NCBI GenBank assembly: GCA_964576525.1 | Contig: CAZNVH010000015.1 | Location: forward strand, 39,883-103,882 | Length of the DNA stretch: 64,000 nt | From: an uncultured Enterobacteriaceae bacterium | GTDB lineage: Bacteria; Pseudomonadota; Gammaproteobacteria; Burkholderiales; SG8-39 | Direction of reading: 5' to 3' | In this document: one piece after another, positions 1 to 64,000 of the stretch | Layout: each line of letters opens with the position of its first letter | Position numbering within the stretch: position 1 is the stretch's first letter | The notes under the pieces: generated by a model | The model's input: only the letters and a program-made list of their open reading frames with translations | What the model was told of the DNA's origin: nothing | The model's database searches: none | Translations under genes and position numbers: made by a program

Positions 1-1008
1 GTAGAACTCGATGGCGCGCGCCTCGCGGTCCTGCTCCTTGATGGCGAGGCCCATGGCGACGCGCATGAAGAACGCCTGCGGCAGCTCGATCCTCTGCCCG
101 TCGCTGTGCAGGAAATAGCGGTCGTACAGCGTCTGCAGCCCGAGGTAGCCGAACTGCAGGTCGCGCTGCGCCTTCAGCGCCTTGCCCAGGCGGGCAAGAT
201 CGAAGCGCGCCAGCTCCGGATCCAGCAGCTCGGCGGCGATGCCGCGATCGATGAACGCCGCGAAATAGGCGGCGTAGCGCGTCTCCATGTCGGCCTGGGT
301 GGCCGGGTCGCCGAGCACCTCGAGCCGGATGATGTCGAGCAGCAGCCGCGCCGTGACGTAGCTGTAGGCCGGGTCCTTCTCGATCAGCGCGCGCGCCGCG
401 AGCACCGCCGACTTGCGCACCTCTTCCATCGGCACGCCGTCGTACAGGTCGCGCAGCGTCGCCTCGACGATGCCGTCGGGCGCGGCGTCGGCCAGGCCTT
501 CGCAGGCCGCCGCCACCAGGCGCTGCAGGCGCTCGCGGTCGAGCGGCTTGCGCTGCCCCTGCTCGATCACAGTGATCCCGCCCTCGGTCTTCTTTGCCGC
601 CTTTTCCGCCGCACGCGCCTTGGTGCGCTCTTCGCGGTACAGCACGTAAGCGCGCGCCACGTCGTGCTCGCCCGAGCGCATCAGCGCGAGCTCGACCTGG
701 TCCTGGATGTCCTCGATGTGGAAGGTGCCGCCCTGGGGCTGGCGGCGCAGCAGCGCCGCCACCACCGCGTCGCTCAGCCCGGCCACCAGCTCGCGGATGC
801 GCGCCGAGCCGGCGCCCTGGCTGCCGTTGACCGCCAGGAACGCCTTGGTCACCGCCACCGAGATCTTGCCGGGCTCGAAGCCGACCACGGCGCCGTTGCG
901 GCGGATGGTCTGGTACTCGGAATACGGGTTGCGGGCGGCGGCGGCGGACTCAGGAACGGCGCCACCCAGGCTGGGGGCGGCGGCGGCGTTCTCCTGAGCG
1001 ATCTGCAT
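1..1008 (-). CDS. nrdA: Ribonucleoside-diphosphate reductase alpha subunit (class Ia), N-terminal 336 codons; runs off left edge
   Basis: Absent from the ORF track because it has no in-window stop. Reverse complement from ATG at 1008 reads MQIAQENAAAAPSLGG...YSEYQTIRRNGAVVGFEPGKISVAVTKAF...LQTLYDRYFLHSDGQRIELPQAFFMRVAMGLAIKEQDREARAIEFY and stays open to nt 1. Listed + ORF 106..1071 is its Arg/Ala-rich antisense shadow. Confidence 0.85.
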   Translation of the reverse strand, partial: MQIAQENAAAAPSLGGAVPESAAAARNPYSEYQTIRRNGAVVGFEPGKISVAVTKAFLAVNGSQGAGSARIRELVAGLSDAVVAALLRRQPQGGTFHIEDIQDQVELALMRSGEHDVARAYVLYREERTKARAAEKAAKKTEGGITVIEQGQRKPLDRERLQRLVAAACEGLADAAPDGIVEATLRDLYDGVPMEEVRKSAVLAARALIEKDPAYSYVTARLLLDIIRLEVLGDPATQADMETRYAAYFAAFIDRGIAAELLDPELARFDLARLGKALKAQRDLQFGYLGLQTLYDRYFLHSDGQRIELPQAFFMRVAMGLAIKEQDREARAIEFY

Positions 1009-1084
1009 GGTTCTGTCCCCCGTGTGGCTGTTTCCGGGACCGTCCGCCGCCTTGTGGTTGCGGTTTCGTGACGACCTCCCGTAC

Positions 1085-1108
1085 TACTTACAACATCTAG
1101 TGTAAGTA
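1085..1108. promoter_or_regulatory. Perfect 8-bp inverted repeat (TACTTACA-N8-TGTAAGTA) upstream of nrdA; NrdR-box-like
   Basis: Read directly. The core ACAACATCTAGTGT loosely resembles the NrdR box consensus acaCwAtATaTwGtgt, and it lies 77-100 nt upstream of the nrdA ATG. Confidence 0.3.
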
Positions 1109-1171
1109 CCGTGACCCAACACAATTAGCGGTACCAGCCTACCCGTGAAAAAAACTCTTGGCAAGCGCGGA

Positions 1172-1187
1172 CCACTAAATATCGGGT
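1172..1187. promoter_or_regulatory. Second NrdR-box-like 16-mer CCACTAAATATCGGGT
   Basis: About 12/16 match to the NrdR box consensus by eye, in the 270-nt nrdA/ampD intergenic region. Spacing to the first site (about 82 bp) is not the classical tandem spacing. Confidence 0.25.
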
Positions 1188-1278
1188 ACACCCCCCGCCG
1201 GAGGCCCAGATTTAGTAGTCTGAAAGGAAACGCCGCCGGGCCAATGCGGCGGTGCAGCGAAGCGCCCCGTTTAGGGGA

Positions 1279-1818
1279 TCAGGACTGCGCGAGGCGGGAG
1301 AGCAGCCGCGCCCAATCGAAGTGCGCGCCCGGATCGGTCTTGCGCCCGGGCGCCACCTCGCTGTGTGCGGCGATGTCCCGCAGCGGCAGCTTGGCGCGCA
1401 GCTTGCGCACCAGGCGCGCGAGCGCGGCGTACTGCCGCTGCGTGAAGGAATCCCGCTCGCTGCCCTCGAGCTCGACGCCGACCGAGAAGTCGTTGCAACG
1501 GCTGCGTCCACGCCAGGCCGAGGCCCCGGCATGCCAGGCGCGGCGCTCGACCGGCACGAACTGCACCACCTTGCCGTCGCGCCGCACCAGGAAGTGGGCG
1601 GACACTTTCAGGCCGGCGATCTCCCGGAAATAGGGATGCGCCGCCGGGTCGAGGCGATTGGTGAACAGCCGCTCGATCGCGTCGCCGCCGTACTTCCCGG
1701 GCGGCAGGCTGATCGAGTGCAGCACGAGGAGCGTGATGCGGCTGCCCGCCGGGCGCTCGTCGCAGTTCGGCGAGCGGACGATCCTCACCGGGTCAGCGGT
1801 CGTCTTCGCGGATGGCAA
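1279..1818 (-). CDS. ampD: 1,6-anhydro-N-acetylmuramyl-L-alanine amidase AmpD
   Basis: 179 aa with SPNCDERP, LLVLHSISLPPGKYGG, AHFLVRRDGKVVQFV and AWHAGAS..W motifs typical of AmpD/amidase_2. The start at 1818 is TTG (26-nt overlap with the pilR stop); an alternative GTG is at 1788. Confidence 0.85.
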   Translation of the reverse strand: MPSAKTTADPVRIVRSPNCDERPAGSRITLLVLHSISLPPGKYGGDAIERLFTNRLDPAAHPYFREIAGLKVSAHFLVRRDGKVVQFVPVERRAWHAGASAWRGRSRCNDFSVGVELEGSERDSFTQRQYAALARLVRKLRAKLPLRDIAAHSEVAPGRKTDPGAHFDWARLLSRLAQS

Positions 1819-3136
1819 GGCGCTGCATGCGGTAGCGCAACTGGCGGAAGGTAACCCCGAGCAGCTTGGCGGCCGCGGTGCGGTTGAAGCCGGTCTTGCC
1901 GAGCGCCTCGAGGATGCGCTCGCGTTCGACCTGGTCGAGGTAGTCGGGCAGCGGCCCGGCGGCGACGTCCGCTTCCGCCGCCGGCGCGGCGGCCGGCGCG
2001 AGGCGCAGGTCGTCGGGGCCGATCTCCTCGCCCGGCGACAGCGCCAGCGCGCGCTCGAGGATGTTCTCCAGCTCGCGCACGTTGCCGGGGAAGTCGTAGT
2101 CCAGCAGCTCCTCCAGCGCGTCGGCCGACAGGCGCGGCACCGCCGCCCCGCTCTGACGCGCGAGCCGCCCGATGATGATCGAGGCGAGCGTCGCGATGTC
2201 CTCGCGGCACTCGCGCAGCGGCGGCATCGGCAGCTCGATCACGTTCAGCCGGTAGAACAGGTCCTGGCGGAAGCGGCCGGCGGCGACCAGCTCGCCGAGC
2301 CGCTGGTGCGTGGCGCAGACGATGCGCACGTCGACCGGCTCCTCCTGCGTGGCGCCGACCTTGCGCACGCGCTTCTCCTGGATCGCGCGCAGCAGCTTGA
2401 CCTGCATGGCGAGCGACAGCTCGGCGACCTCGTCGAGGAACAGCGTGCCGCCGCTCGCCGCCTGGAAGAAGCCGTCGCGGTCATCAAGCGCGCCGGTGAA
2501 CGCGCCCTTCTTGTAGCCGAAGAACTCGCTCTCCATCAGGTTCTCGGGGATCGCGCCGCAGTTGACCGGGACGAAGGGCTGGGCGCGGCGCGCGCCCTTG
2601 CCGTGGATCAGGCGCGCGGCCAGCTCCTTGCCGCTACCCGACTCCCCCGAGATGTACACCGGCGCCTGGGTGCGCGCCAGCTTGGCGATCAGCTCGCGCA
2701 CCTGCGCGAGCGGCGCGCTTGAGCCGAGGAGCTGCTCGCCCTCCGGCGCCGGCGCCTCGGCGCGGTCCGGCAGCGACAGCGCGGATTTGACCAGGGCGCG
2801 CAGCTGCTCCAGCCCGACCGGCTTGGAGACGTAGTCGAAGGCGCCCGCCTTGAGCGCCGCGACCGCGTTCTCGGCGCTGCCGTAGGCGGTGATCACCGCC
2901 ACCGGCAGGTCCAGGCCGAGCGCGGCGATGTGGCGCACCAGCTCCAGGCCCTCGCCGTCGCCCAGGCGCATGTCGGTGAGGCACAGGTCGTAGCGCTCGG
3001 CGCGCAGGCGCTCCTTCGCCTCGGCGATCGAGCCCACCGACTCCACGTCCAGCCCCATCTTGACCAGGGTCAGCTCGAGCAGCTCGAGAATGTCGGGCTC
3101 GTCGTCCACCACCAGCACCTGGGCGACGCGCCTCAT
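1793..3136 (-). CDS. pilR: Sigma-54-dependent Fis-family response regulator (PilR-like)
   Basis: 447 aa re-trimmed from the 944-aa listed ORF, starting MRRVAQVLVVDDEPD. It has a receiver domain, the AAA+ motifs GESGSGKE and ESEFFGYKKGAFTG, and a C-terminal Fis HTH. Its ATG overlaps the pilS TGA (ATGA at 3133-3136). Confidence 0.8.
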   Translation of the reverse strand: MRRVAQVLVVDDEPDILELLELTLVKMGLDVESVGSIAEAKERLRAERYDLCLTDMRLGDGEGLELVRHIAALGLDLPVAVITAYGSAENAVAALKAGAFDYVSKPVGLEQLRALVKSALSLPDRAEAPAPEGEQLLGSSAPLAQVRELIAKLARTQAPVYISGESGSGKELAARLIHGKGARRAQPFVPVNCGAIPENLMESEFFGYKKGAFTGALDDRDGFFQAASGGTLFLDEVAELSLAMQVKLLRAIQEKRVRKVGATQEEPVDVRIVCATHQRLGELVAAGRFRQDLFYRLNVIELPMPPLRECREDIATLASIIIGRLARQSGAAVPRLSADALEELLDYDFPGNVRELENILERALALSPGEEIGPDDLRLAPAAAPAAEADVAAGPLPDYLDQVERERILEALGKTGFNRTAAAKLLGVTFRQLRYRMQRLAIREDDR

Positions 3137-4686
3137 GCGGCGCGCGCCTGCCGGCAGACGACGCGGAAATGCGCCCCCGGCGTGTCGTCGACGTACTCGA
3201 GGCTGGCGCGGTTGGCGCTGCACAGCTCGCGCGCCAGGTACAGCCCGAGCCCGGTGCCCTTCGCCTCGGTGGTGAAGAAAGGCTCGAACAGCTGGCCCTG
3301 GATCGTCTCGGGCACGCCCGGCCCGTTGTCGATCACCGAGAGCTCGACGCGGTCGGCGTAGCCGCCGAGCGCGATGCGCACGCTGCGCGGCTCGGTGCGC
3401 GCGTAGCGCACCGCGTTGCGCAGCAGGTTCCACATCACCTGGTGCAGGTGCTCGCGGTCGAACTCGACCCAGGCCTCGCGCACCGCCTCGAGCGCGAAGC
3501 GCTCGCGCGGCAACGATTCGTTGGCGACGAACTCGGCGACGAAACCGTCGAGCCAGGGCTGCAGGCGCAGCGGCGCCGCCGAAACGCGGTCGCGCCGGTT
3601 GAGCTGCAGCACGTCGGACACCAGGCGGTCGAGGCGCCTGGCGTTGTCGTTGACGATGCGCGTCAGGCGCTCGCGGTCCTCGCCGCGCGCCTCCTCGCGC
3701 AGCAGCTCGGCCGCGTGGCTGATGGCGGCCAGCGGGTTGCGGATCTCGTGCGCGATGTTGGCGGTCAGGCGCCCGAGCGCGGCCAGCTTGAGCTGCTGCG
3801 CCTGCTCGCGCGCGCGCGTCGTGTCCTCGACCAGCAGCACGGTGAAGTCCTCGCTGGCGTGGCTGTCGAGGGGGTGCAGCCGGATGTCGCGGCCGTGGAC
3901 CTCGAGGTCGGCGCTGCCGGCGAAGCCCGGCGCGAAGCGCTCGATGCTCTCGCCCAGCAGGCTGGCGGCGCCGAGCAGGTGCTGCGCCTGCGGATTGTGC
4001 TGCACCACGCGGCCGCGGCGGTCGAGCACCAGCACGCCGTCGTGCATCTCCTCGATGACCAGCTGGTTGACGCGGGTCTGCATCGCCAGCTCGCGCCCGC
4101 GCTGGCGCGCCAGGCGCTCGTTCGCCGCCACGCGCTGCGCCAGCCAGCTGGTGACGCCGCCGGTGGCGAAGCAGCCGATGGCGAGCAGCCCGGGTTGCAG
4201 GAAGGTGGCGGTCGGCGCGTCGTGCTCCAGCACCCAGTAGCATTGCTCGAGCAGCAGCGCGATGGCGGCGATCGCCGCGTACAGGAAGGTCAGGCGCCGC
4301 GGCGCCACGATGGCGGCGCCGGTGAGCGAAATCAGCAGCATCACGCCCAGGCCGCTGCGCATGCCGCCGCTCGCCGACATCAGCAGCGTGATCGCGATGA
4401 TGTCGAGGCCGGTGTGCAGGGACAGCTGCAGCTCGAAGCGGTCGCGCAGGTCGCGCAACACACCCTGGAACACCGCGCCGACGAACAGATAGCCCGCGGC
4501 GACGTAGCGGAACAACGCCAGGTTGTGCGTGCCGAGGTTGAGCGCGTCGTCGGTGACCAGCGTGATGCCGAGAAACAGCGCCGCCAGCGCCATGCGGTAC
4601 AGGTTGAAGTATTGCAGCGAAATCCACAGCGACTCCGGGATGCGCTCCTCGGGCGCGTGCTCGGGCCGGCGCAGCGCGGCGTCCAT
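3133..4686 (-). CDS. pilS: Sensor histidine kinase, PilS-like (multi-TM N-terminus, PAS, HisKA, HATPase_c)
   Basis: 517 aa from MDAALRRPEH. It has hydrophobic N-terminal helices (GGMRSGLGVMLLISL), the H-box LTANIAHEIRNPL and the ATPase motif DNGPGVP..FEPFFTTEAKGTGLGL. The listed start at 4860 adds an Arg-rich extension that overlaps the upstream gene. Confidence 0.8.
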   Translation of the reverse strand: MDAALRRPEHAPEERIPESLWISLQYFNLYRMALAALFLGITLVTDDALNLGTHNLALFRYVAAGYLFVGAVFQGVLRDLRDRFELQLSLHTGLDIIAITLLMSASGGMRSGLGVMLLISLTGAAIVAPRRLTFLYAAIAAIALLLEQCYWVLEHDAPTATFLQPGLLAIGCFATGGVTSWLAQRVAANERLARQRGRELAMQTRVNQLVIEEMHDGVLVLDRRGRVVQHNPQAQHLLGAASLLGESIERFAPGFAGSADLEVHGRDIRLHPLDSHASEDFTVLLVEDTTRAREQAQQLKLAALGRLTANIAHEIRNPLAAISHAAELLREEARGEDRERLTRIVNDNARRLDRLVSDVLQLNRRDRVSAAPLRLQPWLDGFVAEFVANESLPRERFALEAVREAWVEFDREHLHQVMWNLLRNAVRYARTEPRSVRIALGGYADRVELSVIDNGPGVPETIQGQLFEPFFTTEAKGTGLGLYLARELCSANRASLEYVDDTPGAHFRVVCRQARAA

Positions 4687-4904
4687 CAGCGCTCCGGCCC
4701 GAGGCGGGCGTGCTCGTCGCCGCAGTACTGGCGCCCGTCGGCCTGGCGCGCCTCGGCGCGCGGCAGGTGCACGCCGCAGCGCGCGCAGCTCACCAGGTCG
4801 CCCTCGAGCGGCGGCGGGGCGGCGGGCGGCTTGCCGCGCAGCGCCCGCCGGATCAGCCACACGGCGAGCACCGCGAGGACTACCAGGACCAGAAGCCGGG
4901 TCAT
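4686..4904 (-). CDS. Small membrane-anchored zinc-ribbon protein (PP0621-family-like)
   Basis: 72 aa with an N-terminal TM helix (LLVLVVLAVLAVWLI) and a C-terminal CARCGVHLP...YCGDEH Cys/His motif. Its stop shares one nt with the pilS ATG (TGATG). Confidence 0.6.
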   Translation of the reverse strand: MTRLLVLVVLAVLAVWLIRRALRGKPPAAPPPLEGDLVSCARCGVHLPRAEARQADGRQYCGDEHARLGPER

Positions 4905-4959
4905 CGCGCGATTATCCTACCGACGACGGGTGGGGGTGGTTCGACTGCAGGCGGGGGAG

Positions 4960-5036
4960 TGGTCGGGGCGACTGGATTTGAACCAGCGACACCTGCGTCC
5001 CGAACGCAGTACTCTACCAGGCTGAGCTACGCCCCG
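4960..5036 (-). tRNA. tRNA-Pro (anticodon CGG)
   Basis: Reverse complement is CGGGGCGTAGCTCAGCCTGGTAGAGTACTGCGTTCGGGACGCAGGTGTCGCTGGTTCAAATCCAGTCGCCCCGACCA. It folds as a cloverleaf with anticodon loop TTCGGGA and an encoded CCA. Confidence 0.93.
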
Positions 5037-5071
5037 ACCGGGGCCGATTCTGCGAACCAGCTGCAAGAATC

Positions 5072-6037
5072 CTAGCTGCTGCGGGTCACGGAAAAGGACG
5101 CCAATTCTAGCAAAGATTGCTTGAATTCCGACCCCGGCAGCGGCGCCACGGCGCGCGCCGCCGCCTCGGCCTCGCCCTGCGCCGCGGCGCGCGCGTAGTC
5201 GAGCGCGCCGCAGGCGCGGATCGCCTCCAGCACGCCGGCGAAATCCTCCCGCCCGCCATCGCGGATCGCGCGGCGCACCAGATCGGCCTGCGCGCTCGAG
5301 CCGCTGCGCATGGCATAGATCAGCGGCAGCGTCGGCTTGCCTTCGGCGAGGTCGTCGCCCAGGTTCTTGCCGATCTCGGCGGTGTCGGCCGAGTAGTCGA
5401 GCACGTCGTCGATCAGCTGGAACGCGGTGCCGACGTGCCGGCCGTATTCCGCCAGGTTTTCCTCCAGACCAGCTTTTCCCGAAAGAACGGCGCCGAGCCG
5501 CGCCGCGGCCTCGAACAGCTTCGCGGTCTTGCGCCGGATCACCTCCAGGTAGCGCGCCTCGTCGACCCCGGGATCGTGGCTGCCGATGAGCTGCAGCACC
5601 TCGCCCGCGGCGATGGTGTTGGTCGCCTCCGCCAGCACCTGCATCACCCGCATGTCGCCGACCTCGACCATCATCTGGAAGGCGCGCGAGTAGAGGAAGT
5701 CGCCGACCAGCACCGCCGCCGCGTTGCCGAAGGCGGCGTTGGCGGTCTCGCGCCCGCGGCGCAGCCCGGAGGCGTCGACGACGTCGTCGTGCAGCAGCGT
5801 GGCGGTATGGATGAACTCGATCACCGCGGCGAGGGCGATGCGCTGCTCGCCGCGGTAGCCGGTGGCGCCGCACGCAAGCAGCACCAGGGCGGGCCGCAGC
5901 CGCTTGCCGCCGGACGCGACCAGGTATTCGGCCACCTGGCGCACCAGCGCCACGTCCGAATCCAGGCGGCTGCGGATCAGCGCGTCCACGCGCTGCAAGT
6001 CCGCCGCGACCGGTGATAGCGTGGACAGCAAACTCAT
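5072..6037 (-). CDS. ispB: Octaprenyl-diphosphate synthase
   Basis: 321 aa from [14 protein letters not shown], with the polyprenyl synthase DDxxD motifs LLHDDVVD and QLIDDVLD. The listed 442-aa ORF carries a spurious N-terminal extension antisense to rplU. Confidence 0.9.
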
Positions 6038-6051
6038 GATTCGCTTATAAT
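6022..6051 (+). promoter_or_regulatory. Putative sigma-70 promoter of rplU-rpmA(-obg-proB)
   Basis: TGGACA (6022-6027), an 18-nt spacer, then TATAAT (6046-6051), ending 31 nt upstream of the rplU ATG. Confidence 0.4.
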
Positions 6052-6082
6052 TCCAAGTCTTTTCGGACGCAAGGCAATTCCA

Positions 6083-6394
6083 ATGTACGCGGTCATCAAA
6101 TCGGGCGGGAAGCAATACCGTGTCGAATCGGGCGCGCAGTTGCGCGTCGAGGCGCTGGTCGCCGAAGTCGGCGCCACGGTCGCCTTCGACGAAGTGCTGC
6201 TGGTCGGCTCGGGCGATGCGGTGAAGGTCGGCGCGCCGCTGGTGTCGGGCGCGAAGGTCAAGGCCACGGTGCTCGCCCACGGGCGCGGCGACAAGGTGAA
6301 GATCTTCAAGCTGCGCCGGCGCAAGCACCACCAGAAATCGCAGGGCCATCGGCAGTCGTACACCGAGGTCCGCATCGACGACATTCAAGGCTAA
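6083..6394 (+). CDS. rplU: 50S ribosomal protein L21
   Basis: [14 protein letters not shown]...[26 protein letters not shown], a canonical L21 sequence. Confidence 0.95.
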
Positions 6395-6412
6395 AGGCAC
6401 GGGCTAGGACTC

Positions 6413-6682
6413 ATGGCACACAAGAAAGCAGGCGGCAGCTCGCGCAACGGCCGCGATTCGCAGTCGAAGCGCCTGGGCGTGAAGGTCTACGGCGGCGAGC
6501 AGGTCAACGCCGGGCAGATCCTGGTGCGCCAGCGCGGCACGCGCGTGCATCCGGGCACCAACGTCGGCATCGGCCGCGACCACACGCTCTATGCGCGCGT
6601 CACCGGCCAGGTGCTGTACGCGGTGCGCGGCCAGGACCAGAAGAACACGGTCAGCGTAGTCGCGAAAAGTTCTCCGGCGTAA
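6413..6682 (+). CDS. rpmA: 50S ribosomal protein L27
   Basis: [29 protein letters not shown]..., a canonical L27 sequence. Confidence 0.95.
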
Positions 6683-6702
6683 GCCGGTCCTGACCAAAAC
6701 AG

Positions 6703-8839
<2,137 letters not shown>

Positions 8840-8847
8840 CAGCGCAA

Positions 8848-9378
8848 CTACATCCCCTGGTCCGGCGGCGGCGGCTGCATCCCGCGGCGGCGCAGCGCGC
8901 CGATGGCCTCGCCGGCGCTGGCGACGACCTGGCTCTGCGGACAGAAGAACTCGCGGTATAGCGCGTTGTGCCAGCGCTGCACGCTGCGTGCCTCGATCGT
9001 GTGCCACACGCCCGGCCTGCTGCCCCAGCGGCCGTCGCGCCCGACGGCGTAGAGGCGCACTTCGCGGGTGGCGCAGCGCATGCCCTCGTAGCTGACGTTC
9101 TGCGCGCCCTGGTCACTGCGCGCGACCAGCACGTAGTGCACGACGCCGCCGGCGACGGTGAGGGTGGCGGCATCGACGAAGAAGCGAAAGCCGCTGGTGG
9201 CCGCAACATAGAACTCCACGAGCGAGCGGCCGTCGGGATACGGCGGTGACGGCGGCACCGGCTGCTCCGGCAGCGGCAGGCGCTCCTCGCGCTCGCGCTC
9301 CCAGTCGCTCATCGGCGGGCGCGGCTGGCCGCAGGCCGCGGCCGCGACGCAGGCGAGGACCGCGAGGAGCCGCTTCAC
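8848..9378 (-). CDS. CNP1-like family lipoprotein
   Basis: 176 aa with the lipoprotein signal LAVLACVAAAACG. The body (FYVAATSGFRFFVDAATLTV..VHYVLVARSDQGAQNVSYEGMRC) resembles the CNP1-like family often found next to proB. GTG start overlaps the upstream stop (GTGA). Confidence 0.55.
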   Translation of the reverse strand: MKRLLAVLACVAAAACGQPRPPMSDWEREREERLPLPEQPVPPSPPYPDGRSLVEFYVAATSGFRFFVDAATLTVAGGVVHYVLVARSDQGAQNVSYEGMRCATREVRLYAVGRDGRWGSRPGVWHTIEARSVQRWHNALYREFFCPQSQVVASAGEAIGALRRRGMQPPPPDQGM

Positions 9379-9878
9379 GCCAGGTCGGCGAGCAACGCGG
9401 CGCGCTGCTCGGGAGTCGGCTTGACCGCCGCGCGGTACTCGGCGTGGTCGGTGCCGATGCTCAGGCGGGCGCCACCGCGCAGGCGCTCGCGCATCGCCGC
9501 CGGCAGCTCGAAGCGCACAAAATGCACCGCCGCCGTCTTTTCCTCGTTCTCGCGCTCGAGGTCCTCGTCGGCGATGGCGTAGACGCGCCCGGCGCCCTCG
9601 ACCTCGACCCAGGTGCGCCGCTCGATGCCCTTGAGGCGCGCCAGCATGCGCCGGCGCTCCTCGACCTCCGGGTACTCGATGAACAGGGTCGCCTTCCAGT
9701 TGCCGCCGTCGGGGAGCAGCGGGTTGTAGACGTCGAGCTCGCCCTGGATGCCGCTCTCCTCGAAGATGCGCTCGATGCGCAGCATCTCCTGGACCTGGTA
9801 GCGGATCAGCAGCTCGTCCTCGAATTGCAGGGTGAGGTGCTCGCCGACATGCAGCGTGCGGCGCTTCTTGTGCTCCAT
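9375..9878 (-). CDS. DUF3501-family protein
   Basis: 167 aa, acidic. LTLQFEDELLIRYQVQEMLRIERIF...ATLFIEYPEVEERRRML is recalled as DUF3501-like. Function unknown. Confidence 0.5.
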   Translation of the reverse strand: MEHKKRRTLHVGEHLTLQFEDELLIRYQVQEMLRIERIFEESGIQGELDVYNPLLPDGGNWKATLFIEYPEVEERRRMLARLKGIERRTWVEVEGAGRVYAIADEDLERENEEKTAAVHFVRFELPAAMRERLRGGARLSIGTDHAEYRAAVKPTPEQRAALLADLA

Positions 9879-9946
9879 GACGCGCGCGCGGAAGGCGTCG
9901 CGCTGGCGCGCGTAGGCCTCGAGCGACAGCAGGCTTTCCCGGGTGA

Positions 9947-10573
9947 TCAGCGGATCGCCGCCTCGATCTCGGAGAAGGTGCGCGCCACCTCGCCGCCCGC
10001 CGGCAGCGCGACGCCGAGCTGGCGCGCGATCTGCGAGATCGAGAAGATGCCGCGCACCATGCTGCGCCGCGACGGCCGCTCGAGCGGCCGGCCGGCCGGG
10101 ATCTCGTCGAAGTCGACCACCAGCGCGTGCTGGCGCCCGGCGCGGCGCAACGTCTCCAGGACGTGGCCGACGCGCGCGCCCTCGACGTCGGCGAGCGCGA
10201 TCACCTCGACGCGCGAGGCCGGCGTCATGACGTCGGCAACGGTGAGCTCGTCGCGCCTCAGGCCGCGCTCGGTCGCGGCGAGCATCGGCCGCTCGCCGAG
10301 GATGTCGGTGGCGGTGATCACGCCGACCACGTTCTCGTGGTCGTCGACCGCGAGCAGCAGGCGCACGCCGCGCGTGATCATGAACTGGTTGGCGCCGCTG
10401 AGCGGCGCCTGCGGCCGGATGGTCGCCGGGCTGACCCGCGCCAGGTCGGTCATCACCTGCAGGGCCGGCGACTCGGGGGTCACGCGCGCCGCGGGCGGCG
10501 GCTGCGTCGGGCGGCGAAAGCCCGCCGCAGCGCCAAGCTCTCGGATCGGCAGCGCTTGATAGTTGCGTTCCAT
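9947..10573 (-). CDS. CBS-domain protein
   Basis: 208 aa from MERNYQALPI with a tandem CBS-like region (VMTDLARV..LLAVDDHENVVGVITATDILG; VADVMTPASRVEV..HALVVD). The listed start at 10639 would overlap rppH. Confidence 0.65.
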   Translation of the reverse strand: MERNYQALPIRELGAAAGFRRPTQPPPAARVTPESPALQVMTDLARVSPATIRPQAPLSGANQFMITRGVRLLLAVDDHENVVGVITATDILGERPMLAATERGLRRDELTVADVMTPASRVEVIALADVEGARVGHVLETLRRAGRQHALVVDFDEIPAGRPLERPSRRSMVRGIFSISQIARQLGVALPAGGEVARTFSEIEAAIR

Positions 10574-10583
10574 GGTCCCCCCG

Positions 10584-11111
10584 TCAGCCGAGCGCGGCCG
10601 GCTGCGCCGCGCCTGCGGCGCCGCGGCGGTCGGCGGCAAGATAGCGGTGCAGCTCGGTGAGCGCCTGGCGGTAGACCTCGCGCTTGAAGTCGATCACCGT
10701 CTCGAGCGGCACCCAGTAGTCGTGCCAGCGCCACGCGTCGAACTCCGGATGGCCGCTGGCGCGCAGCTTGACGTCGCAGTCGCGCCCCACCAGGCGCAGC
10801 AGGTACCAGATCTGCTTCTGCCCGCGGTAGGGGCCGCCCTTGGCCTCCTTGGCGCGCCGCGCCCAGCGCTCGGGCACCTCGTAGCGCAGCCACTCGCGCG
10901 TGCGCCCGAGAATGCGCACGTGCGCGCGCCCCAGGCCGACCTCCTCCTCGAGCTCGCGGTACATCGCCTGCGAGGGGGTCTCGCCGGACTGGATGCCGCC
11001 CTGGGGAAACTGCCAAGCGTGCTGGTTCACCCGCTTGCCCCAGAACACCTCGTTGCCCTGGTTGGCGAGGATGATGCCGACGTTCGGCCGGTAGCCTTCC
11101 TTGTCGAGCAC
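10584..11111 (-). CDS. rppH: RNA pyrophosphohydrolase (Nudix)
   Basis: (GTG)[14 protein letters not shown]...[28 protein letters not shown] contains the Nudix box and matches the RppH/NudH N-terminus. Confidence 0.9.
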
Positions 11112-11187
11112 CGCAGCACCGCCTTAAGTTAGAATCCCTGACGATTTTTCCACACCGCATCGACAAACACAACGGCGGTGCGGCCCC

Positions 11188-12879
11188 ATGAAAACCTCGA
11201 AGCTTTTCATCACGACGCAGAAGGAAAGCCCGGCCGAGGCCGAGATCGCGAGCCATCGGCTGATGCTGCGCGCCGGCATCATCCGGCGGCTGTCCGCCGG
11301 CATCTATTCCTGGCTGCCGCTCGGCCTGCGCGTGCTGCGCAAGGTCGAGGCGGTGGTGCGCGAGGAGATGAACCGCGCCGGCGCGCTCGAGCTCAGCCTG
11401 CCGGTGGTGCAGCCCGGCGAGCTGTGGCAGGAGTCGGGCCGCTGGCAGGCCTACGGGCCGGAATTGCTGCGCTTCAAGGACCGCCACGAGCGCGATTTCG
11501 TCCTCCAGCCGACCTCGGAAGAAGCGATCACCGAGTTGGCGCGCGCCGAGCTGAAGAGCTACCGCAGGCTGCCGGTGCACTTCTACCAGATCCAGACCAA
11601 GTTCCGCGACGAGCGTCGGCCGCGCTTCGGCATCATGCGCGGGCGCGAGTTCATCATGAAGGACGGCTATTCGTTCCACGCCGACCTTGCCGACCTCGAG
11701 CGCGAGTACCGCAACATGCACGACACCTACACGCGCATCTTCACGCGTTTAGGGCTCAGGTTCCGCGACGTCGCCGCCGACACCGGCGCCATCGGCGGCA
11801 CCGGCTCGCACGAATTCCACGTGCTCGCCGACTCGGGCGAGGACGCGATCGCCTTCTGCCCGCAGTCGGACTACGCGGCAAACGTGCAGCTGGCGGAGGC
11901 CGTCACCCGGGAACAGAGAAAGAGTCCTGCCGAAAAGATGCACAAGGTCCCGACGCCCGGAAAGACCACCTGCGAGCAGGTCGCCGAGCTGCTCGGGATC
12001 GACTTGAGGAAAACGGTCAAGGCCGTCGCGGTGATGCGCGACAAGGCGTTCCACCTGCTGTTCGTGCGCGGCGACCATTCGCTGAACGAGGTGAAGACGC
12101 AGAAGCTGATCGGCGAGTTCCGCTTCGCGAGCGAGAAGGAGATCGAGGCCGCGCTGCACTGCAAACCCGGGTACATCGGGCCGGTCAATGTCAAAGTCAA
12201 AGTCATCGTCGACCGTGCAGTGGCAGCGCTGAGCGACTTCGTGTCCGGGGCGAACGAGGAGGGCTTTCACCTCGCCGGCGTGAACTGGGGGCGCGACCTG
12301 CCCGAGCCGCAGGTCGCCGACCTCCGCAACGTCCTCGCCGGCGACCCGAGCCCGGACGGCAAGGGAACGCTCGAGATCGCGCGCGGCATCGAGGTCGGCC
12401 ACATCTTCCAGCTGCGCACCAAGTACTCCGAAGCGATGAAAGCCAGCTTCCTGAGCGAGGGCGGCGAGGCGAAGCCCTTCGAGATGGGCTGCTACGGCAT
12501 CGGGGTGACGCGCATCGTCGCCGCGGCGATCGAGCAGAACCATGACGCGCGCGGCATCGTGTTCCCGGCGCCGATGGCGCCGTTCGCCGCCTGCCTGGTG
12601 CCGATCGGCTACCGCAAGAACGCCGCGGTGCGCGCCGCGGCCGAACGCCTGTACGGCGAGCTCGCGGCCGCCGGCATCGACGTGCTGATGGACGACCGCG
12701 ACGAGCGCCCCGGGGTGCTGTTCGCCGATATGGAGCTCATCGGCATCCCGCACCGCGTGGTGCTGTCGGAGCGCGGCCTCGCCGCCGGCAACGCCGAGTA
12801 CAAGGGGCGGCGCGACGAGAAGCCGCAGGACATTCCGCTGGCCAGCGCAGCGAGCTTTCTGCAAGAGCGCCTGCGGTGA
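11188..12879 (+). CDS. proS: Prolyl-tRNA synthetase
   Basis: 563 aa with class II motifs ([40 protein letters not shown]), an INS editing domain and an anticodon-binding C-terminus. Confidence 0.95.
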
Positions 12880-13466
12880 GGGCCGTCCTTGCCGCCCTGC
12901 TCGCCTGGCCGCTGGTGGCGCTGGCGGGGGCGCAGCAGTACGAGCCGCTCGCCGACAGCGTGCGAGCACGCCTGTCGCGCCAGGTGGCGGATCGCGGGCC
13001 GGCGAAGATGCATTTCCGCTCGGTGACCGACGCCGAGCGCTGGCTCAGCGAGATGGACCGGCGCCTCGAGAAGCGCATCCCCGACCGCAAGCTGCGCCTC
13101 GAGCTGCTGCGCGCCGTGCAGTACGAGGCGACGCGCGCGCGGCTCGACCCGCAGCTGGTGCTCGGCGTGATCGAGGTGGAGAGCGGCTTCCGCAAGTACG
13201 CGGTGTCGCGCGCCGGGGCGCGCGGCTACATGCAGGTGATGCCGTTCTGGATCAAGCTGATCGGCGAGCCCAAGCACAACCTGTTTCACCTTCGGACCAA
13301 CCTGGCGTACGGCTGCGCCGTCCTGCGGCACTACCTCGACGTCGAGAACGGCGACTACCAGCGGGCGCTGGGCCGCTACAACGGCAGCCTCGGCAAGAAA
13401 GGCTACCCGGAGCTGGTGCTCGCGGCGTGGCACGGGCGCTGGAAATACGACGGCCCCAAAGCATGA
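12876..13466 (+). CDS. Lytic transglycosylase domain protein (Slt-type)
   Basis: 196 aa with a signal peptide and the catalytic region [30 protein letters not shown] start overlaps the proS TGA. Confidence 0.8.
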
Positions 13467-13482
13467 ATGCGATCCTTCTGAC

Positions 13483-14484
13483 ATGATCGGACGCCTGCTC
13501 GAGCGCAACCCGCGATTCGCCAACTGGATGTACGGCTTCGTGCCGCCGGAGCGCGGCACGGTGGTGCTGGTGCACCGCCGGGTGTACATCGTGCCGACGC
13601 GCCTGGGCTGGTTCTTCGGCGGCACGCTCACCATCCTGCTGATCGGCTCGATCAACTACGCGCTGTCGCTCGGCTTCGCGCTCACCTTCCTGCTCGCCGG
13701 CCTGGCGCTCGCCGGCATGGTGCATACCGCGCGCAACCTGGCGCGCATCGCGGTGAGCACCGGGCGCAGCGAGCCGGTGTTCGCCGGCGAGTCGGCGCAG
13801 TTCCGCCTGTTTCTCGACGGTCGCGCCGCGTTCGACCGGCCCTCGATCCTCGCGCGCCATCTCGGCTCGGGCGCGCAGCTGGTGGTCGACATCCCGGCGC
13901 GCGGCATCGCCGAGGTGGTGCTCGGGGTGCCGGCGCCGCGCCGCGGCTGGCTGCCCCTGGGCCGCGTGATGCTCGAGACGCGCTTTCCGCTGGGCCTGTT
14001 CCGCGCCTGGAGCTACCTCGAGCCCGAGGCGCGCTGCCTGGTCTATCCGCGCCCGGAGCGCTCGCCGCTGCCGCCCTACAGCGGCGCGGCGGCCGCCGGC
14101 GCGCTGCAGACGCAAACCCCCGGCAACGACGACTTCACCGGCCTGCGCGGCTACCAGCGCTCCGATTCGCCGCGCCACGTCGCCTGGAAGGCCGTGGCGC
14201 GCAGCGACACCCTATCCACGCGCAGCGACGACATGTTGACCAAGCAGTTCGCCGGCGACGCCGCAGCCGAGCTGTGGCTCGACGCGCGCCTGCTGCCGCC
14301 CGGCCTGGGCCTCGAGCAGCGGCTGTCGCGCCTCGCCGGCTGGGTGCTGGCCGCCGAGCGCGCCGGCGCGCAGTACGGCCTGCGCCTCGCCGGCGTCGAG
14401 ATCGCGCCCGGCCGCGGCGAGGCGCACCGCGCCTCCTGCCTGCAGGCGCTCGCGCTGCATCAAGCCATGAAGACGGACGCATGA
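13483..14484 (+). CDS. DUF58 domain protein
   Basis: 333 aa with two N-terminal TM helices and DDFTGLRGYQRSDSPRHVAWKAVAR, typical of DUF58 (vWA-like). Precedes a TgpA-type transglutaminase. Confidence 0.75.
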   Translation: MIGRLLERNPRFANWMYGFVPPERGTVVLVHRRVYIVPTRLGWFFGGTLTILLIGSINYALSLGFALTFLLAGLALAGMVHTARNLARIAVSTGRSEPVFAGESAQFRLFLDGRAAFDRPSILARHLGSGAQLVVDIPARGIAEVVLGVPAPRRGWLPLGRVMLETRFPLGLFRAWSYLEPEARCLVYPRPERSPLPPYSGAAAAGALQTQTPGNDDFTGLRGYQRSDSPRHVAWKAVARSDTLSTRSDDMLTKQFAGDAAAELWLDARLLPPGLGLEQRLSRLAGWVLAAERAGAQYGLRLAGVEIAPGRGEAHRASCLQALALHQAMKTDA

Positions 14485-16451
14485 CGCCGAACGCGCACCC
14501 GCTCGCCCCCGAGCTGCGCCCGGTCAGCACGCGCGACCTCGCCTGGCTGATCGCCTCGCTCGCGCTGGTGATCGCGCCGCATGCGCAGCGCGCGCCCTGG
14601 TGGCTGACCCTGCTCACGCTGTGCCTGTTCGGCTGGCGCGCCACCTTGACGCTGAACCGAGCGCCGCTGCCCTCGCGCTGGCTGGTGCTCGGGGTCGCGG
14701 CGGTGTCGATGCTCGGCATGTGGATCGAGTTCCGCACGCTGTTCGGGCGCCAGTCCGGGATCCTGCTGCTGGTGCTGTTCTCGGGCCTGAAGCTGCTCGA
14801 GACCCGCAGCCACCGCGACGCCACGATCGCCGTGTTCCTCGGCTATTTCCTGGTCGTCACCAATTTCCTGTACACGCAGACCATCCCGACCGCGGTGGCG
14901 ATGAGCGTGGCGGCGTTCATGCTCACCACGACGCTGGTCGTGTTCAGCGCCCCGCATCGCTCGACGCGCGCCAACCTGCGCACCGCCGGCCTGCTGCTCG
15001 CGCACGCGGCGCCGGCGGGGCTGGCGCTGTTCCTGCTGTTCCCGCGCGTGCACGGCCCCCTGTGGGGGCTGCCGCAGGACGCCTACATCGGAGTGACCGG
15101 GCTGTCCGACAGCATGAGCCCGGGAAACCTGGCGAGCCTGGCGCAATCCGACGCGATCGCGTTCCGCGCCGAGTTCCAGGGCGAGTCGCCCCCGCCGGCG
15201 CTGCGCTACTGGCGCGGCCCGGTGCTGTGGGACTTCGACGGCCGCACCTGGACCATCGGGCCGTCCTACCTGGTCGAATTCGTCGCGCCGCGCGGCGGGC
15301 GCGCGAGCTACCGCTACGAGGTGGTGCTCGAGGCGCACAACCGCCCCTGGCTGTTCGCGCTCGAGACCGCCGCCACGCTGCCCGAGCGGGCGCGCATGAG
15401 CCACGACGGCCAGCTGATCTCGACCTCGCTGGTGCGCACGCGCATGCGCTACGAGCTCGCTTCGGTGATCGCGCCCGAGCCCGACCTGAAGGAAGGCCCG
15501 GGAATTCTGCGCCGCGCGCTGCGCCTGCCGGCGGGCCTCAACCCGCGCGCCGCGGCGCTCGCCGGCGAGTGGAGTGCGGCGTCGGCCAGCGACTTCCAGG
15601 TGCTGCTGCGTGCCATCGACTTCTTGAAGAAGGGCGGCTACGAATACACGCTCGAGCCGCCGCTGCTCGGCGCCGACTCGGTCGACGAGTTCCTGTTCTC
15701 CACCAAGGCGGGGTTCTGCGAGCACTTCTCGGCGGCGTTCGTGTTCCTGATGCGCGCCGCGGGCGTTCCGGCGCGCGTCGTCACCGGCTACCAGGGCGGC
15801 GAGCTCAACTCGATCGACCGCATCATCACCGTGCGCCAGTCCGACGCGCACGCCTGGGCCGAGGTGTTCCTGGCCGGCCGCGGCTGGGTGCGCGTCGATC
15901 CGACCGCGGCTGCGGTGCCCGGGCGCATCGAGTCGGGTATGGCGCGCGCCGTGCCGCAGACCGGGACGCTGCCGCTGATGATGCGCCCGCAGCTGGAGTG
16001 GCTGCGCGGCGTGCGTGACCGCTGGGACGCGCTGGCGCACAAGTGGAACGTCTGGGTGCTCGGCTACAACCCGGACCGCCAGCGCGACCTGATGAGATTC
16101 GTCGGCATGGACCAGGCGGACTGGCGCGCGCTGACCGCGGCGCTGTTCACCTTCCTCGGCGCGATGACCCTGCTGCTGCTCGCCTGGTCGTTCCGGCGCC
16201 TGGCGCGCCCGGACCTGGTGCAACGGGCCTGGCGCGCGTTTTGCCGCAAGCTGGCGAAGCGCGGCGTCGAGCGCGCCCCGAGCGAGGGGCCGCGCGACTT
16301 CGCGGTGCGCGCGGCGCGCGAGCTGCCCGCCTCCGGCCGCAGCATTCTGCGCATCGGCGCCCTGTACATCGGCCAGCGTTACGGCGCGCGCGCCAGCGCC
16401 GCCGGCACGCGCCGCCTGCGGCGCCGCGTGCGCGAGCTGCGCCTGACATGA
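14481..16451 (+). CDS. Transglutaminase TgpA-like membrane protein (DUF3488 + transglutaminase core)
   Basis: 656 aa from MTPNAHPLAPEL with a multi-TM N-terminus and the core GFCEHFSAAFVFLMRAAGVPARVVTGY...DAHAWAEV (Cys-His-Asp). ATGA overlap with the DUF58 gene. Confidence 0.8.
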   Translation: MTPNAHPLAPELRPVSTRDLAWLIASLALVIAPHAQRAPWWLTLLTLCLFGWRATLTLNRAPLPSRWLVLGVAAVSMLGMWIEFRTLFGRQSGILLLVLFSGLKLLETRSHRDATIAVFLGYFLVVTNFLYTQTIPTAVAMSVAAFMLTTTLVVFSAPHRSTRANLRTAGLLLAHAAPAGLALFLLFPRVHGPLWGLPQDAYIGVTGLSDSMSPGNLASLAQSDAIAFRAEFQGESPPPALRYWRGPVLWDFDGRTWTIGPSYLVEFVAPRGGRASYRYEVVLEAHNRPWLFALETAATLPERARMSHDGQLISTSLVRTRMRYELASVIAPEPDLKEGPGILRRALRLPAGLNPRAAALAGEWSAASASDFQVLLRAIDFLKKGGYEYTLEPPLLGADSVDEFLFSTKAGFCEHFSAAFVFLMRAAGVPARVVTGYQGGELNSIDRIITVRQSDAHAWAEVFLAGRGWVRVDPTAAAVPGRIESGMARAVPQTGTLPLMMRPQLEWLRGVRDRWDALAHKWNVWVLGYNPDRQRDLMRFVGMDQADWRALTAALFTFLGAMTLLLLAWSFRRLARPDLVQRAWRAFCRKLAKRGVERAPSEGPRDFAVRAARELPASGRSILRIGALYIGQRYGARASAAGTRRLRRRVRELRLT

Positions 16452-17428
16452 ACCGCATTGCGGTTTTCCTGCTGGGTTTCCTCGCTGCGCCGGTCCTGGC
16501 GAGCTCGTACGCCGACCGCCCCGAAGTCGAGGCCTTCGCCCGCGACCTGATGCAGCGCCACGGCTTCGTCGAGCGCGAGCTGAAGCTGGTGTTCTCCAAG
16601 GCGCAGCGCCTCGAGCCGGTGCTCGAGGCGATCAGCCGCCCCGCGGAGCGGGTGCGGCCCTGGGAGGACTACCGCGCGGCGCTGCTCACCGAGCGGCGCA
16701 TCGCCGAGGGCGTCGCGTTCTGGAAGCGCCACCGCGGCACGCTCGGGCGCGCGCAGGCGCGCTTCGGCGTGGCCCCCGAATACGTGGTGGCGATCATCGG
16801 CGTCGAGACCTACTACGGCAAGAACACCGGCAGCTGGCGCGTGGTCGACGCGCTCGCCACGCTCGCTTTCGACTATCCGCCGCGCGCGCGCTTCTTCCGC
16901 AGCGAGCTCGAGCAGTACCTGCTGCTGGCGCGCGAGGCCGGCGTGGACGTGTTCTCGATGCGCGGCTCCTACGCCGGCGCCATCGGTATCCCGCAGTTCA
17001 TGCCGAGCAGCCTGCGGCGCTATGCGGTGGATTTCGACCGCAGCGGCGCGATCGACCTGCAGCGCAGCACCGCCGACGCCGTCGGCAGCGTGGGGAACTT
17101 CCTCAAGGCGCACGGCTGGCAGCGCGACGCCGACGCCGCGGTCGAAGCGCGGGTGAGCGGCGACGCCTGGCGCGCCTTCGCCGACGGCAGCATCGAGCCG
17201 CGCCATTCGCTCGGCGCGCTGCGCCAGGCCGGCGTCGAGTTCGACTCGCCGCGCCCGGCCGGCGCGACCGCGGCGCTGGTCGAGCTGCCTTCCGCGCGCG
17301 CCGGCGCCTACCGCGTCGTGCTGCGCAACTTCTACGTCCTCACGCGCTACAACCGCAGCAATCTCTACGCCGCCGCGGTCACCGACCTGGCGGGCGAGTT
17401 GCGCAAGGCCTACGGCGCGGAGCCCTAG
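16448..17428 (+). CDS. mltB: Lytic murein transglycosylase B
   Basis: 326 aa from MNRIAVFLLGF, with IIGVETYYGKNTGSWRVVDALATLAFDYPPRARFF...GIPQFMPSS. ATGA overlap with the upstream gene. Confidence 0.8.
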   Translation: MNRIAVFLLGFLAAPVLASSYADRPEVEAFARDLMQRHGFVERELKLVFSKAQRLEPVLEAISRPAERVRPWEDYRAALLTERRIAEGVAFWKRHRGTLGRAQARFGVAPEYVVAIIGVETYYGKNTGSWRVVDALATLAFDYPPRARFFRSELEQYLLLAREAGVDVFSMRGSYAGAIGIPQFMPSSLRRYAVDFDRSGAIDLQRSTADAVGSVGNFLKAHGWQRDADAAVEARVSGDAWRAFADGSIEPRHSLGALRQAGVEFDSPRPAGATAALVELPSARAGAYRVVLRNFYVLTRYNRSNLYAAAVTDLAGELRKAYGAEP

Positions 17429-18249
17429 GACTTGGGCAGGTAGAGCAGCGGGTCGACCGCCGCCGCGCCCTTGCGGATCTGGAAGTGCAGCTTCGGCCGG
17501 TCGGCATCGGTGCTGCCGAGCTCGGCGATCTTCTGGCCGCGGGCCACGGCCTGCTGCTCCTTCACCATGATGTCCTTGTTGTGCGCATACACCGTGATGT
17601 AGCCGTGGTCGTGCTTGATCACCACCAGCTTGCCCAGGCCGGGAATGCCGCTGCCGACGTAGGTGACCCGTCCGGCCGCCGACGCGATCACCGGGTCGCC
17701 GGGCTTGCCGTCGATATCGATGCCCTTGCGGCGCGGCTCGGCGAACCCGGCGAGCAGCTTGCCCTTGGCCGGCCAGACGAACTGCTGGGGCGGGCCCGCC
17801 GGCGCCGGTGACGGCTCAGGCTTGGCAATTTCAGGTTTGGGTTTTTGTTCAGGAAGCGAATCCAGCGGGCGGGAATCGACGCGCCCGGCCGGCCGGCCGG
17901 CGCCGACCTGCACCGCCTGCTGCGGCGGCGCCTTCACGCGCAGTTGCTGGCCGACGCGCAGCTTGGAGGGATCATCGAGGTTGTTCCACTGCGCCAGCTC
18001 GCGGTAGTCGCCGCCGTGCTCGAGCGCGATGCTGTAGAGGGTATCGCCGCGCTTCACCGTATAGAACTCGTCGGCGGCCGGCTGGGCCGGCGCGGCGGCC
18101 GGGGCCTTCGCCGGCGCCGGCTTCTTCGCCGCCGCCGACTTGCCCGACCCGGGCGGCCGGCGGTCCTCGACCGGCGCGGGGCCGCGCTGCTGAGCGCAGC
18201 CGGCAAGCGCGCTCAGCACGGCCGCAAGCACCAGTACCGCCGCTTTCAC
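17425..18249 (-). CDS. nlpD: LysM / M23 peptidase lipoprotein NlpD
   Basis: Lipobox LSALAGC, LysM (YTVKRGDTLYSIA), a Pro/Ala-rich linker and an M23 domain (GIDIDGKPGDPV..GKLVVIKHDHGYITVYAHN). Confidence 0.85.
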   Translation of the reverse strand: MKAAVLVLAAVLSALAGCAQQRGPAPVEDRRPPGSGKSAAAKKPAPAKAPAAAPAQPAADEFYTVKRGDTLYSIALEHGGDYRELAQWNNLDDPSKLRVGQQLRVKAPPQQAVQVGAGRPAGRVDSRPLDSLPEQKPKPEIAKPEPSPAPAGPPQQFVWPAKGKLLAGFAEPRRKGIDIDGKPGDPVIASAAGRVTYVGSGIPGLGKLVVIKHDHGYITVYAHNKDIMVKEQQAVARGQKIAELGSTDADRPKLHFQIRKGAAAVDPLLYLPKS

Positions 18250-18878
18250 GCCTTGCCGACCTCCATGGGAACGAAACGCACCGTGTCGAGCTCCGACTCG
18301 AGGAAGCCGCGGCCGTTGTGCTCGACCAGCACCAGCCGCTGCGCCGCGCCAGCGTGCAGCGGCAGCACCATTCTGCCACCGGGGGCGAGCTGCCGTAACA
18401 GCGCCTCGGGCATGCTGCGTGCCGCCGCCGCGACGATGATCGCCTGGAACGGCGCGGCCTTCTCCAACCCGGCGTAGCCGTCGCCGTGCGCCAGGCGCAG
18501 GTTCGCCAGGCGCAGCGCGAGCAGGTTGGCGCGCGCGCGCTCGAGCAGCGCCTTGATGCGCTCGATCGAGTACACCTCCGGGAACACCTGCGCCAGCACC
18601 GCGGCCTGGTAGCCGCAGCCGGTGCCGACCTCGAGCACGTTTTTGGGAGTCTGCTTCGCGATCAGAACCTCGATCATCCGGGCGACCACGTAGGGTTGCG
18701 AGATCGTCTGGGAGAAGCCGATCGGCAGCGCGCTGTCCTCGTAGGCGCGGCTGGCCAGCGCCTCCTCGACGAACAGGTGCCGCGGCACCGCCGCCATCGC
18801 CGCGAGCACGCGCTCGTCGCGGATCCCCTTCTCGCGCAGCCGCTCGATCATGCGCCCGCGGGTGCGGCTGGAAGTCAT
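18246..18878 (-). CDS. pcm: Protein-L-isoaspartate O-methyltransferase
   Basis: MTSSRTRGRMIERLREKGIRDERVLAAMAAVPRHLFV...VLEVGTGCGYQAAVLA. The ATG at 18878 is preferred over the listed GTG at 18917. Confidence 0.9.
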   Translation of the reverse strand: MTSSRTRGRMIERLREKGIRDERVLAAMAAVPRHLFVEEALASRAYEDSALPIGFSQTISQPYVVARMIEVLIAKQTPKNVLEVGTGCGYQAAVLAQVFPEVYSIERIKALLERARANLLALRLANLRLAHGDGYAGLEKAAPFQAIIVAAAARSMPEALLRQLAPGGRMVLPLHAGAAQRLVLVEHNGRGFLESELDTVRFVPMEVGKA

Positions 18879-18901
18879 GCCGATGCCCGCCAGGTTCTTG
18901 G

Positions 18902-19645
18902 TCACTTCGCGAGCCACTCCTGCGCCAGGGCGAGCTGCGCCTGGTGTGTCAGGTCCATGCGCAGCGGCGTCACCGAGACGCGGCCCGCCTCGACCGCGTG
19001 GAAATCGGTGCCGGGGCCGCAGTCGGCGGCGCTGCCCGCCGGCCCGATCCAGTAGGCGGTTTCGCCGCGCGGCGTCTGCAGCTTTTCGACCGGCTCCGCC
19101 TTGTGCCGGCGGCCGAGCCGCGTCACCTCGATGCCGCGCAGCATCGCCGCGGGCACGTCGGGCACGTTGACGTTGAGCAGCACCGGCTCGCGGAACGGCG
19201 CGCGCCTGAGCCGCTCGACGAGCTCGAGCGCGATGCCGGTAGCGCTATCGAAATGCTCCCCGGTCTTGCTGGCGAGCGACAGCGCCAGCGACGGGATGCC
19301 GAGCAGGTAGCCCTCGGCGGCGGCCGCGACCGTGCCCGAGTAGATGGTGTCGTCGCCCATGTTGGCGCCGAAGTTGACGCCCGAGACCACCACGTCGGGC
19401 GTGAACTCGAGCAGGCCGGTCACCGCGATGTGCACGCAGTCGGTCGGCGTGCCGTTGACCGAGTAGAAGCCGTTCGGCATACGGCGCACGGTGAGCGGGC
19501 GGTCGAGCGTGAGCGAGTTGGAGGCGCCCGAGCGGTCGCGCTCCGGCGCCACCACGGTCACCTCGCCGAGCTGGCGCAGCGCCTCGGCGAGCAGCACGAT
19601 GCCCGGCGCGAAGTAGCCGTCGTCGTTCGACACCAGGATTTTCAT
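18902..19645 (-). CDS. surE: 5'/3'-nucleotidase SurE
   Basis: [16 protein letters not shown]...NGTPTDCVH...[22 protein letters not shown], a canonical SurE sequence. Confidence 0.92.
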
Positions 19646-19670
19646 GCGGGCTATCGCGGATGCCTGAATT

Positions 19671-19747
19671 TGGTCGGGGCGGTGAGATTTGAACTCACGA
19701 CCACCGGCACCCCATGCCGGTACGCTACCAGGCTGCGCTACGCCCCG
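19671..19747 (-). tRNA. tRNA-Pro (anticodon GGG)
   Basis: Reverse complement is CGGGGCGTAGCGCAGCCTGGTAGCGTACCGGCATGGGGTGCCGGTGGTCGTGAGTTCAAATCTCACCGCCCCGACCA, with anticodon loop ATGGGGT and an encoded CCA. Confidence 0.92.
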
Positions 19748-19759
19748 AGAGAGCGGATT

Positions 19760-20182
19760 TTACCCTTGCAGCTGCTCGAGGACCGCGCGCAATTCGCGCT
19801 TGATCGCCGCCACGTCGACGCCCGGGCCGGGCGCGGCGCGCGGCTCGCGGGCATCGCGCACCTGCGGCTCGGGCTTGTCGTCGTCGCCATCGTCGAGGCG
19901 CGCGCTGTTCAGCCGCGCATTGTCCAGCCGGTTGCGCGCGCCGCTGATGGTGAAGCCTTCCTCGTACAGCAGCTCGCGGATGCGCCGGATCAGCAGGACT
20001 TCGTGGTGCTGGTAGTAGCGGCGGTTGCCGCGACGCTTGACCGGCTTGAGCTGCGTGAATTCCTGCTCCCAGTAGCGCAACACGTGCGGCTTCACCCCGC
20101 AAAGGTCGCTGACTTCACCGATGGTGAAGTAGCGCTTCGCCGGGATCGGCGGGAGCTCAGCTTTCCTGCGGCTTGGCTCCAT
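19760..20182 (-). CDS. MerR-family transcriptional regulator (conserved downstream partner of ihfA)
   Basis: [33 protein letters not shown] is a MerR HTH. The gene overlaps the ihfA 3' end by 26 nt. Confidence 0.8.
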
Positions 20183-20468
20183 GGCGCGCCTTCTCGACCA
20201 TCGCCTTCAGCTTCTGGCTGGCATGGAAGGTCACGACGCGCCGGGCGCTGATCGGGATCTCCTCACCGGTCTTGGGGTTGCGGCCGGGCCGCTGGGGTTT
20301 GTCGCGCAGCTGGAAGTTGCCGAAGCCCGAGAGCTTGACACTCTCGCCACGCTCGAGGGCACCGCGGATCTCCTCGAAGAAGGCCTCGACCATGTCCTTG
20401 GCCTCGCGCTTGTTCAGCCCGACCTTCTCGAACAGCAGGTCCGCCAGCTCGGCCTTCGTCAACGTCAT
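20157..20468 (-). CDS. ihfA: Integration host factor alpha subunit
   Basis: [35 protein letters not shown]...[26 protein letters not shown]. The ATG at 20468 is preferred over the GTG at 20471. Confidence 0.92.
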
Positions 20469-20491
20469 CACGAGCTCCCCTGATTTCCCTT

Positions 20492-22861
20492 TTATGTTCG
20501 GAGACTTGCGGCAAATTTACGGCCCAGCAGCGCTACCAACGCGTCGCGGGCAGCATCTGCCTCCGCATCCGTAAGGGTTCGTTCAGTATGTTGCATAACT
20601 ACCCGGAAAGCAAGGCTTTTTCTGTTCCCAGGGATGCCCTGACCGCGGAATAAGCTGAGCAAACTTACAACCCCGACGATCGCCGGTTTTTCGGCCTGGA
20701 TGGCGTCGAAAATGGCCTGGACCGGGGTCTCCAGGGGGAAAAGCAGGGAGATGTCCCGCACCACGGTCGGCTGGTCCGACGGGACCTCCAGCCGGGGCAG
20801 CGGGACCGCTTCCAGGGCCTCGGCCTCCACCTCGAAGAGCACCGGCGCCTGGGGCAGGCCGTACTTCTGCAGCCACTTCGGATGCAGCTCGCCGATCCAT
20901 CCCGCCGCTGCGCCCTCGAGCCGCACGCGCGCCGAGCGCCCGGGATGGAAGGCGGGATGCGCCGCCGGCTCGAAGCGCGCCGCGAGCGGCGCCAGCAGGT
21001 TCTCGAGGTCTCCCTTGACGTCGAAGAAGTCGACCGCGCGCGGTGCCGCGTCCCACTGTTCGGCGCGCGCCGGACCGAAGGCGGCCGCGGCGATGCGCAT
21101 CGGCTGGCGCAGGCCCGCAACCGACAGCGGGCCGTCCTGCGCCGCGGCGTCGCGCAGGAACACGCGGCCCACCTCGAAGACGCGGATGCGCGGCACTTTC
21201 CGCGAGTGGTTCTTGCGCACTACCTCGACCAGCGAGCCGATGAGCGAGGTGCGCATCACCGATTGCTGGCTGGCGATCGGGTTCAGCAGCCGGATCGGGG
21301 AGTGCCCGCCGGGCGAATCCGGCTTCCCGAAATCATTCTCCCATTGGGGCTCGACGAAGCTGAAGTTGATGACCTCGTGGTAGTCCGCGGCAGCGAGGCG
21401 CTCGCGCAGGGCGTGCAGGCTGCGGCGGGTTTCCGGGACCTTCAGCATCGTGGCCGCGGCACGCGGCGGGTGCGCCGCGATGCGCTCGAAGCCGTACAGG
21501 CGCGCCACCTCCTCGATCAGGTCCTCCTCGATCGCGATGTCGAAGCGGTAGGACGGGGGGGAGACCAGGAATTGCCCGTTCTTGAACTTCACGGGGAAAA
21601 CCAGGCGCTTGAAGATCGAGGCCATTTCCTTCTGGTTGATCGCCACCCCGATCACCTTCTGCGCCCGCGCCACGCGCATCGCTACCGGCTTGCGCTGCGG
21701 CAGCCGCGCTACGGTATCGACCGTCGGCCCCGGCTCGCCGCCGCAGAGCTCGAGGATCAGGCGCGTCGCGCGCTCGATGCCGTCGACGTTGTTGCCGTAG
21801 TCCACGCCGCGCTCGAAGCGGTGCGAGGCGTCGCTCGTGAAGTTGTAGCGGCGCGCGCGCCCGGCCACCGCGTCGGGATAGAAGAAGGCCGACTCGAGGA
21901 ACACGTTGGTGGTCTTCTCGTCGGCCTTGGTGCTCTCGCCGCCCATGATGCCGCCGAGGCCGATCGCCCCCGAGTCGTCGGTGATGCACAGCACCGAGGC
22001 ATCGACCTCGACCTCCTGGCCGTTCAGCAGCAGCAGCTTTTCGCCCCGCCGCCCCCAGCGCACGTCGATCGGGCCGCGCAGCTTGTCGAGGTCGTAGACG
22101 TGCAGCGGCCGCCCGAGCTCGAGCATGACGTAGTTGGTGACGTCGACCAGCGCCGAGATCGAGCGCTGGCCGGCGCGCTCCAGGCGCTGGCGCATCCACG
22201 CCGGCGTCGGCGCGGCGGCATCGACGCCGCGGATGACGCGCCCGGCGAACCGGCCGCAGCCCTTGGGCGCCGAGAGGCGAACCCGGTGCGCCGCTTTGCT
22301 TTTCGGCGGGACTTTCTTGATCGCCGGGATCGTCAGTTTGGTTCCCGTCAGCGCCGCGACTTCGCGCGCCACCCCGAGAACCGAAAGGCAGTCGGCGCGG
22401 TTCGGCGTGAGCTTCAGCTTCAGGACGTGGTCGTCGAGCCCGAGCAGCTTGCGCGCGTCCGCGCCCGGCTGCGCGTCGCCCGGCAGCTCGAGCAGGCCGG
22501 AATCGTCGTCGGACAGGCCGAGCTCACGCGCCGAGGCGAGCATGCCGTGGCTGTCGACGCCGCGCACCGCCTTTGTTCCGACTTGCGCGAGCGCAGCCTT
22601 CATGCCAGCGCGCACGTTGGGCGCGCCGCACACCACCTGCACCGTCTCCTTCCCGATCCTCACCTTGCACACCGTCAGCTTGTCGGCGTTCGGATGCTTG
22701 TCGACCGAGAGCACCTCGGCAACCACGACCTTGCCCGGCGGCGCGCCGAGCGGCTGATAGGCCTCGACCTCGATGCCGGCCATCGTCAGCTTGTCGGCCA
22801 GCACGCGGCCCGACAGGCGAGGATTGCAGAACGTCCGCAGCCAGCTCTCGGGAACGTTCAT
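20492..22861 (-). CDS. pheT: Phenylalanyl-tRNA synthetase beta subunit
   Basis: 789 aa from [14 protein letters not shown], with tRNA-binding, B3/4, B5 and FDX-ACB domains. ATGA overlap with the pheS stop. The listed 904-aa ORF has a spurious N-terminal extension. Confidence 0.9.
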
Positions 22862-23856
22862 GGGAATTGCTCGAGAAAACGCAGGTCGCCGTCGAAGAAC
22901 AGGCGCAGGTCCTCGATGCCATGGCGCAGCATCGTCAGGCGCTCGAGCCCCGAGCCGAATGCGAAGCCGATATAGCGCTCGGGATCGAGGCCGAAATTGC
23001 GCACCACCTGCGGATGCACCTGCCCCGCGCCGGAGATCTCCAGCCAGCGGCCTTTCAGCTTCATGTCGATCTCGGCCGAGGGCTCGGTGAACGGGAAGAA
23101 CGACGGCCGGAAGCGCACTTCGAGCGCGTCGTTCTCGAAGAAGCGCCGCAGGAACTCCGTGTACACGCCCTTGAGGTCGGCGAAGCTGATGTGCTCGTCG
23201 ATCCACAGGCCTTCGACCTGGTGGAACATCGGCGAGTGCGTGGCGTCCGAATCGACGCGGTAGGTGCGCCCGGGCGCGATCACCTTGATCGGGGGCTTGT
23301 GCATGCGTGCGTAGCGCACCTGCATCGGGCTGGTATGCGTGCGCAGCAGCAGCGGCAGGCCCTGCGCGTCCTTCAGGTCGACGTAGAACGTGTCCTGCAT
23401 CGAGCGCGCCGGATGGTTCTCCGGGTTGTTCAGCGCCGTGAAGTTGTACCAGTCGGTCTCGATCTCCGGACCGTCGGCGACCTCGAAGCCGATCGAGCGC
23501 CAGATCTGCTCGACGCGCTGCCAGGTGCGGATGACCGGATGGACGCCGCCGCGGCCGCGGCCGCGGCCGCGGCCGGGCAGGCTGACGTCGAGCCCCTCCT
23601 CGCCCAGGCGCGCCGAGAGCTTCGCCTCGGCCAACTCGGCGCGGCGCGCCTCAAGCGCCGCCTCGATGCGCTGCTTGGCGGCGTTGAACGCCGCGCCGGC
23701 GGCCTTGCGCTCCTCGGGACTGCCCTGCGGGCGGAAGCCCGCGAGTTCGCCGCCCTTGCCGAGGTAGCGCGCCTTCGCGTTCTCGAGGGACGCGGGGTCG
23801 CCCGCCGCGCTGAAATCGGCGAGCGCGCGCGAGACGATGCCGTCTAGGTCTTGCAA
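22858..23856 (-). CDS. pheS: Phenylalanyl-tRNA synthetase alpha subunit
   Basis: 332 aa with [24 protein letters not shown] and [11 protein letters not shown]. The start codon is TTG, placed directly against the rplT TAG. Confidence 0.9.
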
Positions 23857-24216
23857 CTAGTGGGCGAGGCTCGCTTTGACCTGGCTCGCGATTTGCGCGA
23901 ACGCGGCCTTGTCGCTTACTGCCAGATCCGCCAGCACCTTGCGGTCGATCTCGATGTTGGCGCGCTTGAGGCCGGCCATGAACACGCTGTAGCTCATGCC
24001 CAGCTCGCGCACCGCGGCATTGATGCGCGCGATCCACAGCGAGCGGAACGTGCGCTTCCTCTGCCGGCGGTCGCGGTACGCGTATTGCCCCGCCTTCATC
24101 AAGGCCTGCTTGGCGACGCGGAACACGTTCTTGCGGCGGCCGCGGAAACCCTTGGTCTGCCTGAAAACCTTCTTGTGGCGCGCTCGCGCCGTGACTCCCC
24201 GTTTTACTCTTGGCAT
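23857..24216 (-). CDS. rplT: 50S ribosomal protein L20
   Basis: [55 protein letters not shown], a canonical L20 sequence. Confidence 0.95.
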
Positions 24217-24226
24217 GGCGCGCTCC

Positions 24227-24427
24227 TCAGGACGAGTACGGCAGCATCGAACGCACCGCGCGCGTATTGGTCTGGTCGACGGCGCTGGTGCGCCGCAGCT
24301 GGCGCTTGCGCTTGGTGCTCTTCTTGGTGAGGATGTGGCGCCGGTAGGCGCCGCCGCGCTTGATGCTGCCGCTGGCGCGCACCCTGAAACGCTTGGCGGC
24401 GCCGCGCTTGGATTTCATCTTCGGCAT
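24227..24427 (-). CDS. rpmI: 50S ribosomal protein L35
   Basis: [45 protein letters not shown], a canonical L35 sequence. Confidence 0.95.
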
Positions 24428-24508
24428 GACGAACGGACTCCTTCTGTTCTAGCTTGACGCCGGGCGGCCTGCTAAGCAGGCGCTTGATGCCACGGCTATC
24501 ACTTGTAA

Positions 24509-25129
24509 CTACGCCGCCTGGCGCTTGGGTGCGGCGGCTGTTGCTGCCTTCTCTGCCTTCTCTGCCTTCTCTGCCTTGCCGACCTTGCTCGGCTTCGCCT
24601 TCGGCGCCGGGGCCTTCTTCTTCGGCGCCAGCACCATCACCATCTGCCGGCCTTCGAGCTTGGGAAACTGCTCGACCAGGCCAATCGCATCCAGATCCTT
24701 TCTCACCCGCTCGAGCAGGCGCTCGCCGAACTCCTTGTGCGCCATTTCGCGGCCACGGAAGCGCAGCGTCACTTTCGCCTTGTCGCCTTCCTCGAGGAAC
24801 TGGATGAGCTTGCCGAGCTTGATCTTGTAGTCGCCGTCGTCGGTGGCGGGGCGGAACTTGATTTCCTTGACCTGGATCTGCTTCTGCTTGAGCTTCGCCT
24901 CGTGCGCCTTCTTCTGCTCGCGGTAGCGGAACTTGCCGTAGTCCATCAGCTTGCAGACCGGCGGCACCGCGAGCGGCGCGATCTCCACCAGGTCCACGTT
25001 CTGCTCCTCGGCGAGCCGCAGCGCTTCCGACACCGGCTTGATCCCGAGCTGGTCACCGTTTTCCGCCACCAGGCGCACCTCCGGGGCGGTGATTTCCCGG
25101 TTGATGCGCTGCGATCTTTCGAGTGCGAT
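24509..25129 (-). CDS. infC: Translation initiation factor IF-3, probable non-canonical ATC start, with Lys/Ala/Pro-rich C-terminal tail
   Basis: The frame is open upstream of the listed GTG (25078). Hand translation gives (ATC)[30 protein letters not shown]..., matching the conserved IF3 N-terminus. GGAG lies 10 nt upstream of the ATC at 25127-25129. Confidence 0.8.
24544..24577. repeat. 9-bp tandem repeat (ctgccttct x3.8) inside the infC 3' end
   Basis: Read directly. It encodes (K-A-E)n: [11 protein letters not shown] within the IF3 C-terminal tail. Confidence 0.9.
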
Positions 25130-25160
25130 GTGTGAAAAGCTCCTCAGTAGGTTAAAAAAG

Positions 25161-27074
25161 TTAGCCGTGCACCTGCGCTATCGCCTCGGCTTGGAGGCGC
25201 GCGGTGAAGGCATCCAGGCTCATGGCCCCGAGGTCTTCGCCGCTGCGCGTGCGCACGGCCACCGTTTCAGCTTGCATTTCCTTGTCGCCGACCACCAGAT
25301 GGTAGGGCAGCTTCTGCAAGCTATGTTCGCGAATCTTATAAGAAATCTTCTCGTTCCGCAAATCCAAAATCGCTCTAAATCCTTGATTCACGAGTTTATT
25401 TCTCACTGAGGCGGCATATTCGGCCTGCCGCTCGGTGATGTTCATCACCACGATCTGGTGCGGCGCGAGCCACAGTGGAAACGCGCCAGCGTAGTGCTCG
25501 ATGAGGATGCCGATGAAGCGCTCGAACGAGCCGACGATCGCGCGGTGGAGCATCACCGGGGTGTGGCGCGCATTGTCCTCGCCGACATACTCCGCGCCGA
25601 GGCGCCCCGGCATGCTGAAATCGACCTGCATGGTGCCGCATTGCCAGACGCGGCCGATGCCGTCCTTCAACGAGTACTCGATCTTCGGCCCGTAGAAGGC
25701 GCCCTCGCCTGGTGCCAGGGAAAAGGTGATTCTTGATTTCTCTAAGGCTTTGAGGAGTGATTTCTCCGCCCGATCCCACGAGTCATCCGAACCGATTCTC
25801 TTCGCAGGTCGGGTCGCAATCTTGTAGATCACCTCGCTGAAGCCGAAATCGCGGTAAACCCGCTGCAGCAGCTCGGTGAACTTCACGCATTCATCGAGGA
25901 TCTGCTCCTCGGTGCAGAAAATGTGGCCGTCGTCCTGCACGAAGCCGCGCACGCGCATCAGCCCGTGCAGCGCGCCCGAGGGCTCGTTGCGGTGGCAGGA
26001 GCCGAACTCGCCGTAGCGCAGCGGCAGCTCGCGGTAGCTGCGCACGCCCTTGTTGTAGATCAGGATGTGGCCCGGGCAGTTCATCGGCTTCAGCGCGTAG
26101 TCGCGGTTCTCCGACGAAGTGGTGAACATGTTGTCGCGGAAGTTCTCCCAGTGGCCGGTCTTCTCCCACAGGCTGCGGTCGAGAATCTGCGGCGCGCGCA
26201 CCTCGTGGTAGCCGTTGTCGCGGTACACGCGGCGCATGTACTGCTCGACCGCCTGCCACAGCGTCCAGCCTTTGGGATGCCAGAACACCAGCCCGGGCGC
26301 CTCTTCCTGCATGTGATAGAGGTCGAGCTGCGTGCCGAGGCGCCGGTGGTCGCGCTTCTCCGCCTCCTCCAGCATCTTCAGGTACGCGTCCTGGTCCTCC
26401 TTTTTCCCCCAGGCGGTGCCGTAGATGCGCTGGAGCATCTCGTTCTTCGAGTCGCCGCGCCAGTAGGCGCCGGCGACGCGCATCAGCTTGAACACCTTCA
26501 GCTTGCCGGTGGAGGGCACGTGCGGCCCGCGGCACAGGTCGATCCAGTCGCCCTGGCCGTAGAGCGAGATCGTGTCCTTCTCGGGAATCGAGGCGATGAT
26601 CTCCGCCTTGTATTTCTCCCCCATGTCGGAGAAAAACTTGACCGCGGCGTCGCGCGGCATTTCACGCCGCTGAACGGGCAAGTCCTTCTTGGCGATCTCG
26701 GTCATCCGCTTCTCGATCGCGGCGAGATCTTCGGGCGTGAAAGGACGCTTGTAAGCGAAGTCGTAGTAGAAGCCGTTCTCGATCACCGGGCCGATGGTCA
26801 CCTGCGCCTCGGGATAGAGCTCCTTCACCGCCTGCGCCAGCAGGTGCGCGGTCGAGTGGCGCAGGATCTCGACGCCGTCGGGGTCGCGCTCGGTGACGAT
26901 CTGCACCGCGGCGTCGCGCTCGACGCGGGTGCTGGTGTCGACCAGCTTGCCGTCCACCCGGCCGGCGAGCGCGGCGCGCGCCAGGCCGGCACCGATCGCG
27001 GCCGCGATCTCGGCGACGGTGACGGGTGCGGGGAACGACTTCGACGAGCCGTCGGGGAGACGGATGTTGGGCAT
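25161..27074 (-). CDS. thrS: Threonyl-tRNA synthetase
   Basis: 637 aa from [14 protein letters not shown], with TGS, editing, class II core ([14 protein letters not shown]) and anticodon-binding domains. Confidence 0.95.
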
Positions 27075-27099
27075 TGCGCGCGAGTCCTTGCATACTAGC

Positions 27100-28050
27100 A
27101 TGATGAATCTTCCGCTGACCCTCGCCTGCAGTCCCTACGACCACGTGCGCGACCTGCGGCCGCGCGGCATCGAGCTCACGCTGCTCGAGCTGCCGATCGA
27201 GGAGATCTTCTTCCGCTTCACCAAGTTCCAGGAATGGCACGCCTCCGAGATGTCGTTCGGTAAGGTGGCGTCGCTCGCCGCGCAGGCCGACTCGCCGATC
27301 GTGGTGCTGCCGGTGTTCCTGTCGCGGGTGTTCCGGCACTCCGCGATCTATGTGGGGAAGAACGCGTCGATCAAGACCCCGAAGGACCTGGAAGGCAAGC
27401 GCGTCGGCATCCCCGAATGGGCGCAGACCGCCGGCATCTACGTGCGCGGCACGCTGCAGCACGAGTACGGCGTGGATCTCGCGCGCATCCAGTGGTTCCA
27501 GGCCGGGGTGAGCCAGCCCGGGCGCGTGGAGAAGGTCGAGCTGCGCCTGCCCGCTGGAGTCAAGATTGTTTCGAAACCCCAGGACACCCTGGCCAGCATG
27601 CTCGGGAGCGGCGAGCTCGATGCGGTGATCTCGGCGCGCGCGGTCGACGGACAGCGCTTGTTCGCCGACTACCGCGAGGTGGAGCGCGAATACTTCAAGA
27701 AAACGCGCATCTACCCGATCATGCACGTGCTGGTGCTGCGCCGGGACGTCTATGAGCGCGACCGCTGGGTGGCGCGCAACCTGATGGACGCCTTCGAGGA
27801 GGCGAAGAACCGCAGCGTCGAGCGCATCGCCGAATTCGGCCTGTCGCACGTGCCGCTGCCGTGGGTGCCCGACCACGCGCGCCAATGGAAAGAGCTGGCC
27901 GGCGCGGATTTCTGGCCCTACGGCATCGAGCCGAACCGGCCGACGCTCGAAGCCTTCCTGCGCTATTCCTACGAACAGGGCGTGGCGTTCAAGCCGCTCA
28001 AGGTGGACGAGCTGTTCGCGCCGGAGACGCGCGAGAAGTTCAAGATCTAA
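27100..28050 (+). CDS. 4,5-dihydroxyphthalate decarboxylase-like (NMT1/THI5-like periplasmic-binding fold) protein
   Basis: 316 aa from [19 protein letters not shown]...[25 protein letters not shown]. The pattern is recalled from the PhtD-like family. The listed 385-aa ORF has an N-terminal extension antisense to thrS. Confidence 0.55.
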
Positions 28051-29000
28051 TCGATCTTGATGCCGATATCCTTCACCGCTTTCGCGTACTTGGCGTAGTC
28101 GCGGCGGATCAGCGCCGCAAATTCTTCCGGCGTGGCGACGTAGGGGTCGAGGCCGCCGGCCGCGTTCAGCTTCTCCTTCACGTCCGGGGATTCGAGAACG
28201 CGCCGCAGTTCGGTTCTCAAGCGATTGAGGATTGCCTCGGGAATATTCGCCGGGCCAAACAAGCCGAGCCAGATCGAGTTCTCGAAGCCCGGATAGAACT
28301 CGCCGATCGTCGGCAGCTCGGGATACTGCGCCGAGCGCTTCGCGCCGGACACGGCGAGCGGCCGCAGCCGGCCGGCCTTGATCTGCGGCGCGTTCGAGCT
28401 TCCCGACCACATCGCCATGGTGTCGCCCGCCACGGTCGCGGTCGCCGCCGGGGCGCCGCCCTTGTAGGGCACGTGCAGCAGGTTGATGCCGGCGCGCTGC
28501 TTGAGCATCTCCATGGTGAGATGGTGCTGGCTGCCGTTGCCGCCCGAGGCGTAGGCGAGCGGCGGGTTCGCTTTGCGCGCGTACTCGATGAACTCCGGGA
28601 AAGTCCGCACCGGCAGCGACGGATGCACCGTCAGCACGAACTGGTTGACCGCCACCGTCGACACCGGTGTCAGGTCGCGCAGCGTGTCGATCGGCATCTT
28701 GTACAGGTGCGGGTTGATCGCGATCTGGCTGTCGGCGAGCAGCCCGAGGGTATGGCCATCGGGCTGGGCCCGCGCCACGAGCTCGTTGGCGATGTTGCCG
28801 TTCGCGCCGGCGCGGTTCTCGATCACCACCGGCTGGCCGAGGTTCTCGGCGAGCTTGTGCCCGATGACGCGCGCCGCGATGTCGGGCGCGCCGCCGGGCG
28901 GGATGGGCACGATGATGGTGATCGGCCGCGACGGAAACTGCGCGAACGCGCTCGCCGCGAAGTACAGCAGCGCGAAGAGAAGAAGAGCTCGAGCCTTCAT
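28047..29000 (-). CDS. Tripartite tricarboxylate transporter substrate-binding protein (Bug/TctC family)
   Basis: 317 aa from MKARALLLFALL, with FPSRPITIIVPIPPGGAPDI..VVIENRAGANG..HVPYKGGAPA, hallmark Bug-family motifs. Confidence 0.85.
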   Translation of the reverse strand: MKARALLLFALLYFAASAFAQFPSRPITIIVPIPPGGAPDIAARVIGHKLAENLGQPVVIENRAGANGNIANELVARAQPDGHTLGLLADSQIAINPHLYKMPIDTLRDLTPVSTVAVNQFVLTVHPSLPVRTFPEFIEYARKANPPLAYASGGNGSQHHLTMEMLKQRAGINLLHVPYKGGAPAATATVAGDTMAMWSGSSNAPQIKAGRLRPLAVSGAKRSAQYPELPTIGEFYPGFENSIWLGLFGPANIPEAILNRLRTELRRVLESPDVKEKLNAAGGLDPYVATPEEFAALIRRDYAKYAKAVKDIGIKID

Positions 29001-29016
29001 TGCCAACTCGAAAGGT

Positions 29017-29244
29017 TCAGGCCGCCAGGCCTCGCGCGTGCGCGATCTCGCCACCGCCTACCTCCCTCAGTTGCCCGGTAGACAAGGTAGTCACCGCGAC
29101 CGTCTCCCCGTCCAGCGCGATGAACTCGACCTCATAGCCCCCGCCGTCGCCATGGACGAGCACTACCGTACCGACATCGCCACGCTTCAGGCCATGTTCA
29201 GGCAGGTCACACTCCAGGACTACGGCATCCAGCTCGCGGATCAT
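29017..29244 (-). CDS. DUF4926-like small protein
   Basis: 75 aa from MIRELDAVVLECDLPEHGLKRGDVGTVVLVHGDGGGYEVEF. ATGA overlap with the upstream small gene. Confidence 0.55.
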   Translation of the reverse strand: MIRELDAVVLECDLPEHGLKRGDVGTVVLVHGDGGGYEVEFIALDGETVAVTTLSTGQLREVGGGEIAHARGLAA

Positions 29245-29588
29245 GGCGATTTCCTCTTCAGCGGATGCGCGGTAGCAAACCGCGGCACCGATGTCGTTTC
29301 GCTTATAAACCATACGCTGCGCACGTTCAAGATTCTACCGTCGGGCGCGGCCAGTGGGCCGTCAACTACATAACGCGTGCCGTACGGCGTGTTCCTGACT
29401 GAAGCGACGACATTCTCCGCGGCATGCCGGCGCAGCGCTTCAGCGAGCGCTCGCCAGTTTTTCACCGTAAACCCGTGCTTCCCGAAGAATTCGGCCTTGC
29501 TCCGCCCCGCCGGGTGGGTTGACGAGAGTAAATACCGGACGATCTTTGCCTCGGAGATCTCCGCCTTATCGGCATCGGGTAATCCCAT
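29241..29588 (-). CDS. DUF6883-like small protein
   Basis: 115 aa from MGLPDADKAEISEAKIVRYLLSSTHPAGRSKAEFFGKHGF. The pattern is recalled as DUF6883. It is paired with the DUF4926-like gene in a TA-like two-gene cassette. Confidence 0.5.
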   Translation of the reverse strand: MGLPDADKAEISEAKIVRYLLSSTHPAGRSKAEFFGKHGFTVKNWRALAEALRRHAAENVVASVRNTPYGTRYVVDGPLAAPDGRILNVRSVWFISETTSVPRFATAHPLKRKSP

Positions 29589-29684
29589 TTGATCTGCTTC
29601 TCGCTGGATCCAAGCAGGTAACGCGGCCTGGCCCGCTGCAGTTGACGCGCTCGACCGCGAGCGCCGACGCATCCCAGAACCGCA

Positions 29685-29975
29685 TTAGCGGCGTTCCCGG
29701 TCCTCGGCGATCAGGCGCGCGGCATCGGCCGCCTTGCGCAGCTTCGCCGGCCTCGGCAGGCGCCGCGGCGGCGCCTTGCGCCCGAGGCGGACGATGCCGC
29801 GTCTCTCGAGCTCGGCGAGGCGCGCGTCCTGCTGCGTCCGCGTCCCGGGTTCGAGCGGCGCGAGACGCGCCACCGGTCGTCCGCGATCGGTGATCAGAAT
29901 CGTCTCGCCACCCCGCACGCGATCGACGTAGGCCGAAAGACGGTTCTTCGCTTCCGAGATCGAGGCTCGCTTCAT
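29685..29975 (-). CDS. Phd/YefM-family type II antitoxin (no cognate toxin ORF seen)
   Basis: 96 aa from MKRASISEAKNRLSAYVDRVRGGETILITDRGRPVARLAPL, a classical Phd/YefM N-terminus. The listed start at 30092 adds Gly/Arg-rich junk. Confidence 0.75.
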   Translation of the reverse strand: MKRASISEAKNRLSAYVDRVRGGETILITDRGRPVARLAPLEPGTRTQQDARLAELERRGIVRLGRKAPPRRLPRPAKLRKAADAARLIAEDRERR

Positions 29976-29994
29976 CTGGCCACTATAGCCAGAT
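29974..29994. promoter_or_regulatory. 7-bp inverted repeat ATCTGGC-N7-GCCAGAT overlapping the antitoxin start codon (candidate operator)
   Basis: Read directly. On the coding strand it is ATCTGGC-TATAGTG-GCCAGAT-G, with a TATAGT -10-like hexamer in the spacer and the ATG formed by the right arm. Confidence 0.3.
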
Positions 29995-30145
29995 CGCCAG
30001 GCTGCGGGTAACGCGCCGGGCCCGCCTCCGCCGGTCGGCGGACCAAGGCGGGCACCGGTGCGGGCCGCGGGAACCGCGGCCGTTCTCATCATGGCGGGCC
30101 CTGGACGCCCGAGTGCTCACCCGGTGCGACCGTAATCGCGCCGGC

Positions 30146-31375
30146 TCAGGCGTTCGGGCGTGCTGGCGACGCGCAGGCCGTTGTTGTTGTTGCGGTTAGA
30201 AGTCGTGTTGTTGTTGCGGTTGGCGGAGCGCAGGTTCTGTGGATTGTTGTTCCACGAGCCGCCACGCTGGACGCGCTGCGCACAAAGGGCCAGCCAGGCT
30301 CGCGCGGCGCCTCGTTCGACGGATCGAACCAGCCGCCGCGAAAGATCGCGCGCCTCAGGCGCCAGGTGTCGGCATGTTCGGCATGCGCGATCCAGGCGCC
30401 GATGCGCCGCACAACTTCCTCTCCTGTCACCGTGCCCGCGCGCCAGCGGTCGCGCAGCCCGCGCAGCCGGTTGCGGAAGCGCCTCACATTGTCTTCCGGC
30501 AGCCGGCGGTAGCCGCGCGGCGCGAGCACGTAGCCGAGAAAACGCGCCGGCGCGGCGCTCTCGGCGATGTGCGTCTTTTCGGGGTGAAGCAGGAGCCGCC
30601 TGCCGCAGAGAAAGCGCGCAAGCTCGCCCCGCCACGCTTCGAGGGTATCCACGCCGTCCGCAAACAGGGCGAAGTCGTCGACGTAGCGCACATAGGGGGC
30701 GCGCAGCACTTCCGTGGCGAAGTGATCCAGGCAGTCGAGATACAGGTTGGCGAAGAACTGGCTGGTGAGGTTGCCGATCGGCAGGCCGCGCCTGCGCCCA
30801 AAGGGCGAGAACAAATCATCTCCGGGAAAATAACGCTCGACCGGCTCCTGGCGATTGGCGCCGTCGACGATGGCATCGAGCAGCGCGAGTGTGCGCGCGC
30901 AGGCGATGCGGCGCCGGAACTCCGCCTTCAATATTTCATGATCGACGGCCGGGAAATAGCGGTAGACGTCGCAGCGGAGCACGTGGCGGTGCCGGTCGCG
31001 GTAGCGCTCGTAGCAGGCGACCGCGCGGTGCGAGCCCTTGCCCGTGCGGTTGGCATACGTGTTGGCGATGAAACCGCGCTCGAAGAGCGGCTCGACCACC
31101 GCGCAGAGCGCGTGGTGCACGACGCGGTCGCGAAACGGCGCCGCGGAGATGTTGCGCGGCTTGGGATCGAGCACGCGGAAGGTGACGTAGCCGCCGGGCC
31201 GCCAGCTTCCCTCCAGCAGCCCGCGCTCGAGCTTGAGCAGCTCGCGCTCCAGGTTGGCCATGAACGCTGCGGCGCCGGGCTTCCTGCGCTTGCCCGTGAC
31301 GGCCCGCAGCGCCGCTTCGTGCAGCGCGCGAAAGTTCGCGATGCGCGCAAAGAGGTCTTCAGCCCTGCGCGGCAC
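30146..31375 (-). CDS. DGR reverse transcriptase (Brt-like)
   Basis: Motifs KPRNISAAPFRDRVVHHAL, YANRTGKGSHRAV, LPIGNLTSQFFANLYL, YVRYVDDFALF, FLGYVL and AHAEHADTWRL. The probable start is GTG 31375 (17-nt overlap with avd), with an alternative ATG at 31453. The last 60 or so codons read through the TR in another frame (TTT runs). Confidence 0.88.
   Translation of the reverse strand: MPRRAEDLFARIANFRALHEAALRAVTGKRRKPGAAAFMANLERELLKLERGLLEGSWRPGGYVTFRVLDPKPRNISAAPFRDRVVHHALCAVVEPLFERGFIANTYANRTGKGSHRAVACYERYRDRHRHVLRCDVYRYFPAVDHEILKAEFRRRIACARTLALLDAIVDGANRQEPVERYFPGDDLFSPFGRRRGLPIGNLTSQFFANLYLDCLDHFATEVLRAPYVRYVDDFALFADGVDTLEAWRGELARFLCGRRLLLHPEKTHIAESAAPARFLGYVLAPRGYRRLPEDNVRRFRNRLRGLRDRWRAGTVTGEEVVRRIGAWIAHAEHADTWRLRRAIFRGGWFDPSNEAPREPGWPFVRSASSVAARGTTIHRTCAPPTATTTRLLTATTTTACASPARPNA
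30163..30285 (-). repeat. DGR template repeat (TR), 123 nt, AAC-rich
   Basis: Coding-strand sequence is TTGTGCGCAGCGCGTCCAGCGTGGCGGCTCGTGGAACAACAATCCACAGAACCTGCGCTCCGCCAACCGCAACAACAACACGACTTCTAACCGCAACAACAACAACGGCCTGCGCGTCGCCAG. It aligns to 31794..31922 with differences only at TR adenines plus one 6-nt indel. Confidence 0.9.
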
Positions 31376-31721
31376 GGTTCGCCTTCTTCCAGCCGCCGAC
31401 CAGGCGCCCCGTCTCGTCGAGGTTGCGCGCCGCGTGCTCGTAGCGGCGCGCATCGAGGAGCCTCAGGTCGTGCGCGAGGCGAAACAGGATGCGCAGCTTG
31501 TCCAGGCCTAGGTTCGCCGCGTCGAGCGCCTGCTCGCGCCGGCGGTCGTAGGTGGCCTCGATCAGGCGCTCGAGCACGTCGAGCGCGCCCGCCTGGATGC
31601 GGTCGCCGAGCAGGAACTTCTGCGAGCGCGGGAACTTCTCCACCGTCGGGATGAGCCACAACAGAAACCGGTACAGCGCTTCAAGAGCCGGGCCGGTTTT
31701 GCGCGCTGAGCTGTCCGCCAT
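31359..31721 (-). CDS. avd: DGR accessory variability determinant (Avd, four-helix-bundle protein)
   Basis: 120 aa with LEALYRFLLWLIPTVEKFPRSQKFLLGDRIQAGALDVLERLIEA, typical of the four-helix-bundle/Avd family. It sits between the target and the RT. Confidence 0.8.
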   Translation of the reverse strand: MADSSARKTGPALEALYRFLLWLIPTVEKFPRSQKFLLGDRIQAGALDVLERLIEATYDRRREQALDAANLGLDKLRILFRLAHDLRLLDARRYEHAARNLDETGRLVGGWKKANRAAQG

Positions 31722-31729
31722 TCAAATTT

Positions 31730-31753
31730 CCGCCGCGCCTCACGGCGCGGCGG
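31730..31753. other. Perfect 10-bp GC stem / 4-nt loop hairpin between the VR-bearing gene and avd
   Basis: CCGCCGCGCC (31730-31739), loop TCAC, GGCGCGGCGG (31744-31753). The loop on the coding strand is GTGA. It lies 40 nt downstream of the VR 3' end. Confidence 0.7.
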
Positions 31754-31783
31754 CAAGAGTCAAGGAGTCAAAGATGCAAGAGG

Positions 31784-33640
31784 CTAGTTTGTCCTGGCGA
31801 CGCGCAGGCCGAAGTCGAAGCCGCGGTAAGAAGCCGAGTAGCTGAAGTAGCCGCGGACGGCGGAGCGCAGGGACCGCGGATTGATGAACCACGAGCCGCC
31901 ACGCTGGACGCGCCGCGCACAATTGCTGGAAGTCCACGCGCTGCCGTCGCCCGGCGCCCCGGCATAGTTCGAATTCCAGCAATCCTCGACCCATTCCCAG
32001 ACGTTGCCATGCACGTCGTACAGCCCGAAAGCGTTCGGCGAATATTTTCCAACCTCCACCGTCTTGCCTTCTTTCGTCCCGGTCGGGCTCCCCGCGTAAG
32101 AGACCGAGGCATCATAGTTTGCCTGCTGCGGCGAGATGCTGTTGCCCCAGGAGAATGCGGTCGTCGTGCCGGCGCGCGCGACGTATTCCCATTCCGCCTC
32201 GGTGAGCAGCCGGTAGCTCTTGCCCGTCTTGCGCGAGAGCCAGGCGACGTACTGCTTCGCGTCATCCCACGAAACGTGGATGACCGGCCGCCGGCCGCGG
32301 CCGGAGTCGCTCGGGTTATGGCTGCAGCCGTTTTCGCGCACGCAGGCGTCCCATTCGTCGAAGGTGACTTCGTATTTGCCCGCGGCGAAGGAACGGGAGA
32401 TTGTTACCTGGTGCTGCGGGCCTTCGTCGCCGCCTCGCCCAGGCTCGGACTGGGGCGATCCCATCATGAAGCTGCCGGGCGGGATCATGATCATCTCGGG
32501 GCAGACATCGCAGTCGCGGAAGCTCGTGCCGGGCCGGGCCGAAGGAGGCGAGACCACGCTCGGCGGCGCGACAACGACCACCTGCTGCGGCGGCGGCGCG
32601 GAAATCGTGGGCGCGACAACGGTCACCTGCGGTCGCGGGGCGGAAACCGCGGGCGCGGCGGCTGGGGCCGGCGCGGGGCTCAACGCCTTCAGGCGGGCGC
32701 GGGCGACGCCGGCAAAGCGGCCCTTCGGGTACTGCTCGAGATAGGCGTTGAGCTCATCGGCGTTGCGGCTGTTCCTGACGCTCTCCCACAGCGCGAGCTC
32801 GAGCGCCACGGGATCGGTGGCGGGGGTTGCTGCCGCGGGAGTTGGCGTGGTCTGGGGAGCAGCAGCGACCTGGGTCCCAGGCCGGAAGTAGAAGTCGCCA
32901 ACCAGAGAGGTCGATTCCCAGGGCGTCTGCTTGCCGCCGGTTTCCCTGACCACGCCGGCGCGGGTGCGCTGGAAGACCTTGAGGAGATCGGTATCAGACT
33001 GATTCAGGCTCGCGAGCAGATGCTTGGTGTACGTGCCGTTGCGTCCCGCACCGTCCGCCGCCACTGAGCCGGGCGCGGTGGCGAAGGCGATGACGCTGCC
33101 AGTAGCGGCGTTCATCTGCGCGAGCCCGCGCGACGCCGAACGGAAGCTGCGCGCGAAGGGATTGTTGCGGCAGGCATCGAGGACGATGATGCTGACCTTG
33201 ACCTGCGCCTCTTCCATGGTGCGCAGCGCGAGGTTCGCATTGATCGCCAGGTCCTCGGCCTCGGCTTCGCTCTGGATGTCGGCCCCGACAGGGACGAGGT
33301 AGTTCTCCCCTTTCACCTGCACGCCGTGGCCCGCGAAAAAGAAGAGGCCGACCTGAGCGCGTCGCAGCTCGGCGCCGAACTCGCGAATCGCTTGCCGCAT
33401 GTCGCGGCTGCCGGCATTGCGCTTGAGGATAACCTTGAAGCCGAACCGCTCGAGAGCCTTGGCGATGTCCGCCGCGTCATTCGCCGGGTTGGCGAGCGGC
33501 GAGTCCTTGTAGGCCGAGTTGCCGATCACGAGCGCCACGCGCTGCTCGCCCGCCTGGGCGGGAGCGACATTGAGGTTGCGCTGCGCGGCGGCGGTGGCCG
33601 GCACAGCGGAAATCAGGACCGCGAGAAGAATCCGCCACAT
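31784..33640 (-). CDS. DGR target protein: signal peptide + caspase-like peptidase C14 domain + Pro/Ala-rich linker + FGE-sulfatase (C-type-lectin fold) domain carrying the VR
   Basis: 618 aa from MWRILLAVLISAVPATAAAQ (ATG 33640 preceded by GGGAGGG; the listed start at 33658 is TTG). Caspase His/Cys dyad contexts are FFFAGHGVQ and IVLDACRNNPF. The FGE-sulfatase region is MIMIPPGSFMMGSP...VSWDDAKQYVAWLS...RLLTEAEWEYVARAG...GLYDVHGNVWEWVEDCW...RVQRGGSW. Confidence 0.85.
   Translation of the reverse strand: MWRILLAVLISAVPATAAAQRNLNVAPAQAGEQRVALVIGNSAYKDSPLANPANDAADIAKALERFGFKVILKRNAGSRDMRQAIREFGAELRRAQVGLFFFAGHGVQVKGENYLVPVGADIQSEAEAEDLAINANLALRTMEEAQVKVSIIVLDACRNNPFARSFRSASRGLAQMNAATGSVIAFATAPGSVAADGAGRNGTYTKHLLASLNQSDTDLLKVFQRTRAGVVRETGGKQTPWESTSLVGDFYFRPGTQVAAAPQTTPTPAAATPATDPVALELALWESVRNSRNADELNAYLEQYPKGRFAGVARARLKALSPAPAPAAAPAVSAPRPQVTVVAPTISAPPPQQVVVVAPPSVVSPPSARPGTSFRDCDVCPEMIMIPPGSFMMGSPQSEPGRGGDEGPQHQVTISRSFAAGKYEVTFDEWDACVRENGCSHNPSDSGRGRRPVIHVSWDDAKQYVAWLSRKTGKSYRLLTEAEWEYVARAGTTTAFSWGNSISPQQANYDASVSYAGSPTGTKEGKTVEVGKYSPNAFGLYDVHGNVWEWVEDCWNSNYAGAPGDGSAWTSSNCARRVQRGGSWFINPRSLRSAVRGYFSYSASYRGFDFGLRVARTN
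31794..31922 (-). repeat. DGR variable repeat (VR), 129 nt, at the 3' end of the target gene
   Basis: Coding strand is TTGTGCGCGGCGCGTCCAGCGTGGCGGCTCGTGGTTCATCAATCCGCGGTCCCTGCGCTCCGCCGTCCGCGGCTACTTCAGCTACTCGGCTTCTTACCGCGGCTTCGACTTCGGCCTGCGCGTCGCCAG. It ends 7 nt before the TAG stop. Confidence 0.9.
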
Positions 33641-33751
33641 GAACCCTCCCTGGCTCAAGGCGAACTAGGCGAAGGTATTGTAGGCCTACGGGAGCAAGCA
33701 GCGGCGGTGCTGCTGCACCGACCTATAGCGGAATATCACCTGCCAGAGAAC

Positions 33752-34381
33752 CTAGAAGGAGAACTTGAGCCGCAGGTCCCAGGCGTCGACCCGGAGGTCG
33801 TCGAGGATCTGGAACCGGGTCCAGGCGATCCCAGCCGAGAGGCCTCCGGCCAGCATGTACGACGCGCCGACCCCGAAGTACGGCGAGACGCCTTCGTCCG
33901 ACGAGGCCGCGGGAACGGGCTTGTTGTCGAAGGTACCCGCGCCCGTCGCGGTCACGTCCGCGCTCCAGAAGTAGCCTCCCATGCGCGCATTGAGCCTGAA
34001 GCGCTCGATGTAGGTCTCGAAAACCGGCCCGAGAAACACGCCCGCACTCTCGATTCTCACGTTGAGCGGGCCGGGCGAATTGAACTTCAGCCGGCCGATC
34101 GCACCGGCTTGCGGCCCGGGGGCGCTGATCCCGGTCTCGCCGAGGTCGCGGTATCCGGCTTCGATGCCGACGAAACGGTTGAACATGTATCCGATGCCGA
34201 CCGACCAGGTCGCGTCGGCGCGATCCGACGAGAAACCCTGGTCCTCGAAGTCGTTGTAGTTCGTCAGCCCCTTGCCGAGGGCGACTTCGGCGAAGAACTG
34301 GGCCTGCGCCGCGAGCGCGCAAAGCCAGAGCGCGAGCCCAACGCAGAGCGAAAGCACAGGCTTCAATCGAACCTCCTTCAC
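33752..34381 (-). CDS. Outer-membrane beta-barrel protein (OmpA-like barrel / OMP_b-brl family)
   Basis: 209 aa with a signal peptide ending AAQAQ, alternating amphipathic strands and a C-terminal ...WDLRLKFSF (terminal Phe). GTG start. Confidence 0.65.
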   Translation of the reverse strand: MKEVRLKPVLSLCVGLALWLCALAAQAQFFAEVALGKGLTNYNDFEDQGFSSDRADATWSVGIGYMFNRFVGIEAGYRDLGETGISAPGPQAGAIGRLKFNSPGPLNVRIESAGVFLGPVFETYIERFRLNARMGGYFWSADVTATGAGTFDNKPVPAASSDEGVSPYFGVGASYMLAGGLSAGIAWTRFQILDDLRVDAWDLRLKFSF

Positions 34382-34391
34382 CGGAGAAATC

Positions 34392-34468
34392 TGGTAGGCG
34401 CGATTGGACTCGAACCAACGACCCCCACCATGTCAAGGTGGTGCTCTAACCAGCTGAGCTACGCGCCT
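34392..34468 (-). tRNA. tRNA-Val (anticodon GAC)
   Basis: Reverse complement is AGGCGCGTAGCTCAGCTGGTTAGAGCACCACCTTGACATGGTGGGGGTCGTTGGTTCGAGTCCAATCGCGCCTACCA, with anticodon loop TTGACAT and an encoded CCA. Confidence 0.92.
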
Positions 34469-34501
34469 AGGGTGGGAGAAATTTTATCCTAGACTAGCCC
34501 C

Positions 34502-34939
34502 GTGGAACTGATCCTGTGGCGGCATGCGGACGCCGAAGACGGCGCGCCGGACCTCGAGCGGCGCCTGACGAAGAAGGGGCGCAAGCAGGCGGCGCGCGTC
34601 GCCGCGTGGCTGCTCGAGCACCTGCCGCGGGATTTCGAGGTGGTCGCCAGCCCGGCGCTGCGCGCGCAGGAGACCGCCGCAGCGCTGAAGCGGAACATCC
34701 GCACCGAGCGCGAGATCGCGCCCGGCGCCTCGGTGGCGAAGATCCTGAGGACGGCGGGTTGGCCCGCGGGTGGTGGCACCGTGGTGCTGGTCGGCCACCA
34801 GCCCGACCTCGGGCGCGCCATCGCCACCTTGGTGTCGGGCGAGGACCGCGAGTGGCGCCTGATGAAGGGCGGCCTGTGGTGGCTGGAGAGCGGCGAGACC
34901 GCGCTGGTCAAGGCCGCGATCTCACCGGACTTGCTTTAA
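34502..34939 (+). CDS. sixA: Phosphohistidine phosphatase SixA
   Basis: (GTG)ELILWRHADAE...RLTKKGRKQA...VLVGHQPDLG, a histidine phosphatase RHG-type motif, 145 aa. Confidence 0.8.
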   Translation: MELILWRHADAEDGAPDLERRLTKKGRKQAARVAAWLLEHLPRDFEVVASPALRAQETAAALKRNIRTEREIAPGASVAKILRTAGWPAGGGTVVLVGHQPDLGRAIATLVSGEDREWRLMKGGLWWLESGETALVKAAISPDLL

Positions 34940-36454
34940 GACCGATACCTTCTTGTCCGAGAGGCCGCTGACCTCGAGCTTCATGTCGACCGCTTTCCAG
35001 TGGCCGGCCTCGGCGTCCAGCGCGTCGGCCGACAGCGGGTTGTCGTCGATCCAGGACTGAGGCAGGTCGATGGCGAAGCCGCCGGCATCGGCGGCGACGC
35101 GCAGGAACGGCAGGCGCGCATCGCTGCGGCTCCTCAGGATGAGCGAGGCGAGGCGCAGCGCGAACACCAGCTTCCAGTCGGCGCCCTCCAGGCCCGCGTC
35201 CTGCACCTTGGCGAGCTTGCCGCGGTGCGCGAGCACGATGCGCGCCAGGCGCGCCTGCTCCATGCGCGAGAACCCCGGCATGTCGGCGTTCGACAGCACG
35301 TACGCCGAATGCTTGTGGTACGCGGCGTGCGCGATCGACAGGCCGATCTCCGCCAGGCGCGCCGCCCACTCGAGCATCAGGCGATCGGCGTCGTCCTCGC
35401 GCTCCGTCCCCGGAGCGAGACCATCATAAATTTTTATTGATAACGCCCTGGTTCTTTCCGCCTGCACGGCATCCACGTGATAGCGGCGCATGAACTGCGC
35501 CACCGTCGCCTCGCGCATGTCGCGGTGCTGCACGCGCCCGAGCAGGTCGTAGAGCACGCCGTGGCGCAGCGCGCCCTCGGAGATCTTCATCGCCTCGAGG
35601 CCGAGCGCGTCGAACACCGCGGTCATGATCGCGAGCCCGCCGGGCAGCACCGGCGCGCGGTTCGGCCGCAGCCCGGCGATCCGATCCGGGTCGGCTCTTT
35701 CGTTCTTCAACAACAAGGTTCTCAATCGTTCCAGGCCTTCGCGGGTAATCCCGTCCCCGGCGAAGCCGTTCTCGCGCAGGATGTTCTCGATCGAGCGCGC
35801 GGTGCCCGAGGAGCCGACCGCCTCGTCCCAGCCGGCGGTGCGGTAGGCCTGGATCAGCGCGGCGAGCTCCTGGCGCGCGGCGAGCTCGGCTGCCTTCATG
35901 CGCGATTTGTCGATGCGGCCCTCGGGGAAGTATTTCAGGCTGTAGCTGACGCAGCCCATGTAGAGCGACTCGGTGAGCTGCGGCTCGAGGCCGGTGCCGA
36001 TGATGAACTCGGTCGAGCCGCCGCCGATGTCGACCACCAGGCGGCGCGCCTTTTCCGATCCTGGCGAGGCCGGCATCGCATGCGCCACGCCGAGGTAGAT
36101 CAGGCGCGCCTCCTCGCGGCCCGAGATCACCTCGATCGGGAAGCCGAGCGCGGCGCGCGCCTCGCGCAGGAACTGCGGCGCGTTCTTCGCCACGCGCAGC
36201 GCGTTGGTGCCGACCGCGCGCACCGCGGGCCGCGCGAAGCCGCGCAGCCGCTCGCCGAACTTGGCCAGCGCCTCGAGCGCCACCGCCTGCTTCGCGCGGT
36301 CGATGCGCCTCTCGGGGGTCAGCCCGGCGCCCAGGCGCACCACCTCGCGCACCGCGTCGAGCGGGTAGATCTGGCCGTCGACCACGCGGCCGATCTCGAG
36401 GTGGAAGCTGTTGGAGCCGAGGTCGACCGCGGCAAGCGTTTCATGGCGTGCCAT
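34922..36454 (-). CDS. ppx: Exopolyphosphatase (Ppx/GppA family)
   Basis: 510 aa with AAVDLGSNSFHLEIGRV, VRAVGTNALRVAKN, ISGREEARLIYLGV and VVDIGGGSTEF. Divergent from ppk. Confidence 0.9.
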   Translation of the reverse strand: MARHETLAAVDLGSNSFHLEIGRVVDGQIYPLDAVREVVRLGAGLTPERRIDRAKQAVALEALAKFGERLRGFARPAVRAVGTNALRVAKNAPQFLREARAALGFPIEVISGREEARLIYLGVAHAMPASPGSEKARRLVVDIGGGSTEFIIGTGLEPQLTESLYMGCVSYSLKYFPEGRIDKSRMKAAELAARQELAALIQAYRTAGWDEAVGSSGTARSIENILRENGFAGDGITREGLERLRTLLLKNERADPDRIAGLRPNRAPVLPGGLAIMTAVFDALGLEAMKISEGALRHGVLYDLLGRVQHRDMREATVAQFMRRYHVDAVQAERTRALSIKIYDGLAPGTEREDDADRLMLEWAARLAEIGLSIAHAAYHKHSAYVLSNADMPGFSRMEQARLARIVLAHRGKLAKVQDAGLEGADWKLVFALRLASLILRSRSDARLPFLRVAADAGGFAIDLPQSWIDDNPLSADALDAEAGHWKAVDMKLEVSGLSDKKVSVLKQVR

Positions 36455-36548
36455 GGTCCTAACGTATCAGAGGGTTGCGTGCGGTCACAAACCAGTCATC
36501 AAAACCCCCGGCCCGCCGGTGCACAATGTCCGCCAGGAGCCGTTCACG

Positions 36549-38732
36549 ATGGAATCCAAGGAGCTCAGGCAAGGCCCGGAGCGGGTCATTTCTCCGGCCG
36601 GGGCGGAGCTTGCAATGGCGCTTTCGGTTCCCGTTCCCGGGCAGCCGATGACCCGCAGACTCCCGCTTCCCGCGCAGTTCCTCAACCGCGAGCTCGGCAT
36701 CCTGGCGTTCAACCGCCGCGTGCTGGCGCAGGCGGCCGACGAAACCATCCCGCTGCTCGAGCGGCTGCGCTTCATCACCATCGTGTCGTCGAACCTCGAC
36801 GAGTTCTTCGAGATCCGCGTCGCCGGCCTGAAGGAGACGATCAAGCTCGGGCTGACCGAGCCCGGGCCCGACGGCCGTGCGCCGACCGAGGTGTTCGAGG
36901 CGGTGAGCCGCGAGGCGCACGCCATGGTCGCCGACCAGTACCAGCTGCTCAACCAGTCGGTGCTGCCGGCGCTCGCCGAGCAGGGCATCTTGTTCCCCAA
37001 GCGGGAGGAATGGACCGGCGCGCAGCGGCAGTGGATCCGCGACTACTTCTTCCGCGAGCTGCTCCCGGTTCTCACGCCCATCGGCCTCGACCCGGCGCAC
37101 CCGTTCCCGCGCGTGTTCAACAAGAGCCTCAACTTCGCCGTCGAGCTCGAGGGCCGCGACGCCTTCGGGCGCAACTCGGGCGCGGCGATCGTGCAGGCGC
37201 CGCGCGCGCTGCCGCGCGCCATCCGCCTGCCGCAGGCGATCGCCGGCGACGCCGAGTACGCCTTCGTGTTCCTGTCGTCGGTGCTGCACGCGCACATGGA
37301 CGAGCTGTTCTCCGGCATGCGGGTGCAGGGCTGCTACCAGTTCCGCGTCACGCGCAACTCGGACCTGTTCGTCGAGGAAGAGGAGATCAAGAACCTGCAC
37401 ACCGCGCTGCAGGGCGAGCTGTTCCACCGCCACTTCGGCGACGCGGTGCGCCTGGAGGTGGCCGACAACTGCTCGCAGCGCATGGTCGAGTTCCTGCTGC
37501 AGCAGTTCGGCCTGCGCGAGGTCGATCTCTACCGCGTCGACGGACCGGTCAACCTGTACCGCATGCGCGAGGTCCCCGACCAGGTGGAGCGGCCGGACCT
37601 GAAATACCCGCCGTTCCAGCCCGGGCTGCCGCCGGCGCTCGACACCGGCGAGCTGTTCGAGGTGCTGAAGAAGCAGGACCTGCTGCTGCACCACCCCTTC
37701 CAGTCCTTCCTGCCGGTGCTCGACTTCATCCGCACCACGGCGAACGACCCCAACGTGATCGCGATCAAGCAGACCGTGTACCGCACCGGCACCGATTCGG
37801 AGCTGATGGAAATCCTGGTCGACGCCGCGCGCAAGGGCAAGGAAGTGACCGTGGTGGTCGAGCTGATGGCGCGCTTCGACGAGCAGGCCAACCTCAACTG
37901 GGCGGCGCGCCTCGAGGAAGTCGGCGCGCACGTAGTCTACGGCGTGGTCGGGCACAAGACCCACGCCAAGATGGCGCTGGTGGTGCGGCGCGAGGACGGG
38001 CCCGAAGGCAAGGTGCTGCGCCGCTACGCGCATCTCGCCACCGGCAACTACCACCCCAGCACCGCGCGCCACTACACCGACTTCGGCCTGATGACCGCGA
38101 ACGAGGAGATTTGCGCCGACGTGAGCGAGGTGTTCAAGCAACTCACCGGGCTAGGCCGCGCGGCGAGGATGAAGCACCTGTGGCTGTCGCCGTTCACGCT
38201 GCACAAGCGCATCGTCGCCGCGATCCGCAACGAGGCCGCGCTCGCCACGGAAGGCAAGTCCGCCCGCATCATCGCCAAGATGAATGCGCTGCTCGAGCCG
38301 CGCATCATCGAGGAGCTCTACGCCGCGTCCATGGCCGGCGTGAAGATCGACCTCATCGTGCGCGGCGTGTGCGCGCTCAAGCCGGGCATCGAGGGGCTGT
38401 CGGAGAATATCCGCGTGCGCTCGGTGGTCGGCCGCTTCCTCGAACACTCGCGCGTCTTCTACTTCGGCAACGGCGGCGCCGAGGACGTGTACCTCTCGAG
38501 CGCCGACTGGATGGACCGCAATTTCTTCCGCCGCATCGAACTCGGCTTCCCGGTGCTCGACGCCGCGCTCAAGCGCCGCGTGATCCGCGAGGGGCTGCAG
38601 CCCTACCTCGACGACAACTGCCAGGCCTGGGTGATGGGCGTCGAGGGCGGGTACGAGCGCCTCAAGCCGCGGCGCGGGCGGCGGCGCTCGGCGCAGGAAG
38701 AGCTGCTCTTCACGCTCGGCATCCCGGCCTGA
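36549..38732 (+). CDS. ppk: Polyphosphate kinase 1
   Basis: 727 aa from MESKELRQ (AGGAG 9 nt upstream), with FLNRELGILAFNRRVLAQA, SNLDEFFEIRV and HxK PLD-like repeats (VGHKTHAKMALV). The listed start at 36411 overlaps ppx. Confidence 0.88.
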   Translation: MESKELRQGPERVISPAGAELAMALSVPVPGQPMTRRLPLPAQFLNRELGILAFNRRVLAQAADETIPLLERLRFITIVSSNLDEFFEIRVAGLKETIKLGLTEPGPDGRAPTEVFEAVSREAHAMVADQYQLLNQSVLPALAEQGILFPKREEWTGAQRQWIRDYFFRELLPVLTPIGLDPAHPFPRVFNKSLNFAVELEGRDAFGRNSGAAIVQAPRALPRAIRLPQAIAGDAEYAFVFLSSVLHAHMDELFSGMRVQGCYQFRVTRNSDLFVEEEEIKNLHTALQGELFHRHFGDAVRLEVADNCSQRMVEFLLQQFGLREVDLYRVDGPVNLYRMREVPDQVERPDLKYPPFQPGLPPALDTGELFEVLKKQDLLLHHPFQSFLPVLDFIRTTANDPNVIAIKQTVYRTGTDSELMEILVDAARKGKEVTVVVELMARFDEQANLNWAARLEEVGAHVVYGVVGHKTHAKMALVVRREDGPEGKVLRRYAHLATGNYHPSTARHYTDFGLMTANEEICADVSEVFKQLTGLGRAARMKHLWLSPFTLHKRIVAAIRNEAALATEGKSARIIAKMNALLEPRIIEELYAASMAGVKIDLIVRGVCALKPGIEGLSENIRVRSVVGRFLEHSRVFYFGNGGAEDVYLSSADWMDRNFFRRIELGFPVLDAALKRRVIREGLQPYLDDNCQAWVMGVEGGYERLKPRRGRRRSAQEELLFTLGIPA

Positions 38733-39112
38733 TGTCGAGCCCGTACAAGGCGACCGGGCTGCGCCGGGTCGCGAACGCCGTGCGCTATTCGTTCGCCGGC
38801 CTCGCCGCCGCCTGGCGGCACGAGGCCGCGTTCCGCCAGCTCGCGATCCTCTGCTTGGTGCTGGTGCCCCTGGGGCTATGGGCCGGCGACACCCCCGTCG
38901 AGCGGGCGTTGCTGGCCGGCAGCGTGCTGCTCGCGCTGCTGGTCGAGCTGGTCAACGCGGCGATCGAAGCGGCCGTGGACCGCGTCTCCTATGAGCCGAA
39001 CCCGCTGGCGAAGCGCGCCAAGGACCTCGGCAGCGCCGCGGTGATGCTGGCGCTGGCGAACGCGGCCCTGATCTGGCTGCTGATCCTCGTGCCGCGCTGC
39101 CTTACTGCCTGA
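38732..39112 (+). CDS. dgkA: Diacylglycerol kinase
   Basis: 126 aa from MSSPYKATGLRRVANAVRYSFAGLAAAWRHEAAFRQ...ELVNAAIEAAVDR. It is the only genuine part of the listed 1211-aa ORF 35477..39112. TGATG junction with ppk. Confidence 0.85.
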   Translation: MSSPYKATGLRRVANAVRYSFAGLAAAWRHEAAFRQLAILCLVLVPLGLWAGDTPVERALLAGSVLLALLVELVNAAIEAAVDRVSYEPNPLAKRAKDLGSAAVMLALANAALIWLLILVPRCLTA

Positions 39113-39701
39113 AGCCGTAGAAGCTCATCCACAGGCTGACTTCATCGCCGACCGCGACCGGCAGGCCGAACTTCATGCCGAAGTCCGAGCGCTTGAAGCT
39201 GCCGGTGGCGTTGCCGCCGCACTGATAGCGCGCACCCTTGGTGCGCATATCGGGCCCGCACTTCCAGCGCACGATGTTAAGAGTCACCGGCTTGGTGACG
39301 CCAAGCAGCGTAAGGTTGCCTTCGACGCTCACCACGTCGTCGCCCTTGAAACGCACGGCGGTGGACTTGAACGTCATCGTCGGAAACTCGGCGGAGTTGA
39401 AGAAGTCCGGGTTTTTCAGATGCTCGTCGCGCGTGCGCGGCCGCTCGCCGCGCTCGGTGTCGCCGGTGCTGACCGAGGCGGTCTGGATCACGACCTCGAG
39501 CGTGCCGGTCTTGGCGCCGCGGTCGACGCTGAAATTGCCCGTCGCGCGGTCGAAGCGCCCGCGCATGGTCGCAAAGCCGAGGTGATCGGTCTCGAAGTAC
39601 GGCACGGTGTGGTACTGGTCGATGACGTACTTCTCGACCTGCGCCGCCGCGGCGAACGGCAATGCGAGGGCGCACACGCCCACCAGGTATCTGCTTTTCA
39701 T
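39102..39701 (-). CDS. YceI-family periplasmic polyisoprenoid-binding protein
   Basis: 199 aa from MKSRYLVGVCALALPFAAAAQ, with HTVPYFETDHLGFATMRGRF and FFNSAEFPTMTFKST..VEGNLTLLGVTKPVTL. Confidence 0.8.
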   Translation of the reverse strand: MKSRYLVGVCALALPFAAAAQVEKYVIDQYHTVPYFETDHLGFATMRGRFDRATGNFSVDRGAKTGTLEVVIQTASVSTGDTERGERPRTRDEHLKNPDFFNSAEFPTMTFKSTAVRFKGDDVVSVEGNLTLLGVTKPVTLNIVRWKCGPDMRTKGARYQCGGNATGSFKRSDFGMKFGLPVAVGDEVSLWMSFYGFRQ

Positions 39702-39733
39702 CGGATTCACTCCTCCTTGTGCGGCTATTCTAT

Positions 39734-40525
39734 CTAAGGCGCACCGCGCGTCGTCAGATAGGCGCTGGCAACCGCCGCGGCGCCGCAGGCGAGGGTGTAG
39801 AACGACGCGAGGACGGACTGGCCCCACACCGGCCAGCGCGGGGGAAGTGGGAAGCGTGCCGCGAGCGGCACCAGAGCGAGGACCGCGAGCTCGATCCAGC
39901 GCAGGCCGGCGAGCATCAGCGAGGCGGCGGCGATCAGCGCGCCGATTGCGCCCGCAGTCAGGGTGAAGGTGAGCCCGGCCTCGATGCGCCGCCCGGCGAT
40001 CATCTGCACCAGCAGAAATGCCCCGCAGGCCGCGCCCAATCCCATACCGTACTGCGCGAGCGAGGCCGAGGCCGCCATCAGCGCGGCGAATCCCGCGCCC
40101 AGCCCGAGGCCGAGGCCGGCGGCGCCGGCGCGCACCGAGTCTGTGCGCAGCGAGGCCATCGTGCCCACCGTCCACGCGACGTACAGCGCGACGCCGCAGC
40201 CGGCGAGCAGCGCCGCCGCGAGCTCGCGCTGCGCGAGCACGGTCGAGAACATCCAGGCCGAGCCGATGCCGAACAGCACACCGAGGACGATGTCGGTGGC
40301 GCGCGTCGCCTTGAAGGCGAAATCGGCGAGCAGGCCGATCGCCGGCGCCGCGACCGCGAGCACCATCAGCTTGCGCGTCGCGGTCAAGGGCGTGAAGTGC
40401 AGACCGCCGGCGAGCCAGGCGGTGGTGCAGAACCCGGCGATCGCCGCGAGGCCGCCGAGCCTGAACTTGAACAGCAGTACGGCGACCGCGAGGCCCGCCA
40501 GGAACGGCGCCAGGCTCGCCTGCAC
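39734..40525 (-). CDS. Integral membrane protein of unknown function (Gly/Ala/Leu-rich, about 8 predicted helices)
   Basis: 263-aa hydrophobic ORF immediately downstream of relA on the same strand. No recognisable motif. Confidence 0.5.
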   Translation of the reverse strand: MQASLAPFLAGLAVAVLLFKFRLGGLAAIAGFCTTAWLAGGLHFTPLTATRKLMVLAVAAPAIGLLADFAFKATRATDIVLGVLFGIGSAWMFSTVLAQRELAAALLAGCGVALYVAWTVGTMASLRTDSVRAGAAGLGLGLGAGFAALMAASASLAQYGMGLGAACGAFLLVQMIAGRRIEAGLTFTLTAGAIGALIAAASLMLAGLRWIELAVLALVPLAARFPLPPRWPVWGQSVLASFYTLACGAAAVASAYLTTRGAP

Positions 40526-40567
40526 GATCGGGTCGCTCAGCCAGGCGTCCAGGTCAGCCCCCGCAGC

Positions 40568-42739
40568 TCATCCTCTGGCGACGCGGATCACGCCCTTCAG
40601 CCCGCGCACCAGCACGAAAGCGCGCCTGAGCTGCGCCAGGTTCGTCACCTCGAAGGTGAAACGCATGAACGCGAGCTCGTCGCGGGTCTGGGTCCGCACC
40701 GCGGTGACGTTGATCTTCTCGCGCGCCAGCGCGTCGCCGATGTCGCGCAGCAGGCCGCGGCGATCGGTTGCCGTCACGGTCATGTCGACCGTGTAGCTCG
40801 CCTCCTGGGGACCATCGCTGCGGCCCCAGGCGGTTTCCACGACGCGCTCGGGCTGGCGTTCCGCCAGCCGACGCAGGCTCGGGCATTCCTCGCGGTGCAC
40901 CGACACGCCCCGGCCCCGCGTGACGAAGCCGCGGATCGCATCCGGCGGCACCGGCTTGCAGCATTTCGCGAGCTGCGTAGCGAGCCCGCCCATGCCCACC
41001 ACCAGCATCGAGGCGTTTGCGGCCGGGGTTTTCTTTTTCCTGATTTCCGGGATGACCGGCGCGGGCTCCGTCCCCTTGAGCGCAACCTGCAATTGCCTGA
41101 GGTTCACCTCGTCGCGCGCCACCGCCGCGAACATCTCGTCGGGCTTCGCAAAGCCCAGCTTGGTCGCTAGTCCTTCCAAGCTGACCTGCGTCGCGCCTTC
41201 GCGGCGCAGCTCCTTCTCCACCGCTGCGCGGCCGGCCGCAACGGTCTCGGCGAGCGCCTTGGCGTTGAACCACTGGCGGATCTTGTGGCGCGCGCGCGCG
41301 CTATGGACGAAGCCGCGCTCGGCGTTCAGCCAGTCGCGCGACGGCCCGCCGCTCTTGGCGGCGACGATCTCGACGCACTGGCCGCTGGCGAGGCGCGCAT
41401 CGAGCTTCACCAGGCGGCCGTCGACGCGCGCGCCGCGGCAGCGGTGGCCGAGGTCGGTGTGCAGCGCGTAGGCGAAGTCGATCGGCGTCGACCCGGCGGG
41501 CAGGTCCACCACCTTGCCTTGCGGCGTCAGGACGTAGACGACGTCGTCGAGCGGCGCCGCGCCTTTCGCCCGGCCGACCGGCAGCTCGTCGCGCCAGGCG
41601 AGCAGCTCCCGCAGCCAGGCGAGCTTCTGCTCGAAGGTCCTCGAGGTTTTCGCCTTCTCCTTGTACTGCCAGTGCGCGGCGACCCCGTATTCCGCCTGCC
41701 GGTGCATCTCCTCGGTGCGGATCTGCACTTCGAGGGTCTTGCCGGCGGGGCCGAGCACCGCGGTGTGCAGCGACTGGTACAGGTTGCCCTTGGGGCGCGA
41801 GATGTAGTCGTCGAACTCCTTCGGGATCGGCTGCCAGAGGTTGTGCACCACGCCGAGCGCGGCGTAGCAGTCCTTCACCTCGGGCACGATCACGCGCAGC
41901 GCGCGCACGTCGTACAGCCCGGTGAAGTCCACCTGCTTCGCGCGCATCTTGTTCCAGATGGAGTAGATGTGCTTCGGCCGGCCGTTGACGCTCGAGCGCA
42001 GGCCGATCGCCTCCAGCTCCCGGCCGAGAACCTTCACCGCCCCGGCGATGTACTGCTCGCGCTCGAGGCGCTTCTCGTCGAGCATCTGCGCGATGCGCTT
42101 GTAGAGCTCGGGCTCGAGGTAGCGGAACGACAGGTCCTCCAGCTCCCACTTCAGCTGCCCGACGCCGAGGCGGTTGGCGAGCGGCGCGTAGATGTCGAGG
42201 GTTTCCCGGGCGTACGCGGTGCTCTCCGGGGAAGGATTCTTCGAGAAAAACCTCAAGGTCTGCGTCCGGCTGGCCAGCCGGATGAGGACCACGCGCGGAT
42301 CCTCGACCATGCCGAGCACCATCTTGCGCAGCACCTCGTTCTGCGAGCGTGCGCTTTCGGCCGAGCTTCCGCGCGTCGCCAGGCGCAGCTGGTAGAGCTT
42401 CTCGACCCCGGCGGCGAGCTCGGCGATCTCGTCGCCGAACTCCGCGCGCAGGCGTTCAAGGTTGGCGAGGACCTTCGGCGCCGCGAACAGGATGCCGGCG
42501 GCCCGCCCGGGGGCGTCCAGCCCGATCGACGCCAGGCCCGCGGCCAGGCCGAGCGCGTGGCCCCAGGTCGGCTCGCCGGTCGAAAGAAGCTGCCCGGCAT
42601 ACAGCGGCTCGGCGAATTCGAGCGCGCGCGCGATCAGCGCGCGCTCGGGCGCCGCCAATCCGCCGGCGAGCGCATCGAGCGCCGCCGCGCCGGACTGCGG
42701 GTGCAGGTGCACGACCTGCGGCTGGGAGCCTGAGCGCAT
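40568..42739 (-). CDS. relA: GTP pyrophosphokinase RelA ((p)ppGpp synthetase I)
   Basis: 723 aa from MRSGSQPQVV, with a degenerate HD region, the synthetase motifs GRPKHIYSIWNKM and DVRALRVIV..YISRPKGNLYQSLHT, and TGS and ACT domains. Confidence 0.88.
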   Translation of the reverse strand: MRSGSQPQVVHLHPQSGAAALDALAGGLAAPERALIARALEFAEPLYAGQLLSTGEPTWGHALGLAAGLASIGLDAPGRAAGILFAAPKVLANLERLRAEFGDEIAELAAGVEKLYQLRLATRGSSAESARSQNEVLRKMVLGMVEDPRVVLIRLASRTQTLRFFSKNPSPESTAYARETLDIYAPLANRLGVGQLKWELEDLSFRYLEPELYKRIAQMLDEKRLEREQYIAGAVKVLGRELEAIGLRSSVNGRPKHIYSIWNKMRAKQVDFTGLYDVRALRVIVPEVKDCYAALGVVHNLWQPIPKEFDDYISRPKGNLYQSLHTAVLGPAGKTLEVQIRTEEMHRQAEYGVAAHWQYKEKAKTSRTFEQKLAWLRELLAWRDELPVGRAKGAAPLDDVVYVLTPQGKVVDLPAGSTPIDFAYALHTDLGHRCRGARVDGRLVKLDARLASGQCVEIVAAKSGGPSRDWLNAERGFVHSARARHKIRQWFNAKALAETVAAGRAAVEKELRREGATQVSLEGLATKLGFAKPDEMFAAVARDEVNLRQLQVALKGTEPAPVIPEIRKKKTPAANASMLVVGMGGLATQLAKCCKPVPPDAIRGFVTRGRGVSVHREECPSLRRLAERQPERVVETAWGRSDGPQEASYTVDMTVTATDRRGLLRDIGDALAREKINVTAVRTQTRDELAFMRFTFEVTNLAQLRRAFVLVRGLKGVIRVARG

Positions 42740-42755
42740 GCGGTATTTTACGGGG

Positions 42756-43496
42756 ATGGGCTGGCTCACCGACTGGCGCCGCAGGCGCGTGCTGAAGAAG
42801 CACCGCATCGACGAGGCGCTGTGGCAGGCGGCCACCGCGAATCTCGCCTTCCTGCCGAAAAGCGACAAGCTGCGCCGGCTCGCGCTGCTGTTCCTCGCCG
42901 AGAAGCAGTTCGTCGGCACGCACGGCCTGCAGGTCAGCGACGCGATGCGCGTGTCGATCGCGGCGCAGGCCTGCCTGCCGATCCTCGAGCTCGGCCTGGA
43001 CTGGTACGCCGGCTTCACCGGCATCGTGGTGTATCCGGGGGACTTTCGCGTGCGCCGGGCGCAGACCGACGCGGCCGGCGTGGTGCACGAGTGGGAGGAC
43101 GAGCTCGCCGGCGAGGCCATGCCCGGCGGCCCGGTGGTCATCTCCTGGGATGCATTGGCGAACGATTCACAGATGAACGTCGTGATCCACGAGTTCGCGC
43201 ACAAGCTCGACATGCTGGACGGCGTCGCCGACGGCCTGCCGCCGCTGCATCCCGGCATGGCGGTCGCCGCCTGGGCCGCCGCCTTCGACGAGGCCTACCA
43301 GGGCTTCAGCGACGCGCTCGAGCGCGGCAAGGACACCTGGCTCGACCCCTATGCCGCCGAGCACCCCTCCGAGTTCTTCGCGGTGATCAGTGAGACGTTT
43401 TTCACGGACCCTGCCGAGACCCGGCGCCGTTATCCCGGCGTCTACCAACAGCTGAAGCTGTTCTACCGGCAGGACCCCAATCCGCCCCGGAATTGA
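42756..43496 (+). CDS. mtfA: MtfA-like zinc-dependent peptidase (M90)
   Basis: 246 aa from MGWLTDWRRRRV. The HExxH motif is NVVIHEFAHKLD and the C-terminal motif is EFFAVISETFF. An upstream in-frame ATG at 42738 would overlap the relA start. Confidence 0.8.
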   Translation: MGWLTDWRRRRVLKKHRIDEALWQAATANLAFLPKSDKLRRLALLFLAEKQFVGTHGLQVSDAMRVSIAAQACLPILELGLDWYAGFTGIVVYPGDFRVRRAQTDAAGVVHEWEDELAGEAMPGGPVVISWDALANDSQMNVVIHEFAHKLDMLDGVADGLPPLHPGMAVAAWAAAFDEAYQGFSDALERGKDTWLDPYAAEHPSEFFAVISETFFTDPAETRRRYPGVYQQLKLFYRQDPNPPRN

Positions 43497-43532
43497 GGCA
43501 GAATTCCCGCAGGGAGTCCTCATGCGGGGGGA

Positions 43533-44201
43533 ATGAAGATGGGGTTGCTCGATGATCTCAAGCGCCAGGCCGACATGGCGCGCACGCACACCAGCCTGCA
43601 GAAAAGCAACCTGCAGGAAAACTCGCGCGTGGTCGACGAGGGGATGCACAAGACCTTCCTCTACCTGCTCGAGCTGTTCAAGCAGCTCGAGGTGCTGAAG
43701 CCGGCGAACCCGATCGTCTACCCGATCATCGGCGTCGGCGAGCTGCGGGACCTCAAGTACATCAGCGCCTTCGTCGACCCGCGCAAGAAAAAGTTCGCCG
43801 ACCGCGACGTCTACGACTTCATGGACTTCTACGTGAAGTGGGCCGCGCCCACCAGCATGGTGATCGAGCGCGACATGCCGCAAACCATCAAGAAGGTGCG
43901 CGACATGCTGTGGTCGGTGAACATCAAGGCCGCCGAGGTCGAGACCAAGTCGTCCTACGGCTCGGTCTCCAAGGTGCAGTTCACCATCCCGGCGGCGGTG
44001 ACGGTCAATTTCACCCTCAAGTCCGACATCGAGGGGCGGCGACTGCTGTTCTACGGCAAGAACGCCCTGGAGCTCGGCACCCAGGACTTCGTGGTGCCGG
44101 CCGACGAGCTGAACGAGGAAGTGCTCGAGGAGCTCGCCAAGCTGCTGATCTGCCAGCGCAGCAACTTCACCCGCTTCCGCACCGCGCTCAAGCGCACGTA
44201 G
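43533..44201 (+). CDS. Hypothetical protein
   Basis: 222-aa ORF with coding-like composition (Lys/Glu/Asp-rich, unlike shadow ORFs). No motif recognised. Confidence 0.55.
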   Translation: MKMGLLDDLKRQADMARTHTSLQKSNLQENSRVVDEGMHKTFLYLLELFKQLEVLKPANPIVYPIIGVGELRDLKYISAFVDPRKKKFADRDVYDFMDFYVKWAAPTSMVIERDMPQTIKKVRDMLWSVNIKAAEVETKSSYGSVSKVQFTIPAAVTVNFTLKSDIEGRRLLFYGKNALELGTQDFVVPADELNEEVLEELAKLLICQRSNFTRFRTALKRT

Positions 44202-44208
44202 CGACCCG

Positions 44209-44967
44209 TCAGAGCAGCTTGCGCAACGCTGCCAGCGCGCGTCGCGCCCGCTCGCGCGCATCGAACGGGCCGGCGTGGGGCACCTCGAGGCTGATCGGCA
44301 AGCCGGGCGGCAGCGCGCCGAGCAGGCCGCGCAGGTCGAGCCCGCCTTCTCCCGGGAACAGCCGATCGCCGCGCGCCTGCCGGATGAGTTCCTGGGGGTC
44401 GGAGGGACGTTCGGGCCGCGCATCGCAGAACTGGGCGTAACGGACCTCGCGCGGAATGTCCTCCAGCCGGTTGTCGGCGCGGAAGAAATGGATCGGATCG
44501 ACCAGCACTGCGCTATTTTTCCGCCCTGCGCGCTCGAGGACCTGCTTCGCCTGGTTGACGGTCGCGATGTCGACCCAAGGCATCGGCTCGAGGTTCGCAT
44601 TCAGCCGGTACTGCAGGGCCAGGTCGCAGAAGCGGGACAAGGTTTCCGCCAACCTTGCTTCGACCGGATCGGCGCCGTGCAGCAGCAACTCGGTCGCTTT
44701 CATCCGCGCGCTGAGCGCCATCGTCGGCTCGAATGCCCTCACATCGGTGTCGGGCTCCAGCCTGAAAACCTCCACGTCGAGCACGCTTACCCCGGTGTCG
44801 GCGAGGCGCTGCTCCAGCTCGCGTTGATCGAACGCCGGCAGCGTCTGCCCGGCCACCGGGATGAGGCGCAGGCCGACATGCGTATACCCAAGCTGCGCGG
44901 CGAGCGATACCTGCGCGGGCGGCGCGAGTTCCGGGACGGTGAGCCAGGCGAGCCCGATGCTGCTCAC
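44209..44967 (-). CDS. Sugar phosphate isomerase/epimerase (xylose isomerase-like TIM barrel)
   Basis: 252 aa from (GTG)SSIGLAWLTVPEL, with GTGA overlap with the upstream dehydrogenase stop. Family call is from overall pattern only. Confidence 0.55.
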   Translation of the reverse strand: MSSIGLAWLTVPELAPPAQVSLAAQLGYTHVGLRLIPVAGQTLPAFDQRELEQRLADTGVSVLDVEVFRLEPDTDVRAFEPTMALSARMKATELLLHGADPVEARLAETLSRFCDLALQYRLNANLEPMPWVDIATVNQAKQVLERAGRKNSAVLVDPIHFFRADNRLEDIPREVRYAQFCDARPERPSDPQELIRQARGDRLFPGEGGLDLRGLLGALPPGLPISLEVPHAGPFDARERARRALAALRKLL

Positions 44968-45809
44968 GAGACGAACGCCCGGAAACAGGCTTCCATTCTT
45001 GCGGCATCGGCGTCGCGCCCGGTGAACAGCTTGAATCCGCGGATCGCCTGGCCGACGTTCATGTGGCCGCCATCGGCCGTAGCGCAGCCGGCGCGCCGCG
45101 CTGCCTTGAGCAGCTCGGTCTCGAGCGGCACATAGACGATCTCGGACACCCACATCGAGGGACGGAGTAGCGCTTCGGGCAGCGGCATCCCCGGATGCCC
45201 CGCCATGCCGGTCGGCGTGCAGTGGATGAGCCCGGTGGCGGCCTGCACGGCCGTTTTCAGGTCCTTAGCTTGAACGACTTTCTTCCCCGCGAATTGCGCG
45301 CCGAGGCCGGCGGCAAGCGCAGCAGCCCGGGCCGGATCGACATCGAAGATCGACAGCTCCGAGACGCCCAGTTTCAGCGCTGCATATCCGACCGCAGCGC
45401 CGGCGCCGCCTGCGCCGAGCAGCACCACCCGCGAAAGATCCGCTTTCGGCAACGCGCGCCGGAAACCCCAGCCCCAGCCCGGGCCGTCGGTATTGTGGCC
45501 GGTCAGCTTTCCGTCCGTGATCACAACGGTATTCACAGCGCCGATCGCGCGCGCTTCCTCCGACAGGCCGTCGAGCAGCGGCATGACCGCCTGCTTGCAT
45601 GGAAAAGTGATGTTGAGCCCGCGATAGCCCTCGCGCACAGCGTCGCGCAGCAGCCCGGGGAGCGCGTCACTGCCCACGCCAAGCACGTCCAGGTCGATCA
45701 GCCGGTAACGCACCTGCAGCCCGTGGTGCCGCCCCTCCTCCTCGTGCAGCGCGGGAGAGAGCGAGCGCTGGATGCCGGCGCCGATCAGGCCGAGGAGCAG
45801 CTTGCTCAT
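44964..45809 (-). CDS. Shikimate/quinate 5-dehydrogenase (AroE/YdiB family)
   Basis: 281 aa with GLIGAGIQRSLSPALH, GLNITFPCKQ, GAVNTV and LLGAGGAGAAV (Rossmann). Confidence 0.8.
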   Translation of the reverse strand: MSKLLLGLIGAGIQRSLSPALHEEEGRHHGLQVRYRLIDLDVLGVGSDALPGLLRDAVREGYRGLNITFPCKQAVMPLLDGLSEEARAIGAVNTVVITDGKLTGHNTDGPGWGWGFRRALPKADLSRVVLLGAGGAGAAVGYAALKLGVSELSIFDVDPARAAALAAGLGAQFAGKKVVQAKDLKTAVQAATGLIHCTPTGMAGHPGMPLPEALLRPSMWVSEIVYVPLETELLKAARRAGCATADGGHMNVGQAIRGFKLFTGRDADAARMEACFRAFVS

Positions 45810-46390
45810 TCGATTTCTCCCGCGCTCAACGAGTAGGCCGGGCGATAGAAGCCGACAACGCCCTCGGGCAGATTCGTGGTTACCGCTTCCCTATCGTGGC
45901 CGCCGACAAGGAGGATCCTGTCCGCGGTCGCATCCCCGCCGCGGATCTTCTGCTCCGCCGTCGCAGCCGGCATGGGCTGCGATTCAAGGAGATGCACCCC
46001 GGTCAACCCTTTGCGTTTCGGTAGATCGGACAATGCTTTGGAAAGACGGATCGTGGCCAGCGTATGCGGCAGCCCGCCACCCCAACCCCCTCGAAGCACG
46101 CACAGACTGCGCACCATGTTGCGATGCTGCGGCATCATCTTTCGCGACCACGGCGTGGGGTTATTCAGGCGCTCGAGGTAGGCCCCGCCGGTGATCGCTG
46201 TCAATTGCGCTACTTCGTAAAGAACGAAATAGGACGGCTCGCCGGAGAGAGCGACCCAGCGCGTGCCGCGCAGGAATCCCGGTATCCCAAGGCGCTCGGG
46301 CATGTGCTCGTGCGAGTGCCAGTGCTCGAACTCCGATTTCATCGCCGGCGCGATGTCCCACCACATGGCGACCGCCGCGCTGCCGAGCAT
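45806..46390 (-). CDS. Hypothetical protein (conserved-looking, His/Trp-rich N-terminus)
   Basis: 194 aa from MLGSAAVAMWWDIAPAMKSEFEHWHSHEHMPERL. It sits between the TRAP permease and the dehydrogenase. Confidence 0.45.
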   Translation of the reverse strand: MLGSAAVAMWWDIAPAMKSEFEHWHSHEHMPERLGIPGFLRGTRWVALSGEPSYFVLYEVAQLTAITGGAYLERLNNPTPWSRKMMPQHRNMVRSLCVLRGGWGGGLPHTLATIRLSKALSDLPKRKGLTGVHLLESQPMPAATAEQKIRGGDATADRILLVGGHDREAVTTNLPEGVVGFYRPAYSLSAGEIE

Positions 46391-46391
46391 G

Positions 46392-47687
46392 TCAGCCCTT
46401 GTAGCCCAGCAGCCGGGGCAGCCAGAGGACGAGCTCCGGCACGAAGGTAATGAGCGCGAGCGCACCGATCATCACCCAAAGGAACGGCAGCACCTCGCGC
46501 ACCAGGTCCTGGAGCGACACTTCGGCGATCTTCACCATCATGAAGAGCAGCAGGCCGTAAGGCGGCGTCACCAGGCCGATCATGATGTTGACGACGCAGA
46601 CGACGCCGAAATGCACGGGGTCGATGCCGAGCGCGTGCGCGGTGGGGAGCAGGACCGGAACGATCACCAGCAGGATCGTCGTGCCTTCCAGGAAGCAGCC
46701 GAGGATCAGCAGCAGGATGTTCGCCGCCAGCAAGAAGACGATCGGCGAGAGCTCGTACGCCTTCAGGGCGGCGCTGAGCGTCTTCGGAATGTTCTCGACC
46801 GTGATGACGTAGTTGAACACCAGCGCGCCGGCGATCAGCATGCCGATCGAGACGGTGATGCGCGCGCTCGTCAGCAGCGAGTTGTAGATGTCGCGCCAGC
46901 CGATGGTGCGATAGAGAATGACCGAAACCAGTAGCGCGTACGCGGCGGCGACGGCGGCGGCTTCCGTGGGCGTGGTCACCCCGCTGTACAGGCAGCCGAG
47001 CAGGATCACCGGCATCATCAGCGCGGGGAAGGCTTCCCAGGTGACACGCGGCATCTCGCGCAGCGGAACCTTCACCTCGACCGGGAAGTTGCGCTTCCTG
47101 GCGGTAGACGCGATCAGGCCCATCTGCACGGCGCCGATGAGCAGGCCCGGGATGACGCCGCCAAGGAACAGGAAGCCGATGGACGTATCGGAGACCAGCG
47201 CATAGAGAATCAGCGGGATCGACGGCGGAATGATCGGCCCGATCACCGAGGACACCGCCGTCAGGGCGGCGGCATAGGCCTTCGGATACCGGCCGTCCCG
47301 CGTCATGAGGGACTGCATCAACTTGCCGGAGCCCGCGGCGTCCGCGAGCGCGGAGCCCGACATGCTGGCGAAGATGATGCTCTGCACCACGTTCACCTGC
47401 GCGAGGCCGCCGCGGAAGCGCCCGACGATCGCGTTGCAGAAGCGCAGCAGCCGATCCATGATGCTGCCGCTGTTCATGAACTCCGCGGCGAGGATGAAGA
47501 GCGGGATCGCGAGCAGCACAAAGCTGCCGTACATGCCGTTGAGCAGCTGCTCCGCCGCGGTCCCCATGTCGAGGCCCTTGGCGTAGAGGTAGAGAATCGA
47601 TCCGCCGATCATGGCGTGACCGATGGGCAGCCCGAGCAGGCTGAGGACGACGATCGCCCCAAGGGCGAGCGCAAAGGCGGTCGTCAC
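46392..47687 (-). CDS. TRAP transporter large permease (DctM family)
   Basis: 431 aa from (GTG)TTAFALALGAIVV with 12-TM character and motifs such as SGSALADAAGSG. GTGA overlap with the small permease stop. Confidence 0.85.
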   Translation of the reverse strand: MTTAFALALGAIVVLSLLGLPIGHAMIGGSILYLYAKGLDMGTAAEQLLNGMYGSFVLLAIPLFILAAEFMNSGSIMDRLLRFCNAIVGRFRGGLAQVNVVQSIIFASMSGSALADAAGSGKLMQSLMTRDGRYPKAYAAALTAVSSVIGPIIPPSIPLILYALVSDTSIGFLFLGGVIPGLLIGAVQMGLIASTARKRNFPVEVKVPLREMPRVTWEAFPALMMPVILLGCLYSGVTTPTEAAAVAAAYALLVSVILYRTIGWRDIYNSLLTSARITVSIGMLIAGALVFNYVITVENIPKTLSAALKAYELSPIVFLLAANILLLILGCFLEGTTILLVIVPVLLPTAHALGIDPVHFGVVCVVNIMIGLVTPPYGLLLFMMVKIAEVSLQDLVREVLPFLWVMIGALALITFVPELVLWLPRLLGYKG

Positions 47688-48190
47688 AAGCCCGAGCTCG
47701 TTTTGGTCACGTCGCCCGCCTTCGGGTCCTTGCCGCGCAGGAGCTGCCACAGCAGCCAGAGGTAGCGGGCGATGATCGCGGCGAGGAACACCAGGTAGAT
47801 GGAATACAGCCAGTCCATGCGGATCTTGAGGTACGAGGACCTCTCGACCTTCATGAAGGTCACGTAGTCGAAGGACGCCTTGAGCGACGCGCCGTAGAGA
47901 ACGACGATCGCGAGCGCAAAGACGATCGCCATGGCGATGCGCGTGTGGGGAGCGACCGCGCTGTAGATGAGGTCGAAGCGGATCTCCTCCTTCTCCCTCA
48001 ACACGAAGGCCGAGCCCCACAGGACGAGCCACAGCCACATCACCACGGTCAGCTCGGAAGTCCAGCCGACCGGGAAATTGAACGCATAGCGGAAGACGAT
48101 CTGGATGATGAAGGCGGCGAACATCACCGCGAGCATGGCTGCGGCGACGTTCTCTGCCCGCCGCCGCAGCCAGGCACCTGCCTTCCGCAT
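47684..48190 (-). CDS. TRAP transporter small permease (DctQ family)
   Basis: 168 aa from MRKAGAWLRRRAENVAAAMLAV with four hydrophobic helices. Confidence 0.75.
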   Translation of the reverse strand: MRKAGAWLRRRAENVAAAMLAVMFAAFIIQIVFRYAFNFPVGWTSELTVVMWLWLVLWGSAFVLREKEEIRFDLIYSAVAPHTRIAMAIVFALAIVVLYGASLKASFDYVTFMKVERSSYLKIRMDWLYSIYLVFLAAIIARYLWLLWQLLRGKDPKAGDVTKTSSGL

Positions 48191-48204
48191 CACCTTGGCG
48201 GACG

Positions 48205-49194
48205 CTATTTCAGGGCGTTGATCTTCTCCAGCATCCCCTGCGGCCACGCCTTCGCCTCGTCGGACGCCAGGTAGACCTTCTGCGCGTGCGCGCGGAAAGC
48301 CTTCTGGTCCGGGGCGTAGACCTGCAGGCCCTGCTTGCGGAACCCGTCGGCGAGCTCCGCCTCGCGCTTCGCGTGTTCGGCCGCACTCCAGCCGATGGCC
48401 TTGTCGGCAGCAGCCTGGAAGGCCTTCTGCTTCGCCGACGACATGCCGGTCCAGGTCTTCAGGTTCACCGTCAGCAGGTCGTAACCGACGAGGTGCGAGG
48501 TCAGCACGATCTGCGACATCACCTCGTAGAACTTCATGTTCTGCACGTTCGGCAGCGGATTGTCCTGGCCGTCGATCGCACCGGTCTGCAGGCCGGTGTA
48601 GACCTCCGCGTACGCCATGGGCGTCGGGTTCGCTCCGAGCGAGCGGCCCAGGAGCTGCCAGGCGTCGCCGGGGGGCATGCGCAGCTTGATGCCGGCCAGG
48701 TCGGCGGGGGTGTTGATCTTCTTGTTCGGCTTCAGGCCGACCTGCCGCGTGCCGAAGAACGTCGGCCCGAGGATCTTCACCTTGACCTCGTCCTCGGCCT
48801 GCTTCTTGAACTGCGCGCCGAGGCTGCCCGACCAGAAGGCGTTCAGGTGACTGGCGTCGCGGAACAGATACGCCGAGGTGAGGAGCGACCACGCGGCGAT
48901 CTGCTTGGAGATGTCCTGCGGCGCGATGTTGCCCATCTCCAGGTTGTCGCGCTGCAGGGCCACCAGCTCGGTGCCCTGCTTGAAGAGCGATCCGTTGTAG
49001 AACGGCTCGACGTTGAAGTCGCCGCCCACCTCTTTTGCGAACAGGCGGATCATGTCCGCGCGGATGTCCTTGTCGGAGAACACCGCGGCGAAGCGCAGGG
49101 TGGGCTTGGCCTGCGCCCAGGCGGGCAGCGCGGCTGATGTAGCGAGGGCGGCCCCCGCTTTGAGCGTCGAACGACGGTCGATCTTGAAGTCCAT
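48205..49194 (-). CDS. TRAP transporter substrate-binding protein (DctP family) with twin-arginine-like signal
   Basis: 329 aa from MDFKIDRRSTLKAGAALATSAALPAWAQA, with a DctP-type body (GTRQV..KLRMPP). Confidence 0.85.
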   Translation of the reverse strand: MDFKIDRRSTLKAGAALATSAALPAWAQAKPTLRFAAVFSDKDIRADMIRLFAKEVGGDFNVEPFYNGSLFKQGTELVALQRDNLEMGNIAPQDISKQIAAWSLLTSAYLFRDASHLNAFWSGSLGAQFKKQAEDEVKVKILGPTFFGTRQVGLKPNKKINTPADLAGIKLRMPPGDAWQLLGRSLGANPTPMAYAEVYTGLQTGAIDGQDNPLPNVQNMKFYEVMSQIVLTSHLVGYDLLTVNLKTWTGMSSAKQKAFQAAADKAIGWSAAEHAKREAELADGFRKQGLQVYAPDQKAFRAHAQKVYLASDEAKAWPQGMLEKINALK

Positions 49195-49207
49195 TTCGTT
49201 TTCTCCT

Positions 49208-49879
49208 CTAGGTGTTCATCAGGTAGCTGAGAATCACTTCGGCTACGGTTTCTCGACGGCGACGGACATCCCCCTTGGCGCCCATGTCGCGCTGGAAGAT
49301 GGCGCCAAAGGTGTACTGGTTGGTGACGTTGAACATCCCCAGGGCGGCGATCGCCCGGTGGACCTCCACCGGGTCGACGTCCCGGCGGAACCTGCCCTCG
49401 GCCTGGCCGCGCTCGATCACGCGGGCCAGCATGTCGATGATCGGGCGATTCAGCGTGCGCATGGCCTTCGACTTCCTGAAATGCCGCCCCTTCGCCTGGT
49501 TCTCGGCCACCACGATGCGTACGAAGTACTGGTGGGAAAGGTAGTAGTCGTAGGTGAACTCCACGATGCGCCGGATCGCGTCCACCGGCGCGAGGTGCTC
49601 GAGATCGAGCAAGCTTTCCGCGTGGCGAATCTCGGCATAGACCTGCTCGAGCACCGCCAGGTAGACCTGCTCCTTGCCGCCGAAGTAGTAGTTGATCATC
49701 GCGCGCGTCGTATGGGTGCGCGACGCGATGGCGTCCATGCTCGCCCCCTTGAAGCCGCGCGAGGCGAATTCGTCCATCGCCGCCTGGATGATGCGGGCGC
49801 GATTGGCTTCGGGCGCCTTGGGCTTGCGCATGGCGGCGGTCCGGCCGGACGACGCTACTGCGGCTTCCACTGCCTTCAT
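49208..49879 (-). CDS. TetR/AcrR-family transcriptional regulator
   Basis: 223 aa with the N-terminal HTH RIIQAAMDEFASRGFKGASMDAIASRTHTTRAMINYYFGGKEQ. Confidence 0.85.
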   Translation of the reverse strand: MKAVEAAVASSGRTAAMRKPKAPEANRARIIQAAMDEFASRGFKGASMDAIASRTHTTRAMINYYFGGKEQVYLAVLEQVYAEIRHAESLLDLEHLAPVDAIRRIVEFTYDYYLSHQYFVRIVVAENQAKGRHFRKSKAMRTLNRPIIDMLARVIERGQAEGRFRRDVDPVEVHRAIAALGMFNVTNQYTFGAIFQRDMGAKGDVRRRRETVAEVILSYLMNT

Positions 49880-49965
49880 GCTCGATGCTTTGAATTAACG
49901 AAGCTGTTAGGATAACTTAACGCTTTCGACAATTCACTACTGCGGCGCAGCATTGGGTTCCTGAC

Positions 49966-50820
49966 ATGACGATCGCCGAGCACCACCCCGAACCGTCGAA
50001 CCCGGTCGGCATCGACGGCATCGAGTTCATCGAGTTCGCTACCTCGCAGCCGCAGGCGCTGGGCACCGTGCTGCAGAAGATGGGCTTCGCCGCGGTGGCG
50101 CGGCACCGCTCGCGCGAGGTCACGCTTTTTCGGCAAGGCGCGATGAATCTCATCGTCAATGCGCACGACGCCAAGGAATTGACGCCGGAGATCAAGGCCA
50201 TCGCGTTGCGGGTGCGCGATGCCGGCCAGGCCTGGGCGCACGCGCTCGCCATGGGCGCCTGGGAGATGCCGACGCGCGCGTCGGCCATGGAGCTCAACAT
50301 CCCCGGCATCCACGGCGTCGGCGACAGCCTGCTGTATTTCGTCGACCGCACCCGCGATTTCTCGATCTACGACGTGGATTTTGTCTTCGAAACCAATACC
50401 AACCCCAAGCCGCCGGCGCTGGCCGGGCTGCATTACTTCGGCGTGGTGCAGAGCATCTACGGCGACCGCACGCGCGACTGGGTCGACTTCTACCGCAGCC
50501 TGTTCGGCTTCTCGGTGCTGCCCGAGGGCCAGTACTTCGGCGTGCTGCCGAAGGGCACGCTGCTCGAGAGCCCCTGCCACAAGTTCTACCTGCAGCTGAT
50601 CGAGCCGCCGCCGGGATCCGAGGAGATCCACTGGCAGGAGCAGCTGGTGCGCGTCGGCCTGGGCGCCGCCGACGTGCCGGCCGCGACGCGCGCGCTGAAG
50701 GAGCGCGGCGTGGTGTTCGTCGACCGCGGCCCGGTGCAGCCGAGCGACAAGGGCGCGCTGACGCAGGTGTATCTCGGCGGCGTGACGTTCGAGCTCGTCG
50801 TAAGCCACCTGAAACCATGA
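49966..50820 (+). CDS. 4-hydroxyphenylpyruvate dioxygenase-like VOC-fold protein (QuiC C-terminal-domain-like)
   Basis: 284 aa with GIDGIEFIEFATSQP, GIHGVGDSLLYFVD and FYLQLIEPP. ATGA overlap with the next gene. Confidence 0.65.
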   Translation: MTIAEHHPEPSNPVGIDGIEFIEFATSQPQALGTVLQKMGFAAVARHRSREVTLFRQGAMNLIVNAHDAKELTPEIKAIALRVRDAGQAWAHALAMGAWEMPTRASAMELNIPGIHGVGDSLLYFVDRTRDFSIYDVDFVFETNTNPKPPALAGLHYFGVVQSIYGDRTRDWVDFYRSLFGFSVLPEGQYFGVLPKGTLLESPCHKFYLQLIEPPPGSEEIHWQEQLVRVGLGAADVPAATRALKERGVVFVDRGPVQPSDKGALTQVYLGGVTFELVVSHLKP

Positions 50821-51686
50821 ATCTGGATCACTTCGGCATGGACACCATCACGCTGGCCGGGCCGCTGGAGGCCAAGCTGCGCGCGGTCGGCGAAGCCGGG
50901 TTCACGCAGATCATGCTGAACGCCAACGACATCGCCGGGCACCCCGCCGGGGCGCAGGCGGCGGTCGAAGCCGTGCGCCGCAGCGGGCTGCGCGTCACCG
51001 GCTTCCAGGTGCTGCGCGACTTCGAGGGCCTGTCGGGGCACCTGCACGCCTACAAGATCGACATCGCCAAGGCGATGCTCGAGATGTGCCACGCGCTCGG
51101 CTCGCGCGTGCTGCTGGTGTGCTCCTCGACCTCGGCGCACGCCACCGCCGACCCGGATTCGCTGGTGAAGGACCTGCGCAAGCTCGCGATGCTGGCGGTG
51201 CCGCACGGCATCCGCATCGCCTACGAAGCCCTGTCCTGGGGGCGGCACGTAAGCGAGTTCACCCAGGCCTGGGACCTGGTCGCCGAAGCCGACCGCGCGA
51301 ATCTCGGGCTGGCGATCGACTCGTTCCACATCCTGGCCACCGGCACCGCCACCGAGCAGGTGGACGAGATCGCGCCGGAAAAGATCTTCCTGGTGCAGCT
51401 CGCCGACTTCATGTGGCAGGAAATCCGCTCGCGCGAGGAGCGCATCAACACCGCGCGCCATTTCCGCGTGTTCCCCGGCGAGGGCGTGCACAGCGCGGAG
51501 GTGGCGCAGCTGGTGCGCAGCCTCGACCGCATCGGCTACCGCGGCGACTACAGCTTCGAGGTGTTCAACGACGACTACGCGGCGCTGCCGGCGCCGGTCG
51601 TCGCCGAGCGCGCCCGGCGTTCGGTAAAATGGCTGACCGACCAAGTGTCGCGGCGCAGCCTGCCGCTACGCGGGGCCGCACGTTGA
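50817..51686 (+). CDS. Sugar phosphate isomerase/epimerase TIM barrel, probable 3-dehydroshikimate dehydratase
   Basis: 289 aa with GFTQIMLNANDI, IAYEALSWGRHV, GLAIDSFHILATG and FLVQLADF, matching the QuiC/AsbF-type pattern and the catabolic context. Confidence 0.6.
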   Translation: MNLDHFGMDTITLAGPLEAKLRAVGEAGFTQIMLNANDIAGHPAGAQAAVEAVRRSGLRVTGFQVLRDFEGLSGHLHAYKIDIAKAMLEMCHALGSRVLLVCSSTSAHATADPDSLVKDLRKLAMLAVPHGIRIAYEALSWGRHVSEFTQAWDLVAEADRANLGLAIDSFHILATGTATEQVDEIAPEKIFLVQLADFMWQEIRSREERINTARHFRVFPGEGVHSAEVAQLVRSLDRIGYRGDYSFEVFNDDYAALPAPVVAERARRSVKWLTDQVSRRSLPLRGAAR

Positions 51687-52802
51687 ATGCAATCGCTCCG
51701 GATCTACGACGAGCTCACCGCCGCACGCACGCGCTTCCTGCGCGTCGACGAGCTATGCCGCCGCGCGGCGGAAAAGAGCGCGCTCCCTGCCGCTGACGCG
51801 CTGGCGGCGGAAGCGCGCCTGCCGCTGAAGGAAAAGAAGGGGCTGGAGAAGGCGCAGGGCGAGTTCCTCGCCGAGATCCTCGGCAACCCGGTGGCCGGCA
51901 CCCACCTGTGCCACGCCATGCTTCTCCCCCGGGAGGAAGCCAAAAAGCAATTGCCGGAATATCAAAAGCGCGGAGAAGCGACGTTCACCGGCGCGCACCT
52001 CAAGCGCCACGGCAAGGCCTCAGTGCTCACTATGAGCAACCCGCGCTACCTGAACGCCGAGGACGAGTCGACGCTCGACGGCATGGAGATCGCGGTCGAC
52101 CTGGCGCTGCTCGACCCGCGCACCGAGGTCTGCGTGCTGCGCGGCGACACCGTGACGCACCCCAAGTACGCCGGCAAGCGGCTGTTCGGCGCCGGCATCA
52201 ACCTCACGCATCTGTACGAGGGAAAGATCCGCTACCTCTGGTACCTGATCCGGGATCTGGGCTTCGTCAACAAGTTCTACCGGGGGCTGGCGTCGCCGGA
52301 CCAGTCGCCGGAAATTTCCTCCACCGAGAAGCTGTGGATCGCCGCGGTCGAGGGCTTCGCCATCGGCGGCCATTGCCAGGTGCTGCTCACCATGGACTAC
52401 ACCCTCGCCGCCGAGGATGCCTACCTCACCCTGCCGGCGCGCAAGGAAGGCATCGTGCCGGGCGCGGCCAACCTGCGCCTGCCGCGCTTCGTCGGCGACC
52501 GCATCGCGCGCCAGGCGATCCTCGCCGAGCGGCGCATCGACTGCGCGAGCCCCGAGGGCAGGATGATTTGTGATGAGGTGGTGCCTTCGAACCGAATGGA
52601 CGACGCGGTCGCGGCAACGGTTGAAAAGCTCACCTCGTCGGGGGTGGTGAGCGCCGCGGGCAACCGGCGCGCGTTCCGCGCCGGCGAGGAGCCGCTCGAC
52701 ACCTTCCGGCGCTATATGGCGGTCTACGCCCGGGAGCAGGCATACTGCCACTTCAGCCCGGCGCTGGTCGCCAACCTAGAACGGAACTGGAAGAAAAAAT
52801 GA
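51687..52802 (+). CDS. Crotonase-fold (enoyl-CoA hydratase/isomerase family) protein, DpgC-like length and N-terminal extension
   Basis: 371 aa with the crotonase core FGAGINLTHL...AAVEGFAIGGHCQVLLTMDYTLA. No finer assignment is possible by eye. Confidence 0.55.
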   Translation: MQSLRIYDELTAARTRFLRVDELCRRAAEKSALPAADALAAEARLPLKEKKGLEKAQGEFLAEILGNPVAGTHLCHAMLLPREEAKKQLPEYQKRGEATFTGAHLKRHGKASVLTMSNPRYLNAEDESTLDGMEIAVDLALLDPRTEVCVLRGDTVTHPKYAGKRLFGAGINLTHLYEGKIRYLWYLIRDLGFVNKFYRGLASPDQSPEISSTEKLWIAAVEGFAIGGHCQVLLTMDYTLAAEDAYLTLPARKEGIVPGAANLRLPRFVGDRIARQAILAERRIDCASPEGRMICDEVVPSNRMDDAVAATVEKLTSSGVVSAAGNRRAFRAGEEPLDTFRRYMAVYAREQAYCHFSPALVANLERNWKKK

Positions 52803-53248
52803 AAATCCTGGTCCTGCACGGCCCCAACCTGAACCTGTTCGGGCGGCGCGAGCCGCACATCTACGGCTCGACCACGCTCGCGCAGATCAACCAGAAGCTG
52901 CAGAAGCTGGCGAAGGAGCTCGGGGCGAAGCTGGCGGTGATCCAGTCCAACCACGAGGGCGAGCTGCTCGACTTCCTCCACAAGCACATGGATAGCGCCG
53001 ACGGCGCCATCCTCAACCCCGGCGGCCTGACGCAGCACGGCGTGTCGCTGCACGACTGCATCAAGGCCATGCCGTTCCCGGTGATCGAGCTGCACATGTC
53101 GAACCTCGCGACGCGCGAGCAGTGGCGCACCCACTCGATCATCTCGTCCGCCGTAAAGGGGACGGTGCAGGGCTTCGGCTGGCGCTCCTACCTTGCGGCG
53201 CTGCGCCTCGCGACCGAGCTCGCCGGAGAGGCGAAGAAAAAAAGCTAG
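52799..53248 (+). CDS. aroQ: Type II 3-dehydroquinate dehydratase
   Basis: MKILVLHGPNLNLFGRREPHIYG...QSNHEGELLD...ILNPGGLTQHGVSLHD...ELHMSNL, canonical AroQ motifs. Confidence 0.93.
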   Translation: MKILVLHGPNLNLFGRREPHIYGSTTLAQINQKLQKLAKELGAKLAVIQSNHEGELLDFLHKHMDSADGAILNPGGLTQHGVSLHDCIKAMPFPVIELHMSNLATREQWRTHSIISSAVKGTVQGFGWRSYLAALRLATELAGEAKKKS

Positions 53249-53254
53249 GCTCTG

Positions 53255-55150
53255 ATGGACGTCATCACCATCGGGCGCTGCTCGGTCGATCTCTACGGCC
53301 AGCAGATCGGTTCGCGCCTCGAGGACATCGCCACCTTCGCCAAGTCGGTCGGCGGCTCGCCGGCCAACATGGCGATCGGCACCGCCCGCCTGGGATTGAA
53401 GTCGGGCCTCATCACCCGCGTCGGCGACGAGCAGATGGGGCGCTTCGTCCTCGAGCAGATGCGCCGCGAAGGCGTGGCGGTCGAGGGCATCAAGGTCGAC
53501 CCGCAGCGGCTCACCGCGCTGGTGCTGCTGGCGGTCGAGGACGAAGGCGTGTCGCCGACGATCTTCTACCGCACCGATTGCGCCGACATGGCGCTCGGCG
53601 AAGAGGACATCGACGAGGCCTACATCGCCTCCGCCGGCGCGATCGTCGTCACCGGCACCCATTTCTCGCGCCCGAACAGCGACGCCGCGCAGCGCAAGGC
53701 GATCCGCATCGCCAAAAAGAACGGGCGCAAAGTCGCTTTCGACATCGACTACCGGCCGACCCTGTGGGGCCTGACGGGCCACGCCGCGGGCTTCGAGCGC
53801 TATGTGAAGTCAGATCAGGTTTCTCAAAAAATAAAAACAATTCTGGTCGACTGCGACTTGATCGTCGGCACCGAGGAGGAAATCCGCATCGCCGCCGGCG
53901 TGGACGACGTGCTCGGCGCGCTAAAGGCGATCCGCGCGCTATCGAGAGCGACGATCGTGCTCAAGCGCGGCCCCATGGGCTGCATCGTCTACGACGGCGC
54001 GATCACCGAGCTCGAGGATGGGATCGTCGGCAAGGGCTTTCCGATCGAGGTCTACAACGTGCTGGGCGCCGGGGATGCCTTCATGTCGGGGTTCCTGCGC
54101 GGCTGGCTGAAGGGCGAGCCGCTGGCGACCGCCGCCACCTGGGCGAACGCCTGCGGGGCTTTCGCGGTGTCGCGGCTGCTCTGCTCGCCCGAATACCCGA
54201 CCTGGGCTGAGCTCAGCCACTTCCTCAAGCACGGCAGCGCGCAGCGCGCGCTGCGCAAGGACGCGGCAATCAACCACGTGCACTGGGCGACGACGCGGCG
54301 CCCGCAGCCGGACACGTTGATGGCGCTGGCGATCGATCATCGCGCGCAGCTCGAGGCGATCGCGGACCGGCACGGTGTGGCGCGCAGCCGCATCGACGAA
54401 TTCAAGGTGCTGGCGGTCGACGCCGCGCTGCGGGTGGCCAAGGGCCGGCCGGGATTCGGCATGCTGCTCGACTCGACCTACGGCCAGAAAGCGCTGTACC
54501 GCGCGGCCAAGCATGGGTTGTGGATAGGCCGGCCGGTCGAGAAACCCGGCTCTCGCCCACTGGACTTGGAGCAGCACCATCTGGCGGAATGGCCGATCAC
54601 TCACACGGTGAAATGCCTTTGCTTCTATCACCCCGACGACGACGCGGAGCTGAAATCGCGCCAGGAGCGCGAGCTGGCACGTGTCTACGACGCCGCACGC
54701 ACCGCCGGCCGCGAGCTCCTCATCGAGATCATCGCCGGCAAGCACGGGCCGCTCGCCGACACCACGGTCGCTGCGGTGCTCGCCCGGCTCTACGCGCTCG
54801 GCATCAAGCCGGACTGGTGGAAGCTCGAGCCGCAGAAGAGTCCCGCCGCCTGGCGGGCGATCGCGCAGGTGATCGCCGCCAACGATCCCTATTGCCGCGG
54901 CATCGTCCTGCTCGGGCTGGAGGCGCCGGAGGCCGAGCTCGCCGCCGCCTTCCGCGCCGCCGCGGCGAGCCCGCTGGTCAAGGGGTTCGCCGTGGGCCGC
55001 ACGATCTTTGCCGATGCCGCGGACCAGTGGTTATCCGGCAAAATGACGGACGAGGAAGCCGTGGCGGATATGGCGGCCAGGTTCGAGAGCCTCGTTTCGG
55101 TATGGAAAGAGACCCAACATGTCCAAACTCCACGTAAAACCGCGCGCTGA
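53255..55150 (+). CDS. iolC: Bifunctional 5-dehydro-2-deoxygluconokinase (IolC) / DUF2090 aldolase-like domain
   Basis: 631 aa with a PfkB kinase N-terminal half (GGSPANMAIG..., NVLGAGDAFMSGFL) and a DUF2090-type C-terminal half (DWWKLEP). Confidence 0.8.
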   Translation: MDVITIGRCSVDLYGQQIGSRLEDIATFAKSVGGSPANMAIGTARLGLKSGLITRVGDEQMGRFVLEQMRREGVAVEGIKVDPQRLTALVLLAVEDEGVSPTIFYRTDCADMALGEEDIDEAYIASAGAIVVTGTHFSRPNSDAAQRKAIRIAKKNGRKVAFDIDYRPTLWGLTGHAAGFERYVKSDQVSQKIKTILVDCDLIVGTEEEIRIAAGVDDVLGALKAIRALSRATIVLKRGPMGCIVYDGAITELEDGIVGKGFPIEVYNVLGAGDAFMSGFLRGWLKGEPLATAATWANACGAFAVSRLLCSPEYPTWAELSHFLKHGSAQRALRKDAAINHVHWATTRRPQPDTLMALAIDHRAQLEAIADRHGVARSRIDEFKVLAVDAALRVAKGRPGFGMLLDSTYGQKALYRAAKHGLWIGRPVEKPGSRPLDLEQHHLAEWPITHTVKCLCFYHPDDDAELKSRQERELARVYDAARTAGRELLIEIIAGKHGPLADTTVAAVLARLYALGIKPDWWKLEPQKSPAAWRAIAQVIAANDPYCRGIVLLGLEAPEAELAAAFRAAAASPLVKGFAVGRTIFADAADQWLSGKMTDEEAVADMAARFESLVSVWKETQHVQTPRKTAR

Positions 55151-55916
55151 GCGCGGCAAGGTCATCAGCATCACGCCCGAGAGCGCCGGCTGGAAGCATG
55201 TCGGCTTCGACGTGCACAAGCTCGCCGTGGGCGAAAGCGCGGCCGCCAGGACCGGCGAGCGCGAGGTCTGCCTGGTGCTGGTCTCGGGCAAGGCCAGGGT
55301 CAAGGCGGGCGGCAAGGACTTCGGCGTCCTCGGCGAGCGCATGACGCCGTTCGCGGGCAAGCCGCATGCGGTCTATGTCCCCGGCGGCAGCGACTGGCGC
55401 GCCGAGGCGGCGACCGAGGTCACCCTGGCGGTCTGCTCGGCGCCGTCGACCGGCGGCAAGCTTGCGGCGCGGCACATCGCGCCGCAGGACATGGGACAGG
55501 AAACGCGCGGCAAGGGAACCAACGTGCGCTACGTCACCAACATCCTCCCGGAAAACGCGCCGGCGGACTCGCTCCTGGTCGTCGAGGTGCTCACGCCCGG
55601 GGGGCATACGTCGAGCTACCCGCCGCACAAGCACGACCAGGACAATCTGCCGGCCGAATCCTTCCTGGAAGAGACTTACTACCACCGCCTCAATCCGCCG
55701 CAGGGCTTCGCCTTCCAGCGCGTCTACACCGACGATCGTTCGCTCGACGAGGCGATCGTGGTCGAGGACGGCAGCGTGGTCATGGTGCCCGAGGGCTATC
55801 ACCCCGTGGCGGCCATCCACGGCTACGACCTCTACTATCTCAATGTCATGGCCGGCCCGCGGCGCACGTGGAAATTCCACAACGCGCCCGAGCACGAATG
55901 GCTGATGAAGCCCTGA
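55119..55916 (+). CDS. iolB: 5-deoxy-glucuronate isomerase
   Basis: 265 aa with GGHTSSYPPHKHD and YYLNVMAGP..W, matching IolB. It overlaps the iolC 3' end by 32 nt. Confidence 0.85.
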   Translation: MSKLHVKPRAERGKVISITPESAGWKHVGFDVHKLAVGESAAARTGEREVCLVLVSGKARVKAGGKDFGVLGERMTPFAGKPHAVYVPGGSDWRAEAATEVTLAVCSAPSTGGKLAARHIAPQDMGQETRGKGTNVRYVTNILPENAPADSLLVVEVLTPGGHTSSYPPHKHDQDNLPAESFLEETYYHRLNPPQGFAFQRVYTDDRSLDEAIVVEDGSVVMVPEGYHPVAAIHGYDLYYLNVMAGPRRTWKFHNAPEHEWLMKP

Positions 55917-55932
55917 TCTCCGAGAACCCGCT

Positions 55933-56886
55933 TTACTCGGGCTGGATGCCGGCTTCCTTGACGATCCGGCCCCACTTGTCGACCTCGATGCGGATCACCT
56001 CGGCGAATGCCTCCGGCGTGCCGCCCTGGATCTCGATGCCGGCGCCCATCAGGCGCGCGCGCACGTCCTCGAGCTTGAGTGCGGCGTTCATCGCGGCGTT
56101 CAGCTTCGCCACCGCGTCTTTCGGCATCCCCGCCGGCCCGAGGATCCCGCCCCAGGTGCTGGCGTCGTAGCCGGGAAGACTTTCGGCGATCGTCGGCAGC
56201 TCGGGCATTGCGCTCGAGCGCTTGGCGGTGGTGACCGCGATCCCGCGCACCGTGCCCGCTTTCACGTGGCCGCGGATCGCGGTGATGGTGTCGAAGATCA
56301 TCGCGGTGCGGCCGGCCAGCAAGTCGGGGTGCGCAGCGGAGCTGCCCTTGTAGGGGACGTGCTGCATCTTGGTCCCGGTCATGCTCATGAACAGCTCGGC
56401 CGCCATGTGCAGCGAGCTGCCCGGCCCGCTCGAGGCGTAGACCGCCTTGCTTGGATTCGCCTTGATCCAGGCCACGAGTTCGGGAACGGTTTTCGCCTGA
56501 ACCGACGGGTGTACCGCGAGGAGCAGCGGCACGACGTGCGTGTAGACCACCGGCTCGAAATCCTTGATCGGGTCGAAGGGCATCTGCTTGAACAGATGCT
56601 TGTTGGTCGCGTGGCTGGAAGCGACGATGACCAGCGTGTAGCCGTCGGGCGGGCTCTTGGCGACGAAATCGGTGCCGAGGTTGTTGGAGGCGCCCGGCTT
56701 GTTCTCGACCACCACCGGCTGCCCGAGCGCCGGGGTCAGCTTTTCGGCGAGGCTGCGCGCGATCAGGTCGATCGCGCCGCCCGGCGTCGCCGGGACCACG
56801 ATCTTGATCGAGCGGCTTGGCCAGGTTTGCGCGCTTGCCTGTTGCAGGCCGAAAAGCACGACTGCGATTGCTATCAACACCCTCAT
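55933..56886 (-). CDS. Tripartite tricarboxylate transporter substrate-binding protein (Bug/TctC family)
   Basis: 317 aa with WPSRSIKIVVPATPGGAIDL, VVVENKPGASNN and HVPYKGSSAA. Confidence 0.85.
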   Translation of the reverse strand: MRVLIAIAVVLFGLQQASAQTWPSRSIKIVVPATPGGAIDLIARSLAEKLTPALGQPVVVENKPGASNNLGTDFVAKSPPDGYTLVIVASSHATNKHLFKQMPFDPIKDFEPVVYTHVVPLLLAVHPSVQAKTVPELVAWIKANPSKAVYASSGPGSSLHMAAELFMSMTGTKMQHVPYKGSSAAHPDLLAGRTAMIFDTITAIRGHVKAGTVRGIAVTTAKRSSAMPELPTIAESLPGYDASTWGGILGPAGMPKDAVAKLNAAMNAALKLEDVRARLMGAGIEIQGGTPEAFAEVIRIEVDKWGRIVKEAGIQPE

Positions 56887-57082
56887 TTCGTTCCCCTTGA
56901 GTTGTTTTCCAGTGTCCGAGGCGAATTCTGCGCTAAGTGCATGATCTTCTTGCTTGACAGACCTTTACCCCCGGTCCTTAATGATCCTGCTAAGGTATTG
57001 AAGTAGCTACTGCTTCTACAAACGTACCCGGCTGCAGATCGTAGCCGGGACCAACAACAAACAGCAGGACCGCGGGGGAAAG

Positions 57083-58492
57083 ATGAGTGGCGGGTTGGCC
57101 ACAATTTCGGGCGGCCGGCGACCAGCCGGCTCCGTCATCGCGGCGGGGATCGTGCTCGAGTTGCACGCGGCCGTGCTCTCGCAAGAGGGCCTGGCGCAGT
57201 CTGCCACCGCCCTCGCCACCGAACTGGCGAAGGCGCTGCGCTGCGACCGGGTTACCGTGGGGTGGCTCGAGCGCGGCAGCTGCCGCGTCATCGCGACCTC
57301 GCACAGCGTCGAGTTCGACGCGCGCCACAAGCTGTTCGAGAAGATCGGCGCGGCCATGGACGAGGCGATCGAGCAGTCGGCCACGATCGTGCTGCCGGCG
57401 CCGGAGCCTTCCGGCCCGTTCGTAACGCTCGCCCACGGCGAAGTGCTCGCCTTGCTGGGCGGCAGTGTCTGCACCGTTCCCCTGGTCGATGCCGGACGCC
57501 CGGTCGGCGTCATCACGCTGGAGCGTGCTGGCAGCGCGTTCGGCCTGACGGAAGCGGCGTTTTGCGAGGACGTAGCCTGCCTCGCCGGACCGCTGCTCGA
57601 GATGAAGCGCAGGGGCCAGCGATCGCCGGCGCAGGTCGCGCTCGACGCGTGGCGCGAGTCGGCCTCCCGGCTCACCGGCCGGGGCCGCGCGGGCAAATGG
57701 GTGGGCCTGGGGATCGCCGCGATCGCGGCTGTCGCCCTGCTGGTTCCGGTTTCCCATCACGTAGGCGCGCCGGCCCGCCTCGAGGGCTCCATCCAGCGCA
57801 TCGTAGCGGCGCCGGTCGACGGCTTTCTCGAGCAGGTCAACGTGCGTCCCGGCGACCGGGTCCGCGCCGGCGACGTCATCGCCGAGCTGTCCCTGCGCGA
57901 CCTGCAGGCGGAGCGCGCCAAGCGCCAAAGCGAAGTCACGCAGCAGGAGAACCTCTACGGGGCGGCGATGGCCCGCGCCGACCGGACGCAATTCGTCATC
58001 CACCACGCGAAGGCAGCCGAGGCGCTCGCGCAGCTGGCGCTGGTCGAGCACCAGATGCAGCGCGCGCGCATCCGCGCGCCGTTCGACGGCGTGGTGATCA
58101 AGGGCGATCTGACGCAGTCGCTGGGCGCCCCGGTGCAGCGCGGCGAAGTCCTGATGACGCTGGCGCCGGACGAGCGCTTCCGCCTGATCGTGGAAGTCGA
58201 CGAGCGCGACCTGGCGCAGGTGCAGCCCGGATCGCGCGGCCGGCTGGCGCTGGCGGCGGCGCCGGGAGAGACGTTCGAGTTCCGCGTGAGCCGCATCCTG
58301 CCGGTGGCGGTGGCGGCCGACGGCCGGAATTTCTTCGAAGTGGAAGCGGTGGTCGAAACGGCGAGCGCTACGCTGCGCCCGGGGCTGCGCGGCGTCGCCA
58401 AGATCTCCGCCGGCGAGCGTTCGTTGGTTTGGATCGCGACGCATCGCGCCGTGGAATGGGTGCGCCTCGCGATCTGGTCGCTCGGCGCCTAG
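57083..58492 (+). CDS. GAF-domain / HlyD-family membrane-fusion (periplasmic adaptor) protein
   Basis: 469 aa. The N-terminal 170 or so aa are GAF-like (CDRVTVGWLERGSCRVIATSHS...VCTVPLVDAGRPVGVITLER). Then come one TM helix (WVGLGIAAIAAVALLV), a biotinyl-lipoyl-like hairpin (VAAPVDGFLEQVNVRPGDRVRAGDVIAEL ... IRAPFDGVVI) and a coiled coil. Confidence 0.75.
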   Translation: MSGGLATISGGRRPAGSVIAAGIVLELHAAVLSQEGLAQSATALATELAKALRCDRVTVGWLERGSCRVIATSHSVEFDARHKLFEKIGAAMDEAIEQSATIVLPAPEPSGPFVTLAHGEVLALLGGSVCTVPLVDAGRPVGVITLERAGSAFGLTEAAFCEDVACLAGPLLEMKRRGQRSPAQVALDAWRESASRLTGRGRAGKWVGLGIAAIAAVALLVPVSHHVGAPARLEGSIQRIVAAPVDGFLEQVNVRPGDRVRAGDVIAELSLRDLQAERAKRQSEVTQQENLYGAAMARADRTQFVIHHAKAAEALAQLALVEHQMQRARIRAPFDGVVIKGDLTQSLGAPVQRGEVLMTLAPDERFRLIVEVDERDLAQVQPGSRGRLALAAAPGETFEFRVSRILPVAVAADGRNFFEVEAVVETASATLRPGLRGVAKISAGERSLVWIATHRAVEWVRLAIWSLGA

Positions 58493-60631
58493 GTGGCCGA
58501 GTCTCTCTTCAGCCCGTTCTGGTACCGCGTGAGCGAGCTGCATCCGCGGCTGCGGGCCGGGGTGAAAGCGCAGCGGCAGATCTACCGCGGCGAGACCTGG
58601 TATCTGCTGGTCGACGGCGCGAGCGGGCGGCAGCAGCGCATCAACCGCTCGGCCTACGAGCTGATCGGGCGCTTCGACGGCCGCGCCTCGGTCAACCGGG
58701 TGTGGACGCTGCTGCTGGAAAAATTCGGCGACGACGCCCCGACGCAGGACGAAGTGGTGCGCATCCTGTCGCGGCTGAGCGAGAGCGAGGTGGTGCAGTT
58801 TGAGTCCGCACCGGACATCGCGGGGCTGTTCCGCCGGCGCGCGGAGCGTTCCCGCCGCCGCGCGTGGGTGAACCCGCTCGCCTTCTCCATGCCGCTGTTC
58901 GACCCTTCGCGCCTGCTCGATCGCCTCGAGCCGGCGCTGCGCCGGCTGCTGCATCCCCTCGCGTTCGCGTTCTGGGTGGCTGCGGTGCTGCTGGCGGCGG
59001 CTGTGGCCGCCGCGCACTGGGGCGCGCTGCAAGCCCATGCGACGAAATACATGGCGACGGCGTACTACCTCACGCTCGCCTGGATCTGCTACCCGCTCAT
59101 CAAGGGCCTGCACGAGCTCGCGCACGGCATCGCCGTGCGGCGATGGGGCGGTGAAGTTCACGAAATGGGCGTGACCCTGTTTTTCTTCACCCCCGCGCCT
59201 TATGTCGACGCCTCGGCGGCGAACGCATTTCGCGACCGCAGGCAGCGGGCGGCGGTCAGCGCGGCGGGGATCGTGGTCGAGCTCGGCCTCGCCGCAGTGG
59301 CGCTGTTCCTCTGGCTCGCCATCGAGCCCGGGCTGCTGAGCGACCTCGCGTTCGTGACGCTGTTCCTGTGCGCCGCCTCGTCGTTCCTTTTCAACGCCAA
59401 CCCGCTGCTGCGCTTCGACGGCTATCACGTGCTGTGCGACCTGCTCGAGCTGCCGAACCTCGCGATCCGCAGCCGGGCCTACTGGATGCATCTTGCGCTG
59501 CGGCTGCTCGGCGGCGCGGCGCAGGCGTCGGCGCCGGTGATCACGCGCGGCGAGCGCAAGTGGCTGCTGCTCTACCTGCCGGCGTCGCTCGCCTATCGCC
59601 TTGCCCTGGGCCTTGGCCTGGTCCTCTGGCTCGGAGCCAAGTCGCAATGGCTGGGCTGGCTGGCTGCGGCTCTGTTCCTGGCTTACATGGTGGCCCTCCC
59701 GGCCTGGAGCGCGGTTCGCTCGCTCCTCGGTTCGCTGCCGCCGGGACGTCCGCGACGGCGTGCGGCGCTGGTCCTCGCGCCGGCAAGCCTCGGCGTGCTC
59801 GCGTTGCTCCCCATCGTGCCGTTTCCCAGCATGCTGGTCGTGCAGGGAGTGGTGTGGCCCCCCGAGCAGGCGCAGGTCAGGGCGGAAACCGAAGGCTTTG
59901 TCCTGAAGGTTCTTGCGCGCGACGGCGACCTCGTCCAGCCCGGGACGCCGCTGGTGGAGCTGGCCGAGCCGACGCTGCGCGCCGAGCACGAAGCGCTGCG
60001 CTGGCGAGTGCAAGGGCTGCAGGCGCAGCAATACCGCCTGCTGCTGAGCGACCCGGCGCAGGCGAAGAACGCGATCGAGGAGCTGGGCCGCGCGCAGACC
60101 GAGCTGGAGCGCGTCGAGGAGCGCGTCGGTCACCTGACCGTGCGCAGCAAGGCCACCGGCCGGCTGATCCTGCCGCACAGCGAGGACCTCCCCGGGTCGT
60201 TTGCGCAGAAAGGCAAGACGCTGGGCTACGTTCTGACCTCGGCGCCCATGGCCGTGCGCGCCGTCGTTCCGAACGAGAGCGCCCCGCGGATCCGCGGGGC
60301 GAACCGGGGCGTCGAAGTCTTCCTGCCGGGGCGGGAATCGCCGACGCCGGCGCGGCTGGAGCGCGAGGTGCCGGCGGCCGGGAACGTGCTCCCCAGCGCG
60401 GCGCTGGGCGAGCGCGGCGGCGGCCAGCATGCCACCGATCCCGCCGACAAGGACGGCACACGCACGGTGGGGCCGGTATTCGTTTTCGACGTCGTGCTGG
60501 AAGGCGAGGCGTCGCAGAGCGTCGGGCAGCGCGCCTGGGTGCGCTTCGAGCTCGAGCACGAGCCGCTGGCCGCGCAGTGGTACCGGCACCTGCGCCAGCT
60601 CCTGCTCAGGCATTTCAATCCCGCGGCATGA
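58493..60631 (+). CDS. Site-2-protease (M50)-like polytopic metalloprotease fused to a C-terminal HlyD-like adaptor region
   Basis: 712 aa with a GTG start abutting the upstream TAG. HELAH is at 59111-59125 and NANPLLRFDG (S2P NxxPxxxxDG motif) at 59393-59422. It has multiple TM helices, and the C-terminal half has a lipoyl-like hairpin plus coiled coil (VRAETEGFVLKVLARDGDLVQPGTPLVEL..LQAQQYRLL). Confidence 0.75.
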   Translation: MAESLFSPFWYRVSELHPRLRAGVKAQRQIYRGETWYLLVDGASGRQQRINRSAYELIGRFDGRASVNRVWTLLLEKFGDDAPTQDEVVRILSRLSESEVVQFESAPDIAGLFRRRAERSRRRAWVNPLAFSMPLFDPSRLLDRLEPALRRLLHPLAFAFWVAAVLLAAAVAAAHWGALQAHATKYMATAYYLTLAWICYPLIKGLHELAHGIAVRRWGGEVHEMGVTLFFFTPAPYVDASAANAFRDRRQRAAVSAAGIVVELGLAAVALFLWLAIEPGLLSDLAFVTLFLCAASSFLFNANPLLRFDGYHVLCDLLELPNLAIRSRAYWMHLALRLLGGAAQASAPVITRGERKWLLLYLPASLAYRLALGLGLVLWLGAKSQWLGWLAAALFLAYMVALPAWSAVRSLLGSLPPGRPRRRAALVLAPASLGVLALLPIVPFPSMLVVQGVVWPPEQAQVRAETEGFVLKVLARDGDLVQPGTPLVELAEPTLRAEHEALRWRVQGLQAQQYRLLLSDPAQAKNAIEELGRAQTELERVEERVGHLTVRSKATGRLILPHSEDLPGSFAQKGKTLGYVLTSAPMAVRAVVPNESAPRIRGANRGVEVFLPGRESPTPARLEREVPAAGNVLPSAALGERGGGQHATDPADKDGTRTVGPVFVFDVVLEGEASQSVGQRAWVRFELEHEPLAAQWYRHLRQLLLRHFNPAA

Positions 60632-62589
60632 ACCTGCGACCGGCCGACCTTCCCATCCCCGGCGTGCTCTGGGGTCGCTATCCCGAGCGGCGCTGGAACG
60701 GCCCGGGGTGGCTCGCGGGCTGGGGAGCGATGTTTGCCGGTCGCGCGCCGCGCGACGCTGCTTTCCTGCGCGCGGTCGAAGCGCTGCAGCCTGCGATGCT
60801 GCAGCTGTCCTTGGAGCAATGCGCCGCCGAAGCGCACAGGCTGCGCCAGCAGCTCGCGCGCCGCGGAATGGCGCAGGATCTGGTGGCGGCGGTATTCGCC
60901 CTGTTCTCCGAAATCTCGCGCCGCCAGACCGGCCGGCGCCCGTACGGCACGCAGATGGTCGCGGCGCGCGCCATGCTCGGCCGTCGCCTGGTGGAGATGG
61001 CGACCGGCGAAGGCAAGACGCTGGCCGCCGCGCTGGCCGCAGCGACCGCGGCGCTCGCGCGGATCCCCGTCCACGTCATCACCGCCAACGAGTATCTCGC
61101 CCGGCGCGATGCCGACGCCCTGCGGCCGCTCTTCGGCGCGCTCGGGCTGCAGGTCGGCGTGGTGACGCATGCGCTCGATCGGGAGGCGCGCCGGGCCGCT
61201 TACCGCTGCGACGTGACCTATTGCACGGCGAAGGAGCTGGTCTTCGATTACCTGCGCGACCGCCTCCTGCGTCCCGACGTCGACGGAGATTTGCGTAGCC
61301 GGGCCTATCGGCTGGCGACCCGGGACGCCGGCGGGGGCACGTTGCTGCGCGGGCTGTGCATGGCGATCGTCGACGAAGCCGACAGCGTGCTGATCGACGA
61401 GGCGAGCGTGCCGTTCGTCCTGTCACGCGCGGGGGAGAGCCGCGGCAACCGCGAGCATTGGGCGCACGCCCTCGAGCTCGCGCGCGGCTTCGCGTCCCGC
61501 GAAGACTTCACCGTCGATCCGGAATCGAAGGCGGTGGAGCTCACGGCTGACGGGCGCGCCAGGGCCGAGTCCCAGCCGGCGCATGCCGATCCGCTGTGGC
61601 GCGTCCGGCGCTACCGGGAAGAGGCCTTGTGCCTGGCGCTGGCCGCGATCCATCTCTATCACCGCGACCGGCACTACCTGGTGCGCGACGGCACCGTGCA
61701 GATCATCGACGATACCAGCGGGCGGGTGGCCGCCGGCCGCGCCTGGTCCCGCGGCCTGCACCAGCTGATCGAGCTCAAGGAAGGCTGCCGGCCGAGCGCC
61801 GAGTTCACTCCTGCCGCGCAGATCACCTACCAGCGCTTCTTTGCGCGCTACCTCCATCTCTGCGGCATGAGCGGCACGCTGCTCGAAGGGCGCTCGGAGC
61901 TGCGCTCGGTCTACGGTGCGCCCGTGGTCCGGATCCCGCTGCGCAAGCCCTCGCGCCGGGCGGTCCTGCCGACGCGCGCGTTCGGCACCCATGAGGCGCG
62001 CTGGCGATACGTCGTGCGGCGCACGAGTGAACTTCACGCGCGGGGCGGCGCGGTGCTCATCGGCACCGACTCGGTGGCCGATTCGCAGTCTCTCTCCCAG
62101 AGCCTGGGCGCCGCGGGCATCGCGCACGTCGTGCTCAACGCGCGGCAGGACCGGCACGAGGCGCACGTCATCGCCACGGCCGGCCAGCCCGGCCGCGTCA
62201 CCGTGGCCACCAGCATGGCGGGCCGGGGCACCGACATCGAGCTCGCGGATGACGTTGCCCGGGACGGCGGGCTGCACGTGATGCTTTGCCAGGCGAATGC
62301 CTCGCGACGGGTGGACCACCAGTTCACCGGCCGCTGCGCGCGGCGCGCCGAGCCGGGAAGCTGCGAGACGCTGCTGTCGCTCGAGTCGGCGCCGGTCCTC
62401 GCGGTCCTGCCGGCGTGGATCAGCCGCTGGGCCGCTCGCGCGGAGGAAATACGCCCGCGCTGGGCCGGGATTACGCTCGCGCGCGCTGCTTTGTGGTGGG
62501 AAGAGCGCAGACGCCGCTGGCAGCGCGCCCAGCTGCGCCTGCAGGACGAGGCCCTCGAGCGCCAACCGATGCTAGGCTCAGGCAGATGA
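60628..62589 (+). CDS. SecA-like DEAD-motor ATPase, truncated (no C-terminal scaffold/wing/zinc domain)
   Basis: 653 aa from MNLRPADLPIPG. Walker A is MATGEGKT (60997-61020), followed by IVDEADSVLIDEASVPF (DEAD at 61372-61383), QITYQRFFARYLHLCGMSGT, ATSMAGRGTDIEL and GGLHVM..ASRRVDHQFTGRCARRAEPGS. These are colinear with SecA NBD1/PPXD/NBD2. ATGA overlaps on both sides. Confidence 0.8.
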   Translation: MNLRPADLPIPGVLWGRYPERRWNGPGWLAGWGAMFAGRAPRDAAFLRAVEALQPAMLQLSLEQCAAEAHRLRQQLARRGMAQDLVAAVFALFSEISRRQTGRRPYGTQMVAARAMLGRRLVEMATGEGKTLAAALAAATAALARIPVHVITANEYLARRDADALRPLFGALGLQVGVVTHALDREARRAAYRCDVTYCTAKELVFDYLRDRLLRPDVDGDLRSRAYRLATRDAGGGTLLRGLCMAIVDEADSVLIDEASVPFVLSRAGESRGNREHWAHALELARGFASREDFTVDPESKAVELTADGRARAESQPAHADPLWRVRRYREEALCLALAAIHLYHRDRHYLVRDGTVQIIDDTSGRVAAGRAWSRGLHQLIELKEGCRPSAEFTPAAQITYQRFFARYLHLCGMSGTLLEGRSELRSVYGAPVVRIPLRKPSRRAVLPTRAFGTHEARWRYVVRRTSELHARGGAVLIGTDSVADSQSLSQSLGAAGIAHVVLNARQDRHEAHVIATAGQPGRVTVATSMAGRGTDIELADDVARDGGLHVMLCQANASRRVDHQFTGRCARRAEPGSCETLLSLESAPVLAVLPAWISRWAARAEEIRPRWAGITLARAALWWEERRRRWQRAQLRLQDEALERQPMLGSGR

Positions 62590-63431
62590 ACCGGCCCGCC
62601 ATGATGAAGACCTGCGTGGCAGCGCTCCTCGGCGCCGCGAGCTGTTGGGACGCGGGCGCGCAGCCGCTCGGGTGCCTGATCGAGCCGTTTCGCGTGACCG
62701 AGGTCGGCAGCCCGGTCATCGGCGTGCTCGAGTCGGTCAAGGTCGAGCGCGGCGATCGCATCGCCAAAGGGGCCGTCATCGCCGTGCTGCGCGCCGACGT
62801 GGAGCGGGCGGCGGTCGGGGTCGCGTCCACCCGGGCAAAGGTGGTCGCGGAGGTCCAGGCGGCGCAGGCGAACCACGAGCTGGCACGCCAGAAGCTGACG
62901 CGCGCCCGGGAGCTCAGGCGCCAGAACTTCATTTCCGAGCAGGCGCTGGAGCAGGCGCGCGCGGAGGCCGACGTGGCCGAACAGAGGCTGAAGCAGACGC
63001 AGGAGCAGCGCGGCATCTGGGCGCGCGAGCTGCAGCTCGCCGAAGCGCAGCTCGAGCTGCGCACCATCCGCAGCCCGGCCGACGGCATCGTTGTGGAGCG
63101 CTACATGTCGGGCGGCGAGCGGGTGGAGGAAAAGCCGATCGTGCGCATCGCGACGATCGATCCGCTGCGGGTGGAGATCGTCGTTCCCGCGGCGCAGTAC
63201 GGCACGATTTCGCTCGGCGCCGTGCTCACCGTCACCCCCGATCTGCCGCACGCGAAGCCCCTGCGGGCGAAAGTCGTCCTGGTCGATCCGGTGGTCGACG
63301 GCCCGAGCAATACGTTCCGGGTCCGGCTCGAGCTGCCGAACCCGAACTACGAGCTGCCGGCCGGCGTACGCTGCAAAATCGGCCTCGGTTTCGACGCCAA
63401 GGTCGCCGCCGAGCGCAACCTCAAGCGATGA
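62586..63431 (+). CDS. HlyD/RND-type periplasmic adaptor, probable lipoprotein
   Basis: 281 aa from MNRPAMMKTCVAALLGAASC (lipobox-like), with a lipoyl hairpin (VGSPVIGVLESVKVERGDRIAKGAVIAVL ... IRSPADGIVV), a coiled coil and a beta-barrel. Confidence 0.8.
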   Translation: MNRPAMMKTCVAALLGAASCWDAGAQPLGCLIEPFRVTEVGSPVIGVLESVKVERGDRIAKGAVIAVLRADVERAAVGVASTRAKVVAEVQAAQANHELARQKLTRARELRRQNFISEQALEQARAEADVAEQRLKQTQEQRGIWARELQLAEAQLELRTIRSPADGIVVERYMSGGERVEEKPIVRIATIDPLRVEIVVPAAQYGTISLGAVLTVTPDLPHAKPLRAKVVLVDPVVDGPSNTFRVRLELPNPNYELPAGVRCKIGLGFDAKVAAERNLKR

Positions 63432-64000
63432 TGCGCCGGCGCCCGATCGTAGAAGCGCTCGAGCCGCGGCTGCTGTACTCGGCCGACAGTGCGGCGCTGG
63501 CCGCGGCGGTCCTGGGGCCGCCCGCGACGGAGCAGCGCGTCATCGACGGCGATGCCGAGTTCGCGCCCCAGACCGAGCAGGCGGTGCAGAACGCCTCGCG
63601 CGAAGTCGTGTTCATCGATGGCCGCACACCCGACTACGAGCTTCTGGTCCAGGACATCGCCGCGCAGAGCGGACGGCAGGTCGACGTCGTCATGCTCGAT
63701 ACCACGCGTGACGGGCTGGAGCAGATCACCGAAGCGCTCGCGGGCCGGGAGAACGTCGCCGCGCTGCACATCATCGCCCACGGCGACGAGGGCGTTGTGC
63801 AGCTGGGCAACGCCCTGGTCACGGCCGACAGCCTTCAGAACAATCAATACCGGATCGAAGCCTGGAGCAAGGCGCTCACCGCCGACGCCGACATCCTCCT
63901 CTACGGCTGCGACGTCGCGGCGAGCGTGCAGGGACAACTGTTCGTCGACGCGCTCGCGCGCCTTACCGGGGCCGACGTCTCCGCCTCGGACGATGCGACC
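63428..64000 (+). CDS. N-terminus of a LEPR-XLL / DUF4347 domain protein (probable giant secreted adhesin-like protein); runs off right edge
   Basis: Not in the ORF track because it has no stop in-window. Hand translation from ATG 63428 gives MMRRRPIVEALEPRLLYSADSAALAAA...REVVFIDGRTPDYELLVQDI...VVMLDTTRDGLEQITEALAGRENVAALHIIAHGDEGVVQLG...ILLYGCDVAAS..GQLFVDALARLTGADVSASDDAT, which fits the DUF4347 pattern. The listed ORF 63091..63711 is in the wrong frame. Confidence 0.8.
   Translation, partial: MMRRRPIVEALEPRLLYSADSAALAAAVLGPPATEQRVIDGDAEFAPQTEQAVQNASREVVFIDGRTPDYELLVQDIAAQSGRQVDVVMLDTTRDGLEQITEALAGRENVAALHIIAHGDEGVVQLGNALVTADSLQNNQYRIEAWSKALTADADILLYGCDVAASVQGQLFVDALARLTGADVSASDDAT

Follow-up and report, generated by a model that had tools for sequence, protein, structure and literature searches.

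In the diversity-generating retroelement (DGR) of phage BPP-1, the RNA downstream of the template repeat (TR) has been resolved by cryo-EM into an Avd-binding stem-loop (Sp3-33), a primer strand (Sp47-56) with a 2-nt linker, a stop strand (Sp59-70) whose partner lies upstream of the TR, and a long stem-loop bound by the RT (Sp95-139) (PMC6182149; bioRxiv 10.1101/2023.10.23.563531). The stem-loop at Sp3-33 has an 11-bp stem and a UNCG loop, and priming takes place from Sp A56. Avd-binding stem-loops and cPRT Stop duplexes were predicted in 207 of 278 Avd-containing DGRs by single-sequence folding of 40 nt upstream and 100 nt downstream (Handa et al., bioRxiv 10.1101/2023.10.23.563531). Rfam family RF03022 (Phage_DGR) is the RT-10 motif, a structured RNA immediately 3' of the DGR TR, suggested to act as primer for the RT (Weinberg et al. 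2017, PMC5737381). As for gene order, avd-RT-TR is Architecture B2 of Wu et al. 2018, and groups 2 and 3 of DiGReF hold elements whose TR lies downstream of, or overlaps, the annotated RT ORF. The passages that set out these two classifications sort elements by gene order only; the RNA around the TR and an explanation of the ORF overlap are absent from them.

The window, i.e. the whole stretch of 64,000 nt that was analysed, carries on its minus strand a caspase/FGE-sulfatase target gene with a C-terminal variable repeat (VR), followed by avd, RT, TR and a non-coding tract (Table 1). We interpret the locus as a chromosomal DGR of the order target(VR)-avd-RT-TR. The probability that we assign to our explanation as a whole, that is to the DGR, the RNA module, the proposed mechanism and the by-product nature of the RT tail taken jointly, is about 0.8. 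The target protein matches PF00656 (Peptidase_C14, 6e-39) and PF03781 (FGE-sulfatase, 5e-56), the latter domain covering residues 386-622 of 624, and 5 nt lie between the end of the VR and the target stop codon, which puts the VR at the C-terminus of a C-type-lectin-fold target. Substitutions between TR and VR fall on TR adenines in 24 of 25 cases (14 A>T, 9 A>G, 1 A>C), the sole other being a C/G difference at 30162, and the VR carries a 6-nt insertion relative to the TR. We found 65 related loci in genome contigs, and the C-terminal RT motif AWIAHAEHADTWRLR is shared. Of 35 relatives aligned against upstream sequence, about 31 have a VR whose differences from the TR are adenine-biased; most of those in which a VR could be located (about 30 of the 35) show 7-23 adenine mismatches and mostly 0-1, at most 5, mismatches of other kinds. 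Two metagenome contigs, covering two samples, match the window with 100% identity, also in the VR; no VR variants were seen in them, an outcome that tells little about whether diversification is ongoing.

Table 1. Positions of the DGR parts, RNA elements and neighbouring features in the window
Feature	Position	Strand	Remarks
Phd/YefM antitoxin gene	29685..29975	-	outside the DGR; sets the 3' limit of the tract
Long stem-loop with conserved UUG(G) bulge	30015..30058	-	helix 4; candidate RT-binding stem-loop
8-bp GC hairpin GGCCGCGG-UUC-CCGCGGCC	30063..30081	-	variable expansion hairpin
Nearly invariant CAUGAUGAG motif	30085..30093	-	largely unpaired
Downstream strand GGGCCCGCCA of long-range duplex	30092..30101	-	helix 1
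Candidate primer strand CGGGCGU, then linker CCA	30102..30111	-	
SL1: 10-bp stem, UACG (UNCG/YNMG) tetraloop	30121..30144	-	helix 3; candidate Avd-binding stem-loop
RT ORF, GTG start to UGA stop	30146..31375	-	Pfam RVT_1, E 4e-14
TR 3'-flank strand ACGCCCG	30155..30161	-	helix 2; pairs with candidate primer strand
Template repeat (TR)	30160..30285	-	VR homology up to G30163, then only a chance AC match
Upstream strand UGGCUGGCCC of long-range duplex bracketing the TR	30287..30296	-	helix 1
P0 hairpin	30302..30341	-	lies over the final conserved codons of the RT (FRGGWFDPS...)
avd (accessory variability determinant), 120 aa	31359..31721	-	Pfam PF22296 bAvd, E 4.8e-18
GC hairpin, 10 bp, GUGA loop	31730..31753	-	follows a CT-rich tract, ~30 nt past the target stop codon; may serve target recognition or termination
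DGR target gene	31784..33658	-	predicted signal peptide, caspase (Peptidase_C14) and C-terminal FGE-sulfatase/C-type-lectin-fold domain
Variable repeat (VR), 134 nt	31789..31922	-	3' end of target gene

At its full extent the RT-frame ORF runs from 31453 to 30146. We prefer GTG 31375 to ATG 31453 as the RT start because ATG or GTG is kept at this position in the relatives and several of them, having an in-frame stop upstream, are unable to start any earlier; ATG 31453 was rejected. The avd stop TGA (31361-31359) lies inside the RT ORF, and the resulting 17-nt overlap is also given by an independent gene call on the identical contigs. An earlier reading of the DNA made from its letters, below called the sequence-only reading, had claimed that avd and RT overlap with no room for a TR between them, and this is what we see: the sole TR is found in the 3' tail of the RT frame. 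It had also staked this layout on there being no better TR copy elsewhere. A search for invariant TR segments across the 64-kb window returned one TR and one VR only, with no TR between avd and RT. The tract 30145..29976 is, as claimed, non-coding in practice, since in a mechanical ORF from ATG 30092 the Phd/YefM Pfam match begins only at residue 40, which is ATG 29975.

It should be noted, however, that the layout, which the sequence-only reading had described as non-canonical, deserves that name only in the sense that it is unlike BPP-1. Here avd, RT and TR follow one another on the same strand and avd is the sole accessory gene, as in Architecture B2, and the TR (30285..30160) lies inside an ORF that ends at 30146, as in DiGReF group 3. 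The arrangement has therefore been catalogued since 2012 and 2018, as the passages that define those classes indicate, and the locus leaves the picture of DGRs unchanged.

Around the TR we delineate a module of about 330 nt (30341..30015) which, judged by comparison of related elements, is a conserved, covarying structured RNA. The sequence-only reading had proposed a covariation analysis over homologous elements, and in our alignment of 41 elements four helices covary. Over their 39 pairs, 95.3% of cells are paired versus 38-47% with slid partners, a contrast that is inflated because the helices were partly defined by eye on the same sequences; 27 of the pairs change on both sides. The observed values were reached by 0 of 500 shuffles, a count that is not a probability since the aligned elements are related to one another. 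RNAalifold, used unguided, recovered three of the four helices.

Helix 1 (30296..30287 with 30101..30092), whose strands bracket the TR, is 98.3% paired, and 6 of its 10 pairs change on both sides. Helix 2 joins the 3' flank of the TR to the candidate primer strand (30161..30155 with 30111..30105); it is 95% paired, with three pairs changing on both sides, and is among those recovered independently by RNAalifold. Changes on both sides were found for 7 of 10 pairs in SL1 and for 11 of 12 outer pairs in helix 4, to which RNAalifold adds an inner helix. A 3-bp CGC/GCG helix closing SL1 was unsupported in several relatives and was left out of the count. Three positions at and after the primer strand (U30105, C30103 and A30102) are invariant in 41 of 41 elements. 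The first two bases of the CAUGAUGAG motif, C30093 and A30092, also form the 3' end of the downstream duplex strand; the remainder of the motif, 30091-30085, is in no counted helix. In about 30 elements, TR and VR cease to be homologous at one and the same G, which lies 1 nt 5' of the covarying primer duplex. The 5' end of the module is formed by P0, in which 82% of cells are paired, against 26-57% when the partners are slid; of its 11 pairs, 10 change on both sides. By eye, a possible hairpin-forming sequence can also be noticed just 5' of the upstream strand in sister elements whose TR lies upstream of avd.

The 8-bp GC hairpin to which the sequence-only reading had drawn attention is indeed present at 30081..30063. 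Yet it is found in about half of the relatives, the alignment columns there are mostly gaps, and we regard it as a variable insertion, not as part of the conserved core and not as a likely priming site. Conservation among relatives stops with the long stem-loop and does not extend 3' of it, and the tract yielded neither a terminator nor a promoter.

With R1, a covariance model made from the tract, this RNA is also detected directly 3' of the TR in four sister elements (L025, L027, L036 and L037), in which the upstream strand, the TR and the RNA are situated between target and avd. The module is thus portable, since in these sisters it accompanies the TR to another position of the cassette. It is this module, composed of the upstream strand, the TR and ~145 nt of downstream RNA, that appears to be the real cis-acting unit. 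The suggestion that the tract is the counterpart of the BPP-1 spacer RNA is supported by these results, as the tract covaries, pairs both with the 3' flank of the TR and with sequence upstream of it, and travels with the TR in the four sisters; its part in priming is an extrapolation from BPP-1.

Similarity to BPP-1 begins with the components. Both elements have Avd, an RT of the DGR type, TR/VR differences specific to adenines and a target of C-type-lectin fold whose C-terminus carries the VR. The RNA also keeps the same order. Upstream sequence and TR are followed by a stem-loop with the tetraloop UACG in both elements, then by a strand that pairs to the 3' end of the TR, a short linker, which is CC(A) in the present RNA, and a strand that pairs back to the upstream sequence; an unpaired region and a long stem-loop with a bulge close the series. 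Hence the tetraloop stem-loop 3' of the TR, the duplex of the TR 3' end at the start site, the cPRT Stop duplex and the long 3' stem-loop with interior loops all have their matches, the binding of Avd and RT being only putative here; in the Stop duplex, the strand 30287..30296 is the counterpart of the avd strand of BPP-1. That such covariation is seen over 41 elements of a clade far from BPP-1 in sequence supports the generality of the BPP-1 priming and stop architecture.

There are also differences. Gene order is avd-RT-TR-RNA here and avd-TR-RNA-RT in BPP-1, and the upstream strand is located in the 3' end of RT instead of the 3' end of avd. Homology between TR and VR stops at the primer duplex, whereas in BPP-1 it runs 17 nt beyond the start site. 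The 2-bp UUCG stem-loop and the AA after it (unpaired adenosines of A-minor contacts), which in BPP-1 follow the stop strand, have no clear counterpart; directly after the stop strand there is, in place of a short stem-loop, an invariant purine-rich UGAUGAG, followed in about half of the elements by the variable hairpin. P0 is an additional hairpin. Finally, the last paired base of the primer strand is U here and A in BPP-1, which makes the priming nucleotide uncertain.

Homology of the RNA to the BPP-1 spacer was considered and dropped, as covariance models detect no similarity in either direction; the shared architecture was kept. RF03022 gives no match at E<=10 in positions 29000-34000 of the window, where the Rfam matches are only at chance level and include no DGR family, while BPP-1 itself, taken as a positive control, reaches 104.7 bits where the gathering score is 50. 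Six relatives compared with Rfam likewise yield nothing at gathering thresholds. In the opposite direction R1 has no match in the BPP-1 spacer (2743-2886), and its matches elsewhere on the phage have E>1 and lie in unrelated places. Because neither RF03022 nor R1 crosses over, the link to BPP-1 is one of architecture and not of detectable homology. Both our RNA and RF03022 lie directly 3' of the TR, with a tetraloop stem-loop at the start and a long stem-loop at the end; by the covariance models they are nonetheless separate families, and the RNA described here could join Rfam alongside RF03022. The predictions of Handa et al. are close to ours in placing a tetraloop stem-loop just 3' of the TR (UNCG being common in Pseudomonadota) and in the pairing of upstream with downstream sequence. 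In contrast to them, the helices here are backed by covariation in 41 elements, and a primer duplex, the long stem-loop and P0 are added.

For protein binding, the priming nucleotide and the termination of synthesis we infer a mechanism by analogy with BPP-1. The RT-Avd complex would bind the two stem-loops, SL1 and the long one, and the duplex with the TR 3' flank would bring one nucleotide of the invariant segment GCGUCCA (30108..30102) into the active site, to serve there as the primer of cDNA synthesis in cis. The cDNA would start next to G30163, where TR/VR homology ends, and the long-range duplex would terminate synthesis at the 5' edge of the TR.

It is rather unlikely, in our estimate, that the RNA belongs to the DGR and yet serves only stability, RNP assembly or homing, with priming coming from elsewhere, e.g. 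from nicked target DNA or from an RNA 3'-OH. The priming nucleotide cannot be read from the sequence, RF03022 finds no match, and a model with priming on nicked template RNA has been published for BPP-1 (PMC5703328). Against this stand the invariance of the GCGUCCA segment and the position of the covarying duplex, which lies exactly at the 3' edge of TR/VR homology, with a short linker and then another duplex after it, the same geometry that positions Sp A56 in BPP-1. We thus favor priming in cis.

The tail of the RT raises another question. Conserved RT sequence ends with ..RGGWF (30326) and then DPS (to 30317), and the last ~56-59 codons of the ORF are a non-conserved read-through across the TR. 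As the sequence-only reading had noticed, the TR is read in another frame; the RT frame, one base off the target frame, gives TATTTRLLTATTTT and stops at UGA 30148-30146. One could suppose that this extension of ~59 residues is a functional C-terminal RT domain, which would make the overlap truly dual-coding. With no stop before 30146 the extension is presumably translated, the entire TR is read through in 41 of 50 relatives as well, and 18 of the 29 loci in frame 1 share as their stop the UGAUGA that lies 69 nt beyond the TR. We consider such a domain very improbable. Over the 50 loci the RT enters the TR in all three frames (29/13/8), and the lengths of the spacer between GGWF and TR are spread about evenly over the frames, for which reason selection on the frame of the tail was rejected. 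At 8 of the 50 loci the RT stops before the TR. Sister RTs whose TR is elsewhere (L024, L025, L027 and L036) end 5-23 codons after GGWF, and of the more distant ones L049 ends 1-2 residues before the equivalent of GGWF and L044 and L046 at it. Even the shared stop is part of an RNA motif, UGAUGA within CAUGAUGAG, that is conserved in the other frames too.

These comparisons bear out the view that the tail is not conserved RT protein, and on them we take the ~59-aa extension to be an incidental by-product of read-through and the tail to be dispensable. The RT ORF overlaps the TR because the module is placed directly after GGWFDPS with no intervening stop codon; gene callers, accordingly, over-extend the RT by ~59 codons in the avd-RT-TR layout. 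Still, ribosomes must cross the TR in 41 of 50 members of the clade, the usual stop being the invariant UGAUGA inside the folded RNA. That this ending of translation within the RT's own template RNA is functional and not incidental seems to us improbable, if slightly less so than a functional domain. If it were, the passage of ribosomes could prevent the RNA from folding, which would make translation and templating mutually exclusive, or the nascent RT could be delivered onto its own RNA, a cis-preference like that of LINE-1 ORF2p.

The least probable possibility, that the tract has nothing to do with the DGR and is a terminator or the leader/operator of the Phd/YefM antitoxin gene, is suggested by its location directly upstream of that gene and by the palindrome CTGGCTATAGTGGCCAG just before ATG 29975, but 30159..30015 is conserved in at least 48 elements with differing downstream sequence, the structured tract remains 3' of the TR where the TR precedes avd, its strands pair to the flank of the TR and to sequence 5' of the TR, no terminator-like site was found in it, and only the last ~40 nt (30014..29976) could plausibly be the antitoxin's.

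Another hairpin lies outside the module. Relatives have after the target gene a CT-rich tract and then a GC hairpin, equivalent to those near 31730..31753, and this hairpin is a candidate for target recognition or termination. Such a function is suggested by BPP-1, which reportedly has a hairpin in the flank of its VR.

The minus strand of the window carries, in order, the diversified target gene, avd (accessory variability determinant), the reverse transcriptase (RT) gene of a diversity-generating retroelement (DGR) and an antitoxin gene. The sequence-only reading had placed the template repeat (TR) in the 3' tail of an RT ORF overlapping avd, followed by a non-coding tract with an 8-bp GC hairpin, and all of these are found in the sequence. 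Relatives conserve ATG or GTG where the window has GTG 31375, and in several an in-frame stop just 30–36 nt further upstream leaves no room for a start equivalent to ATG 31453. In two metagenome contigs identical to the window, an independent gene prediction likewise puts the RT start 17 nt ahead of the avd stop. The RT thus spans 31375..30146. By inspection, without a tally, the 17-nt overlap recurs across the clade. The layout does differ from that of BPP-1, as had been stressed, but it is not new: avd-RT-TR is already catalogued as Architecture B2 in the survey by Wu et al. (2018).

Features of the element and of its sister elements (window positions unless a locus is named)
Feature	Position	Strand	Basis or remark
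Target gene, 624 aa, caspase + FGE-sulfatase domains	33658..31784	minus	ORF + Pfam
Variable repeat (VR)	31922..31789	minus	repeat pair with TR
10-bp hairpin, GUGA loop, after CT-rich tract	31753..31730	minus	sequence
avd, bAvd family	31721..31359	minus	Pfam
RT-frame ORF, RVT_1	31453..30146	minus	ORF + Pfam
TR	30285..30160	minus	repeat pair with VR
Phd/YefM antitoxin gene, beyond RT ORF	ATG 29975	minus	Pfam match from residue 40 of mechanical ORF
Sister-element modules	L025:3150-3580, L027:3330-3740, L036:3300-3740, L037:1420-1900		order target-TR-RNA-avd-RT

With one 6-nt gap in the alignment, 24 differences between TR and VR fall on TR adenines (14 A>T, 9 A>G, 1 A>C), and the sole other difference in the homologous part is C/G at 30162. 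There is no second TR, since the invariant TR segments occur nowhere in the whole 64-kb window beyond this pair. The VR is 6 nt longer, at the (AAC)3 run, where five NNC codons (GGC TAC TTC AGC TAC) stand against AAC AAC AAC in the TR. An assembly error is excluded by the identical VR in two independent metagenome assemblies, and since the TR has the same length as in relatives, the VR looks like the derived state; slippage of the RT on the AAC repeat of the template during retrohoming would fit. VR/TR length differences also occur in three related loci (L001, L009, L057).

Relatives were sought by a scan of one genome per species, and 65 loci, mostly from uncultured Alphaproteobacteria, Acidobacteriota, Binatia and others, encode relatives of the window RT. 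In 50 of the 65 the TR lies at most 53 nt downstream of GGWF, the end of the conserved RT sequence. About 31 of 35 TRs aligned against upstream sequence have a full-length VR, with 7–23 differences at TR adenines and mostly 0–1 (up to 5) elsewhere. This layout is thus the norm for the RT clade and not peculiar to the window. In one alphaproteobacterial MAG this type of DGR is present three times, in near-identical form and each on its own contig (L008, L010, L012), and one Poriferihabitans genome has two copies ~47 kb apart (L030, L031).

As had been claimed, the RT ORF runs on through the TR in a different frame; it is shifted by one base from that of the target gene (..TATTTRLLTATTTT..) and ends at a UGA at 30148-30146. 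Among the 50 loci the RT frame is open across the whole TR in 41, stops inside it in one and stops before or at its start in 8. The frame of entry is split 29/13/8 and the distinct GGWF-to-TR spacer lengths are spread about evenly over three frames, so translated tails are wholly different between frame classes. Of the 29 frame-1 loci, 18 stop 69 nt past the TR at a UGAUGA that belongs to the nearly invariant motif CAUGAUGAG, and this motif is equally conserved in the other frames; the window RT stops earlier, within GCCUGAGCC, where most relatives carry GCCGGAGCC. In four sister loci (L025, L027, L036, L037), with RTs 65–71% identical, the TR lies elsewhere in the cassette, and three of these RTs, together with that of L024, end 5–23 codons after GGWF. 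More distant RTs end at the equivalent position or 1–2 residues before it. A need for the C-terminal 60 residues as conserved RT sequence is therefore answered in the negative, and the tail is incidental read-through, though presumably translated.

The tract beyond the TR is conserved as RNA. In 46 loci the region 3' of the TR shows strong conservation with obvious compensatory changes, as do the 75 nt before it. Four helices were defined and counted on a MAFFT alignment of 41 elements: a long-range duplex joining the 10 nt that immediately precede the TR to 10 nt beyond it (98% paired; 6 pairs change on both sides), a 7-bp duplex of the TR 3' flank ACGCCCG with a downstream CGGGCGU strand (95%; 3 pairs), a 10-bp stem-loop with a YNMG/UNCG tetraloop, UACG in the window (SL1; 7 pairs), and the 12 outermost bp of a long stem-loop (11 pairs). 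Across the four helices 95.3% of cells pair, and sliding the partners by 1–3 columns lowers this to 38–47%; both sides vary in 27 of 39 pairs, and 0 of 500 shuffles attain the observed values. Unguided RNAalifold on the downstream part alone recovers the last three helices and adds an inner helix in the long stem-loop; single-sequence folding of the window gives SL1, the 8-bp hairpin and the long stem-loop (z = -4.25). That 8-bp hairpin (30081..30063), though present as described, is not a conserved element of the tract: its columns are gapped in about half of the elements, and it is a variable expansion segment. A further hairpin, P0 (30341..30302, minus), overlaps the last conserved RT codons, FRGGWFDPS; its support is moderate (82% paired against 26–57% in slid controls), and it possibly belongs to the DGR RNA. 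By eye, sister elements with the TR elsewhere have possible hairpin-forming sequence at its place relative to the TR. Beyond the long stem-loop, sequence is without conservation among relatives, and the final ~40 nt leading up to ATG 29975 are probably part of the antitoxin gene.

In BPP-1 the priming nucleotide, A56, comes from a 140-nt spacer (Sp) that follows the TR, and 20 nt on the upstream side of the TR are needed as well (PMC6182149; bioRxiv 10.1101/2023.10.23.563531). Its cryo-EM structure (bioRxiv 10.1101/2023.10.23.563531) shows a stem-loop bound by Avd (Sp3-33; 11 bp with a UNCG loop), a primer strand (Sp47-56) in a duplex with TR117-129, a 2-nt linker, the 'cPRT Stop' formed by Sp59-70 and an upstream avd segment, then a short stem-loop with adenosines, a single-stranded 'Thumb Ring' and a long RT-binding stem-loop with interior loops. 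The window RNA has the corresponding elements in the same order: SL1, the strand that pairs with the 3' flank of the TR, the linker CC(A), the upstream-pairing strand, the largely unpaired invariant CAUGAUGAG and a long bulged stem-loop. It differs in lacking a short stem-loop directly after the stop strand, in having U rather than A as the last paired primer base, and in the extra P0; in BPP-1, 20 nt ahead of the TR suffice. TR/VR homology stops at one and the same G, one nt 5' of the covarying duplex, in ~30 elements (G30163 in the window), and U30105, C30103 and A30102 are invariant in all 41 aligned elements. From this position and the invariant GCGUCCA segment we infer that cDNA would be cis-primed from that segment, begin next to G30163 and be terminated at the long-range duplex. 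What is proposed on protein binding, on which nucleotide primes and on how synthesis ends follows BPP-1 by analogy.

A covariance model of the downstream RNA gives a single significant site in the window (30171..30008), as it must from its construction, and also matches loci outside its building set. In the four sister loci its match directly follows a TR placed between target gene and avd, and a separate copy of the upstream strand stands before that TR. Upstream strand, TR and downstream RNA are found together at this other site, so the three have been relocated as one block among members of a single RT clade. That the tract is a leader of the antitoxin gene or a terminator is hard to square with such movement, and no terminator-like site was found in the tract. 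Covarying helices, shared element order and portability together support the proposal that the tract is the counterpart of the BPP-1 priming RNA.

The Rfam model RF03022 scores 104.7 bits on BPP-1, finds no match in the window at E<=10 and none in six relatives at gathering thresholds, and our model finds none in the BPP-1 spacer. The RNA of this clade would thus work like that of BPP-1 but is not detectable as a member of RF03022, and it forms a family of its own, so far uncatalogued, though of a known kind. The functional idea is already published in general form: Avd-binding stem-loops and duplexes joining upstream to downstream sequence were predicted by single-sequence folding in 207 of 278 Avd-containing DGRs (Handa et al., bioRxiv 10.1101/2023.10.23.563531). 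New are the covariation-backed RNA model for this RT clade, the evidence of TR/RNA module portability and the explanation of the RT ORF/TR overlap as read-through.

The protein encoded at 33658..31784 has an N-terminal hydrophobic leader, a Peptidase_C14 caspase domain, a proline/alanine-rich linker and a variable lectin-fold domain, and resembles, by its domains, a protease that is secreted or periplasmic and binds through a hypervariable domain. In the interval from its stop to avd (31783..31722), as in the same interval of ~35 related loci, a CT-rich tract (close to ATCTTTACCTCTTTACCTC in the consensus of the relatives) precedes a GC hairpin; a run of T often follows the hairpin in relatives, and the window hairpin is without one. 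A target-recognition hairpin is known from BPP-1, and by analogy this one may be such a hairpin, a terminator, or both. A mechanical 135-aa ORF (30092..29685) begins at an ATG within the invariant CAUGAUGAG motif, and since its Phd/YefM domain starts only at residue 40, the antitoxin gene could be mis-extended into the DGR RNA by annotators. Three small genes (Phd/YefM antitoxin, DUF6883, DUF4926; 29017..29975) lie just downstream of the DGR, and on its upstream side ~730 nt separate the target gene from a tRNA-Val gene (34392..34468); the DGR is possibly part of a small island adjoining this tRNA gene.

Follow-up and report, generated by a model that had tools for sequence, protein, structure and literature searches.

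A complete diversity-generating retroelement of published architecture with a caspase-lectin fusion as its target

The region 30012..33640 (minus strand) of the window, the whole 64-kb stretch of DNA that was analysed, is very probably an intact chromosomal diversity-generating retroelement (DGR) of avd-RT-TR architecture. DGRs are bacterial cassettes in which an error-prone reverse transcriptase (RT) copies a template and rewrites the tip of one secreted protein, and those of this kind are already represented in thousands of genomes. The cassette is complete but ordinary: DGRs with this architecture, with a lectin-fold target, with a caspase fusion or with indels beside AAC have all been published. 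Every sequence-level hallmark testable here was present, confirming the observation made in the first-pass annotation and supporting its interpretation as a DGR. That annotation had placed a complete element at 30146-33640; all components were indeed found, but the unit continues past 30146 to ~30012 as a structured RNA. The minus-strand components are a 618-aa target gene, avd, an RT of the DGR clade and a 123-nt TR. The core order avd-RT-TR, on one strand and without other accessory genes, is that of architecture B2 (Wu et al. 2018, PMC5758913). The coding features and repeats are as follows.

31784..33640 (minus): target gene, 618 aa, with ATG at 33640 preceded by a GGGAGGG ribosome-binding site
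32888..33541 (minus): caspase (Peptidase_C14) domain with AGHG and DACRN catalytic dyad motifs, Pfam 6e-39
31793..32503 (minus): FGE-sulfatase/C-type-lectin-fold domain with VR at its C-terminus, Pfam 5e-56
31794..31922 (minus): VR by alignment to TR, 129 nt, target residues 573-616 of 618
31794..31810 (minus): IMH-like, 17-nt GC-rich VR 3' end GGCCTGCGCGTCGCCAG, same as the TR 3' end
31359..31721 (minus): avd, 120 aa, NCBIfam NF033474 DivGenRetAVD 1e-31, Pfam bAvd 4.8e-18
30146..31375 (minus): RT ORF, 409 aa, GTG start, overlapping the avd stop by 17 nt
30163..30285 (minus): TR, 123 nt with 33 A, and 12 AAC and 1 AAT codons in the VR frame

The TR/VR repeat pair

Recounting the 123-nt repeat at 30163..30285 gave the same 33 A, 12 AAC and 1 AAT as before. 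In the machine alignment of TR to VR, 24 substitutions and one in-frame 6-nt gap were observed. Each of the 24 substitutions lies opposite an adenine of TR (A>T 14 times, A>G 9 times and A>C once), and none of the 90 non-A positions differs (hypergeometric P = 1.8e-18). An earlier hand alignment had counted 25 substitutions, all at adenines; the restriction to adenines stood, but the best count is 24 plus the gap. Some placements with equal gaps give 25, still all at TR adenines. The TR adenines at codon positions 1, 2 and 3 number 16, 16 and 1, respectively, the substituted ones occupy positions 1 and 2, and mutagenesis of A in TR cannot create a stop codon.

The repeat had also been described as matching the last 129 nt of the target gene. 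The alignment to 31794..31922 was upheld, but not its literal terminal position, as VR stops 7 nt short of the end of the stop codon. The identity of the 3' 17 nt, GGCCTGCGCGTCGCCAG, in TR and VR was borne out. Beyond this segment the homology ends sharply, VR continuing with GACAAAC and TR with CACGCCC; in relatives it extends ~7 nt further, with one G/C difference. In DGRs generally, retrohoming takes its direction from an IMH at the VR 3' end and a differing IMH* at that of TR. Neither a third exact copy of GGCCTGCGCGTCGCCAG nor a second VR was found in the 64-kb window, the nearest other match to the 17-mer being at 14377..14393 (plus strand) with 2 mismatches. At least one retrohoming event has occurred in the past.

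VR exceeds TR by 6 nt, in frame and within the AAC run, and is therefore not a simple copy of the present TR. Its codons at the indel site, GGC TAC TTC AGC TAC, are all NNC (five of five), which is the expectation from five AAC templates. Wu et al. 2018 (PMC5758913) surveyed DGRs and saw in-frame indels beside an AAC run in 7% of them; 74% of DGR indels adjoined AAC, which those authors attributed to template slippage. In L067, the closest relative, the VR linked to the DGR is as long as TR, a further point in favour of slippage. Against it, two stand-alone homologues, P0008 (L076) and P0010 (L078), share the +2-codon length of VR, so the difference could predate the present TR or reflect a deletion in TR, and the window TR has AAC where the family consensus TR has AGG within the same run, indicating that the run was altered in this lineage. 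An origin other than RT slippage on the AAC run, either by later deletion in TR or by partial overwriting of an ancestral longer VR, carries a minority but appreciable share of the probability.

RNA structure, target site and activity

Downstream of TR, ~150 nt reaching to ~30012 form a structured RNA that is kept with compensatory changes in 29 related loci. Its elements, and those lying between VR and avd, are listed below.

31754..31783 (minus): pyrimidine-rich spacer CCTCTTGCATCTTTGACTCCTTGACTCTTG from the stop codon to the hairpin, with ~8-nt periodic YCTTKAC units
31730..31753 (minus): target-site hairpin/cruciform, stem CCGCCGCGCC / GGCGCGGCGG, 10-bp all-GC with 4-nt loop GTGA
30287..30296 (minus): long-range duplex 5' strand UGGCUGGCCC, ending 1 nt before TR and pairing with 30092..30101
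30085..30104 (minus): nearly invariant motifs GUCCAGGG and CAUGAUGAG, containing the duplex 3' strand GGGCCCGCCA (30092..30101)
30105..30161 (minus): RNA helix P1 enclosing P2, ACGCCC (30156..30161) with GGGCGU (30105..30110)
30135..30144 with 30121..30130 (minus): hairpin P2, 10-bp stem, UACG tetraloop at 30131..30134
30063..30081 (minus): hairpin P3, variable in relatives
30012..30062 (minus): hairpin P4, conserved with covariation

Compensatory changes were found at 7/10 pairs of the TR-clamping long-range duplex (10 bp, 29 sequences), and both sides were changed at 9/10 pairs of P2. Across the RNA alignment 92.6% of cells were paired, compared with 76% in shuffles and 33-47% when the partners were slid. 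Double changes occurred at 18/27 pairs, the observed values were reached by 0/500 shuffles, and RNAalifold scored 26/34 pairs as compensatory. The BPP-1 RNA described by Handa et al. has a duplex joining the 5' and 3' sides of TR (cPRT Stop) and an Avd-binding tetraloop stem-loop, and RNA elements like those of BPP-1 have been predicted in 207/278 Avd-type DGRs. Both a clamping duplex and a tetraloop stem-loop 3' of TR are present here, and P2 resembles the Avd-binding stem-loop by analogy.

On the target side, Guo et al. 2011 described a hairpin after VR with a 7-10 bp stem and a 4-nt GRNA loop, located 4-34 bp away. The 10-bp GC stem and the loop size of the present hairpin agree with that description, but the loop GTGA is outside GRNA, and the distance of ~40 nt from VR is just beyond the range. 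The intervening spacer (31754..31783) occurs once in the window and is kept across the RT family in the family alignment, and across phyla, at RT identities of only 60-73%. Two further proposals, that this spacer is an undescribed target-site determinant of the DGR lineage and that the DGR retargets an extracytoplasmic caspase-like protease, are regarded as rather improbable. If true, such retargeting would let hypermutation rewrite which substrate or ligand a secreted protease recognises.

Sixty-four related RT loci were collected, mostly from metagenome-assembled genomes and with 60-73% identity within the RT family. Some 40 of them have their own adenine-biased TR/VR pair in the same layout, with a TR-VR spacing of ~1.65 kb. 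Since all parts are intact and there are zero non-A TR/VR differences, the earlier view that the cassette may be functional or recently active is plausible, as judged from assembly consensus sequences. A DGR that is dormant or a fossil, one that diversified its target once, no longer retrohomes (the cassette being unexpressed, for example, or a host factor missing) and left the present VR as a fixed allele under selection, appears unlikely. It would accord with the same VR being seen in three independent assemblies, as contigs from SRR9952630 and SRR9952632 have identical Avd and VR and the assembly passes straight through VR. These assemblies, however, probably derive from one population, and minority variants are hidden by consensus. 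Dormancy would also suit the failure to detect a sigma-70-like promoter or other promoter-like site, as well as the additional 6 nt of VR, which, being present in two stand-alone homologues, fit a TR deletion after the last homing. Standing against it are the intact ORFs, catalytic motifs and RNA helices, and the 0/90 non-A differences in a locus whose non-coding flank differs from L067 at several positions, which points to a last event that was recent compared with the divergence of the lineages.

RT, Avd and the target protein

The ORF 30146..31453 (minus) contains LPIGNLTSQFFANLYL and YVRYVDDF, the motifs previously noted as Brt-like, and both IGNLTSQ (motif 4, of IGxxxSQ type) and YVDD are intact. 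Motifs and PDB matches assign the RT to the DGR clade; the best PDB match was the Bordetella phage bRT (8ub7, 5.6e-40), whereas the best group II intron RT reached 3.3e-17. The RT is homologous to bRT up to about residue 340-353; residues 364-409 are read-through of TR, which is contained within the RT ORF at its 3' end. Not all relatives have such read-through. Avd is the accessory protein of most DGRs, and the 120-aa ORF upstream of the RT, earlier called Avd-like, scored 109 bits against the DivGenRetAVD equivalog (cutoff 80) and also matched Pfam bAvd. An ordinary duplication or gene conversion beside a group II intron, retron or defence-type RT is scarcely credible and effectively refuted: although generic models match the RT (group_II_RT_mat at 1.7e-29, under its cutoff, and PADLOC RT/DRT models), the mismatches fall at adenines only (P as above), the cassette encodes an Avd equivalog, bRT leads the structural relatives by 23 orders of magnitude, the TR/VR signature is repeated in the ~40 like loci, and neither an intron RNA nor a retron family was found by Rfam.

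The target consists of a Sec-type signal peptide, a Peptidase_C14 caspase domain, a Pro/Ala-rich linker and an FGE-sulfatase domain of C-type-lectin fold. The HMM search for the last of these, suggested in the first-pass annotation, returned the Pfam match at 5e-56 with VR at the C-terminus of the domain, the usual place for a VR in a C-type-lectin-fold target. The caspase domain also matched the PADLOC caspase model (6e-13), and its His105/Cys157 dyad is invariant in aligned homologues. Relatives in PDB were PvdO (2e-57), TvpA (2e-14) and the MALT1 paracaspase (1e-14). An NCBI record exists for the exact 618-aa protein. Peptidase_C14 and FGE-sulfatase were both present in >100 of the best 120 target homologues, and the family of such secreted fusions is annotated SUMF1/EgtB/PvdO. 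The signal peptide was judged by eye, and hydrophobic N-termini were seen in 8/8 aligned homologues. Because of the signal peptide and the absence of NTPase, adaptor and TIR domains, the protein is predicted to lie outside the cytoplasm and not to be a cytosolic sensor-effector.

The caspase-lectin fusion family is large and widespread. Most of its members stand alone; some of these have retained an IMH-like 3' end and may serve as remote targets.

Proposed mechanism and comparison with known systems

By analogy with the BPP-1 DGR, a cycle would begin with transcription of the avd-RT-TR region. The RNA around TR would fold so that the 10-bp duplex links the sequence just 5' of TR to that ~60 nt 3', with helix P1 and tetraloop hairpin P2 between the duplex strands, and this scaffold would be bound by RT and Avd, the latter presumably through P2. 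Synthesis of cDNA may be self-primed near the TR 3' end and halt at the clamping duplex, with misincorporation by the RT opposite the 33 template adenines. The cDNA would then take the place of VR at the target gene's 3' end, with the 17-nt GC-rich segment common to both repeats, the downstream spacer and the hairpin as guides. Some 20 residues on the ligand-binding face of the lectin-fold domain, at the C-terminus of a secreted caspase-like protein, would thereby come in up to ~10^18 variants; the biological role of this protein is likewise a matter of analogy.

As one well-resolved example added to a very large known class, the finding changes little. Together with its 29 aligned relatives, the cassette allows clean comparisons within the avd-RT-TR architecture and defines an RNA family absent from Rfam. 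The compensatory changes support the TR-clamping duplex and the tetraloop stem-loop as general DGR RNA features, independently of the BPP-1 cryo-EM work. The target also suggests that, beyond the cyanobacteria, secreted fusions of caspase and lectin domains are diversified by DGRs.

The cassette shares with the BPP-1 DGR (mtd-avd-TR-brt) an Avd and an RT of the DGR clade (33% identical to Brt across 340 residues), adenine-specific TR-to-VR differences, a VR at the target gene 3' end with a shared GC-rich 3' end, a hairpin of GC stem and 4-nt loop past VR, an RNA duplex joining the 5' and 3' flanks of TR, and a tetraloop stem-loop 3' of TR. It differs in its order, avd-RT-TR with TR within the RT ORF tail; in its chromosomal rather than phage setting; in its target, an FGE-sulfatase-type lectin fold fused to a caspase rather than the Mtd tail fibre; and in the sharp end of TR/VR homology past the 17-nt GC segment. 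Its hairpin has the loop GTGA instead of GAAA and lies ~40 nt from VR, whereas that of BPP-1 starts directly after the stop codon.

B2 DGRs with FGE-sulfatase/CLec targets have the same order and target class (Wu et al. 2018, PMC5758913), and the in-frame indel at an AAC run also has its counterpart in that survey; neither a TR within the RT ORF nor the word 'peptidase' occurs in the searched text of that survey. Treponema denticola TvpA (PDB 2Y3C) likewise has an FGE-sulfatase-type C-type-lectin fold with C-terminal variable residues (phmmer 2.3e-14 over target residues 479-621) but is without a caspase domain, and the Treponema DGR has an HRDC accessory gene and architecture C (Wu et al. 2018, PMC5758913). 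Precedents for the target include DGR variable proteins of cyanobacteria that carry an orthocaspase domain at the N-terminus (Vallota-Eastman et al. 2020, PMC7517822) and conflict-system DGR targets (Dore et al. 2024, PMC10907252), in which a caspase-type peptidase is likewise joined to, or found with, a C-terminal CLec domain that a DGR diversifies. Unlike those, the present target has a Sec-type signal peptide and is without NTPase, adaptor or TIR domains, and its host has a high-GC proteobacterium-like genome, in contrast to the cyanobacterial hosts of the orthocaspase DGRs.

The repeat pair and the genes around it

In a gapped machine alignment of the template repeat (TR, 30163..30285) with the variable repeat (VR, 31794..31922) in the 3' end of the target gene, 24 substitutions were found (14 A>T, 9 A>G, and 1 A>C). 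These changed 24/33 of the TR adenines and 0/90 of the other positions, and the chance that 24 random substitutions would all fall at adenines is 1.8e-18. The first-pass annotation had counted 25 substitutions; the best placements give 24, the number depending on where the gap is placed, while its observation that every substitution lies at a TR adenine and none at C, G, or T was borne out. The 3' 17 nt were likewise found to be identical in both copies. This 17-mer has no further exact copy in the window, where its sole other match carries 2 mismatches, and a search of the window for a second VR found none. The TR contains 12 AAC codons and 1 AAT codon, with 16, 16, and 1 adenines at codon positions 1, 2, and 3, respectively, and mutagenesis at its adenines can reach ~10^18 peptides without any reachable stop codon.

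The protein-coding parts of the cassette were located as follows.

ATG at 33640 to 31784, minus strand: target ORF of 618 aa, with the best start preceded by the ribosome-binding site GGGAGGG
31359..31721, minus strand: avd, NCBIfam DivGenRetAVD (1e-31, 109 bits versus a cutoff of 80)
30146..31375, minus strand: reverse transcriptase (RT) ORF, GTG start, 17-nt overlap with the avd stop, motifs IGNLTSQ and YVDD

The RT motif series and the Avd-like ORF upstream of the RT, both previously read from the sequence, were thus recovered. Avd was identified with HMM libraries in place of a PDB sequence search, as phmmer gave no match to PDB sequences. The closest solved relative of the RT was the Bordetella phage BPP-1 enzyme bRT (8ub7, 5.6e-40), with the best group II intron RT at 3.3e-17.

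The 3' end of the RT ORF contains the TR, and the frame stays open through the entire repeat to a stop at 30146, 14 nt beyond it, so that 46 codons are TR-encoded (30146..30285, minus strand). Such read-through was observed in about 21/31 related loci. A functional TR-encoded tail (residues 364 to 409) was considered and rejected, because homology to bRT ends near residue 340 to 353, before the TR begins at residue 364, and because the RTs of three relatives (L001, L020, and L039) stop 4 to 15 nt ahead of the TR. The tail is therefore taken to be incidental read-through in a high-GC genome.

Pfam searches of the target, a predicted secreted caspase-lectin protein, identified Peptidase_C14 (6e-39) and, as anticipated in the first-pass annotation, FGE-sulfatase (5e-56). 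Its solved relatives were PvdO (2e-57), formylglycine-generating enzymes, the DGR target TvpA (2e-14), and the MALT1 paracaspase (1e-14); judging from the sequence matches to PvdO and TvpA, the fold is already placed. An identical 618-aa protein is present in NCBI, from a 165-kb contig. The caspase plus FGE-sulfatase fusion belongs to a very large family (7577 matches at E<=1e-10), both domains being present in >100 of the best 120 of these homologues, and the His/Cys dyad and a signal-peptide-like N-terminus are conserved. Earlier work on cyanobacteria and on proposed conflict systems has already described DGR variable proteins with caspase-type domains.

Related loci, chromosomal setting, and activity

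A scan of species-representative genomes returned 64 loci with RTs up to 73% identical, mostly from metagenome-assembled Alphaproteobacteria, Burkholderiales, Acidobacteriota, Binatia, and others. About 40 of the 64 carry their own adenine-biased repeat pair in the same layout. A C-terminal FGE-sulfatase domain is shared by their targets and the N-termini are varied, with a caspase domain found again in L033, L039, and, weakly, L017. At four loci (L002, L044, L018, and L028), a single TR is accompanied by two VR-bearing target genes. Of the closest target homologues, the first four with contig sequence beyond the 3' end of the gene have no adjoining avd or RT. Two stand-alone homologues, L071 (5745..5900) and L076 (1838..1999), retain an IMH-like GGCCTGCGCGTCGCCAGG end (the GC-rich 3' end shared by VR and TR) and a VR-like C-terminus, and could be former, orphan, or remote DGR targets. 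A further close homologue of this kind is L078 (1992..2144).

The cassette has a chromosomal location, with housekeeping genes around it. One flank carries an OmpA-like beta-barrel gene and tRNA-Val and then a SixA-like phosphatase, ppx, and ppk. The OmpA-like gene (33752..34468, minus strand) encodes an 8-stranded barrel and sits immediately between tRNA-Val(GAC) and the DGR target gene; it has the orientation of the target and could be co-expressed with it. The other flank carries a Phd antitoxin, a DUF6883/DUF4926 pair, TctC, and thrS, beginning with these genes.

29566..29975, minus strand: Phd/YefM antitoxin gene, start about 29975, without a recognisable toxin
overlapping the Phd stop (TAATG): 39-aa ORF, no Pfam match
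29241..29672: DUF6883 gene, after the Phd/YefM gene
29017..29313: DUF4926 gene, after the DUF6883 gene

The 39-aa ORF was considered as a truncated VapC following the Phd gene; this was rejected, as it has no Pfam match. A prophage or island origin was also rejected: none of these neighbours is phage-like, the GC content equals the background, and phage RTs are at most 39% identical to the RT.

The element had been proposed to be functional or recently active. Evidence for competence is that all proteins and RNA helices are intact and that the VR shows no non-A difference from the TR, whereas the nearest relative, L067, has already diverged at several sites of the neighbouring non-coding flank. 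Evidence against high current activity comes from the difference in length between VR and TR and from the recurrence of the VR: two Logan contigs (SRR9952630 and SRR9952632), both with an identical Avd and both assembled through the VR, carry it unchanged, so that no natural VR variation was seen among the contigs from the Avd look-up; an exact RT look-up returned no contig. L067 has a different VR in a nearly identical flank, and its contig has no TR of its own, so its VR differences cannot be assigned.

The VR is 6 nt longer than the TR within the AAC run, with five NNC codons (GGC TAC TTC AGC TAC) opposite three AAC. Wu et al. reported such indels in 7% of DGRs, mostly adjoining AAC, and ascribed them to template slippage. 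Slippage is not the only option here, because L076 and L078 share the longer (+2-codon) length of the VR; the difference may also stem from a later loss of 6 nt in the TR or go back to an older length.

The target site

Two elements follow the stop codon of the target gene.

31754..31783, minus strand: pyrimidine-rich spacer from the stop codon to the hairpin, in ~8-nt units CCTCTTGCATCTTTGACTCCTTGACTCTTG (YCTTKAC x3-4)
31730..31753, minus strand: hairpin with a 10-bp all-GC stem and a GTGA loop, ~40 nt past the end of TR/VR homology

The spacer is unique in the window, is kept in most relatives as ..CTTGAATCTTTACCTCTTTACCTCTT.., and is conserved across phyla; it may be a VR-specific part of the IMH. 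Guo et al. 2011 described target-site hairpins with 7- to 10-bp GC stems, 4-nt GRNA loops, and distances of 4 to 34 bp. The hairpin in the window is a near fit, matching in stem and loop size but falling slightly outside the range in loop sequence and distance. Because a T-run follows the hairpin in many relatives, it may double there as the terminator of the target gene. In the window, a promoter scan gave no promoter-like site, and terminator-like matches were at chance level.

In many relatives (L009, L013, L014, L038, L049, L050, and others), the 5' arm of the hairpin, ~32 to 43 nt past the VR, is GGGGTCCAGGGGC, a sequence similar to GUCCAGGG, the invariant and single-stranded motif in the DGR RNA; the window hairpin (CCGCCGCGCC) lacks it. 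The resemblance may be due to chance or may reflect a DNA/RNA mimicry element.

The RNA around the TR

A structured RNA, conserved across the family, was found to start just 5' of the TR and to extend ~150 nt beyond its 3' end. It is composed of the following elements.

30287..30296 (UGGCUGGCCC) with 30092..30101 (GGGCCCGCCA), minus strand: long-range duplex, its 5' strand ending 1 nt before the TR
30156..30161 with 30105..30110, minus strand: helix P1, directly after the TR and between the duplex strands, enclosing P2
30121..30144, minus strand: hairpin P2, 10-bp stem, UACG loop
30101..30108 (GUCCAGGG) and CAUGAUGAG, minus strand: nearly invariant motifs
after the motifs to about 30012, minus strand: hairpins P3 and P4

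The element had been annotated as ending at 30146; its target gene with VR, avd, RT, and TR are all present, but the structured RNA continues to about 30012. In an alignment of 29 sequences, 92.6% of cells were paired, versus 76% in column shuffles and 33 to 47% with slid partners. Both sides had changed in 18/27 pairs, and 0/500 shuffles reached the observed values. Compensatory changes were found in 7/10 pairs of the long-range duplex and 9/10 pairs of P2. A ribosome translating the RT to its end would need to open the long-range duplex, which clamps the TR, at its 5' strand, and translation could thereby be coupled to template use.

The TR and its RNA have also moved as a unit, because in L018 (5253..5440) and L029 (4656..4870), which carry the same RT family, the TR and downstream RNA lie upstream of avd (TR-avd-RT). 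At L018, target genes are present on both sides.

Rfam searches at gathering thresholds over the whole window gave three tRNAs only, and E-value mode over 29950..30350 gave chance-level matches only; no catalogued family therefore covers the DGR RNA. For BPP-1, Handa et al. (bioRxiv 10.1101/2023.10.23.563531) described an RNA that envelops bRT-Avd. Its elements are a template-primer duplex (TR:Sp), a "cPRT Stop" duplex in which sequences on the two sides of the TR pair, and, just downstream of the TR, a tetraloop-capped stem-loop of ~9 bp that binds Avd. The authors predicted such elements in 207/278 Avd-type DGRs; among Pseudomonadota, UNCG loops were common. The structure in the window fits that description and is therefore expected rather than new, though outside Rfam. 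By analogy, P1 is a candidate for the template-primer duplex and the long-range duplex for the stop element, and priming may occur at the invariant A of GUCCAGGG. The element itself is a real, complete, textbook DGR, with the known avd-RT-TR architecture and a known class of target.

Follow-up and report, generated by a model that had tools for sequence, protein, structure and literature searches.

Repeat pairs of unequal length are known from earlier work on diversity-generating retroelements (DGRs), in which the variable repeat (VR) of a target gene is written from a template repeat (TR). Wu et al. 2018 (NAR 46:11, PMC5758913) found that TR and VR differ in length in 25 of 372 DGRs (about 7%), that 14 of these 25 differences are multiples of 3 bp and in frame, and that 74% of the TR/VR indels adjoin AAC in the TR. 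Template slippage of the reverse transcriptase (RT) on AAC repeats was proposed as the cause, and nearly all of the in-frame cases were found among non-phage, Lineage-4-related DGRs (PMC5758913). The slippage model is also cited in a 2026 reconstitution study in PLoS Genetics, where homing copied an 18-nt segment present only in the TR into a VR without such a segment (PMC12875486).

The DGR described here lies in a stretch of DNA of 64 kb, which was analysed as a whole and is called the window below. It has the features of the class recognised by Wu et al.: the TR is 123 nt and the VR 129 nt, the difference is a multiple of 3 that keeps the frame, and the gap can be placed only within the stretch CGC-(AAC)3-ACG. 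Like the cases of that survey (Fig. 4C, 'Mutagenic patterns'), it combines an in-frame VR indel facing TR AAC repeats with an otherwise pure A-to-N pattern. Furthermore, it shares with the published in-frame cases a chromosomal, non-phage location, an FGE-type target and the same part of the RT tree. It differs from them in being apparently outside their 372 DGRs, in that the polarity of the change is indicated by comparison, and in that a second case occurs in its nearest relative.

The DGR of Treponema denticola, with its target TvpA, is like the one in the window in three respects: it belongs to a cellular host, its TR has many AAC codons, and its VR makes up the C-terminal portion of an FGE-sulfatase/C-type-lectin domain. 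Unlike TvpA, the target in the window carries an N-terminal caspase (Peptidase_C14) domain, and the order target-avd-RT-TR, with an RT ORF that runs through the TR, is another difference. The DGR of Bordetella phage BPP-1 (mtd-avd-TR-brt) resembles the window in having Avd, an RT with the motifs I/LGxxxSQ and YxDD, adenine-specific TR/VR mutagenesis, a GC-rich start of the IMH and a GC hairpin downstream. It is unlike the window in being phage-borne, in its Mtd-type lectin and in a TR located upstream of the RT. The TR and VR of BPP-1 are also equal in length, at 134 bp, unlike those of the window.

Judged by its parts, the locus is a complete, canonical chromosomal DGR with a cassette that looks intact, arranged on the minus strand in the order target-VR, hairpin, bAvd, RT and TR (Table 1). 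The target protein has a signal-like N-terminus, a Peptidase_C14 (caspase) domain (PF00656, residues 40-257, 6e-39), a linker and an FGE-sulfatase/C-type-lectin domain (PF03781, residues 386-622, 5e-56), and the last 45 codons of its gene are the VR. The 3' ends of TR and VR have a GC-rich 17-mer in common and diverge at the next base, which is G in the VR and C in the TR. The VR 3' end together with ACAAACTAG is conserved in the relatives L001, L101, L102, L104, L130 and L133. The hairpin downstream of the VR folds with a z of -3.45, and none of 200 shuffles folded equally well. It is a candidate DGR target-recognition hairpin or cruciform, and is possibly also a terminator.

Table 1. Coordinates of the features of the DGR in the 64-kb window.
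Feature	Position	Strand	Description	Evidence
TR	30163-30285	-	123 nt, directly after RT domain	repeat finder, MAFFT, gap scan
VR	31794-31922	-	129 nt	24 A-to-N differences from TR, 0 non-A
(AAC)3 run of TR	30207-30215	-	faces the five-codon VR run	
Five VR NNC codons, GGC TAC TTC AGC TAC	31838-31852	-	face TR (AAC)3; include two extra codons	
DGR target gene	31784-33658	-	624-aa ORF from first start codon; 618 aa in database	
GC-rich VR 3' end, start of IMH	31794-31810	-	GGCCTGCGCGTCGCCAG	MAFFT, copy search
GC-rich hairpin	31730-31754	-	10-bp stem, GTGA loop; ~40 nt downstream of VR	
Accessory variability determinant bAvd	31359-31721	-	120 aa	Pfam PF22296, 4.8e-18
DGR reverse transcriptase ORF	30146-31453	-		Pfam RVT_1 PF00078, 4.2e-14
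Conserved non-coding block after TR	30085-30106	-	GTCCAGGGCCCGCCATGATGAG	alignment with L070, L071, L072

The RT carries the motifs IGNLTSQ (30758-30778) and YVDD (30674-30685). Its real start is probably near 31390, and its ORF runs through the TR in another frame (30146-30300, minus strand). The block with the pattern GTCCAGGG(C/G)C.GCCATGATGAG is strongly conserved 60-80 nt after the TR in the window, L070, L071 and L072, and its motif appears as 'VQG' in many RT read-through tails. The block is probably part of the DGR RNA, as a spacer/priming-type region. It overlaps the annotated ATG of a 135-aa ORF (29685-30092), for which the internal MKRASISEAK is likely the real Phd/YefM start. Directly downstream of the DGR (29017-30092, minus strand) are this Phd/YefM antitoxin-like gene and a DUF6883/DUF4926 gene pair, the latter consisting of overlapping small ORFs of toxin-antitoxin-like character, and a Bug/TctC-type periplasmic binding protein (28047-29054) comes next after the pair.

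A gapless repeat finder returned the TR/VR pair as two blocks, 30216-30285/31853-31922 with an offset of 1637 nt and 30160-30213/31791-31844 with an offset of 1631 nt, and the difference between the offsets implies a 6-nt indel between the repeats. With the ends of both repeats set by their common anchors (TTGTGCGC at the 5' end and GTCGCCAG at the 3' end), the MAFFT alignment of the coding minus strand contained a single 6-nt gap. All 24 substitutions between TR and VR fall on TR adenines, of which there are 33 (14 of them in AAC/AAT codon runs), and none on the 90 non-A positions; for 24/24 mismatches on 33 A's of 123 TR positions, p = 1.9e-14. Given that all 90 non-A positions are identical on both sides of the gap, the VR appears to have been written recently from this TR sequence.

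This identity also bears on the possibility that some other sequence served to write or convert the VR: a second TR allele or DGR elsewhere in the genome or, by gene conversion, a caspase-FGE paralog whose loop is longer. Such sources are conceivable, as caspase-FGE paralogs that lack a neighbouring RT occur commonly and may be tandem, and as the visible part of the genome amounts to 64 kb. Neither Avd nor RT lies close to many homologs of the caspase-FGE or FGE-only type (L001, L004, L140, L141 and L142), and L141 has two such genes in tandem; genes of this kind may be targets distant from their DGR, or they may carry orphaned VRs that are now frozen. Against another source stand the match of 90/90 non-A VR positions to this very TR on both gap sides and the many non-A positions at which the TRs of relatives differ from it. 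Furthermore, no TR/VR copy beyond these two was found in the 64-kb window. We therefore regard another source as very unlikely.

A single 6-nt gap that leaves zero non-A mismatches can be placed only at TR positions 69-80, within CGC-(AAC)3-ACG, and a pair of 3-nt gaps is likewise confined to TR positions 68-80. Placing the extra 6 nt elsewhere, or splitting them over both AAC runs, was rejected, because zero non-A mismatches were obtained only at positions 68-80. In codons, the TR reads AAC CGC AAC AAC AAC ACG ACT TCT AAC CGC (AAC)4 GGC, and the VR reads GTC CGC GGC TAC TTC AGC TAC TCG GCT TCT TAC CGC GGC TTC GAC TTC GGC. Hence, where the TR has three AAC codons the VR has five codons, all of them NNC, with the templated C kept in 5/5. 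The gap is in frame, and the target ORF remains open through the VR to its TAG stop. The sequence-only reading of this DNA had identified the two repeats, given them lengths of 123 and 129 nt, located the 6-nt difference inside the AAC run and written out both codon strings with two extra NNC codons (five against three). The repeat finder, MAFFT and the gap scan bore all of this out: the coordinates were right to the base, the two offset blocks and the one MAFFT gap gave the same 6 nt, and zero non-A mismatches resulted only with the gap in that run.

An ordinary DNA insertion into the VR after homing, by replication slippage or duplication and unrelated to the RT, would also lengthen the VR. 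The target family tolerates in-frame indels of surface loops, with segments (measured as defined below) of 31-36 aa among homologs. At the VR indel site, however, no tandem 3- or 6-nt duplication was found, and the VR run is not repetitive, so that DNA slippage would have no substrate there. The inserted codons match the NNC pattern of AAC templating, and no other non-A change has accumulated in the VR. An insertion of this kind is, in our view, scarcely credible.

To see which repeat has the usual length, we turned to the RT clade, sampled as 65 genome loci, three more from the closest RT homologs and 120 RT proteins. Most of the 65 related RT loci carry A-biased TR/VR pairs, and relatives at 59-78% identity adjoin such pairs; the protein search (120 RT proteins) returned no RT with more than 78% identity to that of the window. 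There were 42 distinct A-biased pairs, and the TR was measurable in 36. The list of pairs is the union of two self-BLAST surveys, of which the one with looser gap costs lost several pairs by over-extension that diluted the A-bias. As a measure of length we took the segment that begins at the conserved TGG and runs to the G[FL]R codon. All 36 measurable TRs of RT relatives have a segment of 72 nt, and the equivalent part of RT read-through tails, read in the VR frame, is 24 aa in 23 of 24. In the window it is 72 nt in the TR and 78 nt in the VR. A TR of 72 nt gives no sign of having lost anything. In the target family, the same segment has the TR-encoded length of 32 aa in 79 of ~110 homologs, the window VR encodes 34, and lengths from 31 to 36 aa occur. 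Off-length segments of 31-36 aa were also found among homologs without nearby Avd or RT, and no RT was found near any of the off-length homologs P0022, P0036, P0021 and P0065 that has a contig (one is without DNA). Where the window TR has an uninterrupted (AAC)3, most relatives have AAC-AGG-AAC.

Read-through of the RT ORF is common in this clade, and many homologs end in 'TTT...TTTT' (poly-Thr) tails or score as FGE-sulfatase. The RT ORFs run through the TR, which gives some RT proteins a spurious FGE-sulfatase (PF03781) match or a poly-Thr tail; read-through proteins noted were P0137, P0213, P0214, P0217 and P0219. TR sequences can thus be read from such tails at no extra cost.

The alternative in which the TR is the changed copy holds that the TR was once (AAC)5, wrote the 129-nt VR and then lost two AAC by replication slippage, with no full-length homing since. 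Short trinucleotide runs are prone to slippage in DNA replication, and a length of +6 is common to three orthologous VRs, namely those of the window, L001 and L003. The absence of later homing fits as well: homing copies TR-only sequence into the VR (PMC12875486), so that any subsequent full-length copying of the present TR would have brought the VR back to 123 nt. The clade survey speaks against this account. Two events would be needed, an earlier expansion and then a return to exactly the clade-invariant 72 nt seen in 36/36 TRs and 23/24 tails, and no TR with a longer segment was found among about 60 TRs.

The closest relatives add to this. L070, a short-read contig (ENA ERZ1079234 k127_772748), has the closest RT with both repeats (78% aa). 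Its VR is at 80-192 and its TR at 1716-1834; the TR has the canonical 72-nt segment, and the VR is 6 nt shorter and in frame. The gap falls at TR 'AAT C[CTCAGA]AT CTG', with 14 mismatches at A and 0 at non-A positions, a different site from that of the window indel and of opposite sign. L070 thus demonstrates that a deviant VR can stand beside a canonical TR, and in both in-frame cases, window and L070, the VR is the deviant copy (2/2). A canonical TR beside a deviant VR in both cases is what would be expected from indels in cDNA synthesis or integration, and not from mutation of the TR.

By nucleotide identity, the closest complete VRs are those of L130 (83%) and L133 (80%), and both are of canonical length, with segments of 72 nt and 71 nt. 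RT and TR have been lost in both, and the DGR is often decayed in such near relatives: L130 retains the target and avd, with just ~180 nt left of the RT, and L133 has an in-frame stop in its 71-nt VR segment and no RT. The orthologous targets of L001 (P0003, 76% aa) and L003 (P0005, 69% aa) have 78-nt VR segments like the window. L001 comes from SRR25547169 and L003 from SRR33230281, and L104 and L130 come from Ga0187893. The TRs of L001/P0003, L003/P0005 and L004/P0004 were not found on their contigs, which have no Avd or RT beside the target; those of L001 and L003 are missing because there is no RT near those genes. In a neighbour-joining tree from the 600 nt upstream of the VR, which is unbootstrapped and has close distances, the window groups with L130 (72 nt) and L001 with L133 (71 nt), and L003 branches off at the base. 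These placements make the +6 state scattered and not monophyletic, which fits recurrent gain at a hotspot and would be compatible with an ancestral (AAC)5 TR as well. The sequence-only reading had proposed comparing TR and VR in related genomes, and the comparison gave the canonical 72-nt segment in 36/36 measurable TRs of relatives and 78-nt VR segments in L001 and L003. Taken with the canonical VRs of L130 and L133, the scatter of the +6 state and the deviant VR of L070, the two events needed lead us to consider contraction of the TR unlikely.

When metagenomes were scanned with the IMH pattern GGYCTGCGCGTSGCCAGSAC, 67 loci were obtained, mostly unrelated genes. Eight were VR ends (L085, L088, L098, L101, L102, L104, L130 and L133), and no TR was recovered among the 67 loci. 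L101 (JGI Ga0099794_10033802) is syntenic with window positions 28789-35695 at 81-85% nt and is without the OMP gene, the target-gene body and avd-RT-TR, that is, nearly the whole element. All that remains between its tRNA and Phd antitoxin genes is a 53-nt scar, which equals the 3' end of the VR with the stop codon (window 31765-31817). The scar indicates that the DGR block adjoining the tRNA (window 34395-34468) is variably present or decays.

VRs break or confuse assemblies, and one near relative illustrates this: the assembly of L104 (90% nt) broke at the VR, with the contig terminating precisely at the IMH. This break may also be an indirect hint of ongoing mutagenic retrohoming. We considered an assembly or consensus artefact, by mis-assembly of the hypervariable region or of a low-complexity run. 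TR/VR gaps of 1-2 nt in six relatives (L009, L017, L027, L028, L042 and L060), all long-read MAGs (MFD/UUID isolates), resemble consensus errors. These gaps, which in L042 include a compensating +1/-1 pair, probably are consensus errors in a hypervariable region and not comparable with the clean in-frame cases; frameshifting DGR indels have also been described in the literature. In the window, the difference is exactly two codons, both NNC, with the ORF left open. The AAC run of only 9 nt is below any assembly k-mer, and the VR is without an internal repeat able to loop a graph. Furthermore, an independent in-frame case is present in the short-read contig L070, and 14 such cases have been published (PMC5758913). 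An artefact is accordingly highly improbable.

In the reading that we hold to be probable, the VR gained its two codons when the RT slipped on the (AAC)3 template in the most recent retrohoming. As the present VR was being written, either the RT or the growing cDNA strand would have slipped back by two AAC units in the CGC-(AAC)3-ACG stretch of the TR RNA. The resulting cDNA would have contained five adenine-mutagenised NNC codons in place of three, and this longer cDNA would then have been integrated in frame into the target gene. We infer, from sequence comparison, both that the change lies on the cDNA/VR side and that slippage was its cause. That all five VR codons have the form NNC is what templating of each by AAC would predict. 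A gain on the VR side is favoured over contraction of the TR since the TR has the clade-invariant length, the VR is deviant and L070 presents the same pattern. It is this polarity, with the TR canonical and the VR deviant in the window and L070, that points to slippage as the origin of the indel, and the argument draws on these two in-frame cases. The 78-nt VRs of L001 and L003 count against it, as the ancestral TR could have had five or more AAC codons. To our knowledge, slippage of a DGR RT giving in-frame insertions has been proposed from surveys and never demonstrated directly.

Three causes had been listed in the sequence-only reading: loss of two AAC codons from the TR, slippage of the RT on (AAC)n, and a VR written from a different TR allele. 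Slippage of the RT is the one favoured here, and loss from the TR is the less likely given a TR of clade-typical length and a deviant VR. The statement that the length difference dates or constrains the activity of the element would hold only if the TR lost two codons; had the extra codons arisen in the last homing event itself, nothing would be dated. The description of the locus as a rare case of length diversification was overstated, as 25 of 372 DGRs were already reported with length differences (PMC5758913).

The DGR in the window is therefore a further example of a documented by-product of copying AAC repeats, and not a new phenomenon. To the in-frame length changes facing AAC repeats it adds one clean example and a second in the nearest relative. 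The polarity of these cases (TR canonical, VR deviant) is the type of evidence that separates RT slippage from mutation of the template, and it is not discussed in the 2018 survey. No new principle follows, and the understanding of DGRs is unchanged. With its short uninterrupted (AAC)3 run, the locus would be a reasonable substrate for a reconstituted assay.

There are hints that length change recurs: the window, L001 and L003 each have two codons more (+2), and L070 has two fewer (-2). The uninterrupted (AAC)3 run, as opposed to the AAC-AGG-AAC of most relatives, may act as a hotspot. Recurrent, retained length variation has already been hypothesised. For the proteobacterial caspase-FGE DGR lineage, we consider it possible, though rather doubtful, that in-frame codon indels at A-rich template runs are a recurrent product of retrohoming that is retained by selection. 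If this were true, the DGR would diversify the length of the loop as well as its sequence.

Follow-up and report, generated by a model that had tools for sequence, protein, structure and literature searches.

A chromosomal DGR that probably diversifies a Sec-exported caspase-like protease linked to a variable lectin recognition module

Proteins that join a caspase-like peptidase to an FGE-sulfatase domain have been catalogued before, both within and outside the context of DGRs. Asplund-Samuelsson et al. 2012 (PMC3501461) reported 33 sequences over several phyla that combine a metacaspase with FGE-sulfatase, which ranked as the fifth commonest partner domain in their survey; at least one Trichodesmium C14-FGE-sulfatase protein was scored there as lacking the Cys/His dyad. 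Vallota-Eastman et al. 2020 (PMC7517822) reported orthocaspase-CLec DGR targets from cyanobacteria, and Wu et al. 2018 (PMC5758913) list protease-related FGE-sulfatase DGR targets (b4, b5), the protease family going unnamed in their text. The novelty implied by the original prediction for the gene analyzed below is not sustained in view of these published C14-FGE-sulfatase proteins and protease- or orthocaspase-CLec targets. The C14-CLec DGR-target architecture is already on record, and the gene is a well-supported further example of it that establishes no new principle beyond the published DGR target catalogues.

This gene is located in a 64,000-nucleotide stretch of bacterial DNA (the window), in which a C14-linker-CLec protein is the single DGR target. 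The 618-residue protein is encoded by the ORF at 31784..33640 (minus strand), beginning from an ATG at 33640 that is preceded by a Shine-Dalgarno sequence (GGGAGGG) at a distance of 4-5 nt; the TTG at 33658, in the same frame, has no such sequence. From its N-terminus the target comprises a signal peptide, a C14 domain, a linker, a three-helix module, a second linker and an FGE-type CLec domain that carries the VR, and the AF2 model of the whole protein has a mean pLDDT of 85.5. A simple promoter and terminator scan over 29.9-34.6 kb yielded no signal exceeding shuffled expectation. The reading we favor, with moderate confidence, is that of a chromosomal DGR diversifying a Sec-exported caspase-like protease linked to a variable lectin recognition module.

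The protease domain (32888..33541, minus strand; aa 34-251) matches Peptidase_C14 (PF00656) with E=5.8e-39 and 134.6 bits, against a gathering cut-off of 21.4, and contains both the FFFAGHGVQ (His105) and IVLDACRNNPF (Cys157) motifs, in agreement with the predicted peptidase with intact catalytic contexts. Phmmer alignment places His105 and Cys157 opposite His415 and Cys464 of MALT1 through the GHG and DxCR motifs, and Foldseek comparison of the domain with inhibitor-bound MALT1 (3v4o) gives a TMt of 0.78. The structural expectation of a caspase fold is borne out at pLDDT >90 across aa 34-252, and the His/Cys pair aligns with that of MALT1. Asp55 and Asp155 are putative acidic S1 residues, and the preference at P1 is probably for Arg/Lys. 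A conserved RSFRSASRGL loop is a candidate place for autoprocessing.

His105, Cys157, Asp55 and Asp155 are invariant among 59 homologs, as are G104 and R158 which, together with D155, stand beside the dyad. Because this invariance persists in sequences that are otherwise 47-79% identical to the window protein, the pattern indicates selection on the predicted catalytic function; every other cis-DGR target likewise retains the dyad and its flanking residues. The same conservation bears on the alternative that the protein is a variable adhesin or binder, as TvpA is, with the caspase-like domain reduced to a non-working scaffold or pro-domain. A binding role is presumed for TvpA-type targets (PMC5758913), and the Trichodesmium protein without a dyad (PMC3501461) demonstrates that inactive versions exist, but the retention of every residue in and beside the dyad throughout the alignment and among the cis-DGR targets makes this alternative quite improbable.

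Between the protease and the lectin domain the original prediction placed a single long Pro/Ala/Val-rich linker. The composition is as described, but the region is divided into two such linkers (aa 253-276 and aa 321-372) around a confidently folded, conserved three-helix mini-domain (32681..32812, minus strand; aa 277-320) with pLDDT >90. Its helices span residues 277-288, 294-303 and 310-320 in the AF2 model, and W285, A313 and R316 are near-invariant in the alignment of 59 homologs. Searches with this module returned zero Pfam matches at E<=10 and only noise among PDB sequences.

The C-terminal domain (31787..32524, minus strand; aa 373-618) is an FGE-sulfatase/C-type-lectin-fold domain of PvdO/TvpA type, as identified by Pfam, PDB matches and Foldseek. 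The FGE-sulfatase Pfam model matches aa 380-616 with E=4.8e-56 and 190.7 bits (cut-off 23.3), so that both Pfam families named in the prediction, Peptidase_C14 and FGE-sulfatase, are matched far above their cut-offs. Among PDB sequences the domain matches PvdO (5hha, E=2e-57) and TvpA (2y3c, E=2e-14), with Foldseek TMt values of 0.84 and 0.71, respectively. The predicted position of the VR is likewise upheld: it constitutes the last ~43 codons (aa ~574-616) and forms the C-terminal end of a CLec fold of the FGE subtype, which is the TvpA-type placement. By analogy with TvpA, the VR residues would be exposed at the surface.

The strength of the PvdO match suggests an alternative in which this domain is an FGE-like or PvdO-like oxidoreductase, the whole protein a bifunctional periplasmic maturation enzyme, and the likeness of TR and VR incidental. 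PvdO is a periplasmic protein with the FGE fold and without the FGE active-site cysteines. It is the best match of the domain (~42% identity in the Foldseek alignment, at the E-value given above), and NCBIfam pyoverdine_PvdO (NF051459) is matched with E=2e-68; the 230.4 bits of that match, however, fall far under the equivalog cut-off of 500. In the phmmer alignment GGSYMCH of human FGE lies opposite GGSWFIN in the target, and the FGE catalytic cysteine pair (Cys336/Cys341 in the numbering of human FGE) is absent, its positions being occupied by Ile586 and Leu591, inside the VR; column 586 is hypervariable across the family. Among ORFs translated from the region at 27-40 kb, which surrounds the locus, no pyoverdine (pvd) gene was noted. 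Given also that the TR/VR differences fall without exception at TR adenines beside Avd and RT, and are hence not incidental, we regard an enzyme of this kind as extremely improbable.

The DGR itself was correctly placed beside the target, the elements that follow the gene being Avd, RT and a TR of 123 nt. The avd gene (31359..31721, minus strand) encodes a 120 aa DGR accessory protein recognized by both NCBIfam (NF033474 DivGenRetAVD, 109.3 bits against a cut-off of 80) and Pfam (bAvd, E=4.8e-18). The reverse transcriptase gene (30146..31375, minus strand; RVT_1 E=4e-14, PADLOC RT E=2e-42) likely starts at a GTG at 31375 that overlaps the avd stop, the longest ORF beginning from an ATG at 31453, and its reading frame runs through the TR. 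The translation contains PIGNLTSQ and YVDD motifs and is 63-68% identical to the RTs of other TR/VR-bearing cassettes (L031, L102). The TR (30163..30285, minus strand, read from 30285 to 30163) contains 33 adenines, mainly in AAC codons; the VR (31794..31922, minus strand, read from 31922 to 31794) is 129 nt long. All 24 of the 24 TR/VR substitutions occur at TR adenines, such that 24/33 of these are altered, and zero non-adenine mismatches occur in 123 nt. The VR exceeds the TR in length through a 6-nt insertion in an AAC run, a difference that matches the AAC-adjacent indels ascribed to RT slippage, which are present in 7% of DGRs according to Wu et al. (PMC5758913).

The final 17 nt (GGCCTGCGCGTCGCCAG), a candidate IMH-like segment, are the same in VR and TR, with divergence beyond. 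A GC-rich hairpin (31730..31753, minus strand; 10-bp stem, GTGA loop), positioned 31 nt past the target stop, is a candidate DGR target-recognition element, and a GC hairpin occurs at equal offset in one of the related cassettes (L088). No further targets of the TR were found within the window, and one copy of the window VR is on record (cluster size 1).

An intact-looking cassette of this kind might nonetheless be a relic, in which diversification has ended and the VR preserves an earlier variant unchanged. Decayed cassettes do occur beside family members (L110 retains Avd and only aa 1-87 of RT; L133 and L119 retain Avd fragments), DGR-like codons are present in other members that lack an RT in cis (L086, L113, L007), and the 6-nt length difference between VR and TR could be taken in the same sense. 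Against this, neither the Avd nor the RT ORF is truncated and their catalytic motifs are present, and the complete lack of non-adenine mismatches between TR and VR argues against long drift after the last homing event. Indels of 3n nt beside AAC runs are, moreover, a known by-product of active DGRs, as reported by Wu et al. (PMC5758913). We consider a relic DGR unlikely.

A survey of homologs adds that the target belongs to a large exported proteobacterial family in which the dyad is invariant and cis cassettes are recurrent. Target-Avd-RT cassettes were found in cis at L002, L087, L088 and L102/L103, with adenine-only substitutions at L002 (17/17 A) and, on a C14-FGE target, at L102/L103 (18/18 A). 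Most close homologs bear the footprint of adenine mutagenesis: in the alignment of 59 homologs, K/E/Q/M/W account for 3.3% of residues at the 13 AAC-templated columns versus 18-19% elsewhere, and 42 of the 59 have zero such residues at these columns. Clusters of 90% identity vary mostly in the VR in 6 of 10 cases, the example of cluster P0043 having 16 of 37 VR columns variable compared with 4 of 590 outside the VR. The majority of family members are without a cis DGR, which was present at 2 of the 25 metagenome loci with enough flank and at about 1 in 12 in the genome sample. Of the VR-equivalents that are more distant, roughly half do not have DGR-like codons, from which it follows that the fusion also works with a fixed binding site; to judge from these codons, hypervariation is not essential to the C14-CLec family.

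In a broader reading, the exported proteins of C14-linker-CLec type, each in effect a hypervariable binder permanently attached to a caspase-like protease, would make up a widespread family for surveillance of the periplasm, which would recognize incoming phage, toxin or competitor proteins in the envelope and either destroy them or be switched on by them. The DGR would here provide anticipatory diversity, whether encoded in cis or at another genomic location, and this would explain the many members without an adjacent RT yet with an adenine footprint. We consider this extension unlikely.

Export of the target is suggested by a Sec-type signal peptide (33584..33640, minus strand; aa 1-19), as had been predicted, with a predicted SPase I cut between AAA and Q. 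Rule-based inspection of its n, h and c regions reads the N-terminus (MWRILLAVLISAVPATAAA, followed by Q) as a single basic residue in M-W-R, a 12-residue hydrophobic core (ILLAVLISAVPA) and an AXA site in T-AAA preceding the Q; inspection for a lipobox Cys and a twin-arginine motif identified neither. Signal-peptide features are conserved in the family, appearing in 102 of 120 homologs by a crude rule and in 4/4 of the other cis-DGR targets, and the partner domains found in relatives (SH3_3, PG_binding_1, PDZ, PEGA) are of envelope type. The further suggestion that the protein might act outside the cell is not supported, as the target is without a secretion-system signal and the periplasm is the default destination. 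Most likely, then, the target protein is Sec-exported and resides in the periplasm.

A small gene for an OMP beta-barrel protein (OMP_b-brl, E=3e-12; 33752..34381, minus strand) lies directly upstream of the target on the same strand, as first noted, but this arrangement is not conserved beside homologs: tblastn with the OMP protein found no match in 168 related loci. The cis-DGR loci have other neighbors, with toxin-antitoxin or HTH genes upstream of the targets in L087 and L088. A role for the OMP protein as a partner in the system was rejected on these grounds, and the gene is probably outside the system. We also rejected a genomic island at tRNA-Val (34392-34468), as the 3' end of this tRNA is not directly repeated anywhere in the window. 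PADLOC returned no defence-system match, and membership in a PADLOC or EACC1-type defence system was rejected as only generic caspase and RT models were matched; the model for EACC1-associated caspases (NF047832) scored 59.4 bits against a cut-off of 140, and the genes adjoining the target are the OMP gene and avd, with no EACC1 gene among them. Toxin-antitoxin modules flank the window locus and several homolog loci, but a defence context drawn from these nearby genes is only suggestive.

In the mechanism we propose, RT would copy the TR with adenine-specific errors and the mutagenized cDNA would replace the VR, rewriting ~17 codons so that the ligand-binding face of the lectin changes while protease and scaffold stay constant. 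The Pro/Ala/Val-rich linkers and the helical module would tether the clan-CD cysteine protease to the lectin domain, and the variable domain would recognize an envelope ligand and bring the tethered protease onto it, or cluster protease there, the likely setting being one in which phages, toxins or competitors are fought. Proteolysis guided by a binder within the envelope would be plausible. That the DGR may reprogram the targeting of the protease is suggested by domain order only, and any protease activity, ligand or biological role of the target is likewise inferred.

The same parts could alternatively constitute a ligand-triggered suicide or alarm effector, in which the lectin is a sensor and binding to a multivalent invader component would dimerize the caspase domains by induced proximity, as in MALT1 and caspases; the activated protease would then cut the cell's own envelope proteins, leading to growth arrest or death, rather than destroy the ligand. 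MALT1 paracaspase, the nearest solved relative of the protease, is activated by dimerization. A sensor-effector logic also appears in published caspase/FGS conflict models (PMC7159879, PMC8195603, PMC10907252), and the toxin-antitoxin modules beside the window locus and several homolog loci would fit with it. The published systems, however, are cytoplasmic and need STAND or MoxR-vWA NTPases, adaptors or EACC1, all of which are absent here: no MoxR-vWA pair, STAND NTPase or EAD adaptor domain is present in the target or the ORFs at 27-40 kb. Nor is there a conserved substrate or effector gene beside the homologs. A suicide or alarm effector is possible, but we think it improbable.

Should the protease be active and directed by its variable domain, the favored reading of an exported, DGR-diversified protease would amount to a natural binder-directed protease whose specificity can be re-randomized by the cell, which would be relevant to the biology of defence at the envelope and could offer a scaffold for engineering targeted proteolysis. 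From the survey comes a test set for these ideas, consisting of the cis cassettes L002, L087, L088 and L102 and the clusters with natural VR variation, while footprint-bearing members without a nearby RT (L086, L113, L007 and the P0139 cluster) are test cases for trans action versus repeated DGR loss.

The solved structure nearest to the protease domain of the window protein is MALT1 (PDB 3v4o and others; E=3e-15), with which the dyad and two of three acidic S1 residues align, the third, Glu500, lying opposite Val193; MALT1 itself, a signalling protease of the eukaryotic cytosol, also carries death and Ig domains, among others. The structure nearest to the C-terminal domain is PvdO (PDB 5hha), which in Pseudomonas aeruginosa belongs to the pyoverdine pathway. 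In contrast to the window protein, PvdO has a single domain, is not hypervariable and is without a protease; the bit score of the window protein is less than half of its equivalog cut-off.

At the level of whole systems, the NTPase-dependent caspase/FGS conflict systems (Kaur et al. 2020, 2021; Dore et al. 2024) share with the window a DGR-diversified FGS/CLec domain, there a presumed sensor, and a parallel on the protease side in their caspase-like or trypsin-like peptidase effectors. They differ in their MoxR-vWA or STAND NTPases and adaptors, none of which occurs within the window gene or beside it, and they are mostly cytoplasmic and enriched in multicellular bacteria. The metacaspase-FGE-sulfatase set (PMC3501461) shares both Pfam domains and their order with the window protein; the survey in question made no DGR connection and speculated on formylglycine modification, which is unlikely in the window protein because the FGE catalytic cysteines are missing. 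FGE-sulfatase DGR targets of category b in Wu et al. (PMC5758913) resemble the window target in having a C-terminal VR on an FGE-subtype CLec domain, adjacent Avd and RT, and TR/VR indels at AAC runs, although TvpA (PDB 2y3c), the prototype from Treponema denticola, is without a protease domain. The cyanobacterial orthocaspase-CLec proteins (PMC7517822) have, like the window protein, an N-terminal caspase homolog and a C-terminal DGR-diversified CLec domain. They are reported to be mostly cytosolic, whereas the window protein carries a signal peptide of Sec type, and it is further distinguished from them by its invariant dyad, its PvdO-like lectin subtype and its betaproteobacterial-type genomic context.

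The minus-strand open reading frame at 31784-33640 encodes 618 residues, and its likely start is ATG 33640, because a GGGAGGG motif lies 4-5 nt 5' of this codon and no such site precedes the in-frame TTG 33658; the start originally assigned is thus likely correct. The N-terminus (MWR-ILLAVLISAVPA-TAAA/Q) has, on a rule-based reading, the tripartite build of a Sec signal peptide; it contains an AXA site and a hydrophobic core too short for a membrane helix, and the same inspection found neither a lipobox cysteine nor a twin-arginine motif. A crude rule recovers a similar layout in 102 of 120 homologs, whose N-termini usually carry A-x-A and then Q-R-N-L or E-K-R right before the caspase domain. 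These rule-based readings agree with the Sec-type signal peptide of the original prediction, and the conserved predicted export signal would place the target outside the cytoplasm; secretion 'outside the cell', as first proposed, overstates the case.

Residues 34-251 match Peptidase_C14 (Pfam, E=5.8e-39, far over the gathering score) and hold both catalytic motifs first noted, GHG at 104-106 and DACR at 155-158. When the protease domain was compared with PDB sequences by phmmer, the MALT1 paracaspase was matched at E=3e-15, with FFFAGHG opposite LYYAGHG and VLDACRN opposite LLDMCRK, segments containing MALT1 His415 and Cys464, respectively. In the same alignment, target Asp55 and Asp155 stand opposite the MALT1 S1-pocket residues Asp365 and Asp462, and Val193 opposite the third, Glu500. 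D55, G104, H105, D155, C157 and R158 are invariant in an alignment of 59 full-length homologs that are 47-79% identical to the target. An AlphaFold2 model built from this alignment has a mean pLDDT of 85.5, exceeding 90 across the protease domain, and Foldseek relates it to inhibitor-bound MALT1 (3v4o) at TMt 0.78. The two conserved acidic residues suggest a P1 preference for Arg or Lys, and the invariance of the dyad speaks for a functional protease, its activity being predicted from sequence conservation.

A single long Pro/Ala/Val-rich linker had been described; the composition holds, but in the model the disordered Pro/Ala/Val-rich sequence is split in two (residues 253-276, and residues 321-372 with 69% Pro+Ala+Val) around a folded three-helix module (residues 277-320, window 32681-32812, pLDDT >90). 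This module has no match in Pfam or among PDB sequences, and its W285, A313 and R316 are nearly invariant in the 59-sequence alignment. Inside the second linker, window 32560-32638 contains an imperfect direct repeat of 34 nt (copies 79% identical, spaced by 45 nt) that encodes repeated VVAP...PP segments and is probably a simple linker expansion.

The C-terminal domain (residues 380-616; Pfam FGE-sulfatase, E=4.8e-56, far over the gathering score) ends, as anticipated, in the variable region (VR). Among solved structures PvdO (5hha; E=2e-57, TMt 0.84 in Foldseek) is the closest to it, followed by formylglycine-generating enzymes (FGEs) and the DGR target TvpA (2y3c; E=2e-14, TMt 0.71); against the PvdO equivalog model the target scores 230 bits, the cut-off being 500. 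An FGE identity was rejected because the two active-site cysteine positions of human FGE align with Ile586 and Leu591, both in the VR. The VR takes the site that is the variable binding face of TvpA and the catalytic groove of FGE, and by homology its residues would be surface-exposed.

The VR (31922 to 31794, 129 nt) spans the final ~43 target codons, and its template repeat (TR; 30285 to 30163, 123 nt) lies at the 3' end of the reverse transcriptase (RT) reading frame; all 24 substitutions between them fall on TR adenines, 24 of the 33 being altered. The accessory gene avd (31359-31721; NCBIfam DivGenRetAVD, 109 bits against a cut-off of 80) lies 3' of the target on the same strand, as does the RT gene (RVT_1; PADLOC RT model, E=2e-42; PIGNLTSQ and YVDD motifs), whose probable GTG start at 31375 overlaps the avd stop, with a similar arrangement in related loci. 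A hairpin (10-bp GC stem, GTGA loop) is located 31 nt past the target stop, and no second VR for this TR was found within the window. The VR exceeds the TR by 6 nt, or two NNC codons, in a run of AAC codons where all five VR codons are NNC, and is longer at this spot than in almost all homologs; VR length also varies within homolog clusters, being 2 aa shorter in P0136 and 1 aa longer in P0189. Wu et al. find TR/VR indels, which they ascribe to template slippage, in 7% of DGRs, with 74% of the indels adjoining AAC (PMC5758913); such AAC-adjacent indels explain the length difference seen here. Diversification by standard DGR mutagenic homing is well supported.

An OMP_b-brl gene does lie upstream (33752-34381), but it has no counterpart beside any homolog, so the link first drawn to it was overstated; we reject it as a partner and take it as a mere neighbour. 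Immediately upstream of it is a tRNA-Val(GAC) gene (34392-34468, minus strand), and because no att-like repeat of its 3' end occurs elsewhere in the window, nothing points to the edge of an integrated island here. On the minus strand the RT is directly followed by a Phd/YefM antitoxin-like gene (29685-30092) and then DUF6883 (29241-29672) and DUF4926 (29017-29313) genes. MazEF, PIN/RHH, ParDE, TacAT and Phd/YoeB modules flank target homologs at loci L081, L087, L088 and that of P0139; these toxin-antitoxin neighbours are suggestive of a variable, defence-rich region.

The target architecture is abundant, with >7,500 matches at E<=1e-10 from a search of 5.8 billion proteins. Nearly all of the best 120 of these contain PF00656 and PF03781, and some also contain SH3_3, PG_binding_1, PDZ or PEGA domains, which fit an envelope location. 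Target-Avd-RT order in cis recurs at L087, L088, L002 (a Methylomonas MAG; 17/17 mismatches at TR adenines) and L102/L103, and the targets of all these cassettes retain the signal peptide together with GHG and DACR. At L102 (5001-11419) one DGR, with an RT 67.5% identical to that of the window, serves both a proximal FGE protein and, ~3 kb upstream of avd, a distal C14-FGE protein; the TR/VR differences of these two targets (15/15 and 18/18, respectively) are solely adenine-templated. The DGR at L031 (4999-9560; RT 63% and Avd 78% identical to the window's), adjoining a vWA-domain gene, diversifies a 370-aa exported helical-plus-FGE protein, with 16 of 17 TR/VR mismatches at TR adenines. Because this protein has no caspase domain, the cassette moves among exported PvdO-like targets.

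Most family members, including the close homologs P0002, P0012 and P0004 and the P0139 locus, have no RT nearby: among sufficiently flanked C14+FGE loci, a cis DGR accompanies ~1 in 12 in the genome sample and 2 of 25 in the metagenome sample. Decayed cassettes stand beside members at L110 (5849-6362; Avd complete, RT reduced to its first ~87 residues) and, as Avd fragments only, at L133 (7026-7151) and L119 (930-1085), which suggests repeated DGR loss. The 893-aa P0002 (L081, 7084-8679; 59% identical) has two tandem FGE domains after its caspase domain, and no RT lies within 6 kb of it.

NNC codons cannot encode K, E, Q, M or W. At the 13 columns that are AAC-templated in this TR, these residues fill 3.3% of cells among 59 aligned homologs, compared with 18-19% both in the remaining domain and in control columns of equal variability, and 42 of the 59 have none there. 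In six of ten clusters at 90% identity, most of the variation lies in the VR (for P0043, 16/37 columns are variable in the VR vs 4/590 outside), and the four invariant clusters have mostly non-NNC residues at VR positions. Of 82 distinct VR-equivalents taken from the fetched loci, 14 are DGR-like in their codons, 27 are mixed and 41 are not DGR-like; 5 of the 14 come from loci that have flanks of 3 kb or more but lack an RT. Judged by this footprint, the VR-only clusters and the codon classes, the family mixes fixed members with DGR-diversified ones, and some of the diversified members have apparently been diversified in trans or recently orphaned. L086 (P0004), L113, L007, L130, L148 and the P0139 cluster show either all-NNC VR-equivalents devoid of K/E/Q/M/W or VR-only variation within a 90% cluster; none has an RT within 3-8 kb, which makes each a candidate for a trans-acting DGR or recent orphaning.

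The original observation of an exported caspase-like protease joined to a DGR-variable lectin domain is confirmed, and its reading as reprogrammed targeting is reasonable if unproven, and overstated as regards secretion outside the cell, the OMP link and novelty. The variable lectin domain would capture a ligand and the tethered protease would act on it or nearby, a division of labour that the long flexible tethers suit; such a function is inferred. Binding may either direct cleavage of the bound ligand or, as in MALT1 and caspases, activate the protease through clustering. The most useful outcome is the family-level pattern of export, invariant dyad, recurrent cassettes and a footprint widespread without a cis RT. 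No paper was found that singles out this exported, dyad-intact, PvdO-like proteobacterial family, within incomplete literature coverage in which large catalogues may include members uncommented. A 2023 speculation on periplasmic DGR-based immunity offers no candidate like the target (PMC10053308), and caspase and FGS domains also co-occur in NTPase-dependent cytoplasmic conflict systems (PMC7159879, PMC8195603, PMC10907252). The novelty first claimed for a C14+FGE/CLec target was overstated, and the locus is a further example of an already known kind: a 2012 catalogue holds 33 metacaspase-FGE-sulfatase sequences (PMC3501461), a 2018 list has FGE-sulfatase DGR targets with protease-related domains (PMC5758913), and a 2020 description of cyanobacterial DGRs includes orthocaspase-CLec variable proteins (PMC7517822). 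Those cyanobacterial proteins are mostly predicted to be cytosolic, whereas the present target is predicted to be exported.
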